From contig CAWFYB010000002.1 of assembly GCA_963819955.1 (NCBI GenBank), positions 413,917 to 477,916 on the forward strand: 64,000 nucleotides of DNA. Reading direction: 5' to 3'. The position numbers were made by a program, and so were the translations under genes. The stretch is from an uncultured Pseudomonadota bacterium. Lineage in GTDB: Bacteria > Pseudomonadota > Alphaproteobacteria > Rhizobiales > Xanthobacteraceae. This document shows positions 1 through 64,000 of the stretch, piece after piece (position 1 is the first letter of the stretch; each line of letters opens with the position of its first letter). Under the pieces are notes generated by a model. It was not told the origin of the DNA. It was given only the letters and a program-made list of their open reading frames with translations, and searched no databases.

Positions 1-271
1 CAATCTCGGCAGTCATAAAGGCCACGCCGTGCGCCAGGCTATCCGCAAAGCCGGCGCCAAGCTTATCTTCCTGCCGCCGTATAGCCCTGACCTCAATCCC
101 ATCGAGCAGGTCTTCGCCAAGCTCAAAACGCTGCTGCGCAAGGCCGCCGAGCGCACTGTCGAAGCAACATGGAAGCGCATCGGCGCCCTGCTCGATCGCT
201 TCACGCCCGCTGAGTGCGCCAACTACATCCGAAACGCCGGATATGCCGCTACCTAAATGGAAAATGCTCTA
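1..271 (+). mobile_element. IS630-family element, 3' end (transposase C-terminus and right end); truncated by window edge
   Basis: ORF with LPPYSPDLNPIEQVFAKLK (IS630 DDE_3 motif), stop at 256, then AAAATGCTCTA ending in TA (270-271); 1-219 identical to 47946-48164. Confidence 0.9.
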
Positions 272-350
272 ATGGCGATCCGACCTCTCCCCATGGGAGA
301 GGTGAAACGCGTTCGCGGATGCGTTATACGAAGGAACGAGGAGCCACAAA

Positions 351-542
351 GTGAAGACGCTGAACGTCGGCATTGCCAGTCTGGACGACATGAAGAAGCG
401 CACCCTGGCGATCGCGCGCGGCCGCCTCAAGCCGGGCAAGGCCGATCCTAAGGTCTGGTTCACCTCGCCCGAAAGCTTCGCCAAGGTGCTGTCGAACAAG
501 AACGGCGCGCTCTTCGCTTTATACAAAAATATATATAATTAG
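351..542 (+). pseudogene. Truncated predicted transcriptional regulator/antitoxin (COG4190/HVO_A0114-like N-terminus)
   Basis: MKTLNVGIASLDDMKKRTLAIARG...KVWFTSPESFAKVLS resembles this family's N-terminus; C-terminal HTH absent, ORF runs into AT-rich sequence. Confidence 0.6.
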
Positions 543-545
543 ATT

Positions 546-923
546 GTGGACCAGGGGCAGCCGAGACCGCTGACGTGGATTGCCTCCAGCCGCCGCGACA
601 TGCGGGCGTTGCCCAAGGAGGTGCGCCGCAGTTTCGGCGTCGCCTTGTTCGCCGTCCAGATAGGCGAAACGCCGCCGGTCGCCAAGCCATTGCGCGGTTT
701 TGGCGGTGCCGGCGTTCTCGAACTGGTCGAGGACGATGCGGGCGGCACCTATCGGGCGGTTTACACCGTGCGCTATGCGACCGCGGTCTATGTGTTGCAC
801 GTGTTTCAGAAGAAATCGAAGCGCGGCCGGGAAACGCCGCAGCGCGACATCGACTTGATCAAAGATCGCTTGAAGCGTGCCGATGAGTTGCACCGATTGC
901 GAAAAATGGAAGGCCAGACAGAA
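546..923 (+). CDS. Type II toxin, RelE/ParE superfamily (Gp49/HigB-like)
   Basis: KPLRGFGGAGVLELVEDDAGGTYRAVYTVRYATAVYVLHVFQKKSKRG; stop apparently lost by a 1-nt deletion at 920/921. Confidence 0.85.
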
Positions 924-1251
924 GCGGAAAAAAGACCACGAAGACAGCAGCGGCAATGTACTCGCCGATCTCGGCTTCAGGAACTCCAAGCAGGAACTGC
1001 TGAAAGCCAAGCTCACGATCGAAATCTACAAGCTGCTCAAGAAGCGCGGCGTCACCCAGGAGCAGGCGGCAAAGCTGCTTGGCACGACGCAGGCGCAGGT
1101 TTCGGCGTTGATGCGCTGCAAGCCGGTTTCTGTGTCGGTCGGCAGGCTGATGGAATTCTTGAATGTGCTCGGCCAGGACATTGAGGTAAAGCTCAAGCCG
1201 GCGGGTCGGCGCAAGGCGGGTGACATGTCGGTGGTGGTGCATGGGGCCTGA
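920..1251 (+). CDS. XRE-family HTH antitoxin (HigA/HTH_37-like)
   Basis: SSGNVLADLGF...TQEQAAKLLGTTQAQVSAL...LMEFLNVLGQDIEV, directly downstream of the toxin. Confidence 0.85.
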
Positions 1252-1255
1252 TCTG

Positions 1256-1552
1256 ATGGCCGGCTATGCCTCCGCGCGCAATCCGAAGCGCTGCCCGAGC
1301 CACCCGGGCGCCTTGCTGCGCGAGGTGATTCTCGCGACAGGCAAAAGCAAGGCCGAGATCGCAACGCTGCTCGGCATTTCGCGCCAGCACCTCTACGACA
1401 TCCTGAAAGAGCGCAAGCCAGTGTCGCCGGCGGTGGCGGTGCGGCTCGGCAAGCTGTTCGGCGACGGCGCAGGCGTCTGGGTGCGCGCACAGGGCGCGCC
1501 TGCTACCTGGCACGCGCTACGCAATCAGGGAAGTGTGCCCAAAGGCTTCTGA
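1256..1552 (+). CDS. HigA-family addiction-module antitoxin, C-terminus probably eroded
   Basis: PSHPGALLRE...LLGISRQHLYDILKERKPVSPAVAVRLGKLFG...W; 3' end overlaps the convergent gene. Confidence 0.8.
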   Translation: MAGYASARNPKRCPSHPGALLREVILATGKSKAEIATLLGISRQHLYDILKERKPVSPAVAVRLGKLFGDGAGVWVRAQGAPATWHALRNQGSVPKGF

Positions 1553-2115
1553 CTTTCGCGGTTACGATCAAGTTTTTCGCGCGGCAATTGCATCAAGACG
1601 AGCCTTGTATCGGTTTTCTTTATTCCGCTGACATGCCGAATCTTGTCGTCGAGAACGCTCATCAATTCTGGCATGGATGCAGCCTCTATATATGCAATGA
1701 CATCATAACGGCCTACTACTGGGTGCGCGTTTGAAACTTCATCAATTTCCAAGAGATCGCGAATTACCGGTTTTGGGTCGCCAACTGAGATGTCGCAAAA
1801 CAACCAAGCGGCTGCAGGGGCGGGGCGGTTTTCGGCACCGGAATAGCAGCGCCCTTCATCAGCAAGGATAAACATAGTTTCTGTATGCTCGACGGTGCCA
1901 ACGTCAACCAACCCACGTACCCCTTTGTCCAAAACGACACGAAAGTTCTCCGGCTCCTGTGTATCGACGAAGCAAATAATATCGTCAGGACCAATTAGCG
2001 GATGCGCGATGATTACCCCCTCCATGTCGAGAAGGTCTTTGCAAACCCGGTGGACATCGTTTGTCCGTACCGACAAAAGAACATACCCAGCGGTTAGTGG
2101 CGTTCCGATGGACAT
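1525..2115 (-). CDS. Tandem Lrp/AsnC ligand-binding (RAM) domain protein without HTH
   Basis: Two similar repeats (AHPLIGPDDIICFV...VEHTETMFIL; AHPVVGRYDVIAYI...GIKKTDTRLVL); visibly lower GC than backbone. Confidence 0.75.
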   Translation of the reverse strand: MSIGTPLTAGYVLLSVRTNDVHRVCKDLLDMEGVIIAHPLIGPDDIICFVDTQEPENFRVVLDKGVRGLVDVGTVEHTETMFILADEGRCYSGAENRPAPAAAWLFCDISVGDPKPVIRDLLEIDEVSNAHPVVGRYDVIAYIEAASMPELMSVLDDKIRHVSGIKKTDTRLVLMQLPREKLDRNRESQKPLGTLP

Positions 2116-2273
2116 TGGACACCTGCTCTAGTCAAAACGTAGTCGGGTGTGATTATCTCCTGCGAACTTCAGGATGTATATATCCGTAAAACAATCAAAA
2201 GTTGTAAAAAGGCTGTCGATGGTTGTTGAGACAAGTGAAAATCTGAGGCAACTGGCCCACCTCTTCGCCGCTA

Positions 2274-4017
2274 ATGCTCGCCCGCGTACAGGCGGCGGCG
2301 GGCGGCGTGCTCGGGCCCGACGCCGATCTCTCCCGCATCGTCGTCGAGCCGCCGCGCGATCCGAGCCACGGCGACATGGCGACCAACGCCGCCATGGTGC
2401 TGGCGAAGGATGCCGGCAAGAAGCCGCGCGATCTAGCTGAGCAAATCGCCGAGAAACTGCGTGCCGAGCCCAACGTCGAAAAAGTCGACGTCGCCGGCCC
2501 CGGCTTCATCAATCTCAGCGCTCAAGCCCGAGGTCTGGCCCGTCGAGCTGCACTTGGCGCTTACGCTCGGCCATGACTACGGCCGCTCCGCCATGGGCCG
2601 CAACGAAAAGGTCAATGTCGAATATGTCTCCGCCAACCCGACCGGCCCCTTGCATGTCGGCCACGGCCGCGGCGCGGTGTTCGGCGACGCGCTCGCCAGC
2701 CTGCTCGAATATGCCGGCCACGACGTCACGCGCGAATATTACATCAACGACGCCGGCGCCCAGGTCGACGCGCTGGCGCGCTCGGCCTACCTGCGCTACC
2801 GCGAGGCGCTCGGCGAGGCCATCGGCGAAATCCCGGAAGGGCTCTATCCCGGCGAATACCTGCGCCATGTCGGCGGCGTATTGGCCGAGGAGCACGGCGT
2901 CACGCTCACCACCATGCCGGAAGCCGAATGGCTGCCGCTGGTGCGCGCGCGCGCCGTCGCCCTGATGATGGAGCAGATCCGCGCCGATCTCGCCGCGCTC
3001 AACGTGCATTTCGACGTGTTCTATTCCGAACGCTCGCTGATCGAGGGCGGCGACGGCGACCAGGTGGGCGCCACCATCGAAGCCTTGCGCCAGTCGGGCG
3101 AGGTCTATGAGGGCCGGCTGCCGCCGCCCAAAGGCGGCGCCATCGAGGATTGGGAGGACCGCGAGCAGACTTTGTTCAAGTCGACCGATTTCGGCGACGA
3201 CGTCGACCGCCCGCTCAAGAAATCGGACGGCAGCTACACCTATTTCGCCTCCGACATCGCCTATCACAAATCCAAGGTCGCGCGCGGCTTCCGCAACCTG
3301 ATCGACGTCTGGGGCGCCGACCACGGCGGCTACATCAAGCGCATGCAGGCGGCGGTCAAAGCCGTCAGCGGCGGCCAGGCCGTGCTCGACGTCAAGCTGG
3401 TGCAGCTCGTCAAGCTGCTGCGCGCCGGCGAGCCGGTGAAAATGTCGAAGCGCGCCGGCGAATTCGTCACTTTGCGCGAAGTGGTCGACGAGGTCGGCAA
3501 GGACGCCGTGCGCTTCGACATGCTCTACCGCAAGAACGACGCCACGCTCGATTTCGACCTCGCCAAGGTGGTCGAGCATTCCCGCGAGAACCCGGTGTTT
3601 TACGTGCAATACGGCCATGCCCGCGGCCAGTCGATCTTCCGCACCGCGCGGGCCGAAATGCCCGACCTGCCGGAGGAGCCGGGCGCACGCTTGGCCTTTC
3701 TCGCCAAAGCGCCGCTCGAGCGGCTGAGCGAGCCTGGTGAAATCGACATCATGCGCCGGATTGCCCTTTTTCCGCGCACCGTGGAGGCCGCCGCCGCGGC
3801 CCATGAGCCGCACCGCATCGCCTTCTATCTATATGAATTAGCTAGCGAATTTCACGCGCACTGGACGCGCGGAAAAGACTTGCCTCATTTACGCTTCATT
3901 ATCCAGAATGATCCAGAAACAACCTTGGCGCGGCTCGCGCTGGTGCAAGGTGTGGTGACGGTGCTGGCCGCCGGGCTCGAATTGCTCGGGGTCGCGGCGC
4001 CGCAAGAGATGCGATAG
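2274..4017 (+). CDS. argS: Arginyl-tRNA synthetase (one frameshift near 2515-2522; start uncertain)
   Basis: [28 protein letters not shown] (HIGH), [22 protein letters not shown]. Confidence 0.97.
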
Positions 4018-4086
4018 GCCCGGCCGCTGGGGACGCGTTAGGCGCGGGCGGGCAGGGCGACCAAAAAGACCAGTACCGGGGACCGA

Positions 4087-5598
4087 ATGGCGGACGACTA
4101 TACCCAGCGACCCTTCCGTTCGAATCCAATGCCCCCGCGCGAGGCGCCAAATGCGGCGTCAGGTGCGGCGCCAAGTTCGGCGCAAAGCGCCGGCGCCGCA
4201 GGTTCCAGCAGCGATCCGCTCGCCGAGCTGGCGCGGCTGATCGGGCAGAACGATCCCTTCGCCGAATATGGCCACGAAAATGTGCCGCCGCCGCCGGCGT
4301 CGCCGCCGCGGACCGCGCAGCCCTCGCCCGATTGGGCAGCGCATGTTGCCGCCGATGCCGGCTATATCCCGCCGCCTTCGGCGCCGCCGCCGCCCGATCT
4401 GCATCCCGCCGAATATGCCCCGAGCGCGGCGGAGTATGTGCCGGCCGCCTACGAGCATGAGGGCGGCTACTACCCGAACACGCCGGCCTCGGAGGCCGAG
4501 CATCACGACTTCTACGACGATGTCCCGCCGCGCCGCCGCATGGGTATCCTTGCAATCGCTGCGGTTTTCGCGCTCGCCGTGATCGGCACCGCCGGCGCCT
4601 TCGGCTACCGCGCTTTGTTCGGCTCTTCTAGTCCGAGCGGCCCGCCGCCGGTCATCAAAGCCGACACCGCGCCGACCAAAGTCATCCCGGTGAAAAAGAG
4701 CGCCGATGCCAAGAACGGCAAGCTGATCTACGACCGCGTCGCCGATCATGGCCAAGGCGAAAAGCTTGTTTCGCGCGAGGAGCAGCCGGTCGACATCGAT
4801 CACAAATCGGCGGGCGTGGTGCTGCCGCACGACCAGAACGGCATGCCCTCCGGCTCGATCCAGCCGCCGCTCGGCAGCGGCGTGGTCGGCGGCGCGGCCA
4901 AGAAGATCCACACCATCGCCATCCGCCCGGACGGCACTGCCGTTGCCAATGCCGAGCCGAGCGCGCCGGTTGCACCGCCTGCACCGGCTGCATCGCCTGC
5001 TCCGACGCCTCCTCCGCCGCCACGCGAGACGCAACACGAGGTGCAGCCTGCGCCGCCGCCGTCGGCGGCGCCGATGACGCCGATGGCGCCGCATGCCGCG
5101 GCCGCCAAGCCGCAGCCCGCGCCGGCGCCGCGCCATACCACGACGGCGCGTAGCGAGCCGCCGGCCCGCCGGCATGAGGCCGCCCCGCGCAATGCGCCGC
5201 TCTCGCTCAACCCGAACGCCCCGGCGTCGGCGCGCGCCGAGCACCGTCCAATGCGCACCGCGACCGCGGCGCCGACCCAAATTGCACCCGCGCAGGCAGC
5301 GCGCACGCCGCGCGCAGCGCCTTCCCGCACCGCACCGGCAGCTCATAGCGGCGGCTATGCCGTGCAGGTCGCCTCCCGCCACAACGAGGCCGACGCGAAG
5401 GCCTCGCTACACAGCCTGCAAGCCAAATTCGGGCAGCAGCTCGGCGGCCATCAGACGCTGATCCGCCGCGTCGACCTCGGCGCCAAGGGCGTCTATTACC
5501 GCGCGCTGGTCGGCCCCTTCGCCAACTCCGAAGCGGCGAGCCAAATGTGCTCGAAGCTCAAGGCCGCCGGCGGCAACTGCTTCGTCCAGAGGATTTAA
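4087..5598 (+). CDS. SPOR-domain cell division protein (FtsN-like)
   Basis: DPLAELARLIG N-terminal motif, single TM, Pro/Ala-rich linker, C-terminal SPOR domain with CxxLKAAGGNC; position between argS and nagZ. Confidence 0.9.
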   Translation: MADDYTQRPFRSNPMPPREAPNAASGAAPSSAQSAGAAGSSSDPLAELARLIGQNDPFAEYGHENVPPPPASPPRTAQPSPDWAAHVAADAGYIPPPSAPPPPDLHPAEYAPSAAEYVPAAYEHEGGYYPNTPASEAEHHDFYDDVPPRRRMGILAIAAVFALAVIGTAGAFGYRALFGSSSPSGPPPVIKADTAPTKVIPVKKSADAKNGKLIYDRVADHGQGEKLVSREEQPVDIDHKSAGVVLPHDQNGMPSGSIQPPLGSGVVGGAAKKIHTIAIRPDGTAVANAEPSAPVAPPAPAASPAPTPPPPPRETQHEVQPAPPPSAAPMTPMAPHAAAAKPQPAPAPRHTTTARSEPPARRHEAAPRNAPLSLNPNAPASARAEHRPMRTATAAPTQIAPAQAARTPRAAPSRTAPAAHSGGYAVQVASRHNEADAKASLHSLQAKFGQQLGGHQTLIRRVDLGAKGVYYRALVGPFANSEAASQMCSKLKAAGGNCFVQRI

Positions 5599-5645
5599 GC
5601 GCTCGTCGCTTGACCCTTGCGGCGGGCGCGGGCTAATCGGCGCCC

Positions 5646-6674
5646 ATGCCTGCACGCGCATTTATCACCGGCCTGGCGGGATTGACCCTCACCGCCAACG
5701 AGCGGGCGTTCCTGCGCGAGGCTTGCCCCTGGGGCCTGATCGTCTTCAAGCGCAACGTCAGTTCGCCGGAGCAAGTCACTGAGCTCACACGTTCTTTCCG
5801 TGATGCCGTCGGCTGGGAAGCGCCCGTTTTGGTGGACCAGGAAGGCGGTCGGGTGCAGCGGCTAGGCCCCCCACATTGGCCCGTCTATCCCGCCGGCGCG
5901 CGTTATGGCGAGCTTTACGACCGCGAGCCGGCCTCGGGTCTGGCAGCGGCGCGGCTGGCCGGGCATCTGATTGCCTCCGACCTCAGGCCGCTCGGCATCG
6001 ACGTCGATTGCCTGCCGCTCGCCGACGTGCCGGTTCCCGGCAGCGACGCCATTATCGGCGACCGGGCCTACGGCAGCGAGCCCGGCAAGGTCGCGGCCAT
6101 CGCCGGGGCAATTACCCAGGGCCTACTGGCCGGCGGGGTACTGCCGGTACTCAAGCACCTGCCAGGCCACGGCCGCGCCCTGGCCGACAGCCACCACCGG
6201 CTGCCGGTGGTCGATACCGACCGGGCCACCCTGGAATCGACCGATTTTGCCGCTTTTAAGCCCTTGGCCGGGCTTCCGCTCGGCATGACCGCGCATGTTG
6301 TGTTTTCTTCGATCGACCCCGTCGCGCCGGCCACCACTTCGGTCACAATGGTGCGCGAAGTGATTCGGGGCTTTATCGGCTTCCGGGGACTGCTGATGAG
6401 CGACGACATATCGATGGGCGCCTTGGCCGGCCCGCTGGCCGCGCGCAGCCGCGCGGCGCTTACCGCCGGCTGCGATATCGTGCTCCATTGCAACGGCGAT
6501 CTCGCCGAGATGAGCGAGGTCGCAGGCAGCGTGCCGGAGCTGGCAGGCGAGGCGCTGGCGCGCGCCGAGGCGGCGCTCGCGCAGCGCGCAGCGCCTGAGG
6601 AATTCGACGTCGCCGCCGCGCGCGATCTTTTCGCCCGCATGATGGCCGGCGGGCAACGGATGAAGGTTTCATGA
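5646..6674 (+). CDS. nagZ: Beta-N-acetylhexosaminidase (GH3)
   Basis: VDQEGGRVQRL, KHLPGHG...DSH, MTAH, SDDISM. Confidence 0.95.
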   Translation: MPARAFITGLAGLTLTANERAFLREACPWGLIVFKRNVSSPEQVTELTRSFRDAVGWEAPVLVDQEGGRVQRLGPPHWPVYPAGARYGELYDREPASGLAAARLAGHLIASDLRPLGIDVDCLPLADVPVPGSDAIIGDRAYGSEPGKVAAIAGAITQGLLAGGVLPVLKHLPGHGRALADSHHRLPVVDTDRATLESTDFAAFKPLAGLPLGMTAHVVFSSIDPVAPATTSVTMVREVIRGFIGFRGLLMSDDISMGALAGPLAARSRAALTAGCDIVLHCNGDLAEMSEVAGSVPELAGEALARAEAALAQRAAPEEFDVAAARDLFARMMAGGQRMKVS

Positions 6675-7489
6675 GCGAAGAATTCGACAACACGCTGACC
6701 GAAGCCGACCGCGCCAGCGACGAGCCGGCGATGATCGTCGACGTCGAAGGCTTCGAGGGGCCGCTCGATCTGTTGCTGATGCTGGCGCGGCAGCAGAAGG
6801 TCGATCTCGCGAAAATCTCCATCCTGGCGCTGGCCGACCAGTATCTCAGCTTCATCGAGGCGGCGCGCAAATTGCGGCTCGAGCTCGCCGCCGATTATCT
6901 GGTGATGGCGGCCTGGCTGGCTTACCTGAAATCGCGCCTGCTGCTGCCGCAGGAAGCGCCGGGCGAGGGCCCGAGCGCGGAGGAAATGGCGTTGGCGCTC
7001 GCGCACCGCCTGCGCCGGCTGGAAGCCTTCCGCGAGGTGGCGTCGCGCCTGATGGGCCGCCCGCAGCTCAATCGCGACGTGTTCGCGCGCGGCGCGCCCG
7101 AGCCGATCGCCGAGATCAAGCAGCCGGAATGGTCGGCGACCCTCTACGATCTGTTGTCGGCCTACGCCATGCAGCGCTCGCGCAGCGCGCTGTCGCGCGT
7201 GCAGCTCAAGAAGCGCACGGTGTGGTCGCTGGCGGAAGCGCGCGAGGCGCTCGACCGCCTGATCGGGCAGTCGGGCGACTGGACGCGGCTCGATCAATTC
7301 CTCATCGCCTACGTGGTGGACCCCGCGCTGGCGTCCACGGTGTTCGCGTCGTCCTTCGCCTCCGCGCTCGAACTGGTGCGCGAAGGGTTGGCCGAAATCC
7401 ATCAGAAAGAGTCGTTCGCTCCGATCTACATGCGCAAGCGGGTCGGGGCGAATGGAAGCGCAACGCATGACGCGCAAGAAAACGCATAA
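6671..7489 (+). CDS. scpA: Segregation and condensation protein A
   Basis: FEGPLDLLL, ADYLVMAAWLAYLKSRLLLP. Confidence 0.95.
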   Translation: MSEEFDNTLTEADRASDEPAMIVDVEGFEGPLDLLLMLARQQKVDLAKISILALADQYLSFIEAARKLRLELAADYLVMAAWLAYLKSRLLLPQEAPGEGPSAEEMALALAHRLRRLEAFREVASRLMGRPQLNRDVFARGAPEPIAEIKQPEWSATLYDLLSAYAMQRSRSALSRVQLKKRTVWSLAEAREALDRLIGQSGDWTRLDQFLIAYVVDPALASTVFASSFASALELVREGLAEIHQKESFAPIYMRKRVGANGSATHDAQENA

Positions 7490-7502
7490 GGAGAAGGGCC
7501 CC

Positions 7503-8228
7503 ATGCCGAGCGCGGCCAAGAAACTGGTTGTTGTGCAGAACAATGAGCCGGCCGCGAAGCCGGAATCCGAACCGGCAAGCGAGCCGGCCACGCGGCCGGA
7601 GGAGCTGCGCCTGTTGGAGGCGCTGCTGTTTGCCTCCGCCGCGCCGCTCGACGAGGCGACGCTTTCGCGCGCGCTGCCCGACGGCGTGAACCTGAAGCAG
7701 GCGCTGGCGCGGCTGAAAGAGGAATACGCGACGCGCGGCGTCACGCTGGTGCGCATCGGCCGCAAGTGGACGTTCCGCACCGCCGACGATCTGTCCTGGC
7801 TGATGACCAAGCAGGTGGTCGAGACGCGCAAGCTGTCGCGCGCGGCGATCGAGACGCTGGCCATCGTCGCCTATCACCAGCCGGTGACGCGCGCCGAGAT
7901 CGAGGAAATCCGCGGCGTGGTGGCGGCCGCCGGCACGCTCGACGTGCTGCTCAAGACCGGCTGGATCCGCCCGCGCGGCCGCCGCAAGGCGCCCGGCCGG
8001 CCGATCACCTATGGCACCAGCGAGACCTTCCTGTCGCATTTCGGGCTGGAGGAGGTGGGCGATCTGCCCGGCCTCGACGAACTGAAAGGCGCCGGCCTGT
8101 TGGAGGGCCATCTGCCGCCGGGCTTTGCGGTTCCGGTGCCGTCCGACGACACGACGCTGCGCGACGACGAGGACCCGCTGGAGCCCGGCGATCTCGATCT
8201 CGGGCTTGCGCCGCCGCCGGAGAAGTGA
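7503..8228 (+). CDS. scpB: SMC-Scp complex subunit B
   Basis: LEALLFAS, LSRAAIETLAIVAYHQPVTRAEIEEIRGV, PGRPITYGTS. Confidence 0.95.
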   Translation: MPSAAKKLVVVQNNEPAAKPESEPASEPATRPEELRLLEALLFASAAPLDEATLSRALPDGVNLKQALARLKEEYATRGVTLVRIGRKWTFRTADDLSWLMTKQVVETRKLSRAAIETLAIVAYHQPVTRAEIEEIRGVVAAAGTLDVLLKTGWIRPRGRRKAPGRPITYGTSETFLSHFGLEEVGDLPGLDELKGAGLLEGHLPPGFAVPVPSDDTTLRDDEDPLEPGDLDLGLAPPPEK

Positions 8229-8417
8229 CGCTGAGGGCCGCGCGCGGCCGCGCCCGCCGGCGGGCAAAATTAAGGTAAATTCAGCACCTTGGCGCGACAT
8301 CAGGGCGCGATTTAACGTGCCGAAGTCCTTGTTTTTGCCGCTGCCGGGGCCTAGTTTCTAGCTCAAACACGAGGCGGGACGAGCGCTTTGAGGCGCGTCG
8401 CTGCGGAGGATTTGCGG

Positions 8418-8669
8418 ATGGGTGGATTAAGCATATGGCACTGGATGGTCGTGATCGTGGTCGTGCTGCTGCTGTTCGGGCGCGGCAAGATTTCCGATCT
8501 GATGGGTGACGTCGCCGGCGGCATCAAGGCCTTCAAGAAGGGCATGGCGGAAGACGACAAGCCGGCCGACGCCAAAGCCGAGCCGGTCAAGACCATCGAT
8601 CATCAGGCAGCCGGCGGGGCGGCGCCGAAGGCGGAAGCCGAACGGCCCGCCGAGAGCGTGCGCTCTTAA
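8418..8669 (+). CDS. tatA: Twin-arginine translocase TatA
   Basis: [43 protein letters not shown]. Confidence 0.95.
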
Positions 8670-8752
8670 AGCGCACGGCCGCAGCGGCGCCTCTTGTCAC
8701 GGTCGCCCGCGCCGGCCAGCGGGGCTTAAGGCGCCCTGGAGTTGACTAATCC

Positions 8753-9293
8753 ATGTTCGACATCGGGTGGGGCGAGCTCCTCGTCATCGGCATCGTCGCG
8801 CTGATCGCGATCGGGCCGAAAGAGCTGCCGACCGTGCTGCGCTCGCTTGGCCAGTGGATGGGCAAGATCAAGCGCATGGCCAACGAGTTCCAGGGCCAGT
8901 TCCAGGAAGCCTTGCGCGAGGCCGAGGTCGCCGACCTCAAGAAGCAAGCCGACGAGCTGGGCAGCAGCATCACCGACGCCACCAAATTCGATCCGCTCGC
9001 CGACATCGACAATGACGGCGAGGCGGCCTACGGCTCGAGCGAGCCGGACAAGATCGAGACGACGGAACACGCGCCGGCCGACGGCGATGCGCGCGGCCAA
9101 GCCCGGCGACGCAGCCGAAAGCGCCGAGCCGTCTTTAACGGATGAGACGGGTGCGTTCGCCTCGGCCAGGGCGAAGCGGAACTGCCGCCCATCGACGTGC
9201 CGTTGCCGGAGGCGCCCGAGCCCGTCACCGAGAAAGATTTCGCGTCCGTCGAGCCGCCGCCCAAAGGCCAAGCAGGCCGGGGGCAAGGCATGA
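8753..9293 (+). CDS. tatB: Twin-arginine translocase TatB (frameshifts in C-terminal tail)
   Basis: [26 protein letters not shown]. Confidence 0.92.
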
Positions 9294-10163
9294 GCCACGA
9301 AGACATCGAGGCCAGCAAAGCCCCGCTGATGGATCACCTGATCGAGCTGCGCTCGCGGCTGATCAAGGCGCTGATCGCCTTCGCGCTGACGTTCGCGCTC
9401 TGCTTCGTGTTCGCCAAGGACATCTACAACGTGCTGGTCTGGCCCTTCGTCTGGGTGGCGGGGCCGGAGCATTCGAAATTCATCTACACGGCGCTGCTTG
9501 GAATATTTCATCACCCAGCTCAAGCTCGCGATGTTCGGCGCCGCCTTCCTGTCGTTTCCGGTGGTGGCGGCGCAGATCTACATGTTCGTCGCGCCCGGCC
9601 TCTATAAGCACGAGCGCAAGGCGTTCCTGCCTTATCTGGTCGCGACGCCGATCTTCTTCGCGCTCGGCGCGCTGGTCGTCTATTTCCTGGTGTTCCCGAT
9701 GCTGGTGCGCTTCTCGCTGCACATGCAGCAGTCGGGCGGGGCGGGCGAAGCCTCCATCGAGCTGATGCCCAAGGTCGGCGAATATCTCTCGCTGATGATG
9801 GCGCTGGTGCTCGCCTTCGGCGTGGCGTTCCAACTGCCGGTGATCCTGACGCTGCTCGGCCGCATCGGCATCGTCACCTCCGACCAGCTCAAGGCCAAGC
9901 GCAAATACGCCATCGTCGGCGCCTTCGTGCTCGCCGCCGTGCTGACCCCGCCCGACGTGCTGAGCCAGATGTCGCTTGCCATTCCCCTGATGCTGCTGTT
10001 CGAAGGCTCGATCTGGTCGGTGCGCGTGGTCGAGCGCAAGAAGGCGCGCGAGGCGGCTGCCGCCGGCGGCGCCGGCGACAGCGGCGAAAGCGGCGGCTCG
10101 GACGACGGCGGCGACGCGGCGCAAAAACCCCGCGGAGTAGGGCTTCCCCAGCCCCGCGCATGA
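9290..10163 (+). CDS. tatC: Twin-arginine translocase TatC (frameshift near 9498)
   Basis: [40 protein letters not shown]. Confidence 0.95.
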
Positions 10164-10183
10164 CGTGCTAAAAGCGCCCCGCC

Positions 10184-11554
10184 ATGTACGACATCAAATG
10201 GATTCGCGATAACCCCGAGGCGTTCGACCGCGGCCTCACGCGCCGCGGCTTTCAGCCGTCTGCCAAGCAGCTTCTGGTGCTGGACGAGAAGCGCCGCGCG
10301 CTGATCACCCGGTTGGAGCAGGCGCAGGCGCGGCGCAACGCGGCCTCCAAGGAAATCGGCCAGGCCAAGGCCAAGAAGGACGAGGCCACCGCGCAAAAGC
10401 TGCTGGCCGAGATGGCCGAGCTGAAGACCTCCATCCCGTCCATGGAGGCGGAGGAGCGCCAGGCGGTCGCCATGCTCGACATGGAGCTGGCGCAGATCCC
10501 CAATACGCCGGCGGACGACGTGCCGGACGGCGCCGGGCCAGACGGCAATGTCGAATACCGCGCGCATGGCAAAAAGCGTGACTACGCCTTCAAGCCCAAG
10601 CAGCATTTCGAATTGGGCGAGGCGCTCGGCCAGATGGATTTCGAGCTGGCGGCGAAATTGTCGGGCGCGCGCTTTGTCGTCTTGCAGAAAGGCCTGGCGC
10701 GGCTGGAGCGCGCGCTCGGGCAGTTCATGCTCGATCTGCACACCGGCGCGCACGGCTACACCGAAGTCAGTCCGCCGCTGATGGTGCGCGATGCCGCCAT
10801 GTACGGCACCGCGCAGCTGCCGAAATTCGTCGACGACCAGTTCTTCGCCGCCAGCACCGCGCTCATCCAGGAGCTGTCGGTCGAGATGCGGCCCTCGCTC
10901 GCCGGCGAGGCGCTGCGGCAACAGATGTTCGCGAACTTTTTCGACGCTTCGAAACTGTGGCTCATCCCCACCGCCGAGGTGCCGCTCACCAATCTGGTGC
11001 GCGACTCGATCGTCGAGGAAGCGCAATTGCCGCTGCGTTTCACCGCCTGCACGCCCTGCTTCCGCGCCGAAGCCGGCGCCGCCGGCAAGGACACCCGCGG
11101 CATGATCCGCCAGCACCAGTTCACCAAGGTCGAGCTGGTCTCCATCACCACGCCGGAAAAATCGCGTGAGGAACACGAGCGCATGCTCGCCTGCGCCGAG
11201 GAAGTGCTGAAGAAGCTCGACCTGCATTACCGCGTCATGACGCTCTGCACCGGCGACATGGGCTTCGCCGCGCAGAAGACCTATGACATCGAGGTCTGGC
11301 TGCCCGGGCAGAACGCCTATCGCGAGATTTCCTCCTGCTCGGTCTGCGGCGAGTTCCAGGCGCGCCGCATGAACGCGCGCTACCGCGCAAAGGACGGCGT
11401 GCGCCACGTGCACACCCTCAACGGCTCGGGCGTCGCGGTCGGCCGCGCGCTGATCGCGGTGATGGAAACCTACCAGCAGGAAGACGGCTCGATCCTCGTG
11501 CCGGAGGCGCTGAAGCCCTATATGGGCGGCATGACGAAGATCGAGCGGCAATAA
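10184..11554 (+). CDS. serS: Seryl-tRNA synthetase
   Basis: [44 protein letters not shown]. Confidence 0.98.
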
Positions 11555-11580
11555 ATGACAAGCGTGCAACAGTTTCAGGC

Positions 11581-11666
11581 GTCATCGCCGGGCTTGTCCC
11601 GGCGATCCCGCTTAGAGGGCACTGTGCGTCCCTAAGCGAGATGGCCGGGACAAGCCCGGCCATGAC
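11581..11666. repeat. Intergenic palindrome, family A (GTCATcGCCGGGCTTGTCCCGG...CCGGGACAAGCCCGGCCATGAC)
   Basis: Long near-perfect inverted repeat between serS and surE. Confidence 0.85.
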
Positions 11667-11682
11667 AGGTAAGGGATAGCGT

Positions 11683-12444
11683 ATGCGCATCCTCATCACC
11701 AATGACGACGGCATCCACGCGCCGGGGCTTTCCGCCTGCGAAGAGATCGCGCGCGAACTGTCCGACGAGATCTGGATCGTGGCGCCGGAGACCGACCAGT
11801 CGGGCGTGTCGCATTCGCTCTCGCTCAACGATCCCTTACGCCTGCGCGAAGTGGGCAAACGCCATTTCGCCGTCAAGGGCACGCCGACCGACTGCGTGAT
11901 CATGGGCGCGCGCCATATCCTGCCTTCCGTGCCGGACCTGGTGCTGTCCGGCGTCAATCGCGGGCGCAATTGCGCCGAGGACGTCACTTACTCCGGCACG
12001 GTGGCCGGCGCCATGGAAGGCACCGTGCTCGGCATTCCCTCCTTCGCGCTGTCGCAGGCCTATGCCTTCTCGACCAAGCGCGCGCCGCATTGGGCGACCG
12101 CGATCGCGCACGCGCCCGATCTGATCCGCCGCGTGCTCAAGGCCGGCATGCCGCGCGACGTGCTGGTCAACATCAATTTCCCCGACTGCCCGCCGGAGGA
12201 AGTGGCCGGCGTCGCGATCGCCACGCAAGGCAAGCGCGACCAGGAGCTGTTGCGCATCGACGCGCGCCATGACGGGCGCGGCAATCCCTATTACTGGATC
12301 GCCTTCGGCCGCGGCGGCATCGCCGGCGCCGCGCACGGCAGCGACCTCGCCGCGCTCAACGACAAGCGCATCGCGCTGACGCCGCTGCGGCTCGATCTGA
12401 CCGACGAGCCGTTCATGACGCGGCTGGCGGAGTTATTTGGGTAG
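11683..12444 (+). CDS. surE: 5'/3'-nucleotidase SurE
   Basis: [36 protein letters not shown]. Confidence 0.97.
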
Positions 12445-12480
12445 GAGCAGATCGGCGCGCGCGCCACGAAACGGGCGCGC

Positions 12481-12596
12481 TCCCTCTCCCCTTTGGGGAG
12501 AGGGTTGGGGTGAGGGGGTTCCGAGACTTTCGTGAGGCTGTAACCCCTCACCCGGATCGCTTCGCGATCCGACCTCTCCCTATGGGAGAGGTGAAG
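12481..12596. repeat. Intergenic palindrome, family C (CTCTCCC..GGGAGAG hairpins)
   Basis: Two CTCTCCC/GGGAGAG hairpins plus GGGTGAGGGG/CCCCTCACCC; related copies at 275-306 and 55101-55283. Confidence 0.85.
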
Positions 12597-12636
12597 CGAG
12601 TTCGCCGCACGGCCGCATTCAAATCAGAAGCGCGTT

Positions 12637-13009
12637 TCACGCCGCCGCCAGCAATCCCGTCAGCGCGGCGTCGAGCTGCTCGGTCTGGAACGGCTTCTGC
12701 AGCGCCGGGCGGTCGCGGTAGCGCTCGGGCAGGCTGCCCTCGCCATAGCCGGTGACGAACACGAAGGGCAGGCCGCGCCGCGGCCAATATGTCGGCCACC
12801 GGATAGATCTCCTGCCCGCCGAGATTGACGTCGAGCACGGCGGCGCTGAAGTCGCCCGTGGCGGCGAGCGCGCTCGCCTCGGCGATGGTGCCGACCGCGG
12901 CGGCCACAGCGTAGCCGAGGTCGCCGAGCATGTCCTCCAGCAGCATGCGGATGAGATATTCGTCCTCGACCACGAGGACGCGCGGTTGCGCCTGCGAGCT
13001 TGCCGTCAT
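12637..13009 (-). CDS. Single-domain response regulator receiver (frameshift near 12780)
   Basis: [19 protein letters not shown]; continues in another frame as PFVFVTGYG...LQKPF. Confidence 0.85.
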
Positions 13010-13117
13010 CGTCTTTTCCCCGCCCGACAACGTGTTGCGCCGTGCCCGGTTCCGTCGTCCGGACAGCTACATGTTTTGCGCGGCAAACGTGCTAAAAATG
13101 CGGCGAAAGGGGGGAAT

Positions 13118-13768
13118 GTGACGGAAGAGCCGCAGCGCGACGAAAGTCGCATGCAATTCCTGCTCAATTTGCGCCGCCGCGGCATCATGGACCAGGCGGT
13201 GCTGCGGGCCATCGACGAGGTGCCGCGCGCGCGCTTCGTGCCGGCGGAATTCGCAAAGCAAGCGCACGCCGACCGGGCGCTGCCGATCTCCTGCGGGCAG
13301 ACCATCAGCCAGCCCTATGTGGTGGCCTATATGACCGAGCAACTCAGCCTGCGGCCGCATCACCGCGTGCTCGAGGTCGGCACCGGCTCGGGCTATCAGG
13401 CGGCGGTGCTGTCGCGGCTGGCGCGCGCGGTGGTGAGCATCGAGCGCTACCGCACGCTGGCCGAGGCCGCGCGCGAGCGGCTGGCCGCGCTCGGCTTCGA
13501 CAATGTCGAGGTCGTGGTCGGCGACGGCTGCGCCGGCGTGCCGGAGCAGGCGCCGTTCGACCGCATCCTGGTCAGCGCCGCCGCCGAGCGGCTGCCGCAA
13601 GCTTTGCTCGATCAGCTCGCCGACGGCGGCATCATGGTATTGCCGCTCGGCGGGCAGGGATCGCAACACATTGTCAAGCTTACCAAGTCGCAAACGGGTA
13701 TTGCGCGCGAAGACCTCATTCCGGTGCGCTTCGTGCCGCTGATGGCGGGGCAGGCGCGGGAATTGTGA
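13118..13768 (+). CDS. pcm: Protein-L-isoaspartate O-methyltransferase
   Basis: [32 protein letters not shown]. Confidence 0.95.
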
Positions 13769-13806
13769 ATAAGGTTGTGACATTTTTGCCAGCATAGAAC
13801 GCCAGC

Positions 13807-13840
13807 GTAACCAATCGCTAATTCTTAAAGCCTTGTTTAC
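13807..13840. promoter_or_regulatory. Possible tandem CtrA-like sites upstream of the LysM/M23 gene
   Basis: TTAA-N7-TTTAC at 13825-13840 and a weaker GTAA-N7-CTAA at 13807-13821. Confidence 0.4.
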
Positions 13841-13894
13841 TCGCCGCTGGTTTAGTTCGAACTCTAATTTTCTAGCGTATGAGTGAGTAACCAC

Positions 13895-15196
13895 ATGCCG
13901 CGCCCTAAGGTGCCGTCTCGCCCGCGTGCTTGGCCGCGGGTTGCAGTTCTCGCGCTGGTTGGTGTTGCCGTCGCTGGTTGTGAGAATTCAGCGCGCTTCG
14001 ATTCCAATCCCTTCGCCTCGAACCGTGCGCCGCGTCCGGAATATACCGGCTCGGTCGCGCAGCGTCCGGTGCATCGCAGCGTGCAGTCGCAGCCGCTGCC
14101 GGCGCCGAGCAGGCCCGCGACGGTTGCCGCCAATGGCGGCGGCGTCGCTTACGGCGATCGCGGCTTCGGCGCCTATCGGCCGGGTACGCACGCTGCCGAC
14201 GTGACCGGTTCGGTGCCGGCGCGTCACGCAGCCCCCAAGCCGGCCGGGCATTGGACCTGGGACGGCGGCCGCCCGGTCACCGTCGGCCGCGGCGACACGC
14301 TGGAAGGCATCGCGCACGCGAACGGCGTGCCGGCCTTCGCGATCCTCGAGGCCAATGGCATGAAGCGCGGCACGCCGCTGCGGCCGGGCCAGCGGCTGGT
14401 CATTCCGCGCTACGTATCCGATGTAGCCGCGCGCGAGCGCGCCGCGCCGCCGGCCTATGCGCGTGAGCACGCGCCGCCGCCGGCCTACGCGCGCGCCGCC
14501 GCGAACGTGCACGTGGTGGCGCCGGGCGAAAGCCTGATCGGCATTGCGCGCCGCAGCGGCGTTTCGCTCACGGCGCTGGCGCACGCCAACAACATGAGCC
14601 CCTATACCAAGGTCAAGGTCGGCGACCGCATCACCGTTCCCGGCAGCCACCGGCTTTCGGCGCGGCGCGCGCCGGCGCCCAGGCTGGCGGAGCCGCGCAG
14701 CGTGCCGGCCGCGCACGAGCGCGTCGCCAGCATTCCGCCGCAGCACGCCCGCATCGCCAAGGCCGAGGTGCCCGAAACCAAGAGCGTGACCAAGCAGGCG
14801 GAAGCCGCCGGCGCCATCCCGTCGTTCCGCTGGCCGGTGCGCGGGCGCATCATCGCCGCCTTCGGCTCGCACGCCAACGGCACGCAGAACGACGGCATCA
14901 ATCTCGCGGTGCCGGAAGGCACGCCGATCAAGGCGGCCGAGGACGGCACCGTCGCCTATGCCGGCAACGAGCTGAAGGGCTATGGCAACCTGGTGCTGAT
15001 CCGTCACGCCGACGGCTACGTCTCGGCCTATGCCAATGCCAGCCGGCTGCTGGTCAAGCGCGGCGATCCCGTCAAGCGCGGGCAGGTGATCGCGCGCGCC
15101 GGCCAGACCGGCAACGTGACCTCGCCGCAACTGCACTTCGAGATCCGCAAAGGCTCGACCCCGGTCGATCCGCGCAAATATCTCAGCGGGGCCTAA
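13895..15196 (+). CDS. LysM/M23 peptidase lipoprotein (NlpD/DipM-like)
   Basis: Lipobox VAGC, two LysM domains, degenerate M23 motifs NDGINL, YGNLVLIRH, LHFEIR. Confidence 0.9.
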   Translation: MPRPKVPSRPRAWPRVAVLALVGVAVAGCENSARFDSNPFASNRAPRPEYTGSVAQRPVHRSVQSQPLPAPSRPATVAANGGGVAYGDRGFGAYRPGTHAADVTGSVPARHAAPKPAGHWTWDGGRPVTVGRGDTLEGIAHANGVPAFAILEANGMKRGTPLRPGQRLVIPRYVSDVAARERAAPPAYAREHAPPPAYARAAANVHVVAPGESLIGIARRSGVSLTALAHANNMSPYTKVKVGDRITVPGSHRLSARRAPAPRLAEPRSVPAAHERVASIPPQHARIAKAEVPETKSVTKQAEAAGAIPSFRWPVRGRIIAAFGSHANGTQNDGINLAVPEGTPIKAAEDGTVAYAGNELKGYGNLVLIRHADGYVSAYANASRLLVKRGDPVKRGQVIARAGQTGNVTSPQLHFEIRKGSTPVDPRKYLSGA

Positions 15197-16121
15197 TCCT
15201 TCAGCGCCACGCCCGAGCCGCCCGGCGAGCTCCTGGATGAACTGCCAGGCCACGCGCCCCGAGCGCGCGCCGCGCGTGGTCGACCATTCCAGCGCGTCGT
15301 GGTGCAAGGCGTCGCGGTCCGCCGCCGGGATCCTGTAGTGCTTCACATAGGCGTCGACCATGGCGAGGTATTCGTCCTGGCTGCAGCGGTGGAAGCCGAG
15401 CCAGAGGCCGAAGCGGTCGGACAGTGACACCTTCTCCTCCACCGTCTCGCCCGGGTTGATGGCGGTCGAGCGCTCGTTCTCCATCATGTCGCGCGACATC
15501 AGGTGCCGGCGGTTGGAGGTGGCGTAGAAGATCACATTGTCGGGCCGGCCCTCGATGCCGCCCTCGAGCAGCGCCTTGAGCGATTTGTAGCTGGTGTCGT
15601 CGGCGTCGAAGGAAAGGTCGTCGCAGAACACGATGAAGCGCGCGGGCGAGTTGCGGATCAGCGCCATCAGCTCGGGCAGGCTCTCGATGTCCTCGCGGTG
15701 GATTTCGATCAGCTTGAGCGGGCCGCGCTGGCTCTTGCCGGCGAAGGCGGCATTGACCGCGGCATGCGAGGCCTTGACCAGCGACGACTTGCCCATGCCG
15801 CGCGCGCCCCACAACAGCGCGTTGTTGGCCGGCAGCCCCTTGGCGAAGCGCTCGGTGTTCTCCACCAGCACGTCGCGCACGCGCTCGATGCCCTTGAGCA
15901 GCGACATCTCGACGCGGTTGACGTGCTTGACCGGGGCGAGCCGGTTGCCGTCGGGATGCCAGACATAGGCGTCGGCGGCGGAAAAATCGGGCAACCCGGC
16001 CTGCCGCGGCGCCAGCCGCTCGAGCGCGCCGGCGATGCGCTCCAGCACATCGGTTCCCTGCGCTTGGCCGCGCGGCTTGGGCTGTCGGCTTGGGCTTCGG
16101 TTTAGCTTTCGATTTGGCCAT
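15193..16121 (-). CDS. DUF815-family AAA+ ATPase (frameshifts near both ends)
   Basis: NNALLWGARGMGKSS, FCDDLSF, YATSNRRHL, SLSDRFGL. Confidence 0.9.
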
Positions 16122-16347
16122 CGGGACCGCTTCTTAAAAAGTGCGCTGCTCTTAGCCGGGCGGGCGTGCCCCCGCAAGCCGGCCGCGCCGGAAACGGGCA
16201 AAAAACGCCGGTTTTGAGGGGGATAGCGGCGTTGCAATTGGGCGGGCGGCCGCTATAGTCCGCGCGAATTTGAAGGGGGCGCGCGCCGGCGCCGCGCTTA
16301 AACGCGTGCCGGCCGTCCTGACTGGAACAAAACCGGGGATTGGCGCG

Positions 16348-16704
16348 ATGTTCATAACGCCCGCGTTTGCGCAAGGATCGCTGTTCGGTGGCGGAGCCGG
16401 CGGCGAGGGCGGCATGATCATGTCGCTGCTGCCGTTCGTGCTGATTTTCGTCATCATGTATTTCCTGATCCTGCGCCCGCAGCAGAAGCGCGCGAAGCAG
16501 CACCAGGAGATGGTCAAGAACGTGCGGCGGGGCGACACCGTCATCACCAATGGCGGCCTCATCGGCAAGGTCACCAAGGTGATCGATGACGACCAGATCG
16601 AGATCGAGATCGCGGACGACGTGCGCATCCGCCAGTTGCGGACCATGCTCACCGACGTGCGCGCCAAAGGTGAGCCGGTGAAGGACGAGGCCGCGGCCGG
16701 CTGA
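16348..16704 (+). CDS. yajC: Preprotein translocase YajC
   Basis: MYFLILRPQQKR, GDTVITNGGLIGKV. Confidence 0.95.
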   Translation: MFITPAFAQGSLFGGGAGGEGGMIMSLLPFVLIFVIMYFLILRPQQKRAKQHQEMVKNVRRGDTVITNGGLIGKVTKVIDDDQIEIEIADDVRIRQLRTMLTDVRAKGEPVKDEAAAG

Positions 16705-16774
16705 GCGCGGCCGCCGCCGGCCGCCAAGCCTGCATTCAAGCCTGCGTTAAAGTCTGAATTCAAGTCGGGACGTC

Positions 16775-18376
16775 ATGCTCTATTTCACGCGCTGGAAGGT
16801 GGTGGCGATTCTCGGCACGGTGTTCGTCGTCATCCTGTTCGCGGTGCCGAATTTCCTGCCCAAGGCGATGGTGAACAGCTGGCCGGCCTGGGCGCAGCGC
16901 CACATCGTGCTCGGCCTCGACCTGCAGGGCGGCTCGCATATCCTGCTCGAGGTCGACTCGAAGGCCGTGCGCAAGGAAATGCTGGAGAACCTGCGCGACG
17001 ACGTGCGCCGCGTGCTGCGCGAGGCGCGCATCGGCTATACCGGCCTGGTGGTGCGCGGCAACAGCGTCGAGGTGCACATCCGCCAGGGCCTCAATTCGAA
17101 GGAAGCCGAAGCCAAGCTGCAGACCCTGGTGCATCCGCTCGGCGGCATCTTGAGCGCCACCGGCCACAACAATATCGACATCACGTCTGAGCCGAACAAC
17201 GCCTTCCGCCTGACCGTGACCGATCCCGCCATGGTCGAGCGCGTGCGCCAGGCGGTCGACCAGTCGATCGAGATCGTCAGCCGCCGCATCAACCAGCTCG
17301 GCACCGTCGAGCCGCTCATCCAGCGCGAGGGCAACGACCGCATCCTGGTGCAGGTGCCCGGCCTGCAGGACCCGACGCGGCTCAAGCAGCTGCTCGGCAA
17401 GACCGCCAAGCTCGACTTCCGCATGGTCGACACTTCCGTTACGCCACAAGCGGCGCTGCAGGGCAACCTGCCGCCGGACGACGAGATCCTCTACAGCCAG
17501 AGCACGCCGAAAGAGCCCTACGTGGTCGAGAAGCGCGTGCTGGTGTCGGGCGGCGATCTGACCGACGCGCAGCCCGGCTTCGATCAGCGCACCGCGGAGC
17601 CGATCGTCTCCTTCCGCTTCAACACCTCGGGCGCGCGCAAATTCGCGCAGGTGACCGAGCAGAACGTCGGCAAGCCCTTCGCCATCGTGCTCGACAACCA
17701 GGTGATCTCGGCGCCGGTGATCCGCGAGCCGATCCTCGGCGGCTCCGGCCAGATTTCCGGCCAATTCACCGTGCAGAGCGCCAACGACCTCGCCATCCTG
17801 CTGCGCGCCGGCGCGCTGCCGGCGCCGCTCACCATCATCGAGGAGCGCACCGTCGGCCCCGGGCTCGGCGCCGACTCGATCGCGAAGGGCAAGATTTCGT
17901 CTTACGTCGGCGCCGCCATGGTGGTGCTGTTCATGCTGGCGACCTACGGGCTGTTCGGCCTGTTCGCCAACATCGCGGTGGCGATCAACGTCGCCATGAT
18001 CTTCGGCGTGCTGTCGATGCTCGACGCCACGCTGACGCTGCCCGGCATCGCCGGCATCGTGCTCACCGTCGGCATCGCGGTCGACAGTAACGTGCTGATC
18101 TACGAGCGCATCCGCGAGGAGGTGAGGGGCGGCCGCACGCCGATCAACGCCATCGACGCCGGATTTACGCGCGCGCTCGCCACCATCCTCAACTCCAACA
18201 TCACCACCTTCATCGCCGCCGCGGTGCTGTTCTATATCGGCACCGGCCCGGTGCGCGGCTTTGCCGTGACGCTCGGCATCGGCATCATCACCACGGTGTT
18301 CACCGCCTTCACCCTGACGCGCCTGATCGTGGCCTTCTGGGTGCGCTGGCGGCGCCCGCAACGCGTGCCGATATAA
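16775..18376 (+). CDS. secD: Protein translocase SecD
   Basis: LGLDLQGG, LLRAGALPAPL, VDSNVLIYERIREE. Confidence 0.97.
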   Translation: MLYFTRWKVVAILGTVFVVILFAVPNFLPKAMVNSWPAWAQRHIVLGLDLQGGSHILLEVDSKAVRKEMLENLRDDVRRVLREARIGYTGLVVRGNSVEVHIRQGLNSKEAEAKLQTLVHPLGGILSATGHNNIDITSEPNNAFRLTVTDPAMVERVRQAVDQSIEIVSRRINQLGTVEPLIQREGNDRILVQVPGLQDPTRLKQLLGKTAKLDFRMVDTSVTPQAALQGNLPPDDEILYSQSTPKEPYVVEKRVLVSGGDLTDAQPGFDQRTAEPIVSFRFNTSGARKFAQVTEQNVGKPFAIVLDNQVISAPVIREPILGGSGQISGQFTVQSANDLAILLRAGALPAPLTIIEERTVGPGLGADSIAKGKISSYVGAAMVVLFMLATYGLFGLFANIAVAINVAMIFGVLSMLDATLTLPGIAGIVLTVGIAVDSNVLIYERIREEVRGGRTPINAIDAGFTRALATILNSNITTFIAAAVLFYIGTGPVRGFAVTLGIGIITTVFTAFTLTRLIVAFWVRWRRPQRVPI

Positions 18377-18388
18377 GGAGAGACCCCG

Positions 18389-19426
18389 TTGCGGCTGCTG
18401 CGCATCGTTCCCGACAACACCAAATTCGACTTCATGCGCTTCCGGCGCATCAGCTTTCCTATTTCCGCGGTGATGTCGATCCTGGCGATCACGCTCTATT
18501 TCTTCCACGGGCTGAATTTCGGCATCGACTTCAAGGGCGGCCTGCTCTTGGAAGTGCAGAGCAAGGCGGCGCAGGCCGATCTCGCCAAGATGCGGGCGAC
18601 GCTCGGCGGCCTCGGGCTCGGCGAGGTGCAGCTGCAGCAGTTCGGCGCGCCCAACGACGTGCTCATCCGCATCGCCGAGCAGCCGGGCGGCGACGCCGCG
18701 CAGCAGGCGGCCGTCAACAAGGTGCGCGGCGCGCTCGGAACGGAGGTCGACTACCGGCGCGTGGAGGTGGTCGGCCCGCGCGTCTCCGGCGAATTGCTCT
18801 CCTACGGCATCATCGGCCTGGTGTCGGCGATCTTCTGCATTCTGATCTATCTCTGGTTCCGCTTCGAATGGCAGTTCGCGCTCGGCGCCATGATCGCCAA
18901 CGTGCACGACCTGGTGCTCACCATCGGCTTCATGTCGCTCACCCGCATCGATTTCGACCTCACCAGCATCGCGGCGCTGCTCACCATTCTCGGCTATTCG
19001 CTCAACGACACGGTGGTGATCTACGACCGCATCCGCGAAATGCTGCGGCGCTACAAGCGCATGCCGATGCCGGACCTGCTCAACGCTTCGGTCAACCAGA
19101 CGCTGTCGCGCTCGGTGATCACCCACGTGACGGTCAGCCTGGCGCTGCTCGCGCTGCTGCTGTTCGGCGGGCAGGCGATCCATTCCTTCACCGCCACCAT
19201 GATGTTCGGCGTGGTGCTGGTCGGCACCTATACCTCGGTGTTCATCGCCTCGCCGATCCTGATCTATCTCGGCGTCGGCACCGGGCGCGACGCGCTCACC
19301 GGCGGCGGCGCGGCGGCCGAAAGCGAAGCGCCGGCCGAAAAAGCGGAAACGAAATCCGACAAGGCCGAGCCGGCGAAGCCGCAAGCTGCGGCGCAGCGGC
19401 GGCCGCGTCCGAAGAGCCGCCGCTAA
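18389..19426 (+). CDS. secF: Protein translocase SecF
   Basis: NFGIDFKGG, GYSLNDTVVIYDRIRE. Confidence 0.97.
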   Translation: MRLLRIVPDNTKFDFMRFRRISFPISAVMSILAITLYFFHGLNFGIDFKGGLLLEVQSKAAQADLAKMRATLGGLGLGEVQLQQFGAPNDVLIRIAEQPGGDAAQQAAVNKVRGALGTEVDYRRVEVVGPRVSGELLSYGIIGLVSAIFCILIYLWFRFEWQFALGAMIANVHDLVLTIGFMSLTRIDFDLTSIAALLTILGYSLNDTVVIYDRIREMLRRYKRMPMPDLLNASVNQTLSRSVITHVTVSLALLALLLFGGQAIHSFTATMMFGVVLVGTYTSVFIASPILIYLGVGTGRDALTGGGAAAESEAPAEKAETKSDKAEPAKPQAAAQRRPRPKSRR

Positions 19427-19428
19427 CC

Positions 19429-19819
19429 ATGGCGGACGGGCTTGCAGCCGACGCCCCGCATCTGCCGACACCTGCGCCGATCGAGGCCTATGGCAATGGC
19501 GGCTTCCGCTTCGCCGGCATGTCGCACCGCGGCTCGCTGTTGTGCTTTCCCGACGGCATCTGGGCCTGGCCGGTCGCCGCCGCCGGCGCGCTCAGCGAGG
19601 AACTGCTGGCGCCTGCCTGGGCGCGCGCCGCCACGCTCGATTTCTTTCTGATCGGCGGCGGCCGCGATCCATTCGTGTTGCCGCCCGCATTGCGCGATCG
19701 CTTTCGCGCCCTCGGCCTGTCGGTCGACGCCATGGCGACCGGGCCCGGCGGTGCGCACCTACAATATCCTGCTGGCGGAGAACCGCCGCGTCGGGGCGGG
19801 GCTGATCGCGGTGGATTAG
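19429..19819 (+). CDS. Mth938-like (DUF498) protein (frameshift near 19745)
   Basis: IEAYGNGGFRFAGMSHRGSLL; second frame gives RTYNILLAENRRV; usual position after secF. Confidence 0.85.
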
Positions 19820-19824
19820 CAACC

Positions 19825-19945
19825 TGTCATTCCGGGGCCGGCCCCACAGGGGCCGGAACCCGGAATCCAGGGCCACAAACACCAGCATCTCGTTGCAGCC
19901 CTGGATTCCGGGCGCGCGGGCTTGCGCCCGCGCCCCGGAATGACA
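19825..19945. repeat. Intergenic palindrome, family B (TGTCATTCCGGGG...CCCCGGAATGACA)
   Basis: Terminal inverted repeat plus internal CCCGGAATCCAG/CTGGATTCCGGG. Confidence 0.85.
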
Positions 19946-19956
19946 GAACTAGGGCA

Positions 19957-20799
19957 ATGCCGTCCGCCTTCGACCACTGCGCCGCGCTGGTGCGCGACTT
20001 GGACCGCGACCGCTATCTGGCGGCGCTCTATGCGCCGGCCGCGCGGCGGGGAGCGCTCAACGCGCTCTATGCCTTCAACGCCGAGATCGCGCGCGTGCGC
20101 GAGGTGGCGCGCGAGCCGATGCCGGGCGAGATCCGCCTGCAATGGTGGCGCGAGGTGCTCGCCGGCGAGCGCAGCGGCGAAGCGCGCGCCCATCCGGTGG
20201 CGGCGGCGCTCATCGAGACGCTGATGCGGCATAAGCTTGCGCCGAGCCGTTGCTGCAGCTGATCGACGCGCACGCCTTCGATCTCTACGACGAGCCGATG
20301 GCTTCGCTCGGCGATCTGACGCGCTATGGCATCCAGACCGAAGGCGCCGTGTTCGGCTATGCCTGCCGCATCCTCGGCGCCGACGCGCAGGCGATCGGCA
20401 GCCGCGTCATGAACGCGGCCGCCGCCTTCACCATCGCGCGGCGTGCTGAGCCGGCTGGCGCAACACGCCGCGCGCCGCCAGCTTTTTGTGCCGCTCGAAT
20501 TGCTCAGCCAGCACGGCGTCGACCGCGAGACGGTGTTCGCCGGAGAGGTGACGGAAGGCTTGAACGCCGCGCTTGCCATGTTGCGCGCGCGCGCGCGCTG
20601 GTATCTGGGCCTGGCGGAAGCGCCGCCGGTTCCGCCGCAGATCCTGCCGGCGCTGTTGCCGGTCGCGCTCGTTGGACCTGCGCTCGCGCGTCAGGAGCGG
20701 GCGGCGGACCCGTTCGACGTGACGCCCTTGCCGGCCTGGCGGCGGCAATGGCTGTTGTGGCGCGCCGCGCGCGACCCACGCCGCATTTTCAGACAGTAG
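19957..20799 (+). CDS. Phytoene/squalene synthase family protein (two frameshifts)
   Basis: DRDRYLAALYAP, ALYAFNAEIARV, EIRLQWWRE, FDLYDEP. Confidence 0.85.
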
Positions 20800-20904
20800 C
20801 GCGGCGCGCCAATCTATCCCCGCTTCGCGCCCGCAACGTATTGAAAACACACAAGCGCAAAAAAACTTATCCCCGCTCGCTCAAAAGCGCGACTTATCAT
20901 GCGC

Positions 20905-21480
20905 ACATCCCGCCTCGTACCGAGGGGTGTCTGTACAGCATCTTCAGACACGGGGCGGGGAGCGGTGGCCGGGGAATGACTTGCATCGGAGATGCGGTGC
21001 GAGGGCCCGGCGGTCCAAGCCGCATGTGTCCCGGCGCGCCTGCCGCGCGCCACTGGGCCCCGTGATGGCGGAGTCGGCAACCGGTCACAGGTTCGCCGGC
21101 CCGACCTGGGCCCGAGAGCGGTGGATAGGCGGCCTTCCAATTCGATCAGGAGAGGCGGGTCGCCTGAAAGGTCAGTCCACCGGGGGCCATGCGGAGCAAG
21201 CCTATAAACACCGCGCGCGGGACGCCTTGGGAATGGCGGACTTGCGGATTTTACCTCCCGAGCGTGACGGCGCGAAGGAGGGCGCCTCGATGCCGTGAGG
21301 CGTCGAGGCCTGCGGGTCCGAGCATTTTTGTTTGCGCACACTGCGTAAACTTGAGTGCGCCCCGGACCCCTGGCGTCCCGCGCGCCCTCGGTGCTTTTTT
21401 CCGGGAGGCCGGCGGCAGGAGACAGACGACGGCTTCCCCCGGGCCGACCAAATCAACAGGGGCGGCGGAGCGTTGGCTTT
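20905..21480 (+). ncRNA. Candidate large structured non-coding element (ncRNA or non-autonomous mobile repeat)
   Basis: No credible ORF; perfect 14-bp long-range helix 21213-21226/21372-21385 plus nested stems; TATCAT just upstream. Strand is tentative. Confidence 0.5.
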
Positions 21481-21485
21481 TCGCG

Positions 21486-21646
21486 GTCATTCCGGGGCGC
21501 GAGCGCAGCGAGCGAGCCCGAATGATACTCCGCAGCAACAATTTTCAGTGAGGGCGCAGCGAAGTGGTCAATGACGGCTTTGCCACATCCGACGACTGCG
21601 GCGTATGGATTCCGGGTCCGGCGCTAACGCGCCGTCCAGGAATGAC
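21486..21646. repeat. Intergenic palindrome, family B
   Basis: GTCATTCCGGGG...TGGATTCCGGG...GGAATGAC, same termini as 19825-19945. Confidence 0.8.
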
Positions 21647-21651
21647 GAGGG

Positions 21652-23076
21652 TCACTCCGCCGCGTCGGCCTGACGCTCGCCGAGCCAGCGCGCCAGATCG
21701 GCGAGCGCGCGCGCGCTCAGCGCAGCTTTACGCGCCAGATTCTTGGCCGAGCCGCGGCCGAATTTGCGCGCGTCATCGCGATCGTAATCGGCGGGCTCGG
21801 CCAGCGGCGGGAACAGGCCGAAATTCACGTTCATCGGCTGGAACGAAGCGGGCCCCGCATCGATGGTCTCGATATGGCCGCCGGTGATATGCGCGAGCAG
21901 CGCGCCATGCGCCGTGCTCGGCGGCGGGCAAGCGAGCGCTTCGCCGCGCCGCTCGGCGGCGGCGAAACGCCCGGCCAATCCGCCGATGGCGGCCGACTCC
22001 ACATAGCCCTCGCAGCCGGTGATCTGCCCGGCAAAGCGCCAACGCAAATTGGCCTTCAGCCGCAGCGTGTCGTCGAGCAGCTTGGGCGAATTGAGGAAGG
22101 TGTTGCGGTGCAGGCCGCCGAGCCGCGCGAATTCGGCGTTCTGCAGGCCGGGGATGCTGCGGAAAATGCGCACCTGCTCGCCGTGCTTCAGCTTGGTCTG
22201 GAAGCCGACCATGTTGAACAGCGTGCCGAGCTTGTTGTCCTGGCGCAGCTGCACCACCGCATAGGGCTTCACCGAGGCCTCATGCGGATCGGTCAGGCCG
22301 AACGGCTTCATCGGCCCGTGCCGCAAGGTCTCGATCCCGCGCTCGGCCATCACCTCGATCGGCAGGCAGCCGTCGAAATAGGGCGTGGTGGCTTCCCAAT
22401 CATGCAACGACACTTTGTCGCCTTCGATCAGCGCGGCAACGAAGGCCTCGTACTGCGCGCGCGTAAGCGGGCAATTGATGTAGTCGGCGCCCGAGCCGCC
22501 GGGCCCGCTCTTGTCGTAGCGCGACTGGAACCAGGCCTGCCCGAAGTCGATCAAGTCGCGGTGCACGATCGGCGCGATGGCGTCGAAAAAGGCGAGCGCG
22601 TCTTCGCCGCTGAGCTTGGCGATATTGGCGGCGAGCTCGGGCGCGGTGAGCGGGCCGGTGGCGATGATGACGCTGTCCCAGTCGTCCGGCGGCAGCTTCA
22701 CTTCGCCGCGCGCGAGCGTGATGAGCGGATGCGCTTCGAGCGCCGCCGTAACCGCGGCCGAAAAGCCGTCGCGGTCGACCGCCAGCGCGCCGCCCGCCGG
22801 CACCTGGTTCAAATCGCCCGCGCGCATGATCAGCGAGCCGAGCCGGCGCATTTCCTCGTGCAGCAGCCCGACCGCGTTATGCGCGGCATCGTCGGAGCGG
22901 AACGAGTTCGAGCAGACGAGCTCCGCATAGCCGTCCGTCTTGTGCGCGGCGGTTGCGCGTTCGGGCCGCATCTCGTGCAGCGTCACCGGCACGCCGGCCT
23001 GCGCCAGTTGCCAGGCGGCCTCGGAGCCGGCCAGCCCGCCGCCGATGACGTGAACGTTTTCTTGGACGGGTTTCAC
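21652..23076 (-). CDS. trmFO: FAD/folate-dependent tRNA m5U54 methyltransferase
   Basis: [58 protein letters not shown]. Confidence 0.97.
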
Positions 23077-23131
23077 GTGTCATGGCCGGAAACTAGGCGT
23101 CCGGCCGGGCGCCAGCAACCTGCCCAAACGA

Positions 23132-23156
23132 AAACGCCCGCCAAAGGCGGGCGTTT
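23132..23156 (-). terminator. Intrinsic terminator of the DUF1127 gene
   Basis: AAACGCCCGCC-AAA-GGCGGGCGTTT hairpin followed by TTTTCGTTTG on the minus strand. Confidence 0.75.
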
Positions 23157-23179
23157 GCAAAACCGGCGGTGCCGGCGCT

Positions 23180-23335
23180 TTAAGCCTTGTGGCAGGCGTT
23201 CCAGGCCACGCGCTGGATGTCGGAACGGCTGATGCCGATGTCGGCAAGCTCGCGGTCGCCGAGCGCGGACAGTTCGCGCATGCTCTGATTATAGCGATGC
23301 CACTCGCGGAAGAAGCGGACAATGGTGGCTAACAT
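23180..23335 (-). CDS. DUF1127 small protein
   Basis: RELSALGDRELADIGISRSDI, 51 aa. Confidence 0.92.
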   Translation of the reverse strand: MLATIVRFFREWHRYNQSMRELSALGDRELADIGISRSDIQRVAWNACHKA

Positions 23336-23656
23336 GGGTAGTACCTCTTTCTTTCGGTCCGGCCGCTTGGCCGGGCAAATCGTTCTCCCGGAAAATAGGG
23401 ATATACGGCCGCTTGAAAAGCAATATTGTTGCGCCGCAGCAATGCGTATTTTGCATGGCTTAACTAGATGATTTTTAACCGAAATGGACAGTTTGCCGCA
23501 GGCGGCACCGGCAATGCTTTTGGCCGTGAAAAACCCGCCGGAATCGCCCTGAAAGCGGGCGGATCGTGTAGATTGCGGCGGCGGCCGGGGAGGCAAAGTT
23601 CAATGTCAGCAGGATTTCTGCCGACGATTAGGCGCGCCGTGTAGGGCATTGGTCCG

Positions 23657-24868
23657 TTGCACGGGGAAACGCATAGCTGGCGGGGCGACCGCCGCATCGT
23701 CATCACGGCGCTGGGCGCGGGCCAGATCCTGGCCTGGGGCACCTCGTTCTATTTCCCGGCGGTGTTCGCCGAGACCATCGTGCGCGACACCGGCTGGTCG
23801 CTCGGCATGGTGGTCGGCGGAACCTCGCTCGGGCTTCTGGTGGCGGGGCTGATCTCGCCGCAGGTCGGCAGACTGATAAGCCGCCATGGCGGCAGGCCGG
23901 TGCTGCTTGCGAGCTCCTTGTTCTTTGCCGCTGGGCTGGCCGGCGTCGGCCTGGCGCCGGCGCTGCCGGTCTATCTTGCCGGCTGGGTGCTGATCGGCCT
24001 CGGCATGGGCACCGGGCTATACGATGCGGTATTCGCCGCGCTCAGCCGCATGTACGGCTCAGGCGCGCGTGGGCCGATCACCAACCTCACATTGTTCGGC
24101 GGCTTCGCCAGCACCGTCTGCTGGCCGCTCAGCGCCTTCATGATCGATCATGTCGGTTGGCGGATGGCCTGTCTCATCTATGCCGGCCTGCACCTTGCGG
24201 TGTCGCTGCCTCTGCAGATGGCGGTTGTGCGCGCCACGCCGGTTGTCGAACCGGAGCCGGAACACGCCGCGGCCACGCCTTCAGATGACGAAACGCCTAT
24301 CGCCAACGAGCGCCTGGTTTTGGTGCTGGTAGCGCTGATGTTGGCGTTGGCTGCCGGCGTCGGGTCGATGGTGGTCGTCCACCTGCTCATCTTTTTGCAG
24401 GCGCGGGGCGTTGACTATGCAGCGGCGGTGGGTCTGGGCACGTTGTTCGGCCCGGCCCAGGTAGGCGCCCGCGTCGTTGAGCGCATGTTCGGCAGCCACT
24501 ATCACCCGATCTGGACCATGATCGGTTCGTGCGCGCTGATGGCCATCGGTCTTGTACTGCTGCTGGTGCAGTTTCCCATACTTGTCCTGACCATCCTAAT
24601 CTATGGCGCGGGCTTTGGGGTGTCGTGGGTCGGACGCGGCACCCTGCCGCTGGCGCTGTTCGGCCCCAAGCGGTTCCCGCTGCTGATGGGTAAGCTCGCC
24701 TTCCCGACCCTCATCACCCTGGCGCTGGCGCCCTCGCTGGGGGCGCTGCTGATCGAACGTCTTGGCGCCAATACGACAATTGCCATCTTGACCGCGCTGG
24801 CGCTGGTCAACCTGGCGCTGATCGGCGCGCTGTGGTGGCTGTGTCGGCTCAGCCCTGGGGAAGCGTGA
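23657..24868 (+). CDS. MFS transporter
   Basis: About 12 TM segments; GQILAWGTSFYFP, GMGTGLYDAVFAAL, TLFGGFASTVCWP. Confidence 0.9.
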   Translation: MHGETHSWRGDRRIVITALGAGQILAWGTSFYFPAVFAETIVRDTGWSLGMVVGGTSLGLLVAGLISPQVGRLISRHGGRPVLLASSLFFAAGLAGVGLAPALPVYLAGWVLIGLGMGTGLYDAVFAALSRMYGSGARGPITNLTLFGGFASTVCWPLSAFMIDHVGWRMACLIYAGLHLAVSLPLQMAVVRATPVVEPEPEHAAATPSDDETPIANERLVLVLVALMLALAAGVGSMVVVHLLIFLQARGVDYAAAVGLGTLFGPAQVGARVVERMFGSHYHPIWTMIGSCALMAIGLVLLLVQFPILVLTILIYGAGFGVSWVGRGTLPLALFGPKRFPLLMGKLAFPTLITLALAPSLGALLIERLGANTTIAILTALALVNLALIGALWWLCRLSPGEA

Positions 24869-25094
24869 TGGTCGCGGGTGTGTGGTGCTGGCTCGGGGCC
24901 GCGTTCAAGGAAAAGCCCATGCCCAGCAGCGCCAAGGCAAAAAGGCTGATGGCAAATCGCATTAAAATCATGACACTGGCCGCCCTGTCGGTTCGTTGTT
25001 GCGTGTTAGTAACGCCTGAGCGGGAAAAGGTTCTGTGATTGCCGTCAAGTTTTGGCGGTTTTCGGCGGGTGAGGGCGAGAGAGCGAGGATTTCG

Positions 25095-25553
25095 ATGGTT
25101 TTGTCGCTGCAGATGCTGTTTTTCGAGGATCTTTCGCTCGGCATGACCGAAAGACTGAGCAAAACCGTCAATTCCGCCGATGTGGTTGGTTTCGCCGAGG
25201 TCACCGGCGACCGCAACCCGATCCATCTGTCGGAGCATTTCGCCGCCAGGACGCCGTTCGGCACCCGCATCGCCCACGGGCTTTATACCGCCAGCCTCAT
25301 TTCGGCGGTGCTCGGCACCCGCCTGCCGGGGCCGGGGGCGATCTACATCTCGCAGACCCTGAATTTCCGCGCGCCCGTCAAGATCGGCGACACCGTCGAG
25401 GTGAGCGTTTCGGTCGCCGAATTGATGCCGGAGAAATTCCGCGCGCGGCTGGCCTGCACCTGCTCGGTGGGCGACGAAGTGGTGCTCGACGGCGAGGCCT
25501 GGGTGAAGGTGCCGTCGAAGGAGGCGGGCGGGCGCCCGCCGCCGCGGATTTAG
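25095..25553 (+). CDS. MaoC-family (R)-enoyl-CoA hydratase (PhaJ-like)
   Basis: FAEVTGDRNPIH, RIAHGL, LPGPGAIYISQTLNFRAPV. Confidence 0.92.
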   Translation: MVLSLQMLFFEDLSLGMTERLSKTVNSADVVGFAEVTGDRNPIHLSEHFAARTPFGTRIAHGLYTASLISAVLGTRLPGPGAIYISQTLNFRAPVKIGDTVEVSVSVAELMPEKFRARLACTCSVGDEVVLDGEAWVKVPSKEAGGRPPPRI

Positions 25554-25581
25554 CGCGATGACGATAGCGGCCCGCGCCGGG

Positions 25582-25959
25582 TCAGCTCCCCGGCGGCGGC
25601 GCGAAGAAACAACGCATGGCGCCGTCCGGCCGCTTGCAGCGCCAATAGGCGCCGTCCGGCGAAGGCAGCGCCTGGCTGTAGGGGATACTCTCGTTGACCT
25701 GCTGCGTCACCGTCGGGCCGTCGGCGGCATTGCCGGTGATCGCTTCGCCGTAGGTCACCGTGCCGACGATGGAATAGCCGCCGGTCATCGCGTGCACGGC
25801 TTTGGGGCTGACCACGCCGCAATCTTCGGCGCCACAACACCATTCGCCGGCCGGGTTCTTATAAGAACCGTGATTGATCCAGATGTCGTGGGCGAGAGCG
25901 GCGGAACCAAACAGGCAAACGCCGAATGCGAGGAAAGAGCAAAGCATAGCGCGCTGCAT
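25582..25959 (-). CDS. Secreted Cys-rich hypothetical protein
   Basis: Signal peptide ending ALA|HD; WCCGAEDC, SPDGAYWRC, RCFFAPP. Confidence 0.75.
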   Translation of the reverse strand: MQRAMLCSFLAFGVCLFGSAALAHDIWINHGSYKNPAGEWCCGAEDCGVVSPKAVHAMTGGYSIVGTVTYGEAITGNAADGPTVTQQVNESIPYSQALPSPDGAYWRCKRPDGAMRCFFAPPPGS

Positions 25960-26327
25960 CGGTGGCCTCCGTCAAAACCTCCCGGCGCGGCTTATGGTTT
26001 CTTGCCCTCCCTTGTCTCCAAATGGATTGCCGCCGGATTGTTTCCAAAGCGGTCAACCTCGTCGCTACCTCGCACCCGCCCAACTTTGCGACCACGCGAG
26101 CTTGTGATCAGTTGTGACGAATCGCGGCTTCATGAAAATGCTAGCACGATCCCACGGTTTCGGTAGGTAGAATTGTGCGGTGCGGTATGAACGGAATGCA
26201 TTGCTCGGGGGTCAGAGAAGTTTATGGTTTCTCAAAAGTATAAGGCGGCGTCCGGCAGGCCGGTGCTGTTCGCATGCGGGCGCTGCGCGACCTTATCGGC
26301 CCACCGCTGGTGTGGTAGGCGCACGCG

Positions 26328-27206
26328 ATGGCGCCGATGAAATCGCCCTGGCAGATCTGGCTCGACCGGCGCGGGCGGGTCTCCCCCTTGCGGCTCGCCA
26401 CGCTCACCCTGTTGCTGCTGCCGCTCGTCAAGGCGCTCTACGACGCCAACGAGATTTATCACGGCGCGCGCCCGCTCAATGACATGATCCACCGCGCGGG
26501 CTTCTGGGCGCTGGTCTTCCTCGGCGTGACGCTGGCGGTGACGCCGCTCCGGCGCATCGCGCGCTACGGCAATCTCATCGAGGTGCGCCGCATGCTGGGC
26601 GTCGGCACCTTCTGCTACATCGCCGCGCATTTGACGCTCTATATTGCCGATCAGAGCTTCGATCTCGGCAAGGTTGCGCATGAGATCACGCACCGCTGGT
26701 ATCTGATTGTGGGCGGCACCGCCTGGCTCGGCCTGGCGGCGCTCGCTTTGACCTCGACCGACGGCATGGTGCGCCGGCTCGGCGGCATGCGCTGGCGGCG
26801 CTTGCATCAAGTGGTCTACGCGATCGCGCTGCTGGCGCTCATCCATTACTTCCAGCAGACCAAGGCCGACGTCACGGTGCCGGTCTTCGCTGCCGGACTG
26901 TTCTTGTGGCTGATCGCCTATCGCGTGTTGGCCTGGTGGCAGGAGACCAGCGACTTGACGTCGCTCAGCCTGTTCGGCTTGAGCGTCGCGGTGGCGGCGC
27001 TGGTGTTCGTTGGCGAGGCGATCGGCATCGGTATCGCCTTCCACGTCTCGCCTCTGCGGGTGCTGGCGGTCGATTTCGATTTCAGCGCCGGCATCCGCCC
27101 GGGCTGGGAAGTGCTGGGCGCGGGGCTTTGCGTGGTGGCGCTCGATGTGGTGCGATCGCGCTGGGGCCGGCGGCCGGCGCGCGCTCGTGCTGTCGCCGCG
27201 GAGTAG
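26328..27206 (+). CDS. Ferric-reductase-like heme membrane protein (MsrQ/YedZ-like, extended)
   Basis: TLAVTPLRR, RRMLGV, AAHL, LALTSTD, WRRLHQVVY...IHY. Confidence 0.85.
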   Translation: MAPMKSPWQIWLDRRGRVSPLRLATLTLLLLPLVKALYDANEIYHGARPLNDMIHRAGFWALVFLGVTLAVTPLRRIARYGNLIEVRRMLGVGTFCYIAAHLTLYIADQSFDLGKVAHEITHRWYLIVGGTAWLGLAALALTSTDGMVRRLGGMRWRRLHQVVYAIALLALIHYFQQTKADVTVPVFAAGLFLWLIAYRVLAWWQETSDLTSLSLFGLSVAVAALVFVGEAIGIGIAFHVSPLRVLAVDFDFSAGIRPGWEVLGAGLCVVALDVVRSRWGRRPARARAVAAE

Positions 27207-27215
27207 GGGAGCTTC

Positions 27216-27908
27216 ATGGCAGTATTTGTTGTGGCGCATGGCGCCTGGTCGGCCGGCTGGGTCTGGAAGAAAATGCATCCGCTGATGACTAAGCGCGGCC
27301 ACCGCCTGGTGACCCCGACCTATACCGGCGTCGGCGAGCGCGTCCATCTCGCCAACCCGGACATCGATCTCGAGACGCATATCGCGGATATTCTGGGCGT
27401 GATCGAGATGGAGGATCTGACCGAGGTCAATCTGATCGGGCACTCCTATGGCGGCATGGTGGCGACCGGCGTCGCCGACCGTGCGCGCGGGCGCATCAAG
27501 CAGCTCATCTATCTCGATGCCTTCGCGCCGCATGACGGCGAGGCGCTGCTCGACCTGGTGTCGCCGGAAATGCGGTTGCAACGTCGGACGGGCTCCGACG
27601 GCTGGCGCATTCCGCCGACTCCCATGCCGCGCGATACCCCGCCGGAGGACGTCGCCTGGTGCGCGCCGCGCCGGCTGCCGCAGCCGGCCAAGACCTTCGC
27701 GCAAAAGCTCCATTTGAAAAACGGCCCGCTGACGCTGCCGCGCCATTTCATCTATTGCACGCGCATCGGGCCCGACGACCGCTTTGGACCGTTCTATGCC
27801 CGCGCCAAGCGCGAGGGCTGGGGCACCTCCGAGATCGACGCCAGTCACAACCCGCATGTCACTTGTCCGGAGGTGCTGGCGGACCTGCTCGACCGCATCG
27901 CCGGCTAG
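27216..27908 (+). CDS. Alpha/beta hydrolase (esterase)
   Basis: VAHGAW, GHSYGG, ASHNPH. Confidence 0.92.
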   Translation: MAVFVVAHGAWSAGWVWKKMHPLMTKRGHRLVTPTYTGVGERVHLANPDIDLETHIADILGVIEMEDLTEVNLIGHSYGGMVATGVADRARGRIKQLIYLDAFAPHDGEALLDLVSPEMRLQRRTGSDGWRIPPTPMPRDTPPEDVAWCAPRRLPQPAKTFAQKLHLKNGPLTLPRHFIYCTRIGPDDRFGPFYARAKREGWGTSEIDASHNPHVTCPEVLADLLDRIAG

Positions 27909-28399
27909 CTCTTTCTCGCTACCTTAGGCGCCCGATCGTGCCGGTCGCGAACCAGCCAATAGACGCAGCCGAGCGCTAGAATGGCCGCCGCCAAGGCGAA
28001 CAAAGTGAGCGCTTCGGTGTGCGAAATGTCGAGGATGATCAATTTACGCACCACGGCCAGCAGCGCGATCAGAATGACGGCGCGCACCTGAACAATGCTT
28101 TCGTGCCGTTCGGCCAGCACCAGCAGCGAGCGTTTGAATTCGAGTGCAATGATGACGGTGAAGATCATGCCAAACACGGTTTGGAAGACCTCTTGTTTGG
28201 TGGGGTCGAAAGTGTTGCGGTAGATGCCGAGCACGACATCGAGCGCCAGATACCAGAGCGCGAAAACGACGATGATGGCGATCAGGCCGATCAGGATCAT
28301 CACGCAAAACTGTTCGAATCTCTGATAGAGCGTGAGCGGCTCCAAGGCGGCCCGCAGGTCGGAAATTTCTTTTTTCAAACGCATGGGTGGCTCCATCAT
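27905..28399 (-). CDS. Phosphate-starvation-inducible PsiE family protein
   Basis: Four TM; FGMIFTVIIALEF, ILIALLAVVRKLIILD. Confidence 0.85.
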   Translation of the reverse strand: MMEPPMRLKKEISDLRAALEPLTLYQRFEQFCVMILIGLIAIIVVFALWYLALDVVLGIYRNTFDPTKQEVFQTVFGMIFTVIIALEFKRSLLVLAERHESIVQVRAVILIALLAVVRKLIILDISHTEALTLFALAAAILALGCVYWLVRDRHDRAPKVARKS

Positions 28400-28411
28400 G
28401 GCGTGACGCGG

Positions 28412-28921
28412 CTAGAGTTTGCGGCTGTCATAGGCCCAGTGCAACAGGGCCTGGCGCTGGCGGCGCCGGCACAAGAGGTCGCCGGGCTCGCAGTGCTTCT
28501 GGATCTGGCGCAGGTGGCGGCGGATCGCCTTCCAGCGCTTGATCTGCCGGGCGTCCTCGTCCGCTATGCGGCGGCCCCTAAAATAGCGGCAGTACCACTG
28601 GAACCAGCCGCGCGGATCGTCGGCATGAATCCAGCCCTTGCGCTTCCATTCCTTGAGCGGCTGGCTGGCGTCGACGCCGAAGAAATTGAGCGCGCAGTCG
28701 CGTTCGCCGCGCGCGAGCTTGGCGCGCGCAAACCAGCTCTTGGGGAATTCGCCGCGGCAGTCGGTCATGTATTTGCCGCAGAACACGCCGAGACGCAGCA
28801 TTTCGGCCGGGGTCAATTGCGGCTTGAATTCGGGAGCGAAGCCGCGGCCGACGCCCGCGCTGAGCACGTAGCGGTAGCCCTTCTGCATCTTGTCGTTGAC
28901 GGTGACGCTGCGCTTGCGCAT
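28412..28921 (-). CDS. Conserved hypothetical protein (DPRGWFQWYCRY family)
   Basis: Host-like codon usage; FKPQLTPAEMLRLGVFCGKY, EDARQIKRW, RQALLHWAYD. Confidence 0.8.
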   Translation of the reverse strand: MRKRSVTVNDKMQKGYRYVLSAGVGRGFAPEFKPQLTPAEMLRLGVFCGKYMTDCRGEFPKSWFARAKLARGERDCALNFFGVDASQPLKEWKRKGWIHADDPRGWFQWYCRYFRGRRIADEDARQIKRWKAIRRHLRQIQKHCEPGDLLCRRRQRQALLHWAYDSRKL

Positions 28922-29076
28922 GGCGCGGAGGCCTAGTGCCTTGCTTGCGTCATATCAAGGCGGCGCCGGGCGCGCAGCGCCGGCGGGCGCAATAGGCGCG
29001 CGGACAATTTCTTGTCATTTGCCGGGGCTCCAAAATCGTGATCTTGTCCGCCGCCCGCCAGACAGGAACCGCCGCC

Positions 29077-29694
29077 ATGCCCGACCTCACGCTCTATCAC
29101 ATCGCGCCGTCGCGCTCGTCCATCGCGCTGTGGATGCTGGAGGAGGTCGGCGCGCCCTATGCGATCAAATTGCTCAAGATGAGCGAGGGCGACAACCTCA
29201 AGCCCGACTATCTCGCCATCAATCCGATGGGCAAGGTGCCGGCGCTTAAAGCCGGCGACGTCGTGATCACCGAAGTGGCGGCGATCTGCACCTATCTCGC
29301 CGACGAATTCCCCGCTGCCAAGCTGAACGTGCCGGTCGGCACGCCGCGCCGCGGCCTCTATCTGAAATGGCTGTTCTTCGGGCCGAGCGTGATCGAGCCG
29401 GCCATGACCGACCGCGCTTTTCCGCGCAAGGACAACCCGCGCGCCTCGGCGGTCGGCTGGCGCGACTTCGCCATGGTGCTCGACATCGTGGCCGAGGCGC
29501 TCACCCCCGGCCCCTTTCTGATGGGCGAGCAGTTCACCGCCGCCGACGTGGTGATCGGCTCGGGCCTGCGCTACGGCATGATGTTCAAGATGATCCCGGA
29601 GCGGAAGGAGTTCTCCGACTACGTCGCGCGCATTGTCGCGCGCCCGGCGGCGCAGCGCGCGGAAGCGAAGGACAAGGAATTGGGCGCGCAGTGA
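29077..29694 (+). CDS. Glutathione S-transferase family protein
   Basis: LWMLEEVG, YLAINPMGKVPAL, GEQFTAADV. Confidence 0.93.
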   Translation: MPDLTLYHIAPSRSSIALWMLEEVGAPYAIKLLKMSEGDNLKPDYLAINPMGKVPALKAGDVVITEVAAICTYLADEFPAAKLNVPVGTPRRGLYLKWLFFGPSVIEPAMTDRAFPRKDNPRASAVGWRDFAMVLDIVAEALTPGPFLMGEQFTAADVVIGSGLRYGMMFKMIPERKEFSDYVARIVARPAAQRAEAKDKELGAQ

Positions 29695-29725
29695 ACCGCG
29701 CGCGGCCGATGCGCGACTAACCATC

Positions 29726-30589
29726 ATGACACGCCTCTTTGCCGCCGGTGCGACGCTGGCCGTCCTGCTGGCGGCGATGATTTTGCCGCGCGTGGGCGCG
29801 GCCGCCACGCCGGAAGCGGCCTATTTCGCCGCGCGCGATGCCGCAATCGCCAGAATAAAGGCCATCCGCGCCGCTCATCTGCACGGGCCGACCGCGCCCG
29901 ATGACAAGCGCGTCTTCGACGAAGACGAGCGCGCGCTCGTGCCCTTGCAAGCGCAAATGCGCGCGCTCGTCGGGCCGGTCGCCATCAAGGGCGTAACGGA
30001 GGACGGCAAGCTCAGCCTCGACGGCTTGATCGAGGGCGATCAAGGTTTCGGTATGCTCGAGGGCTTGGCCTTTGGCGCGGATGGCGGCAAGACGGGCTTC
30101 ACCGTGACGACCAAGACCATGTTCGGCCATTGGCTGCGCGAGCATAAGGAATGGTGGGGCAAGGGCTCCACCGACATTCCGCAGGAGATGAGTGCCACGC
30201 TGCGCGCCGACGCCTTTTATACGCAGGCGCTCAGTACCAACTCCGCGGTCATCCTTTACGCCGAACTGCCGGTGCACAAGCCGGCGGGCGCCGATTTGGT
30301 TTTCGCCACGCTGCCGGCACGCACGCAGGACCAGGCGCCGGCGGCGGCCAACGAGATATTTGTCGCGCTGGCGCGCGGCGGCCGCGTTTACATCGCCAAT
30401 ACGACGGCGTTCACCGCGGTCGGGCCGATCGCGGCCTGCGATGCCGTGCGCAAACAAGCGGGGGCGCCGAGCAACGAGGCGGACGACGCCTTCCTGCGCT
30501 GCTTCAAGCGCAGCGCGGCACGCGAGAAGACTTTTGCCGCCGCGACGCGGGCGGCGCAGGCGCTGATCGCGCGGCTGCCCGCGCGTTGA
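29726..30589 (+). CDS. Secreted hypothetical protein
   Basis: Signal peptide, host-like codon usage, C-terminal Cys pair. Confidence 0.7.
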   Translation: MTRLFAAGATLAVLLAAMILPRVGAAATPEAAYFAARDAAIARIKAIRAAHLHGPTAPDDKRVFDEDERALVPLQAQMRALVGPVAIKGVTEDGKLSLDGLIEGDQGFGMLEGLAFGADGGKTGFTVTTKTMFGHWLREHKEWWGKGSTDIPQEMSATLRADAFYTQALSTNSAVILYAELPVHKPAGADLVFATLPARTQDQAPAAANEIFVALARGGRVYIANTTAFTAVGPIAACDAVRKQAGAPSNEADDAFLRCFKRSAAREKTFAAATRAAQALIARLPAR

Positions 30590-30710
30590 TGACGGACGGG
30601 CGGCGGGGCCTGGGTTCCGGCGCGCCGGCCTGTGCGTAAGCCGGCAACCCCCATGGCCAAGCGGTCGCCGATGGCTATGCTGCGCCGCTGTCGTCATGGG
30701 GGTCTTTCCG

Positions 30711-30911
30711 ATGAAGCTCATCGCCTATCTGCTCGGCATCGTGCTGATCGTTATCGCGGTCGTGTATTTCGTTACGCCGGCCGACCATCTGCCCAGCTTC
30801 TTTCCCGGCCACGCGGCGGGGGTGACCCGCATGCATATGAAGCACGGCATCGTTGCGGGCGCGGTCGGTGTGGTGCTGCTGGCGATCGGCTGGTTTCTCG
30901 GGCGGCGCTAG
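30711..30911 (+). CDS. Small two-TM membrane protein
   Basis: TM-LPSFFPGH...HMKHG-TM. Confidence 0.7.
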   Translation: MKLIAYLLGIVLIVIAVVYFVTPADHLPSFFPGHAAGVTRMHMKHGIVAGAVGVVLLAIGWFLGRR

Positions 30912-30946
30912 GCTTGAAAGATCGCGCGGCGGGCGCCGATTTCCGC

Positions 30947-31675
30947 TTACGAAGCCTTGCGCAAGCCTTCGCCGCCGCCGCGCAAGCGATCGAGAATGGC
31001 GAACGCGCGGGCAAGCGAGAATTCGCGCGTCTTTTGGTCGTAGGCCGCGCCGCCGTCCGGCATCATGTAGCCGTGCTGGATGCCGGGGAAAACGTGCAGC
31101 TCGATATTGCTCATGCGGGCGGCGAGCTTGCGATAGGCCTCGATCACTTCCGGCGGTGCGGCGTGGTCGGCGTCGCCCCAGATGATGCAGACGGGCGCGC
31201 GCAAGCCTTCGAGCAGATCGGTGTAGGCGATGAGATTGGTACCGTGGCAGGAGATGCCGGCGGCAAAGCCGAGCCGCTTCGGCCCGATGATGGCGTAGGG
31301 GCCGCCGTAGCAGAAGCCGATGACCGCGGCGCGGCCGTTAAACGTCTTAAGCTTGCCCAGCTCCTTTAGCGTGTCGGCGAGGTCGGCCTCGCCGGCCTTG
31401 ACCCGCTCCAGCCGCGGTTGCGAGCGCTCGCGCGCGCGCTCGTCGGTGCGCGGCAGCGGGCCGGGGATCGTGCGCCAGAACAGATCGGGCGCCGCCGCGA
31501 TATAGCCTTGCGCGGCGAAAGCATCGGCGATACCGCGCAGGTCCTTGTCGACGCCGTGGATGGCGGAAGCCAGCACGATGGCCGGCACCGGTTCGCTCGC
31601 GGCCGCCGGCGTGGCGAGATAGCAATCGAAGCTGCCGCCGTCGCGCGAAGCGATTTTGATGGTTTCAGCCGGCAT
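30947..31675 (-). CDS. Dienelactone hydrolase family protein
   Basis: APDLFWR, GFCYGG nucleophile motif, HGY. Confidence 0.92.
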   Translation of the reverse strand: MPAETIKIASRDGGSFDCYLATPAAASEPVPAIVLASAIHGVDKDLRGIADAFAAQGYIAAAPDLFWRTIPGPLPRTDERARERSQPRLERVKAGEADLADTLKELGKLKTFNGRAAVIGFCYGGPYAIIGPKRLGFAAGISCHGTNLIAYTDLLEGLRAPVCIIWGDADHAAPPEVIEAYRKLAARMSNIELHVFPGIQHGYMMPDGGAAYDQKTREFSLARAFAILDRLRGGGEGLRKAS

Positions 31676-31692
31676 GACATTGCTCCTTGCGC

Positions 31693-32211
31693 TTAATTCC
31701 CGGTGAGCGCGATGCTGTTGAGCACGCCGGCCACCGCGGCGGTTTCGTTGGCGTTCATGCCGGGCTGCGTCACGGTCCAGACCTGCGCCCAGGTATCGGG
31801 CGCCAGCTTGAACAGCACAATGCGGGCGCGGCGCGCCAAGCCGTGCTTGGCCGGCAGCGAGCCGTAGAAGGCGGTGCCGCGGATGATGCGCGCACCGTCG
31901 GCGGCGGTGATGCGCTCGGGCTCCTGTTTGTCGCCCATCACGACGCCGGCGACCTTGCTGACCTCCTGCACCACCGCGCTGTCGGGGTGGCCGCGCAATT
32001 TGCCGTCGGTGACGATGGCGAGATAGACGAGCGCGTGATTGTCGGGCGGCACCAGCAGCAGCCCGCCGCGCTTGTCGGTGGTGGCGTTCCAGCCGGGCGG
32101 CAGATCGAGCTTGAAGGCGTGCGCGCCGCTGTTCGGGAAGTGCAGCGGCCTGGCCGTCGCCGGGGCGGCTGCGAAGGCGAGAAGGATCGGAAGGAGAAAG
32201 AGACGGCGCAT
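31693..32211 (-). CDS. Secreted hypothetical protein
   Basis: Signal peptide MRRLFLLPILLAFAAAPATA; host-like codon usage. Confidence 0.65.
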   Translation of the reverse strand: MRRLFLLPILLAFAAAPATARPLHFPNSGAHAFKLDLPPGWNATTDKRGGLLLVPPDNHALVYLAIVTDGKLRGHPDSAVVQEVSKVAGVVMGDKQEPERITAADGARIIRGTAFYGSLPAKHGLARRARIVLFKLAPDTWAQVWTVTQPGMNANETAAVAGVLNSIALTGN

Positions 32212-32294
32212 GAGCTGCCCCCCGCGAGATTCGAGGCGGCATGATCGCCAGATTCCCGCGGCGAGTTCTATTGCCGGCGACGCGGCGCGCCGCC

Positions 32295-32565
32295 TCAGAC
32301 CGGGCGGGTCGGCTCGGAGGCGAGCGGGGAGGGCTCGGCGACGATCTTCTTGCGCCAGGTCTCCGGCATGCGGCAGCCGCCGATGCACCAGGCAATCGGC
32401 GCCGTCACGATCAGGCTCGCGCCCGTGAATACGGCGAGCCAGAAGCCGGCATTGGGCGTCAGCGGCGGGAAGATGCTCACCGCATAGACCGCGGCGGTGA
32501 ACAGCACGATATTGACCGTGGTGTAGAACAGCAGGCCGATCTGGCAGCGGGCTTTGAGAAGTCAT
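32295..32565 (-). CDS. Small membrane hypothetical protein (frameshift near 5' end)
   Basis: Two hydrophobic segments (LFTAAVYAVSIF; FWLAVFTGASLIVTAPIAW). Confidence 0.5.
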
Positions 32566-32810
32566 CTAGCCAAGCCTTTCGTTTCTTCCCCGACGGGCAG
32601 GGTTTTCCCCGCTTCTTTGGGCGGCCGCGCGGGCCGCCCACTTACATAGCCTGATCTGTATATGATGGGAAACGCAGGTTGCGAATGCAACTGCTTTGTC
32701 GGCATTGGCCCCGGCCGGATGTGCTGCGGTGCACAATGGGCTTCCGCGCCGTGCAAAGGCCGTCATCCGGCCCAACGCCGACGGCGGGGCGAGCGCGTAA
32801 GCTATCCCCG

Positions 32811-32916
32811 CCTCATCCTGAGGAGCCGCCGAAGGCGGCGTCTCGAAGGATGGGGCGGCCACATGGTTCGAGACGCCCGCCTTCGCTATTGCTTCGGCGG
32901 GCTCCTCACCATGAGG
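32811..32916. repeat. Intergenic palindrome, family D (CCTCATCCTGAGGAG..CGTCTCGAAGGATG plus inverted unit)
   Basis: Two inverted units; the same units occur inside uvrA at 43393-43491. Confidence 0.85.
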
Positions 32917-32942
32917 CCGAGTGAGGCTGGTAACCTCCCGCC

Positions 32943-33434
32943 ATGCCCAGGCTCACGATCATCTCCGGCGGGCAGAGCGGCGTCGACCGCGCGGCGCTGG
33001 ACGAAGCCATTGCGCGCGGCATTGCTTACGGCGGCTGGTGCCCGCAAGGCGGCTGGGCCGAGGATATGCCCGAGCCGCCCGGGCTGCTGGCCAAGTATCC
33101 GCTGCTGCGCGAGACGCCGTCGCGCGATCCGGCGCAGCGCACCGAATGGAACGTGCGCGATGCCGACGCCTGCCTGATCCTGGTCGATGCCGGCGGCGTC
33201 GCCGTGTCAGGCGGCACCGCCTTTGCCGAGAAGCTGGCGGCGCAATACGGCAAGCCGTTGCTGGTGGCCGACGTCGGCGCGGCGGATGCGGGGCGCCAAG
33301 TGCGCGCCTGGCTCGCCGCGCTGCTGGTGGCGCATAGGGGCGACGGGCCATTCAGGCCCGCGGTCGGGGGCCCAAGGGAGAGCGAGGCGAGGGGATTTAT
33401 GGGAAGGCGAGGGTGGTTTTGGGGGACGTGTTAG
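32943..33434 (+). CDS. Putative molybdenum-carrier / circularly permuted YpsA SLOG-family protein
   Basis: IISGGQSGVDRAALD, GGWCPQG, RTEWNVRDAD, GGPRESE; 3' end looks error-laden. Confidence 0.85.
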   Translation: MPRLTIISGGQSGVDRAALDEAIARGIAYGGWCPQGGWAEDMPEPPGLLAKYPLLRETPSRDPAQRTEWNVRDADACLILVDAGGVAVSGGTAFAEKLAAQYGKPLLVADVGAADAGRQVRAWLAALLVAHRGDGPFRPAVGGPRESEARGFMGRRGWFWGTC

Positions 33435-33484
33435 AGAAAGTTCTAGGAACCCACCATGGGAATCGGTCACGGCAAAGTGGGTTG

Positions 33485-33518
33485 CGGGTTACGCGCCTTC
33501 GACGCTAACCCACCCTAC
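33485..33518. repeat. REP-like unit (GTAGGGTGGGTTAGC..GTAACCCGC on minus strand) at the island's left border
   Basis: GTAG-initiated imperfect hairpin GGGTTA..TAACCC. Confidence 0.6.
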
Positions 33519-33752
33519 GCGCTATAGGAATAATGTCAAGAGCCAATTTGCGAGCTCTTGAAAACATAATTCAGGGTTGCACCTCAGTCGAAACCCCACT
33601 AAATGGCTGTGTACAATTGTCGCCAGCGTTCTTTAGTTGATGGGCTGAATGGCGTGTCTTCAGTAATCTCAGGCTTGACCAGATTCCGCGCCGGTGCGGA
33701 CTTTCGTAACGCGACGTCAATGGCAGCAAAGTCGTTTGGCACCGTATTGAAG

Positions 33753-35148
33753 GAGCTATGTGCGGAAGTTGGTGACGGCATGAAGGGGTAAGGCGGCGTA
33801 TCGTGGGGGTGTTCAACGCCTCCACTTCTCCACTGAAGGAGTGATACGCCGTGACCGACACTAACGTGATCAAGCTCGCTCAGCCAGGGACTTTCACCAA
33901 TTCGCTCACCGAGATTTTGCGCAACGGGGCACGTACCCTGCTCACGCAGGCCGTCGAGACGGAGGTCGCCGACTTCCTCGGGCGATACGCCGATCTCAAG
34001 ACCGAGACGGGCCGCCAGCGCGTCGTGCGCCACGGGCATCTGCCCGAGCGCGAGATCATGACCGGCATTGGGCCGGTGGCCGTGCGCCAGCCCCGGGTGC
34101 GCGACCGCGAGGCCGCCGGGGGCGGGCGGATTCGGTTCAGCCCGAGCATTCTGCCACCTTACGCGCGGCGCACGAAGAGCCTCGAAGTGCTGATCCCGAT
34201 CCTCTACTTGAAAGGCGTCTCGACCGGGGACTTCGGGGAGGCGCTGGCAGCGTTGCTCGGCCAGGACGCCGGTGGACTATCGGCATCGAGCATTGCGCGC
34301 CTGAAAGAGGCCTGGGTCGACGAGCACGCCCGCTGGCGCGACCGCGACCTGTCCGCCAAGCGGTATGTCTACGTCTGGGCCGATGGCATCTACGTCCAGG
34401 CCCGGCTCGAAGATGACGCGCAGTGTCTAATGGTGATCATCGGCGCCACCGCCGAAGGCAAGAAGGAACTCGTTGGGCTTGCCGACGGCATCCGCGAGAG
34501 TGCGCAATCCTGGAAGGAGCTGCTGCTCGATCTCAAGCGGCACGGCCTGACGATCTCCCCGCAGCTCGCTGTCGCCGACGGGGCGCTCGGCTTCTGGAAG
34601 GCGATCGATGAGGTATGGCCGAAGACGCGCGGGCAACGCTGCTGGGTGCACAAGACGGCGAATGTCTTGAACAAGCTGCCAAAGAGCCTGCAAGCAAAGG
34701 CCAAGCGTGTCTTGCAAGACATCTGGATGGCGCCGACCAGGACGGATGCCGAGGCTGCATTCGATGGCTTCATCGAATGCTATGGCGTCAAGTACGACAA
34801 GGCGGTCGAGTGCCTCAGCAAGGACCGCGAACCCCTGCTCGCCTTCTATGACTTCCCTGCCGAGCACTGGAAGCATCTACGCACGTCAAACCCGATCGAG
34901 AGCACGTTCGCGACCGTTCGGCATCGAACGGTCCGATCGAGAGGATGTCTTTCCAACAAGACCGCGCTCGCCATGATCTTCAAGCTCGCACAGGCCGCCG
35001 AGAAAAGCTGGCATCGTCTGCGCGGTCACGACCAGTTGCCAAAAGTCATCCTCGGAGTAAAGTTCAACGACGGAATCGAGGTCGTCAGATCGCAAGCTCA
35101 AACCGCCGCCGCCTGATCCCGCTCGTCACCAAGATTCGGCGATAACTC
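33753..35148 (+). mobile_element. IS256-family element, copy 1 (1396 bp; transposase 33851-35116)
   Basis: 421-aa Mutator-type DDE transposase; imperfect IRs GAGCTATGTGCGGAAGTTGGTGACG / CGTCACCAAGATTCGGCGATAACTC; perfect 9-bp target duplication GTATTGAAG (33744-33752, 35149-35157). Confidence 0.97.
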
Positions 35149-35248
35149 GTATTGAAGCAGCGGCGAGTTAGTCTCGTGTCGCTCGAAGACCAGTGTGATA
35201 AATCCGAACAGCTTTCCTTTTTTAGATTCAGAATCTGACGCCTCTCTC

Positions 35249-37229
35249 ATGCAGAAGATGTTGCTTCTGCCCAAGATAGATTTGCATCGCCATTTGACCG
35301 GCTCGATCAGCGCTACAACTGCTGTACGCCTAGCCGCCAAATATGACGTGAAGCTACCAACATATATTGCCTCTGAGTTGGAACAGCTGCTTTTTGCACA
35401 AAAAACAGTTCGGGAATCACAAAGAATACTTTTTGCCGTGGCCAATATTAAATCGTTTGTTTCCCTCACCAGAGGCGGTGCGGGACCTGATGTTCGCGGT
35501 CGTCCGTGATGCAGCGGAAGATAATGTAATTTACAGCGAAGTCAGATTGGGGCCTCGCGGATTTTTGGGCGATAGTGAATTTAAGTTCGATGAGTTTGCC
35601 GCTGGAGTCGCTGACTCGCTCAGGGAGGCAGATCAAGTATTTGGAACAATTACTAGATGCATCTTAAAGTCCGTCCGGAGACTTCAGGGCTGGATTACAG
35701 AGTTTTCGGAGCATGAGGCGAATTGAGGCGAGGCGCAAGAATGCGAGCGCCTTGCGGTTGAGGTTCTCCCAATCCTTGGCGAGTCTTCGGCAGCGATTGA
35801 GCCAAGCGATGGTGCGCTCGACGATCCAGCGTTGGGGCAAAACCACAAATCCTTTGACCCGATCGGAACGTTTGACGATTTCGATCATTGAGATACGGCA
35901 AGAGCCTTCGCAACCGCCTTCTGCAAATTGCGGTCCTTGATAGCCGCCATCGGCAAAGAGCTGTCTGCAAAAATGGAAACATCCCGAACAGCGTCGCCAG
36001 TGACGCAGATATGCCACCGTCACGATCTTGAATGTCGGCGGGATGAACGATGGCGTGGAGCAGCGAGGCCTAGCGTATCGACGAGAATGTGCCGCTTCTT
36101 GCCCTTGATCTTCTTGCCCGCATCGTAGCCGTGCGGATCGATGCAGGCCCCCCTTTTTCGGCGCTTTTCACGCTCTGGCTGTCGATGATGGCGGCAGTCG
36201 GACTGGCTTCCCGCCGGGCTTGTTCGCGACACTGCATCGTAAAGCGCGTGGTGGATCCGCTCCAATGTGCCGTCATAAGCTCCACAGATCGAAATAATCG
36301 TAGACCGTGCTATTGCGGTGGCAGGTCTTTCGGGATCGCGCGCCACTGACAGCCCGTGTTGAGAGAACGTACATGAGGCCGTTCACGACCTCACGCATGA
36401 TCACCGTCCGCTTCCCTGCCGCCGCGGCTTGCCGGGTGGGATCAAATGTTCGACCAGCTTCCATTCGTCATCGGTCAAATCGCTTGGGTAACGCAGCTTG
36501 CTGCGGTCGTAACGTCCACGGTTCTTGCTCGTCCACATTGGTGACCCTCCTCAAATAAGGCCACCACCCTTAAAATCACAACTGATTAATAGAAATTCAA
36601 GAACTGCTTCGGACAGACACTTAGGGATACCACGTCATGTTTTTATCAGAGTCCCCTCTGATGCGAGGAATAAGATGTTTGCGAAAATGCTCGCGACGAT
36701 ACGCGAGTATCCAGACTGCTTCGTCGGAGTGGATCTAAACGGTGACGAGTTGGCGGCAGAAAGTTCTGAATTTTTGAATTTTTTTAAAATGGCTGCCGAA
36801 ATAAATCTTCATGCGACTGTGCATGCGGGCGAACTGGGCAGCCCTGAAAGCGTGAAATATGCAGTTGACATGCTGGGAGCCTCGCGAATTGGGCATGGTA
36901 TTGCGGCGGCCCGTAGCGAGGAAGCGATGAAGTCAATTTCAGAAAAAAAATGCGTACTCGAAATATGCCCGACTAGTAATAAGTTCCTTGGGGTCGTAAA
37001 CGAAATTCGCGATCTTCCTCTACGTCTTTTCCAGGAACGCAAGGTTCCTTTTGCAATTTGTACGGACAACCCTGCTCGATGTCGGACTTCTATGTCCGAA
37101 GAACTTTTTAAAGTAACGAAGTTCTTTTCCTATTCGATTACTGACGTGCACGAATTAATTAAAAGCACTTTGGCAGCATCATTCGCTGATGAGCCGACAA
37201 AAAAACGGATAGCGGCACTCCTAAACTAA
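35249..37229 (+). pseudogene. Adenosine deaminase family enzyme, split by an IS5-family element and a frameshift near 35400-35415
   Basis: PKIDLHRHLTGS, NVIYSEVR, VGVDLNGDE, TVHAGE, RIGHG, LEICPTSN, ICTDNP; removing 35667-36623 restores TRCILGIPRH in frame. Confidence 0.9.
35667..36620 (-). mobile_element. IS5-family element (IS1031-like), transposase frameshifted
   Basis: MWTSKNRGRYDRSKLRYPSDLTDDEW (start 36538), AIIDSQSVK, GYDAGKKIKGKKRHILVDTLG, RWIVERTIAWL; TTA duplication at 35664-35666 and 36621-36623. Confidence 0.92.
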
Positions 37230-37267
37230 ATTGTGACCAGCAACTCGGTGGGCTGAGGGGGCGGGGG

Positions 37268-38663
37268 GAGTTATCGCCGAATCTTGGTGACGAGCGGGAT
37301 CAGGCGGCGGCGGTTTGAGCTTGCGATCTGACGACCTCGATTCCGTCGTTGAACTTTACTCCGAGGATGACTTTTGGCAACTGGTCGTGACCGCGCAGAC
37401 GATGCCAGCTTTTCTCGGCGGCCTGTGCGAGCTTGAAGATCATGGCGAGCGCGGTCTTGTTGGAAAGACATCCTCTCGATCGGACCGTTCGATGCCGAAC
37501 GGTCGCGAACGTGCTCTCGATCGGGTTTGACGTGCGTAGATGCTTCCAGTGCTCGGCAGGGAAGTCATAGAAGGCGAGCAGGGGTTCGCGGTCCTTGCTG
37601 AGGCACTCGACCGCCTTGTCGTACTTGACGCCATAGCATTCGATGAAGCCATCGAATGCAGCCTCGGCATCCGTCCTGGTCGGCGCCATCCAGATGTCTT
37701 GCAAGACACGCTTGGCCTTTGCTTGCAGGCTCTTTGGCAGCTTGTTCAAGACATTCGCCGTCTTGTGCACCCAGCAGCGTTGCCCGCGCGTCTTCGGCCA
37801 TACCTCATCGATCGCCTTCCAGAAGCCGAGCGCCCCGTCGGCGACAGCGAGCTGCGGGGAGATCGTCAGGCCGTGCCGCTTGAGATCGAGCAGCAGCTCC
37901 TTCCAGGATTGCGCACTCTCGCGGATGCCGTCGGCAAGCCCAACGAGTTCCTTCTTGCCTTCGGCGGTGGCGCCGATGATCACCATTAGACACTGCGCGT
38001 CATCTTCGAGCCGGGCCTGGACGTAGATGCCATCGGCCCAGACGTAGACATACCGCTTGGCGGACAGGTCGCGGTCGCGCCAGCGGGCGTGCTCGTCGAC
38101 CCAGGCCTCTTTCAGGCGCGCAATGCTCGATGCCGATAGTCCACCGGCGTCCTGGCCGAGCAACGCTGCCAGCGCCTCCCCGAAGTCCCCGGTCGAGACG
38201 CCTTTCAAGTAGAGGATCGGGATCAGCACTTCGAGGCTCTTCGTGCGCCGCGCGTAAGGTGGCAGAATGCTCGGGCTGAACCGAATCCGCCCGCCCCCGG
38301 CGGCCTCGCGGTCGCGCACCCGGGGCTGGCGCACGGCCACCGGCCCAATGCCGGTCATGATCTCGCGCTCGGGCAGATGCCCGTGGCGCACGACGCGCTG
38401 GCGGCCCGTCTCGGTCTTGAGATCGGCGTATCGCCCGAGGAAGTCGGCGACCTCCGTCTCGACGGCCTGCGTGAGCAGGGTACGTGCCCCGTTGCGCAAA
38501 ATCTCGGTGAGCGAATCGGTGAAAGTCCCTGGCTGAGCGAGCTTGATCACGTTAGTGTCGGTCACGGCGTATCACTCCTTCAGTGGAGAAGTGGAGGCGT
38601 TGAACACCCCCACGATACGCCGCCTTACCCCTTCATGCCGTCACCAACTTCCGCACATAGCTC
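37268..38663 (-). mobile_element. IS256-family element, copy 2 (transposase 37300-38565)
   Basis: Near-identical to copy 1; flanks GGGGCGGGG(G) / GGTGCGGGG resemble an imperfect target duplication. Confidence 0.97.
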
Positions 38664-38674
38664 GGTGCGGGGAA

Positions 38675-41050
38675 ATGTCGACTGAATTGCAACCGGTACA
38701 GGAAACTATCGGCCCCACACCCACCGATCGGCTGGCATTTATCAAGCGCAGATTTGAATGGGCTCTGGAAAAGAGATGGCCGATAGCCGCATTTCAAATT
38801 TTGAATGTCGTTTATTTGTTCTTCCTAGGTCGCGCTTATGGCGAAAAGGCCGATCCAGCGTACATCATCATGGCTGCGATAGCATATGTAATTATCTTCG
38901 GTTTTGGACAGTATCTTCTCGTTGATACACCGAAGCAAATTAAAGAGAGGGCGGATCGGGTTGCGCAGCAAGCAAGAGCATTTCTTACAAAGCAAATGGA
39001 TATTTTTTCTACTGCGGAAAAATTTCTAATTTCAAGACTTCGAAAGATGATATGAAGTTTTGTCAACTCTTCAAAATGCCGAGCCAAGCGTCATTCGTCG
39101 GGTGGCGCAGCAAAATTTGAGTAAACAGGATTTGCTTAATGCCGCTTTGAGAGACCTCTGCAACGCCCAGACAGCGATCGCCGCGAAGACCCTGCAAGTT
39201 CCGCTGCAAGAAGCTCTCTTTCGAGCAACGTTTATGGAGGTTCAAGGGACCGGGCCAGATGAAAAACTCGGTTACGTTGCTTGGCACACCTGGGAAGACC
39301 TCCCGCCGCAGTCGATGACTAAAGGTATCACCTTTAGAAGAGGGGAAGGCTGCGCTGGAATTGCGTGGGATCGAAACAAAGTTGTGATCGAAGATGCATT
39401 AAGACCGGGTCATGAGTGGAAAAACAGAGTTATCGCCGAATCTTGGTGACGAGCGGGATCAGGCGGCGGCGGTTTGAGCTTGCGATCTGACGACCTCGAT
39501 TCCGTCGTTGAACTTTACTCCGAGGATGACTTTTGGCAACTGGTCGTGACCGCGCAGACGATGCCAGCTTTTCTCGGCGGCCTGTGCGAGCTTGAAGATC
39601 ATGGCGAGCGCGGTCTTGTTGGAAAGACATCCTCTCGATCGGACCGTTCGATGCCGAACGGTCGCGAACGTGCTCTCGATCGGGTTTGACGTGCGTAGAT
39701 GCTTCCAGTGCTCGGCAGGGAAGTCATAGAAGGCGAGCAGGGGTTCGCGGTCCTTGCTGAGGCACTCGACCGCCTTGTCGTACTTGACGCCATAGCATTC
39801 GATGAAGCCATCGAATGCAGCCTCGGCATCCGTCCTGGTCGGCGCCATCCAGATGTCTTGCAAGACACGCTTGGCCTTTGCTTGCAGGCTCTTTGGCAGC
39901 TTGTTCAAGACATTCGCCGTCTTGTGCACCCAGCAGCGTTGCCCGCGCGTCTTCGGCCATACCTCATCGATCGCCTTCCAGAAGCCGAGCGCCCCGTCGG
40001 CGACAGCGAGCTGCGGGGAGATCGTCAGGCCGTGCCGCTTGAGATCGAGCAGCAGCTCCTTCCAGGATTGCGCACTCTCGCGGATGCCGTCGGCAAGCCC
40101 AACGAGTTCCTTCTTGCCTTCGGCGGTGGCGCCGATGATCACCATTAGACACTGCGCGTCATCTTCGAGCCGGGCCTGGACGTAGATGCCATCGGCCCAG
40201 ACGTAGACATACCGCTTGGCGGACAGGTCGCGGTCGCGCCAGCGGGCGTGCTCGTCGACCCAGGCCTCTTTCAGGCGCGCAATGCTCGATGCCGATAGTC
40301 CACCGGCGTCCTGGCCGAGCAACGCTGCCAGCGCCTCCCCGAAGTCCCCGGTCGAGACGCCTTTCAAGTAGAGGATCGGGATCAGCACTTCGAGGCTCTT
40401 CGTGCGCCGCGCGTAAGGTGGCAGAATGCTCGGGCTGAACCGAATCCGCCCGCCCCCGGCGGCCTCGCGGTCGCGCACCCGGGGCTGGCGCACGGCCACC
40501 GGCCCAATGCCGGTCATGATCTCGCGCTCGGGCAGATGCCCGTGGCGCACGACGCGCTGGCGGCCCGTCTCGGTCTTGAGATCGGCGTATCGCCCGAGGA
40601 AGTCGGCGACCTCCGTCTCGACGGCCTGCGTGAGCAGGGTACGTGCCCCGTTGCGCAAAATCTCGGTGAGCAAATCGGTGAAAGTCCCTGGCTGAGCGAG
40701 CTTGATCACGTTAGTGTCGGTCACGGCGTATCACTCCTTCAGTGGAGAAGTGGAGGCGTTGAACACCCCCACGATACGCCGCCTTACCCCTTCATGCCGT
40801 CACCAACTTCCGCACATAGCTCTTGGAAACCAGTGATCGAATGTCATTGTCGATATATTTCAATGATCTCCGTTCCAAGTGTTCGTAAAGGCTAATGGCG
40901 ATGCGGAAAGTATCGTCGGGGTCATCAGCCTTGCGATATACCCGGTTGGCGTATGGCTTAATTTCGGCTAAGAAGTGATCAGCAGGTGGAGCATGCTGAC
41001 ATCCGGTAATAAATATCCCCTGTGCCAATGGAGCCAGCCGTTACAATGAG
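38675..41050 (+). pseudogene. Two-TM plus GAF-like domain membrane protein, split by IS256 copy 3 and frameshifts; 3' end approximate
   Basis: TMs WPIAAFQILNVVYLFFLG and YIIMAAIAYVIIFGFGQYLLV; FRRGEGCAGIAWDRNKVVI before the IS; YISMISVP and IVGVISL after it (GAF strand pattern). Confidence 0.7.
39427..40822 (-). mobile_element. IS256-family element, copy 3 (transposase 39459-40724)
   Basis: Near-identical to copies 1 and 2, 1396 bp; flanks GGAAAAACA / TTGGAAACC match only loosely. Confidence 0.97.
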
Positions 41051-41189
41051 TGCAACGGGATTCGTGATACTCGTCTAGTTCCTTCCATGTGCCACTACGG
41101 CGCAAATATATAGCATTTGTCTGCGTAGTTCAGATGGTGAATGCCTACACCGAGTTCGGGTTTGAAAAAGCTGCAGAGCACTAGTTTTT

Positions 41190-44245
<3,056 letters not shown>

Positions 44246-44310
44246 GAAGCCTTTGAAACGTGGCGCCGGCCGCGGGGCCGGCAGGTGGCGCTTGGTCAGG
44301 CGGCAGGTCG

Positions 44311-44325
44311 GAACGTAGTAAGAAC
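44311..44325. promoter_or_regulatory. LexA (SOS) box upstream of uvrA
   Basis: GAAC-GTAGTAA-GAAC matches the alphaproteobacterial GAAC-N7-GAAC consensus. Confidence 0.85.
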
Positions 44326-44663
44326 GGGGCGCCTTTGCCAGACCTGGACGGCGGGGACGCGGGTGAAATCTCCGCTTTTAGCGGGAAAACCGCCGGCCGG
44401 CCGCGACCGCCCCCCACACGCGCCGCGCGAACGATTACGCGGCCGATTTATTCCCTGCATAAAAACATATTCAGGATGCGTCATATAAACGCAGCGTATG
44501 TTATTGAAAATCATTCCTCGAGAGGGGAACATCGTAACGGCGGCGTATCGCCTAAATTCATCATTGTAGAAAAATCACCTCTCTCCCAGTGCCCAAGGCC
44601 ATCGACGGACGGCCCGGGCCGGGCACAACCGAAAGCCGGTGAGAGAGCAGCGGAGGAAGAGAA

Positions 44664-45923
44664 ATGCTCAACCTAAAGAAGAACCGTCTATCGCGCCGGC
44701 AGTTCAACGCGCTCGCCGGCGCCGCCGGGGTCACCCTCGGCACCGGCGGGTTTTCCGCCTTCGCGCAGGGCAAGCCGGATTCGGCGGCCATCATCCACGG
44801 CAAAAAGAGCGGCATGATCATTCACAATGCCAAGCTCGCCGTGATGGAGACGCCGCTCACCGAGCTGCGCAAGCACGAAATCACCCCGAAGGATATCCTG
44901 TTCAACCGCTTCCACTATCCGCACGAGGGCGATGCTGCCTGGTACGTGACCACGTCGGCACCGTCGGCTGAGATGGTGAAGAACTGGACCATCCGCTGCG
45001 ACGGCTTGGTGCAGCGTCCGCGCACGGTGACCATCGCCGATCTGCAAAAGCAGCCGCAGGAAAAGCGCGTCGCCGTGCTGCAATGCGCCGGCAACGGCCG
45101 CGCCTACTACGCGGCCAAGCAGAAGGTCGGCGGCGGCCAGTGGCACAATGGCGGCATGGGCTGCGTGGAATGGGAAGGCGTGCCGCTGCGGCCCTTCATC
45201 GAAAGCCTGAAGATGGAAATCGCCCCGCAGGCGCACTGGCTCACCGCGGAAGGCTGGGACCAGCCGGCGACGCCGGTCGGCTCCGACTTCGCCAAGAGCT
45301 ATCACGTGGGCGACAAGGCGCTCGACCATGCCATCCTGGCGCTCAAGATGAACGGCGAGGCGATCCCGGCGCAGAACGGCGGGCCGGTACGGCTGATCGT
45401 CCCCGGCTATTACGGCAACATGAACGTGAAGATGCTCACTGAGCTGCTGTTCATGGCGGAGCAGTCGCCGAGCGTGTTCCAGTCGGTCGGCTATCGCATG
45501 CCCAATTTCCCGGTGGAGCCGGGCAAGTTCGGCGCCAACGACTACAACTGGTACAACAGCCGTCCGACCTACGGTCACGCCATCAAGAGCGTGATCTTCT
45601 CGCCGCTGCCGGAGGACAAGCCGAAGGCCGGCACCGTCACCATCACCGGCGTCGCCTTCAATGACGGCAACGCGGTCATCACCAGCGTCGACGTGTCGGC
45701 CGACGGCGGCAAGAGCTGGCACAAGGCCACCATCAAGGCGCCGCTCAGCCCGTGGGCCTGGTACCACTGGTCGGTGAAAGCCAAGCTCGGCAACGGCAAG
45801 CAGACGCTGATGTGCCGCGCCACCGACGCGCTCGGCCGCACCCAGCCGATAGACGGGCTGACGCGCTGGAACCCGCGCGGCTACGAGTGGAACGGCGTGG
45901 ACCAAGTCGTGCTCGACGTCTAG
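44664..45923 (+). CDS. Tat-exported sulfite-oxidase-family molybdoenzyme (SorA-like)
   Basis: LSRRQF Tat motif, LQCAGNGR Mo-ligand Cys, NGGPVRLIVPGYYG, C-terminal dimerisation domain (WNPRGYEWN). Confidence 0.9.
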   Translation: MLNLKKNRLSRRQFNALAGAAGVTLGTGGFSAFAQGKPDSAAIIHGKKSGMIIHNAKLAVMETPLTELRKHEITPKDILFNRFHYPHEGDAAWYVTTSAPSAEMVKNWTIRCDGLVQRPRTVTIADLQKQPQEKRVAVLQCAGNGRAYYAAKQKVGGGQWHNGGMGCVEWEGVPLRPFIESLKMEIAPQAHWLTAEGWDQPATPVGSDFAKSYHVGDKALDHAILALKMNGEAIPAQNGGPVRLIVPGYYGNMNVKMLTELLFMAEQSPSVFQSVGYRMPNFPVEPGKFGANDYNWYNSRPTYGHAIKSVIFSPLPEDKPKAGTVTITGVAFNDGNAVITSVDVSADGGKSWHKATIKAPLSPWAWYHWSVKAKLGNGKQTLMCRATDALGRTQPIDGLTRWNPRGYEWNGVDQVVLDV

Positions 45924-45991
45924 GCTCGGTCCGTCAAAAGACAGCGGGGGCGCCGGTTGGCGTCCCCGCCCCTTATCGGGAGAGGAACGGG

Positions 45992-46735
45992 ATGATCAGG
46001 ACGTCCCTCATCGCAGGGGCGGTCGGCAGCTTGCTGTTGGCCGCGGGCGCTTTTGCCGCCGACAGCGGGCCGGAACTGCCGCCGGGGCCGAACCGCGCGC
46101 TGGTTTATGGCAATTGCCGCACCTGTCACGATCTGCAGTATCTGGTGGAGTCGGCCGGCGTGCCGCGCTCGACTTGGAACGAACTCATCGACAGCATGAA
46201 GCAGTATGGTTTGCGGATCGCGCCGGAGGACCGAAAAAAGATCCTCGAATATCTCGGCACCTATCTCGGGCCCAATCCGCCGCCGAAGACCGCCGCCGCG
46301 CCGCCTGAGCCGCAAGGGCCGATCGATAGTGCCGAGCTGTTCAGGGACCAATGCAGCGCCTGCCATCAACCCAACGGTCAGGGCGTGCCGGGGCAATTCC
46401 CGCCGCTCGCGCACAATGCCGATCTATTCCTCAGCCACGACTATCCGCTACGCGTGGTGCTCGCCGGCTTGATCGGCAAATTGGTGGTCAACGGTGATCA
46501 TGTCGACGGCCTGATGCCGCCGCTCGACGTGCTGAGCGATCAGGAGATCGCCGCGGTGGTGAATTATGTGCGCGACGCCTTCGGCAACGACGCGCTGCGC
46601 CCGAAGACGATGCCGCCGGTCACGCCGGCGATGGTGGCGGCGCTGCGCAAGCAGAAGCTCACGTCGGAGCAGGTCTTCGCCTACCGCAAGAGCCTGAAAG
46701 CCGGCGGCAACGGCAAGCGCGCCTCGCACGATTAG
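45992..46735 (+). CDS. Di-heme cytochrome c (SorB-like domain plus class I c domain)
   Basis: Signal peptide; LPPGPNRALVYGNCRTCH and CSACHQPNGQGVPGQFPPL. Confidence 0.9.
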   Translation: MIRTSLIAGAVGSLLLAAGAFAADSGPELPPGPNRALVYGNCRTCHDLQYLVESAGVPRSTWNELIDSMKQYGLRIAPEDRKKILEYLGTYLGPNPPPKTAAAPPEPQGPIDSAELFRDQCSACHQPNGQGVPGQFPPLAHNADLFLSHDYPLRVVLAGLIGKLVVNGDHVDGLMPPLDVLSDQEIAAVVNYVRDAFGNDALRPKTMPPVTPAMVAALRKQKLTSEQVFAYRKSLKAGGNGKRASHD

Positions 46736-46842
46736 AGTTGCGCGGCGCGCCCAGGCCGGCTGGCGCCGACCTGGGAGATTGTAAGCGGGCCTGAGCCTTG
46801 AATTGCCGCATCGATGGCGCAGGCGCCGCGGTTTTGTCAGCG

Positions 46843-47532
46843 TCAGAAGCGATAGTTCACGCCCGCGCGCACGATATTGATCTTGGGATCGAAATCGGTC
46901 GCGACGAAGCAGGTTGAGGCTTCACAGGTCGAGGTGCCGAGGTCGGTGTAGAGATATTCGAGCTTGGCCGACCATGCGCCGTTGAAGGCCCATTCGACGC
47001 CGGCGCCGGCGGTCCAGCCGATCGACGAGTGGGTGGTACTGCCGCCGAACGGCCCTTCGAACTTCAGGCCGCCGAAGGCGGCGCCGCCGGTGATGTAGGG
47101 CATGAAGCGGTTCCAGGCGTAGCCGACGCGGCCGCGCGCGGTCCCGAACCAGGTGTTGGTGATCGTGCAGCCGGCGCCGCCGCAGGCCGCGACGGTGTTG
47201 CTGATATTGCCTTTGATAAAGGCGTAGTCGATGTCGCCTTCCAGGCCCCAGACCCAATTGCCGGTCTGTATATTGTAGCCCAGCGTGACGCCCGCCAACC
47301 ACCCATCCTGCGAATTGGTGGTGAAGGTGCCGAAGACGTTCGATATGTCGGCGTCGCCCCAAGCATAGCCGCCGTTGAGGCCGATGTAGAAACCGGACCA
47401 TGTGAACGGGGCTATGTAGGGCTCGACTGGCGCCGATTTGTAGACGGGTCTGGGCAAGTCGGCCGCGAACGATGGCAGCGCCACCGCGGCGGCCAGCAGG
47501 CCCGCGCCCATGGTTAGAATGAAACGCTTCAT
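46843..47532 (-). CDS. Omp25/RopB-family outer membrane protein
   Basis: AADLP, WSGFYIGLNGGY, GTARGRVGYA, C-terminal VNYRF. Confidence 0.92.
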   Translation of the reverse strand: MKRFILTMGAGLLAAAVALPSFAADLPRPVYKSAPVEPYIAPFTWSGFYIGLNGGYAWGDADISNVFGTFTTNSQDGWLAGVTLGYNIQTGNWVWGLEGDIDYAFIKGNISNTVAACGGAGCTITNTWFGTARGRVGYAWNRFMPYITGGAAFGGLKFEGPFGGSTTHSSIGWTAGAGVEWAFNGAWSAKLEYLYTDLGTSTCEASTCFVATDFDPKINIVRAGVNYRF

Positions 47533-47661
47533 CGCGTGTGACCTCCTAGTTTTCGGCCGAAAACAACTCATACTGGCGGGGGACGCTATATCTTGTGGAT
47601 GATTCGAACTGTGGCCTTTACGTCACTAATAAAGTGTTTTTCCAAAGCGAATCAGTTGCTA

Positions 47662-48164
47662 CGGCATCAGGGAAAGGTTGATCCGGCCCGCCTTGTCTTC
47701 ATCGACGAGACCTGGGCCAAGACCAACATGGCCCGCACCCATGGCTGGGGACCACGAGGCCAACGCCTGCGCGGCCAGGCGCCGCACGGCCATTGGCGAA
47801 CGCTCACCTTCCTCGCGGCCTTGCGGCACGACCGGATCGATGCGCCTTGCGTTCTCGACGGGCCGATCAATGGGATCGGCTTCAGGGCTTACGTCGAACA
47901 GTTCCTGGTGCCCACGCTCAAGCCCGGCGACATTGTCATCATGGACAATCTCGGCAGTCATAAAGGCCACGCCGTGCGCCAGGCTATCCGCAAAGCCGGC
48001 GCCAAGCTTATCTTCCTGCCGCCGTATAGCCCTGACCTCAATCCCATCGAGCAGGTCTTCGCCAAGCTCAAAACGCTGCTGCGCAAGGCCGCCGAGCGCA
48101 CTGTCGAAGCAACATGGAAGCGCATCGGCGCCCTGCTCGATCGCTTCACGCCCGCTGAGTGCGC
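47662..48164 (+). mobile_element. Internal IS630 transposase fragment lacking both element ends
   Basis: LVFIDETWAKTNM, IMDNLGSHK, PPYSPDLNPIE; identical to 1-219 over its last 219 bp. Confidence 0.9.
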
Positions 48165-48184
48165 TAGGCGGTAGAAATTCGCTA

Positions 48185-48199
48185 GAACAAACATAGAAC
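48185..48199. promoter_or_regulatory. LexA (SOS) box upstream of ssb
   Basis: GAAC-AAACATA-GAAC. Confidence 0.85.
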
Positions 48200-48446
48200 G
48201 ATCTTGCGGTATCCCGGTAGGACATCCGCTAGACGCAGCGCCAACCGCGCGTTGCAAGAAGCGTTGTGGATGGAAGGCCGATCGCGCTTGCCGCCCCTCG
48301 GCCGAGGTCTAGGGTGAGCAGTCAGTCAAAGGGCAAAGCCTGCGGCAGGCTTACGCCCGTAAACGGCGACTTGGGTTATTGACTTGGGTTATCGACTTGG
48401 GCTTCACCCGAAGCCTGCCCAGGCAAGTCGCCACGCGGAGAGCATC

Positions 48447-48929
48447 ATGGCGGGTAGCGTCAACAAGGTCATTCTCATCGGCAATCTCGGCGCCGATCCC
48501 GAAATTCGCCGCACCCAGGACGGGCGGCCGATCGCCAATTTGCGCGTCGCCACCTCGGAGACCTGGCGCGACAAGACCACCGGCGAGCGCCGGGAAAAGA
48601 CCGAATGGCACCGGGTGGTGATCTTCAACGAGGGCCTTTGCAAGATCGTCGAGCAATACCTCAAGAAGGGCTCGAAGGTTTATCTGGAAGGCGCTCTGCA
48701 GACACGCAAATGGCAGGACAAGGACGGTAACGATCGCTACTCCACCGAGGTCGTGCTACAGGGCTTCAACTCGCAGCTGACCATGCTCGACCGGGCGGGC
48801 GGCGGCGGCGCGGGCGCCGGCGACGATTTCGGCGCCAGCGGGCCGGGCGTCGCGCGCGAGCGCAAGCCGGCCATGGCGGGCGCCGACGCCGGCAAGCGCG
48901 ACGACATGGACGACGAGATTCCGTTCTGA
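48447..48929 (+). CDS. ssb: Single-stranded DNA-binding protein
   Basis: [20 protein letters not shown]-terminal DDEIPF. Confidence 0.98.
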
Positions 48930-48982
48930 GGCTGGGAGCAAGCCGCACGTAGTCAGCCGCGCGCATTTAGGACGATCGAGCC

Positions 48983-49381
48983 ATGACGCTCGCGCCGCTG
49001 TTACGCGCCGATCCGGTCATCCAGTTGCACGCCTTCGCCGCGATGGCGGCCTTCGTGCTCGGCGCAGTGCAACTGGCCGCGCCGAAGGGCACGCTGCGCC
49101 ACCGCACCATGGGCTGGCTGTGGGTGCTGCTGCTGGCGACCATCGCCGTGAGCTCGTTCTGGATTCACAAGATCCGCCTGATCGGGCCGTTCAGCCCGAT
49201 CCATCTGCTGTCGATCTTCACGCTGGTCATGCTGCCGCTCGCCGTGCTGGCGGCGCGCCGCCATCGCGTCACCGAGCACCGCCGGGCGATGATTGCGATC
49301 TTCTTCGGCGCGCTGGTGATCGCCGGCGCTTTCACGCTGGTGCCGGGCCGCATCATGCATGCGGTCGTGTTCGGCGGCTGA
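48983..49381 (+). CDS. DUF2306 membrane protein
   Basis: KGTLRHRTMGWLWV, FSPIHLLS, FTLVPGRIMH. Confidence 0.85.
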   Translation: MTLAPLLRADPVIQLHAFAAMAAFVLGAVQLAAPKGTLRHRTMGWLWVLLLATIAVSSFWIHKIRLIGPFSPIHLLSIFTLVMLPLAVLAARRHRVTEHRRAMIAIFFGALVIAGAFTLVPGRIMHAVVFGG

Positions 49382-49400
49382 GCGCGGCGCGGCGGAACCC

Positions 49401-50033
49401 TCAGCCGAGCGCGGCGCGCACGCCGTCGATGACGAATTGCACCGCCAGCGCCGCCAGCAGCACGCCGAGCAGACGCGAGGCCACCACATTGCCGGTGGTG
49501 CCCATCAGCCGCGCGATCTGGGACGCAAGCGCGAACACCGCCAGGCAGATCGCCATCACCACGACGATGACGCCGAGCAGCGCGGCAAGCCGCGCCGCCT
49601 GGCCGTCGGTGCGGCCGGCCAGCAGCACGGTCGCCGTGATGGCGGCGGGCCCCGCCATCAGCGGCACGGCAAGCGGGAAGGCGGCGATGTTGCGCACGTG
49701 CTCGTCGAGGGCTTCCTCGGCCTGCTGCGACTGGCGGGTGATGCGCACGCCGAACACCATTTCGGAGGCGATCGAGAACAGCAAAAGGCCGCCGGCGATG
49801 CGAAAGGCAGGGAGCGTGATCGACAGCGTGCGCAGCAGCCAGTCGCCGATAAGCGCGGAGCCAGCAAGGACGAGGGCGGCGATCAGGCAGGCGCGCAGCG
49901 CCACCGCCCGGCGCGCGCGATTCGGCAGGTCGTGGGTGACGGCGATGAAGGCCGGCACCAGGCCGAGCGGATCGACCACGACCAGCAGCGTGACGAAAGC
50001 GGAGATGAGGAATTCGGCCGGCATGGCGGGCAC
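49401..50033 (-). CDS. MarC family protein
   Basis: LLVVVDPLG, AFRIAGGLLLF, FPLAVPLMAGP, RLLGVLLAALAVQF. Confidence 0.93.
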   Translation of the reverse strand: MPAMPAEFLISAFVTLLVVVDPLGLVPAFIAVTHDLPNRARRAVALRACLIAALVLAGSALIGDWLLRTLSITLPAFRIAGGLLLFSIASEMVFGVRITRQSQQAEEALDEHVRNIAAFPLAVPLMAGPAAITATVLLAGRTDGQAARLAALLGVIVVVMAICLAVFALASQIARLMGTTGNVVASRLLGVLLAALAVQFVIDGVRAALG

Positions 50034-50225
50034 TATGCTAGCGCAAAATGGCGCGCGAAACGGCGCGGCGACTTCGTCTGGGAGGTATCCCTAGAAGGGT
50101 CCCATTGGGGGCCGTAAAGCATTGAATATCCACGACAAAATACCCCTTGCGTGACGCGGTTTCGAGTAGCAAATCAAAGATAAATCGGCTAGAGCAAATC
50201 ACAACGCCATCCACGGGAAGTCATC

Positions 50226-52928
50226 TTGTCCGACACTGAAAATCCGAAATCGGGGGACGGCAGTCCCTCCGACGTGCGCCCGATCTCGATCACCGAGGAA
50301 ATGAAGCGCAGCTACCTCGATTACGCCATGAGCGTGATCGTGTCGCGCGCGTTGCCCGATGCGCGCGACGGCCTGAAGCCGGTGCACCGCCGCATCCTCT
50401 ACGCGATGAACGAGCAGGGCCACACGCCCGACAAGAAATACGTCAAATCGGCGCGCGTGGTCGGCGACGTGATGGGCAAATATCACCCGCACGGCGACCA
50501 GGCGATCTACGACGCGCTGGTGCGCATGGCGCAAGATTTCTCCATGCGCCTGATGCTGATCGACGGGCAGGGCAATTTCGGCTCGGTCGACGGCGATCCG
50601 CCGGCGGCCATGCGCTACACCGAATGCCGCCTGGCCAAGCCCGCCATGGCGCTGCTCGACGATATCGACCAGGACACGGTCAATTTCGAGCCGAACTACG
50701 ATGGCAACGAGCGCGAGCCGGTGGTGCTGCCGGCGCGTTTTCCCAATCTCCTGGTCAACGGCGCCGGCGGCATCGCGGTCGGCATGGCGACCAATATCCC
50801 GCCGCACAATCTCGGCGAAGTGATCGACGCCAGCGTGGCCTTGATCGACGATCCGGCGCTCGACGTCGACGACTTGATCAAGATCGTGCCCGGCCCCGAC
50901 TTCCCGACCGGCGGCATCATTCTCGGTCGCGCCGGCATCCGCAGCGCCTATACGTCCGGGCGCGGCTCGGTCGTGATGCGCGGCAAGGTCGGTTTCGAGA
51001 CCATCCGCAAGGAGCGCGAGGCGATTATCATCACCGAGATTCCCTATCAGGTGAACAAGGCCTCGATGGTCGAGCGCATCGCCGAACTGGTGCGCGAGAA
51101 GAAGATCGACGGCGTCGCCGACCTGCGCGACGAGTCGGACCGCGACGGCTACCGCGTGGTGATCGAGCTCAAGCGCGACGCCGAGCGCGACGTGGTGCTG
51201 AACCAGCTCTACCGCTTCACGCCGCTGCAATCCTCTTTCGGCGCCAACATGGTGGCGCTCGACGGCGGCCGCCCGCTGCTGATGACGCTGAAGGACATGC
51301 TGTCGGCCTTCATCGGCTTCCGCGAGGAGGTGGTGTCGCGGCGCACCAAGTTCCTGCTCGGCAAGGCGCGCGACCGCGCCCATGTGCTGGTCGGCCTGGC
51401 GATCGCGGTGGCCAATATCGACGAGGTGATCGCCCTGATCCGCGGCTCGCGCGACGCCAATGCCGCGCGCGAAGCGCTGATGGCGCGCGACTGGCCGGCC
51501 AAGGACATGGCCGCCATGGTGACGCTGATCGACGATCCGCGCCACAAGGTGTCGGACAAGGGCACCACCAAATTGTCGGTCGAGCAGGCGCGGGCGATCC
51601 TCGATCTGCGGCTGCAGCGGCTGACCGCGCTCGGGCGCGACGAGATCAAGGAAGAGCTCGACAAGCTGGCGGCGGAGATTTCCGACTATCTCGACATCCT
51701 GCGCTCGCGCGCGCGCATCCAGGCCATCATCAAGACCGAACTGACCGCGGTGAAGAACGAGTTCGCGACGCCGCGCCGCACCGAGATCACCGAGGAAGAG
51801 GGCCTGGTCGAGGAAGAGGACCTGATCCAGCGCGAGGACATGGTCGTCACCGTCTCGCATCTCGGCTACATCAAGCGCGTGCCGCTCTCGACCTATCGGT
51901 CGCAGCGGCGCGGCGGCAAGGGCCGCGGCGGCATGCAGGTGCGCGAGGAGGATTTCGTCTCGCGGCTGTTCGTGGCCTCCACCCACACGCCGGTGCTGTT
52001 CTTCTCCTCGCAGGGCCAAGTCTACAAAGAGAAGGTCTGGCGGCTGCCGCTGGCCGCGCCGCAAGCGCGCGGCAAGGCGCTGATCAATATCCTGCCGCTC
52101 GATGCCGGCGAGTGGATCACCTCGATCATGCCGCTGCCCGAGGACGAGAAGACCTGGGGCCAGCTCGACGTGATGTTCGCCACCACCAAGGGCAATGTCC
52201 GCCGCAACAAGCTGTCGGATTTCGAGCGTATCAGGCCGTCCGGCATCATCGCCATGAAGCTGGGCGCGGGCGACGCCATCGTCGACGTGCAGATATGCAC
52301 GGAGAAGGACGACGTGCTGCTCACCAGTGCCGCCGGCCAGTGCATCCGCTTTCCGGTGCCGGAGGTGCGCGTGTTCGCCGGCCGCACCTCGGACGGCGTG
52401 CGCGGCATCGCGCTGGGTAAGGACGACAAGGTGATCTCCATGTCGATCCTCACCCATATCGAGGCTTCCTCGGAAGAGCGCGTGGCTTACTTGAAGCGCG
52501 CGAGCGCCGTGCGGCGCGGCACCGCCGAGGAGGAGGCGCCGGCGGAGGCGGAGGAAAGCGCCGAGCAGATCGAGCTGGGCGAGCAGCGCTACGTCGAATT
52601 GTCGGCGGCCGAGCAATTCGTACTGACGGCGTCGGAGCGCGGCTTCGGCAAGCGCTCATCTTCATTTGAGTACCGCACCACCGGGCGCGGCGGCAAAGGC
52701 ATCGTGGCCATGAACGTGACGGCCAAGACAGGCCGGCTAGTGGCCTCGTTCCCGGTGGAGGAAGCCGACCAGGTCATGCTGGTGACCGACCAGGGCAAGC
52801 TGATCCGCACCGGCGTTTCCGGCATCCGCATCGCCGGGCGCTCGACGCAAGGCGTGATCGTGCTCGACACGGCCGAGGACGAGCGCGTGATGTCGGTCGA
52901 GCGGCTGAGCGAGGAAGACGAGGATTAG
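50226..52928 (+). CDS. gyrA: DNA gyrase subunit A
   Basis: [15 protein letters not shown], GyrA-box QRRGGKG. Confidence 0.98.
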
Positions 52929-52974
52929 CTTTTTCCCGCTCCCCGCAGGCGGAAAGCGGTAACGAAAGCGTTTC

Positions 52975-53112
52975 ATGAACTGGCATCTGTTCTACGCCTT
53001 TCTGCTGATCACCGGCGTGCTGGTGATCGTGCCGGGGCCGATCGTCACTTTGGTGATCGCGACCGCGGCGACGCGCGGCAGCCGGCTGTCGCTGACGCGG
53101 GTGCGCGCCTAG
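52975..53112 (+). pseudogene. LysE/RhtB translocator N-terminal remnant
   Basis: MNWHLFYAFLLITGVLVIVPGPIVTLVIATAATRG, then stop after 45 aa. Confidence 0.7.
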
Positions 53113-53330
53113 TCGGTGAGCCGCTCGACCGTGACCAGGCGAACCTTGGGATTGCCGAACGGCGTGCCGACGCAGCGCAAATAGGGCCAGGGACGCGCAG
53201 CGCAGGACCGCATGGGCGCGGCCATGGCTTTCGCCAGCGGACCGGCGGTGACCGGGCTTGCAGGCGCGGTGAGGATGGCGATGGCGGCGGCGACTGCGGC
53301 GGCGAGCATGACGGCGCTGGTGGATTTCAT
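53109..53330 (-). CDS. Small secreted hypothetical protein
   Basis: Signal-like N-terminus; CAARPWPYLRC motif. Confidence 0.65.
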   Translation of the reverse strand: MKSTSAVMLAAAVAAAIAILTAPASPVTAGPLAKAMAAPMRSCAARPWPYLRCVGTPFGNPKVRLVTVERLTD

Positions 53331-53434
53331 GGACTGCCCCCTGTTTTTGGCTTTCCGGAGCTTAGTCAGGGGCGCGGGGATAAAGGTTCAGGCCGGTATT
53401 GCCGGGGCTGCGGAGGCACGGTAGACCCCCGGCC

Positions 53435-53938
53435 ATGCCGCGGACCGCCCTTTATGCCGGGTCCTTCGACCCGGTTACCAACGGCCATCTCGACGTGGTG
53501 CGCCACGCCGTGCGGCTGGCCGACAGACTGGTCATCGCCATCGGCGTGCACCCCGGCAAGGCGCCGATGTTTTCGCATGAGGAGCGGCTGGCCATGCTGC
53601 TCGAAACCTGCGGGCCAATTGCCCGTGACGCCAATTGCGATTTCGACTGCATCACGTTTTCCGGTCTGGTGGTGCAGGCGGCGCGCGAGAGCGGCGCGAC
53701 GCTTTTGATCCGCGGCCTGCGTGACGCCAGCGATTTCGACTACGAGATGCAGATGGCCGGCATGAACAAGACCATGGCGCCGGAAGTGCAGACCGTGTTC
53801 CTGCCGGCCTCGCCCATGGTGCGCCCGATCACCGCCACATTGGTGCGCCAGATCGCCGGCATGGGCGGCGACGTTTCCGCCTTCGTGCCGGCCGCGGTCG
53901 CCGCCCGCCTGAAGAAGAAGTTTGCGCACGGCGGCTGA
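53435..53938 (+). CDS. coaD: Pantetheine-phosphate adenylyltransferase
   Basis: [27 protein letters not shown]. Confidence 0.97.
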
Positions 53939-53964
53939 TTGAATCCCATCGCCAAGGAGTGACA

Positions 53965-54615
53965 ATGACCACCCGCCGTTCGATGTTGCAGCTTGCGCCT
54001 GCGCTCATCTTGGCCGCGCTCTTGGCGCCCGCCTTTGCGCAGACGCCCGATCTTTCCAATCCGGCCGCGCTGGTGGAGAAGGCGCCGGCGACCTACAAGG
54101 TGCGCTTCGACACCAGCAAGGGTCCCTTCGTCATCCAGGTGCACCGGGCCTGGGCGCCCAACGGCGCCGACCGCTTCTACAATCTGGTCAAGCACGGCTT
54201 CTACGATAACGACCGCTTCTTCCGCGTCATCTCCGGCTTCATGGTGCAGTTCGGCATCAACGGCGATCCGCGCGTCTCGGCGCATTGGCGCGACGCCAAT
54301 ATCCAGGACGATCCGGTCAAGCAGAGCAACAAGCGCGGCATGATCACCTTTGCCACCGCCGGACCGAACACGCGCACCACGCAGGTGTTCATCAACTTCG
54401 CCGACAATTCCGGGCTCGACGGCCAGGGCTTCGCGCCGTTCGGGCAGGTGGTGTCGGGCATGAACGTGGTCGACGGCCTCAACGCCGAATACGGCGAGGG
54501 CGCGCCGCGCGGCAACGGGCCCGAGCAGGGCCGCCTGCAGATGCAAGGCAACGCCTATCTGATGAAGAGTTTTCCGCGCATGGATTACGTGAAGAAGGCA
54601 ACGATCGTCCGCTGA
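53965..54615 (+). CDS. Periplasmic cyclophilin-type peptidyl-prolyl isomerase
   Basis: Signal peptide; FFRVISGFMVQFG, RTTQVFIN. Confidence 0.92.
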   Translation: MTTRRSMLQLAPALILAALLAPAFAQTPDLSNPAALVEKAPATYKVRFDTSKGPFVIQVHRAWAPNGADRFYNLVKHGFYDNDRFFRVISGFMVQFGINGDPRVSAHWRDANIQDDPVKQSNKRGMITFATAGPNTRTTQVFINFADNSGLDGQGFAPFGQVVSGMNVVDGLNAEYGEGAPRGNGPEQGRLQMQGNAYLMKSFPRMDYVKKATIVR

Positions 54616-54642
54616 ATGCGGCACGGGAAGAAAGGAGACAGC

Positions 54643-55098
54643 ATGGCCAAGCCTGAAGATACGCTCACGCTCGAGACCACCAAGGGCAAGGTGGTGATCG
54701 AGATGCGGCCCGACCTCGCGCCCGGACACGTCGCGCGCATCAAGGAGCTGGTGAAGCAGGGCTTCTACGACGGCATCGTGTTCCACCGGGTGATCGACGG
54801 CTTCATGGCGCAGACCGGCTGCCCGCAGGGCACCGGCACCGGCGGCTCCGGGCAGAATCTGAAGGCCGAGTTCAACAAGGAGCCGCATGTGCGCGGCACG
54901 GTGTCGATGGCGCGGGCGGCCAACCCTGACTCGGGCGACAGCCAGTTCTTCATCTGCTTTGCCGACGCCCGCTTCCTCGATAGCCAGTACACGGCCTGGG
55001 GCAAGGTGATCGAGGGGATGGAGAACGTCGATAAGATCAAGCGCGGCGAGCCGGTGCGCGACCCCGACAAGATCGTCAAGGCGACGATGGGGGCGTAA
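54643..55098 (+). CDS. Cytoplasmic cyclophilin-type peptidyl-prolyl isomerase
   Basis: FHRVIDGFMAQTG, SMARAANPDSGDSQFFI. Confidence 0.95.
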   Translation: MAKPEDTLTLETTKGKVVIEMRPDLAPGHVARIKELVKQGFYDGIVFHRVIDGFMAQTGCPQGTGTGGSGQNLKAEFNKEPHVRGTVSMARAANPDSGDSQFFICFADARFLDSQYTAWGKVIEGMENVDKIKRGEPVRDPDKIVKATMGA

Positions 55099-55100
55099 TT

Positions 55101-55283
55101 CCTTCTCCCCGCTCGCGGGGAGAAGGTGGCGAGCCAACGGGTCGGCGCGAAGCGCCGCCCGATGATAAACTCCGCGAGCCGGATGAGGGGGCCTCTCGTC
55201 GGAATGCCAACCTCACTAGCCCCTCACCCGACGTCCTCGCTGGCGCTCGGACGTCGACCTCTCCCCGCAAGCGGGGAGAGGTA
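55101..55283. repeat. Intergenic palindrome, family C
   Basis: CCTTCTCCCCGC..GCGGGGAGAAGG and GACCTCTCCCCGC..GCGGGGAGAGGT hairpins. Confidence 0.85.
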
Positions 55284-55292
55284 AAGTAAGCC

Positions 55293-56420
55293 ATGCGCAC
55301 CGACCTGTTCGACTTCGATCTACCCGCCGACCGCATAGCGTTGCGGCCGGTTAGCCCGCGCGACGCGGCGCGGCTGTTGGTGGTCCGGCCAGGTGGGGCG
55401 CAAGGTCAAGAAGCGCTGGACGACCGCACGATGCGCGATCTGCCTGACCTTTTGCAGCCGGGCGATGCGCTGGTGGTCAACAACTCCAAGGTGATCGCGG
55501 CGCGGCTGAAAGGGCGGCGCATCGGGCGGGGCAGTGCCGAGCCCGCGATCGAGGCGACGCTGCACAAGCGCCTCGACGGCTCGCATTGGAAGGCCTTCAT
55601 CCTGGGCGCCAAGAAGGTGCAGGTCGGCGATACGCTGCGTTTCGGGGCCGAGGGGCGGGTCTGTTTCCTCGACGAGCTTGACGCTCAAGTTTCACATAAA
55701 GATGAGGGAGGGGAGATAACCCTTTCATTTTCCTTCCATGGTCCGGTGCTCGACCAGGCGATTGCCGAGCGCGGCGACATGCCTTTGCCGCCCTATATCG
55801 CCTCGCGCCGGGCGCCCGACGAGCAGGACAAAAGCGATTATCAGACGCTGTTTGCGCACGACGAGGGCTCGGTGGCGGCCCCAACCGCGGGCCTGCACTT
55901 CACCGGCGGCCTCTTGGCGCGGTTGGCCGCGCGCGGGATCGCCCTGCATAAAGTGACGCTGCACGTGGGCGCCGGCACCTTCCTGCCGGTGAAGACGGAC
56001 GAGATTGAAGGCCACAAGATGCACGCCGAGCTCGGCATGGTGCCGGCGGAGGTGGCCGAGGCATTGAATGAGGTGCGCGCCAGGGGCGGGCGCATCGTGG
56101 CGGTCGGCTCGACCGCGCTGCGGCTGTTGGAAAGCGCGGCCGAGGAGGACGGCACGCTCAAGGCTTATTCCGGCGAGACCGCGATCTTCATCACGCCCGG
56201 CTACCGGTTCCGCGCGGCCGACCTGATGCTGACGAATTTTCACCTGCCGCGCTCGACGCTGTTCATGCTGGTCTGCGCCTTCAGCGGGCTCGACACCATG
56301 AAACGCGCCTATGCCCATGCCATCGCGGCGGGCTATCGCTTCTATTCCTACGGCGACGCGTGTTTGCTGTATCCAGCAACGCCTCGTGTCCCGGATGCGG
56401 TGCAGCGCGAAACGAAGTGA
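55293..56420 (+). CDS. queA: S-adenosylmethionine:tRNA ribosyltransferase-isomerase
   Basis: [45 protein letters not shown]. Confidence 0.97.
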
Positions 56421-56583
56421 AGCGGTGCACCGCTGATCCGGGACCCAGCTTGTTTTAAAAACCGGGGTCCCGGGTCTGCACCCGCCTTCGCTAAAGCTCG
56501 GCGGGCAAGTGAGTAAGCCCGCCAAAGCCTTGGCGGCGGCGGGCAGCGCACCACTTCGTGCTGCGCTGCGCCCGGGACACGAG
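56383..56583. repeat. Palindrome family E (CTCGTGTCCCGG...CCGGGACACGAG) with a nested hairpin module
   Basis: 12-bp terminal inverted repeat; overlaps the queA stop codon. Confidence 0.8.
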
Positions 56584-56610
56584 TTGGTGCCGTTCTGATA
56601 TGAGTTCCTG

Positions 56611-57748
56611 ATGCCCGAGCCCTTCTCCTTCACCCTTCTCCAGACCGATGGCGCCGCCCGCCGCGGCGAGATCGTCACGCCGCACGGGCGGGTGCAGACG
56701 CCGGCCTTCATGCCGGTCGGCACGCAAGGCACGGTGAAGGGGCTGACGCCGGATATCGTGCGCGGAACCGGCGCCGAGATCGTGCTCGGCAATACCTATC
56801 ATCTGATGCTCAGGCCCGGCGCCGAGCGCATCGCCGCGCTCGGCGGGTTGCACGAATTCATGCAATGGCCGCTGCCGATCCTGACCGACAGCGGCGGTTT
56901 CCAGGTAATGTCGCTGTCGAGCTTGCGCAAGCTCGACGAGCGCGGCGTGACATTCCGCTCCCATCTCGACGGCGCCATGGTGGCGCTCAGCCCCGAGCGC
57001 GCCATCGAGATCCAGGCGCTGCTCGGCGCCGACATCGCCATGCAGCTCGACGAATGCCTGCGGCTGCCGGCCGCCCTCGACGAGATCAAGCGCGCCATGG
57101 AATTGTCGCTGCGCTGGGCGGAGCGTTCCAAGCGCGCCTTCGAGAGCCGCGCGCGCGAAGGCTACGCCCTGTTCGGCATCGTGCAGGGCGGCGACGTCAT
57201 GACGTTGCGGGAGACGAGCGCGCGCGCGCTGACGGCAATCGACTTCCACGGCTACGCCATCGGCGGGCTGGCGGTCGGCGAGCCGCAGGACGTGATGCTC
57301 AAGATCGTGGAGGAAACCGCGCCCATGCTGCCGGCGGAGCGCCCGCGCTATCTGATGGGCGTCGGCACGCCGCACGATCTCCTGGAAGCGGTGGCGCGCG
57401 GCATCGACATGTTCGACTGCGTGCTGCCGACGCGCAACGGCCGCCACGGCATGGCCTTCACCCGCTGCGGACCCATCAATCTCGCCAATGCCCGCCACGC
57501 GGCCGACCCGCGCCCGCTCGACGAGCAGAGCGCGCATCCGGCGGCGCGCACCTATTCGCGCGCCTATCTGCACCACCTCACCAAGGCCAACGAGATGCTC
57601 GGGGCGGTGCTGCTTTCCACCGTCAATCTCGCCTATTACCAGGAACTGATGGCCGGCATGCGCGCGGCCATCGCCGCCGGTAATTTTGCCGGGTTCCGGG
57701 CGGAAACCTTAGGCCGTATGGGAACAGGGCGATATCCCGGCGCTCTAG
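56611..57748 (+). CDS. tgt: tRNA-guanine transglycosylase (3' frameshift near 57715)
   Basis: [42 protein letters not shown]; alternate frame ends WEQGDIPAL*. Confidence 0.97.
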
Positions 57749-57817
57749 GGGCTGCTCGACGGCCTGCGCGCTTAGGCGCAATATGCGGAACCTGCGGACT
57801 GAAATATCCCGCCTGCC

Positions 57818-58288
57818 ATGGCGCTGACCCTGAAAGTCAACGGCAAGAGCCACCGTGTCGAGGCCGCGCCCGACACGCCGCTCATCTATGTGCTGCGCAA
57901 CGATCTTGCGCTCAACGGCGCCAAGTTCGGCTGCGGGCTGGCGCAATGCGGCACTTGCACGGTGCTGATCGACGGCAAGGCGGCGCTATCTTGCGTCACG
58001 GCGGCGGGCAGCGTGACCGATGCCGAGATCGTCACGCTGGAAGGGCTCGGCACGATCGACAATCCGCATCCCTTGCAGCGCGCCTTCATCGAGGAACAGG
58101 CGGCGCAATGCGGCTACTGCGTGCCGGGCATGATCATGGCGGCGATGGACCTGCTCAAGCGCAATCCCAAGCCGAAAGCCCACGAGGTACATGAGGCGCT
58201 CGCCGGAAATCTCTGCCGCTGCGGCACGCACCCCCGCATCGTCCGCGCGGTGCTGCGCGCCGCGCGCGAAATGGCGAGGGGACCATGA
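57818..58288 (+). CDS. (2Fe-2S) small subunit of a xanthine-dehydrogenase-family enzyme
   Basis: [26 protein letters not shown]. Confidence 0.95.
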
Positions 58289-60477
58289 GGCAGCTCACCC
58301 GCCGCCAGTTCGCCGCGGCCGCGGCCGGCGGCATCGTCATCGCCTTCAGCCTGCGCGGGCGCCCGCGTGCGCAGCAGCGTGCGGCGCTGCCGGGCAGCCT
58401 GGCGCGCCATCGCTTGCTCGATGCCTGGCTGCGCATCAATCCGGACGGCACCGCCACCATTTTCACCGGCAAGGTCGAGCTCGGCCAGGGCATCCTCACC
58501 GCGCTGACGCAGATCGCGGCGGAAGAGCTCAACATGCAGCCGGCGCAGATCGGCATGATTTCCGGCGACACCGCGCGCACGCCGGACGAAGGCTTCACCT
58601 CCGGCAGCCGCTCGATCGAGGACAGCGGCGCCGCCATCCGCGCGGCTTGCGCGGAGGCGCGCGACATCATGATCAGAATGGCGGCCGACCGGCTGCGCTG
58701 GTCGTTCGACGAATTGAGCGTGCAGGACGGCGTCATCTATGCGCCGGGCATGCGCACGGTGAGCTATGCGGAGCTGGCAGGCACGGTCGACCTGCACCGG
58801 CCGGCGACCGGCAAGGTGGAGCCGACGCCGGCCGGCGGCCACCGCATCGTCGGCAAGGCGGTCAAGCGCCGCGACATCCCGGGCAAGGTCACGGGGGCGT
58901 CTGTCTATGTGCAGGACCTGCGGCCGCCCGGCATGCTGCATGGGCGCGTGCTGCGGCCGCCGCGCTATCGCGGCATTCTCGCCAAGGCCGATATCGCAGG
59001 CACCAAGGCGCTGCCGGGGGTGGTCGCGGTGGTGCGCGACGGCTCGTTTCTCGGCGTCATCGCAAGCCGCGAGGAGCAGGCGGTCGCCGCGCGCGCGCAT
59101 CTCAAGCGTAACGCCGAGTGGATCGGCGGCGACGATTTGCCCGATCATCGCAAGCTCTATGACGATCTCATCAATGCGGCGAGCCAGGACCAGGCGGTGA
59201 GCGAGAAAAAAGCGCCGCCGCCCGCCGGCATCGCCCGCGTGTTCGAGGCGACCTACACCAAGCCCTATACCGCGCATGCCGCGATGGCGCCGTCCTGCGC
59301 GATGGCGCAATTCGCCGACGGCAGCCTGACGGTGTGGACGCACAGCCAGGGCGTGTTCCCGCTGCGGCGCGATCTCGCCGGCGCGCTGAAGATGAGCGCG
59401 GAGGCGATCCGCTGCGTGCATGTCGAAGGCGCCGGCTGCTACGGCCACAACGGCGCCGACGACGCAGCCCTCGACGCAGCGCTTTTGGCGCGCGCGATGC
59501 CGGGCCAGCCGGTGCGGGTGCAATGGATGCGCGACGACGAATTCGCCTGGGAGCCCTATGGGCCGGCCATGGTGATGAAGGCCAAGGCCTCGCTTGCCGG
59601 CGGCAAGGTCGCCGACTGGGCTTACGACGTCTGGAGCACCACGCACGGCACGCGGCCGGGCGCGGGCGGCGGCAATAATCTGCTGGCGAGTTGGTATATG
59701 GCGCAGCCGCTCACGCCGGCGCAAGGCACGGGCTTCGGGGCGGCGCGCAACGCCGCGCCGCTTTACGCCTTTGCCGGAGAGCGCGTCACCAATCATTTCG
59801 TGGCGGCGGCGCCGTTGCGCGTCTCCGCGCTGCGCTCGCTCGGCGCTTACGCCAATGTGTTCGCGATCGAGTCCTTCATGGACGAGCTGGCGGCGGCGGC
59901 CAAGGTCGATCCGGTGGCGTTTCGTCTCGCGCATCTGAACGACAAGCGCGCGCGGGCGGTGATCGAAGCGGCGGCCAAGGCAGCGGAATGGAAACCGACC
60001 GACAAAGGCGACGGCATCCGCGGGCGTGGGCTAGGCTTTGCCCGCTACAAGAACGCGGCGGCCTATGTGGCGGTGATCGCCCAGGTCTCGCTCAACCGTG
60101 CCAGCGGCGAGATGCAGGTGGTGCGCGCGCATGCCGCAGTCGATGCCGGGCAGGTCATCAATCCGGACGGGCTCACGAACCAGATCGAGGGCGGCATCGT
60201 GCAGGCGACCAGTTGGACGCTGCGCGAGCAGGTGAAATTCGATGCTACGGGGATTGTCTCACGCGACTGGCTTGGCTATCCGATCCTCACCATGCCGGAG
60301 GTGCCCGAGGTACAGACCGTGTTGTTGGACCGTCCCGACCTGCCTGCGCTCGGCGTGGGCGAGGCGTCGCTCGGGCCGGCGGCCGCGGCGATCGCCAACG
60401 CTTTCGCACACGCCACGGGCAAGCGGATGCGCGATCTGCCGTTCACCCCGGCGCGGGTGAAGGCGGCGCTCAAATGA
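58285..60477 (+). CDS. Molybdopterin large subunit (isoquinoline/nicotinate dehydrogenase-like), Tat signal
   Basis: LTRRQF, GKVELGQG, FAIESFMDELA, QIEGG, GVGE. Confidence 0.93.
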   Translation: MRQLTRRQFAAAAAGGIVIAFSLRGRPRAQQRAALPGSLARHRLLDAWLRINPDGTATIFTGKVELGQGILTALTQIAAEELNMQPAQIGMISGDTARTPDEGFTSGSRSIEDSGAAIRAACAEARDIMIRMAADRLRWSFDELSVQDGVIYAPGMRTVSYAELAGTVDLHRPATGKVEPTPAGGHRIVGKAVKRRDIPGKVTGASVYVQDLRPPGMLHGRVLRPPRYRGILAKADIAGTKALPGVVAVVRDGSFLGVIASREEQAVAARAHLKRNAEWIGGDDLPDHRKLYDDLINAASQDQAVSEKKAPPPAGIARVFEATYTKPYTAHAAMAPSCAMAQFADGSLTVWTHSQGVFPLRRDLAGALKMSAEAIRCVHVEGAGCYGHNGADDAALDAALLARAMPGQPVRVQWMRDDEFAWEPYGPAMVMKAKASLAGGKVADWAYDVWSTTHGTRPGAGGGNNLLASWYMAQPLTPAQGTGFGAARNAAPLYAFAGERVTNHFVAAAPLRVSALRSLGAYANVFAIESFMDELAAAAKVDPVAFRLAHLNDKRARAVIEAAAKAAEWKPTDKGDGIRGRGLGFARYKNAAAYVAVIAQVSLNRASGEMQVVRAHAAVDAGQVINPDGLTNQIEGGIVQATSWTLREQVKFDATGIVSRDWLGYPILTMPEVPEVQTVLLDRPDLPALGVGEASLGPAAAAIANAFAHATGKRMRDLPFTPARVKAALK

Positions 60478-61346
60478 ACGTGCAGGGCGAATTCGGCGCG
60501 TTCCTCAAGCGCCGGCGCAAGCCGCGCTTTGCGCTGCCGCCGGGGGCGACCGACGCGCATTGCCATGTGTTCGGGCCAGGTGAGCGCTTTCCCTATGCGC
60601 CCGGGCGGCGCTATACGCCGGAGGATGCGCCCAAGGAGATGCTGCGCGCGCTGCACGATCATCTTGGCGTTGCGCGCGCGGTGATCGTGCAGGCGAGCTG
60701 CCACGGCAGCGACAATGCCGCCATGCTCGACTGCATCGCCTCCGACCCGCAGCGCTATCGCGGCGTCGCCATCGTCGACGACACATTCACCGACAAGGAT
60801 TTCGACGCGCTGCATGCCGGGGGCGTGCGCGGCGTGCGCTTCAATTTCGTCAAGCATCTGGGCGGGGCGCCCGACATGGCCGTGTTCGCGCGCGTCATCG
60901 ACCGCATTAAGCAGCGCGGCTGGCACGTGGTGCTTCACCTCGATGCGCCCAGCATCATTCCGCTGTCGGACATGATCCGCAAACTCCCGCTGCCCTTCGT
61001 GATCGACCATATGGGGCGGGTGCCGGGCGGGGATGGTGTGGTGCAGCCGGCGCTCATGGCGCTATTGGAGCTGACGAAGCAGGAGAATTGCTGGATCAAG
61101 GTGTGCGGGGCCGAGCGCATCTCGTTGCCGCCCTATGCGGAGGCGGTGCCGATCGCCCACGCCATCGTTGAGGCGGCGCCGAGCCGCGTGCTGTGGGGCA
61201 CGGATTTTCCCCATCCCAATGCGACGCACGAGGCCGACGAGGCCGATCTGGTCGATCTGGTTCCGCAATACGCGCCCGATGCGCTGACGCAAAAGCGGCT
61301 GCTGGTGGACAATCCGGCGCGGCTTTACGGCTTTTCGGCGCGTTAG
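60474..61346 (+). CDS. Amidohydrolase_2 family, 2-pyrone-4,6-dicarboxylate lactonase (LigI)-like
   Basis: DAHCHVFGP, VQASCHGSDN, RGVRFNF, IDHMGR, WGTDFPHP. Confidence 0.88.
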   Translation: MNVQGEFGAFLKRRRKPRFALPPGATDAHCHVFGPGERFPYAPGRRYTPEDAPKEMLRALHDHLGVARAVIVQASCHGSDNAAMLDCIASDPQRYRGVAIVDDTFTDKDFDALHAGGVRGVRFNFVKHLGGAPDMAVFARVIDRIKQRGWHVVLHLDAPSIIPLSDMIRKLPLPFVIDHMGRVPGGDGVVQPALMALLELTKQENCWIKVCGAERISLPPYAEAVPIAHAIVEAAPSRVLWGTDFPHPNATHEADEADLVDLVPQYAPDALTQKRLLVDNPARLYGFSAR

Positions 61347-61350
61347 CCCG

Positions 61351-62020
61351 ATGGACTGGTCGCAGTCGATCGATCTTTACTGCGAGCGCACCGATCCGTC
61401 GTTTTGGGCGGAGCCGGTCAACGCCGTCAGCAATATCGCCTTCCTGCTCGCGGCGGCGGCGGCCTTCTGGCAGTACCGCCGCGCCGGTGGCCGCGATTGG
61501 CCGGTAGCGGCGCTGATCGCGCTCGCCGCCGTGGTGGGCGTCGGCTCCTTCATCTTCCACACCGTGGCGACGCGCTGGGCAGCGCTGTGCGACACCATTC
61601 CGATTGCCGTCTTCATCTACAGCTATCTGCTGTTCGCGCTGCGGCGTTACTTCGGGCTGTCGCTCGCGGTCAGCATTGCGTCTGCTCATCGGCTTTGCCG
61701 CCTTGACCTTTGCCGAGGCGACGCTGGTGCCGCCGGCGACGCTCAACGGCTCGCATGCCTATCTGCCGGCGCTCGCCGCCACATTCGTCGTCGGCTGGCT
61801 GGCGCCCGGGCGGGCCGGACGCCTGATATTCGCCGGCGCGGTGATCTTTGCGCTCTCGGTCGTGTTCCGCACCGTCGACAACGCGGTCTGCCCGGAATTC
61901 CCGCTCGGCACGCATTTCGTCTGGCATTGCCTCAACGCCGTGCTGCTCTATCTGCTGCTGCGCGCGGCGCTCGTTGCGCCCGCCGCCGCCTGGAAAACCG
62001 GCGGCGTGCCGACGAATTAG
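61351..62020 (+). CDS. Ceramidase-domain (CREST) membrane protein (frameshift near 61680)
   Basis: YCERTDPSFWAEPVNAVSN, GSFIFHT, GTHFVWHCLNA. Confidence 0.88.
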
Positions 62021-62065
62021 GCGCAGGGCTTCTCCCGAACTCTCGCAGAATCAATGACTTGCTGC

Positions 62066-62080
62066 TGGCATAGCGCTTGC
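62066..62080 (+). promoter_or_regulatory. Sigma54 (-24/-12) promoter
   Basis: TGGCATAGCGCTTGC, with exact GG-N10-GC spacing, 55 bp before the ABC operon. Confidence 0.75.
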
Positions 62081-62134
62081 TTGCCAGTATTACGGTTTCG
62101 CCAATCCGTAATACTCGCAACGCAGGAGCTTTCG

Positions 62135-63118
62135 ATGACGCGCAGAGCAGGCATCGGTTTCGCCCTCGGCCTCATGCTATTCGCCGCCATGGGCGCGCGG
62201 CCGAGTTCGGCTGCGACAATGACCATCGGTTACAGCGATTGGCCGGGCTGGGTGGCTTGGCAGGTCGCCATCGACAAGGGCTGGCTGAAGGAGGCCGGCC
62301 TCGACGTGAAATTCCAGTGGTTCGACTATTCGGCCTCGATGGACGCCTTCACCGCCGGCAAGATCGACGCCGACCTGATGACCAACGGCGACACGCTGGT
62401 CACCGGCGCCGGCGGCGGCAAGGGCGTCATGATCATGCTGACGGACTATTCCAACGGCAACGACATGATCGTCGCCAAGCCGGGCATCAAGAGCTTGAAG
62501 GCGCTCAAGGGCAAGAAGATCGGGCTCGAGCTCGGGCTGGTCGAGCATCTGCTGCTGCTCAACGGCCTGAAGAAGAACGGCATGAGCGAGAAGGACGTCA
62601 CGCTGGTCAATTCCAAGACCAACGAGACGCCGCAGGTGCTCGGCTCCGGCCAGGTGGACGCGATCGGCGCCTGGCAGCCGGTATCGGGCCAGGCGATGAA
62701 GGCGCTGCCGGGTTCGCGGCCGGTCTACACCTCGGCGCAGGCGCCCGGCTTGATCTACGACGTGCTGGCCGTCAATCCGACCAAGCTCGCCGCGCATAAG
62801 GCCGACTGGATCAAGCTGATCAAGGTCTGGGACCGCGTGGTGCACTACATCAACGATCCCAAGACGCAACCCGATGCGCTCAAGATCATGTCGGCGCGCG
62901 TCGGCCTGACGCCGGCGGCCTACAAGCCGCTCTTGAAAGGCACCCACCTGATCGACGTCAAGGAGGGCAAGAAGAGGTTCAAGAAGGGCGAGGGCCTCGC
63001 CTCGCTCTATGGCTCCTCGCATATCGCCGACGACTTCAACGTCGCCAACGCCGTCTACAAGACGCATCAGGATGTCGAGAGCTATATCGACGCTTCACTG
63101 ACCGACGCGGTGAAATAG
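62135..63118 (+). CDS. NitT/TauT-family ABC substrate-binding protein (similar to urea-carboxylase-associated transporters)
   Basis: Signal peptide; IGYSDWPGW, DYSNGND, WQP. Confidence 0.88.
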   Translation: MTRRAGIGFALGLMLFAAMGARPSSAATMTIGYSDWPGWVAWQVAIDKGWLKEAGLDVKFQWFDYSASMDAFTAGKIDADLMTNGDTLVTGAGGGKGVMIMLTDYSNGNDMIVAKPGIKSLKALKGKKIGLELGLVEHLLLLNGLKKNGMSEKDVTLVNSKTNETPQVLGSGQVDAIGAWQPVSGQAMKALPGSRPVYTSAQAPGLIYDVLAVNPTKLAAHKADWIKLIKVWDRVVHYINDPKTQPDALKIMSARVGLTPAAYKPLLKGTHLIDVKEGKKRFKKGEGLASLYGSSHIADDFNVANAVYKTHQDVESYIDASLTDAVK

Positions 63119-63150
63119 CGGCAAGTCACTCCGGCCGGGGAGTAGTCACG

Positions 63151-64000
63151 ATGAAGCGGAAAGGGTGGTTCCGAGTTCTCCGCCCGCTCTCGCCGCGCGC
63201 CAGGCTCATGTTCGGCACCCTGTCTTTCGTGCTGCCGATCGTGTTCTGGAGCATCGTCGAGCTACGTCCCGGCCGTCTGGCATCCGCAGATGCTGGTGAC
63301 CGATCCCGGCTCGGTCGAGTATCTGCAGCCCGGCATGCGCATGAACAAGGCGGCCTTCGCCGACGCGGTGGAGGAGGCGGAAGCCGCGCACAAGGCGCCG
63401 CCCAAGGGCGTGCCGAGCAATCCGATCTATCTGCCGGCGCCGCACGAGGTGGCGATGGCGCTCTACACCTCTTTCACCACCCCGCCGCCGACCAAGGACA
63501 GTGCCTTGGCTGCAGCCAGAGCCTGTGGCACAGCATCCAGGTGATCTTCTGGGGCTTCGTGATCTCGTCCGCGCTCGGCGTGCCGCTCGGCATCCTGTGC
63601 GGCACCTATGCGGGCTTCGCGCGGCTGAACGAGCCGTTCATCGAGTTCTTCCGCTATCTGCCGGCGCCGGCCTTCGGCGCGCTGGCGGTGGCCATTCTCG
63701 GCATCTATGACGGGCCGAAGATCACCATCATCGTCATCGGCACCTTCTTCCAGCAGGTGCTGATCATCGCCAATACCACGCGCAAGCTCGACGTGGCCCT
63801 GGTGGAGGCGGCGCTCACGCTCGGCACCAAGAAGCTGAAACTGCTCTCGCGCGTGGTCATTCCCGGCATTCTGCCCGACCTTTACCGCGACCAGCGCATC
63901 CTGCTCGGCTGGGCCTGGACCTACCTGATCGTCGCCGAGCTGATCGGCACCACCACCGGCATCACCTGGTTCATCACCCAGCAGGCGCGCTACCAGCATT
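63151..64000 (+). CDS. NitT/TauT-family ABC permease (frameshifts; truncated by window edge)
   Basis: YLPAPHEV, FIEFFRYLPAPAF, LVEAALTLG, GWAWTYLIVAE. Confidence 0.88.
   Translation, partial: MKRKGWFRVLRPLSPRARLMFGTLSFVLPIVFWSIVELRPGRLASADAGDRSRLGRVSAARHAHEQGGLRRRGGGGGSRAQGAAQGRAEQSDLSAGAARGGDGALHLFHHPAADQGQCLGCSQSLWHSIQVIFWGFVISSALGVPLGILCGTYAGFARLNEPFIEFFRYLPAPAFGALAVAILGIYDGPKITIIVIGTFFQQVLIIANTTRKLDVALVEAALTLGTKKLKLLSRVVIPGILPDLYRDQRILLGWAWTYLIVAELIGTTTGITWFITQQARYQH

Follow-up and report, generated by a model that had tools for sequence, protein, structure and literature searches.

An inactivated adenosine deaminase–GAF gene pair in a low-GC island of an uncultured Xanthobacteraceae bacterium and its possible origin as an anti-phage cassette

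Two broken genes in a low-GC island

A low-GC island occupies roughly 33.4–41.2 kb of the window, the entire stretch of 64,000 nucleotides that was analysed and to which all positions refer. The GC content of the island is 45–50%, versus 63–70% in its flanks and 67% in the genome, and its neighbours in the window are housekeeping genes (uvrA, dienelactone hydrolase), with no defence genes among them. Two genes lie within it, encoding an adenosine deaminase (ADA) and, as gene 2, a protein with two transmembrane helices (2TM), a coiled coil and a GAF domain; the island is interrupted by three IS256-family elements and one IS5-family element. The original prediction of two co-directional, low-GC genes beneath the insertion elements was confirmed, both being on the forward strand. 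It also held that excising the elements leaves two genes, which was not borne out: neither open reading frame (ORF) is restored, and both genes carry point lesions that had been overlooked. The features are as follows.

33753–35148, forward strand: IS256-family copy 1, with its transposase ORF at 33851–35116
35249–35404, forward strand: ADA piece 1, residues 1–52, with the HxH metal motif DLHRHL (PF00962, E = 7.5e-8, 32.3 bits)
35400–35405, forward strand: A6 run with a +1 frameshift in ADA, where tblastn HSPs switch frame
35412–35666, forward strand: ADA piece 2, holding the clade and KomA motif EYFLPW (PF00962, E = 1.4e-9, 37.9 bits)
35667–36620, reverse strand: IS5-family element of 954 bp, inside the ADA gene
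36621–37229, forward strand: ADA piece 3, with HAGE, RIGHG, CPTSN and TDNP (PF00962, E = 5.4e-44, 151 bits)
37268–38663, reverse strand: IS256-family copy 2, in the ADA–gene 2 spacer
38675–39052, forward strand: gene 2 piece 1, two N-terminal hydrophobic helices and the start of a long helix
39057–39425, forward strand: gene 2 piece 2, covering the helical linker and the GAF domain's first half (FRATFMEV, GEGCAGIAW, VIED)
39427–40822, reverse strand: IS256-family copy 3, splitting the GAF domain of gene 2
40824–41187, forward strand: decayed 3′ remnant of gene 2, in several frames, overlapping the 3′ end of the uvrA ORF

All three ADA pieces exceed the curated cut-off of PF00962 (27 bits), a profile that spans the full length of intact ADA homologues, and the third piece, which ends with the stop codon at 37227–37229, is 59% identical to homologue P0003. 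The metal and catalytic motifs that had been listed for this gene (HxH, HAGE, RIGHG, CPTSN and TDNP) are all readable in the window, and homologues read ...QK-QFGNHKEYF... through the site of the frameshift. A search for a further PF00962 gene in the bacterium's own genome, which is only 86.7% complete, found none.

The three IS256 copies are 1396 bp each and mutually 100% identical, with copies 2 and 3 inverted relative to copy 1, and their transposase matches PF00872 (E = 2e-62). Copy 1 ends about 100 bp 5′ of the ADA start codon. The IS5 element is bounded by a TTA target duplication (35664–35666 and 36621–36623), and its transposase is broken into at least three ORFs, with DUF4096 and DDE_Tnp_1 matches spread across three. 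That an IS-mediated inversion or deletion joined the two genes artificially was considered and rejected, because the swapped flanks of the IS256 copies fail to match and intact loci elsewhere keep the same gene order; the flanks of each copy are alike, if imperfectly, on both of its sides. An apparent 13-nt extension of the repeat shared by copies 1 and 3 proved to be an artefact of ungapped extension, with 9 of the 13 positions matching.

Gene 2 starts at 38675, which is some 41–49 nt past the ADA stop once the IS element is removed, in agreement with the gap of 40–50 bp that had been proposed. Its first piece shares 57% identity with residues 23–130 of homologue P0124 and ends at a TGA (39053–39055) arising from a 1-nt insertion, a site across which P0124 reads RKMI-EVLA uninterrupted, and its second piece matches the same homologue at E = 8e-44 (phmmer). 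Downstream of IS256 copy 3, at least two further frame changes and a TAA (40966–40968) intervene, and recognisable segments comprise RYISMISVPSVRKG (40851–40892), DAESIVGVISL (40900–40932) and YIAFVC (41107–41136). The gene 2 region had been taken to end at 41050, which is too short, as remnants reach about 41187; its proposed layout of two N-terminal transmembrane helices, a helical linker and a GAF-like domain was upheld. Scans of the window's gene 2 pieces with Pfam, NCBIfam and PADLOC gave no match. Disrupted by IS256 three times and by IS5 once, its two genes bearing frameshifts and a nonsense codon, the cassette in the window is a dead pseudogene pair and can thus have no function there, and its consequence for this genome is little.

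Relatives of the pair in other bacteria

Homologues of the two genes tend to travel together. Among the other independent loci with enough flanking sequence, 12 of 13 have an ADA gene adjacent to or near the GAF gene, and pairwise distances among the ADAs correlate with those among the GAF proteins (rho 0.86, Mantel p = 4e-4, nine loci), so that co-occurrence, set beforehand as a test of the original prediction, is found. ADA lies directly 5′ of the GAF gene at L001/L004 (Bradyrhizobium sp. YR681), L002, L003, L006, L007/L008, L009, L013, L014 and L015, while the genes are convergent at L005 and divergent at L021, where one gene, an oxidoreductase, lies between them. At L011, a TDNPARC-type ADA C-terminus sits at the contig edge. 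The 3.1-kb contig of L012 holds no ADA; P0153, encoded 3′ of its GAF gene, was considered as an alternative enzyme partner, lacks Pfam and PADLOC matches and looks secreted.

Just 31 cluster representatives in a total of 1.84 billion belong to this family, whose great rarity may be why defence-island surveys have missed it. The cassette was found in none of 200 relatives and in two of 185,579 species genomes, a search with a seven-sequence alignment yielded only two species genomes and five metagenome loci, and tblastn searches of plasmids and phages with the GAF protein returned no match. Broken copies occur in the window and at L009 and L015. Cassette GC is below that of the flanks at every locus examined. 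Whether the pair lies in defence islands, a check proposed at the outset, has a mixed answer: integrase or Replic_Relax genes are present at L002, L005 and L006, and the L003 cassette is flanked by the PADLOC candidate PDC-M11A and by a type II restriction–modification system with an SNF2 helicase, but the neighbours at L001 (ribonucleotide reductase and a ParB-like gene), like those in the window, are not defence genes.

Set against 99 other ADAs, the paired ADAs fall into a single separate clade (SH-aLRT 94; core 99), with bit scores of at least 179 inside and at most 115 outside, and the catalytic H, H, HAGE, H and D are conserved at 81–100% within it. In trees with two disjoint outgroup samples, and without any Cad1 or RdrB sequence, they cluster with two KomA reference sequences from verified Kongming operons (SH-aLRT 95.8 and 93.6), a grouping that involves long branches, quick-search support values of which one is below 95, and identities of about 30–34%. 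The motif EY[FL]xPW is common to the paired ADAs and KomA and present in none of the 99 other ADAs, and both have Asn in place of the second Asp of the DD pair; [ST]DNP is likewise common to the two, but also occurs in approximately 36% of other ADAs. The enzyme does not fall among the housekeeping, add-type enzymes of purine salvage. As a KomA-like and catalytically complete member of the family, it would by analogy be expected to act on a dAMP-type substrate.

For the second protein, an AF2 model of homologue P0122 (mean pLDDT 82.5; residues 150–327 mostly above 90) confirms the GAF fold, in line with the GAF-like nature that had been proposed. GAF domains make up nearly all of the 50 best Foldseek PDB matches listed, including every top one, with E from 1.5e-7 to 1.6e-5 and TM by target of at most 0.69; cGMP- and cAMP-binding ones are among them. 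Free methionine-R-sulfoxide reductase (fRMsr), cNMP-binding and sigma-54 regulator GAF domains score about equally, so the fold does not reveal a ligand; an fRMsr assignment was set aside, since that match has the highest TM yet scores no better than cNMP-binding GAFs, and no other pointer favours it. Against Pfam GAF and GAF_2, the window pieces have no match and homologues reach 22–26 bits (GAF_2) versus a cut-off of 28.6. Family motifs include FRATYMEV, GxGxAGxAW, NYxGQ, SMxCVPV and VIGVITVDT. Two hydrophobic helices are present in most members, the first being only moderately hydrophobic in several, the window copy included.

In profile searches of the window and homologues, no kinase, transporter or DNA-binding output was found in the GAF protein, as had been claimed for kinase and DNA-binding outputs, and PADLOC models gave no match to it. 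A homodimer model scored 0.46 versus 0.00 for the best control, although this score may owe something to resemblance with GAF dimers of known structure, and its predicted interface is a parallel coiled coil. Its runs agree in at least 85% of contacts, with partner pLDDT of at least 70; of proteins solved as pairs, 20 of 30 attain this mark, against one of 23 solved as single chains. In one relative, P0139, a TIR-like domain replaces the 2TM segment; it matches the PADLOC TIR effector model PDLC00733 (E = 1.4e-8) as well as NDT/CAP12-TIR clusters.

A possible signalling defence and its alternatives

The island is best explained as what is left of a two-gene anti-phage cassette that was acquired horizontally and then inactivated. 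The overall interpretation first offered for it is partly supported: of the four outcomes named as refuting it, three were examined (absence of co-occurrence, a housekeeping grouping of the ADA, a second protein unlike GAF) and none was observed. We put at roughly 0.55 the probability that the cassette represents a Kongming-like defence based on base-modified nucleotide signalling, with a new GAF sensor-effector. By analogy with KomA, the substrate deaminated by the gene 1 product would be an adenine nucleotide, for example dAMP, and an inosine nucleotide, possibly dITP or ITP once phage and host kinases have added phosphates, would build up only during infection. Gene 2 would encode a dimeric sensor-effector in which the cytoplasmic GAF domain binds the deaminase product and the signal travels along the long parallel coiled coil to the N-terminal 2TM hairpin, which would then damage the membrane and abort the infection; in the one relative noted above, a TIR-like output domain takes the hairpin's place.

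It is also conceivable, if unlikely, that the deaminase itself is the effector, flooding the cell with (d)ITP or draining (d)ATP, while the membrane GAF protein acts as an infection sensor, a regulator or a second, independent effector. Stand-alone defence ADAs such as RdrB and Cad1 do act as effectors, the cassette ADA retains all of its catalytic residues, and its PADLOC matches to the ADA half of CARF_ADA are strong. The typical killing modules (2TM and TIR-like), however, swap on the GAF protein rather than on the ADA, which is about 340 aa long and lacks any further domain for regulation or sensing; moreover, the ADA groups with the signal-making KomA, albeit in the trees free of Cad1 and RdrB, and Cad1 chains from the PDB score much lower than ordinary ADAs. 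Rather improbable, too, is a role outside defence, in which a mobile purine or nucleoside deaminase and a membrane-anchored GAF sensor of a metabolite (adenosine, inosine or cNMP) would serve salvage, detoxification or stress signalling. The metabolic and housekeeping neighbours in the window and at L001, the oxidoreductase between both genes at L021, the many metabolites sensed by GAF domains and the lack of another PF00962 gene in the 86.7% complete genome would suit such a role, but the very patchy and rare distribution of a low-GC cassette on integrative or mobilisable elements, a GAF protein devoid of transporter, kinase and DNA-binding output, the TIR-like variant, the placement of the L003 cassette between defence genes and the frequent decay of the pair argue against it.

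The repeated inactivation would also suit a costly addiction module of the toxin–antitoxin (TA) type, in which a 2TM-GAF membrane toxin is restrained by a metabolite under the deaminase's control, and a tight, co-inherited two-gene unit on mobile elements with a potentially toxic membrane protein has that general appearance. Such a module is very unlikely here, given that known antitoxins do not resemble the ADA, a metabolic enzyme of full size, that no HTH or autoregulatory element was seen and that the variable gene orientation (convergent at L005, divergent at L021) does not amount to a fixed operon; its border with abortive-infection defence is in any case blurred, many TA systems being defensive.

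Under the favoured signalling reading, it is tempting to suggest, with odds that fall a little short of even, that GAF domains are receptors for an inosine-type immune signal and that KomA-like ADAs with 2TM- or TIR-GAF proteins constitute a second, hitherto unnamed and KomBC-independent family of base-modified-nucleotide signalling systems, in which a coiled-coil GAF dimer would trigger membrane or NAD-directed killing. If the cassette defends, the KomA-type deaminase would be a portable signal generator that has been combined with two or more unrelated sensor-effector solutions, and the GAF domain, among the most widespread of small-molecule sensor folds and found also in eukaryotic phosphodiesterases, would become an immune signal receptor. 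The soluble TIR-like-GAF variant would then offer a simple in-vitro handle on the identity of the ligand.

Comparison with known systems

Among cNMP-binding GAF proteins (PDE5/PDE6 GAF-A, Lcd1 and CyaB2), the modelled cassette protein finds a similar fold and a similar parallel dimer along flanking helices, but identity is 13–19%, and where those proteins have a catalytic domain as output, the cassette protein has a membrane hairpin. Like the single-protein effectors of Pycsar and CBASS, in which a 2TM or TIR domain is fused to one that senses nucleotides, and like the 2TM-Macro ThsA of type II Thoeris, the cassette joins a killing module to a small-molecule sensor, and 2TM and TIR-like killing modules interchange between relatives. 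Its sensor, however, is a GAF domain rather than a cNMP-binding, SAVED or Macro domain, and its partner enzyme is a deaminase rather than a cyclase, CD-NTase or TIR; no nucleotide cyclase was seen at any cassette locus.

With RADAR and Cad1, the cassette shares an ADA-family enzyme, used in those systems in anti-phage immunity, and PADLOC CARF_ADA matches the cassette ADA domain at E = 1e-44 to 1e-46, covering profile positions 253–594, the ADA half only. Unlike Cad1, the roughly 340-aa cassette ADA has no CARF domain and no cas genes nearby, and unlike RADAR the cassette lacks an RdrA ATPase and the 850-aa RdrB architecture; RdrB profiles match its ADA over short stretches only (NCBIfam E = 0.23, PADLOC E = 0.019). 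The cassette ADA is probably a signal maker, whereas that of RADAR and Cad1 is an effector.

The closest parallel is with Kongming, which comprises KomA (an ADA-family dAMP deaminase), KomB (a HAM1-like dITP sensor) and KomC (a SIR2 NADase). No KomB (HAM1-like, PF01725) or KomC (SIR2-like) gene was found in the window island or beside any paired locus, and the cassette is therefore not a Kongming member as defined: one 2TM-coiled-coil-GAF or TIR-like-GAF protein takes the place of KomB and KomC, and its ADA clade contains an insert of about eight residues, conserved Arg and Lys among them, which is absent from KomA. To our knowledge, base-modified nucleotide signalling (Kongming, 2024–25) has so far only the KomBC effector type. 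The original prediction that an ADA and GAF pairing is undescribed held to the extent that no description was found in PADLOC v2 and the searchable literature (subscription-only papers being outside that scope), but the concept is not unprecedented, since it parallels KomA and its dITP-sensing effector. In both systems a stand-alone ADA-family enzyme of about 330–350 aa, sharing EY[FL]xPW and [ST]DNP, is the first gene, a sensor-plus-killing module is encoded 3′ of it, and the whole is carried on mobile elements.

The interrupted gene pair in the window

An island of low GC content (45–50%, vs. 63–70% for the genome) lies at ~33.4–41.2 kb of the window, and the remains of two co-directional genes sit amid and around the insertion sequence (IS) elements that it carries.

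Features of the island
33753–35148, plus strand: IS256-family copy 1, 1396 bp; target-site duplications at 33745–33752/35149–35157
35249–35404, 35412–35666 and 36621–37229: three pieces of gene 1 (adenosine deaminase [ADA] family), each above the PF00962 cut-off
35667–36620: IS5-family element, 954 bp, flanked by a TTA duplication
37268–38663, minus strand: IS256-family copy 2, 1396 bp; target-site duplications at 37259–37267/38664–38672
39427–40822, minus strand: IS256-family copy 3, 1396 bp; target-site duplications at 39418–39426/40823–40831

The three IS256 copies encode a 421-aa transposase matching PF00872 and are mutually 100% identical; their target-site duplications are nevertheless imperfect in all three cases (e.g., GTATTGCAA / GTATTGAAG). 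The IS5 transposase is itself broken, its DUF4096 and DDE_Tnp_1 matches being spread over three or more ORFs. Genes flanking the cassette are of a housekeeping nature, namely uvrA, a dienelactone hydrolase and a sulfite oxidase. A GC-rich palindromic repeat of 46 nt also occurs in this region as two copies of 83% identity (32811–32856 and 43447–43492), one intergenic and the other within the uvrA ORF.

The original prediction of an ADA gene and a co-directional gene for a protein with two transmembrane helices (2TM) and a GAF domain, hidden among IS elements, was correct. The HxH, HAGE, RIGHG, CPTSN and TDNP motifs of the deaminase are legible, and the product of gene 2, which starts at 38675, has two hydrophobic helices followed by a long helix and then a C-terminal domain. 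In the window's copy, this last domain had no match of its own in Pfam, NCBIfam or PADLOC. With IS256 copy 2 excised, gene 2 begins ~41–49 nt past the ADA stop codon, in agreement with the predicted spacing of 40–50 bp.

Contrary to what had been anticipated, excision of the IS elements does not rebuild the two ORFs, and the cassette is a pseudogene even after their removal in silico because both genes bear frameshift or stop lesions. The ADA gene carries a +1 frameshift within an A6 run (35400–35405), while a 1-nt insertion in gene 2 leads to a TGA codon at 39053–39055, where the nearest homologue is continuous (RKMI-EVLA). Beyond IS256 copy 3, the 3′ part of gene 2 is heavily decayed, with at least two more frame changes and a TAA codon at 40966–40968. 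Its final identifiable piece, YIAFVC at 41107–41136, extends to ~41187, past the end proposed at 41050, and overlaps the end of the uvrA ORF. At the 3′ end of uvrA (41075–41290, minus strand), the final ~37 codons consist of island DNA, and this tail does not resemble a native UvrA C-terminus, pointing to a frameshift or to replacement of the gene's end. No second copy of either gene was found in the window's own genome, the assembly of which is 86.7% complete.

Conservation, rarity and setting of the pair

When the C-terminal piece of the ADA was used as query, few close relatives were recovered (45–60% identity, 179–273 bits), followed by a sharp drop to ordinary ADAs at no more than 115 bits. 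In three long contigs, one of them from Bradyrhizobium sp. YR681, the gene right after such an ADA encodes a gene-2 homologue of 354–373 aa. Searching 1.84 billion cluster representatives exhaustively with phmmer, with the GAF half of gene 2 as query, yielded only 31 matches, ~25 of which are 310–385 aa long and have a common architecture. Together, a look-up of divergent members and scans of genomes and metagenomes provided 13 further independent loci whose sequence sufficed for a judgement, and the predicted co-occurrence was borne out at 12 of these. In Bradyrhizobium sp. YR681, an intact pair occupies contig NZ_AKIY01000210.1 (L004), with the ADA at 4874–5932 and the GAF gene at 5965–7083.

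Position of the ADA gene relative to the GAF gene at the 13 loci (L numbers denote loci from other genomes and metagenomes; L001/L004 is Bradyrhizobium sp. YR681)
Directly upstream: L001/L004, L002, L003, L006, L007/L008, L009, L013, L014, L015
Adjacent and convergent: L005
Divergent, with one oxidoreductase gene between: L021
Seen as a TDNPARC-type C-terminus at the contig edge: L011
None on the 3.1-kb contig, the sole such case: L012

Across nine loci, divergence between ADAs closely tracks that between their GAF partners (pairwise distances, Spearman 0.86, Mantel p 4e-4), so the two genes have moved together down to identities of ~25% (ADA) and ~20% (GAF). At L021 (2673–6322), the ADA and a GFO_IDH_MocA oxidoreductase share one strand, with the GAF protein divergent, which raises the possibility that this subtype has the oxidoreductase as a third component.

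The cassette is rare, occurring in merely two of 185,579 species genomes, in none of 200 relatives (120 of them same-genus genomes) and in none of the plasmid and phage collections, and its GC content is below that of the flanks at each locus checked. Three of 14 loci are decayed, including the window's own. At L009 (430–1843), a deletion has fused ADA residues 1–288 to GAF-protein residues 171–352, with loss of the 2TM and coiled-coil regions. In L015 (144–1300), a metagenome contig with the nearest relative of the window's cassette, the ADA appears as separate ORFs of 211 and 152 aa, and is either broken as well or affected by a sequencing error.

Mobile or defence contexts surround the pair at several loci. 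At L003, it is situated between the PADLOC candidate PDC-M11A (E 3.9e-164) and genes for a type II methyltransferase, a BglII/BamHI-type endonuclease and an SNF2 helicase; the PDC-M11 candidate system itself (L003:2951–5836) comprises the A component and two small downstream ORFs, directly upstream of the pair. L002 encodes AlpA, Replic_Relax, a TrwB-like protein, an integrase and MazG/Nmad2/HMUDK proteins, L005 and L006 possess integrase and/or Replic_Relax genes, and a Cas4-like nuclease adjoins the cassette at L008.

The deaminase clade and the GAF protein

The GAF-linked enzymes, expected not to be of the housekeeping type, all fall within one clade of a 115-ADA tree (SH-aLRT 94; a core of 14 at 99), with 99 others outside. 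The clade keeps every metal and catalytic residue and is distinguished by a lid-region Y-F-x-P-W, ~8 inserted residues that include conserved Arg and Lys, residues G187, L274 and C305, and Asn where the DD pair would have its second Asp. The top plasmid match of a clade ADA was the first gene of a Kongming operon (KomA, an ADA-family dAMP deaminase; KomB, HAM1-like; KomC, SIR2) on a Vibrio parahaemolyticus plasmid. That complete KomA-KomB-KomC operon (L022:4989–7308) lies beside an IS256 element and tet(B); another, from E. coli (L026:1345–3670), occurs in 80 of 5426 complete genomes of that species. The E/D-Y-L-x-P-W and S-D-N-P motifs of the two KomAs recur in the GAF-linked clade; P-W at the corresponding position is absent from all 99 other ADAs. 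A branch in each of two trees with disjoint outgroup halves sets KomA and the clade apart from the rest (SH-aLRT 95.8 and 93.6). The case for kinship is thus good but short of conclusive, given the long branches and the use of quick searches alone.

An AlphaFold2 model of P0122, a homologue of the second protein, was built from a 19-sequence alignment (mean pLDDT 82.5) and has two N-terminal helices, one helix of ~85 residues and an alpha/beta domain at residues 150–327, mostly at pLDDT >90. Its top Foldseek matches in the PDB were all GAF domains (E ~1e-7), including those of Nlh2, the cGMP-binding PDE5/PDE6, the cAMP-binding Lcd1 and fRMsr, and Pfam GAF_2 falls slightly under its cut-off in gene-2 homologues. 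Because of these matches, the modelled domain is assigned the predicted GAF fold, from which the ligand is not readable. Candidate pocket residues are the Trp of GxAGxAW, which is invariant, and the Ser-Met of SMxCVPV. Hydropathy indicates two hydrophobic segments in most family members, the first being the weaker.

A two-copy model scored 0.46 (best control, 0.00), with ≥85% of contacts agreeing between runs and a partner pLDDT of ≥70, a mark that 20 of 30 proteins solved as pairs reached, as did one of 23 solved as single chains. The modelled chains pack in parallel, touching along their TM helices, long helix and final GAF helix. This supports dimerization without proving it, the score perhaps being aided by known GAF dimers.

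One gene-2 homologue, P0139 (L011:189–1508), has no hydrophobic segment and instead an N-terminal domain that matches a PADLOC TIR-effector model (E 1.4e-8), as well as nucleoside-2-deoxyribosyltransferase and CAP12-Pycsar-TIR clusters; the C-terminus of a clade-type ADA still precedes it. Exchange of 2TM and TIR domains on a constant sensor domain is a pattern of CBASS, Pycsar and Thoeris effectors. Since it is soluble, this TIR-like-GAF variant would be an apt reporter for ligand identification.

A putative signalling system and its known counterparts

The most economical reading, to which we assign a probability of about 0.55, is that the cassette is a Kongming-like signalling system. For its substrate, messenger, GAF binding, trigger and killing mechanism, we infer that a KomA-type deaminase would produce a deaminated nucleotide, acting as a signal solely during infection, and that the dimeric GAF sensor would turn this signal into membrane damage or, in the TIR-like variant, into TIR activity. 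According to the Kongming preprint (10.1101/2024.12.20.629578), KomA favours dAMP and is unable to deaminate dATP, and a phage dNMP kinase, the trigger of Kongming, together with host NDK completes the dITP signal; the same preprint surveys KomBC partners and describes no alternative KomA effector.

The defence-island setting that had been proposed was found at L003 and not in the window or Bradyrhizobium sp. YR681, where the neighbours are non-defence genes. That the pair is an accessory metabolic or sensing module outside defence seems improbable, and an addiction module is more doubtful still. A slightly better, albeit unlikely, candidate is a role for the ADA itself as effector, in the manner of RADAR or Cad1.

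In line with the claim that the pairing was previously undescribed, the GAF protein matched no model of PADLOC v2.0.0 and no ADA-GAF pairing appears in the searchable, non-subscription literature. The family-level finding is specific and testable and would extend a very recent paradigm, with a putative function and a dead copy in the window. In comparison with known systems, the cassette is without KomB or KomC and so is not a member of Kongming; it differs from RADAR in being without RdrA or RdrB architecture, and from Cad1 in that its ADA is without CARF. It is best read as resembling all three in its probable working while belonging to none, as a candidate defence that would signal through base-modified nucleotides to a new sensor-effector.
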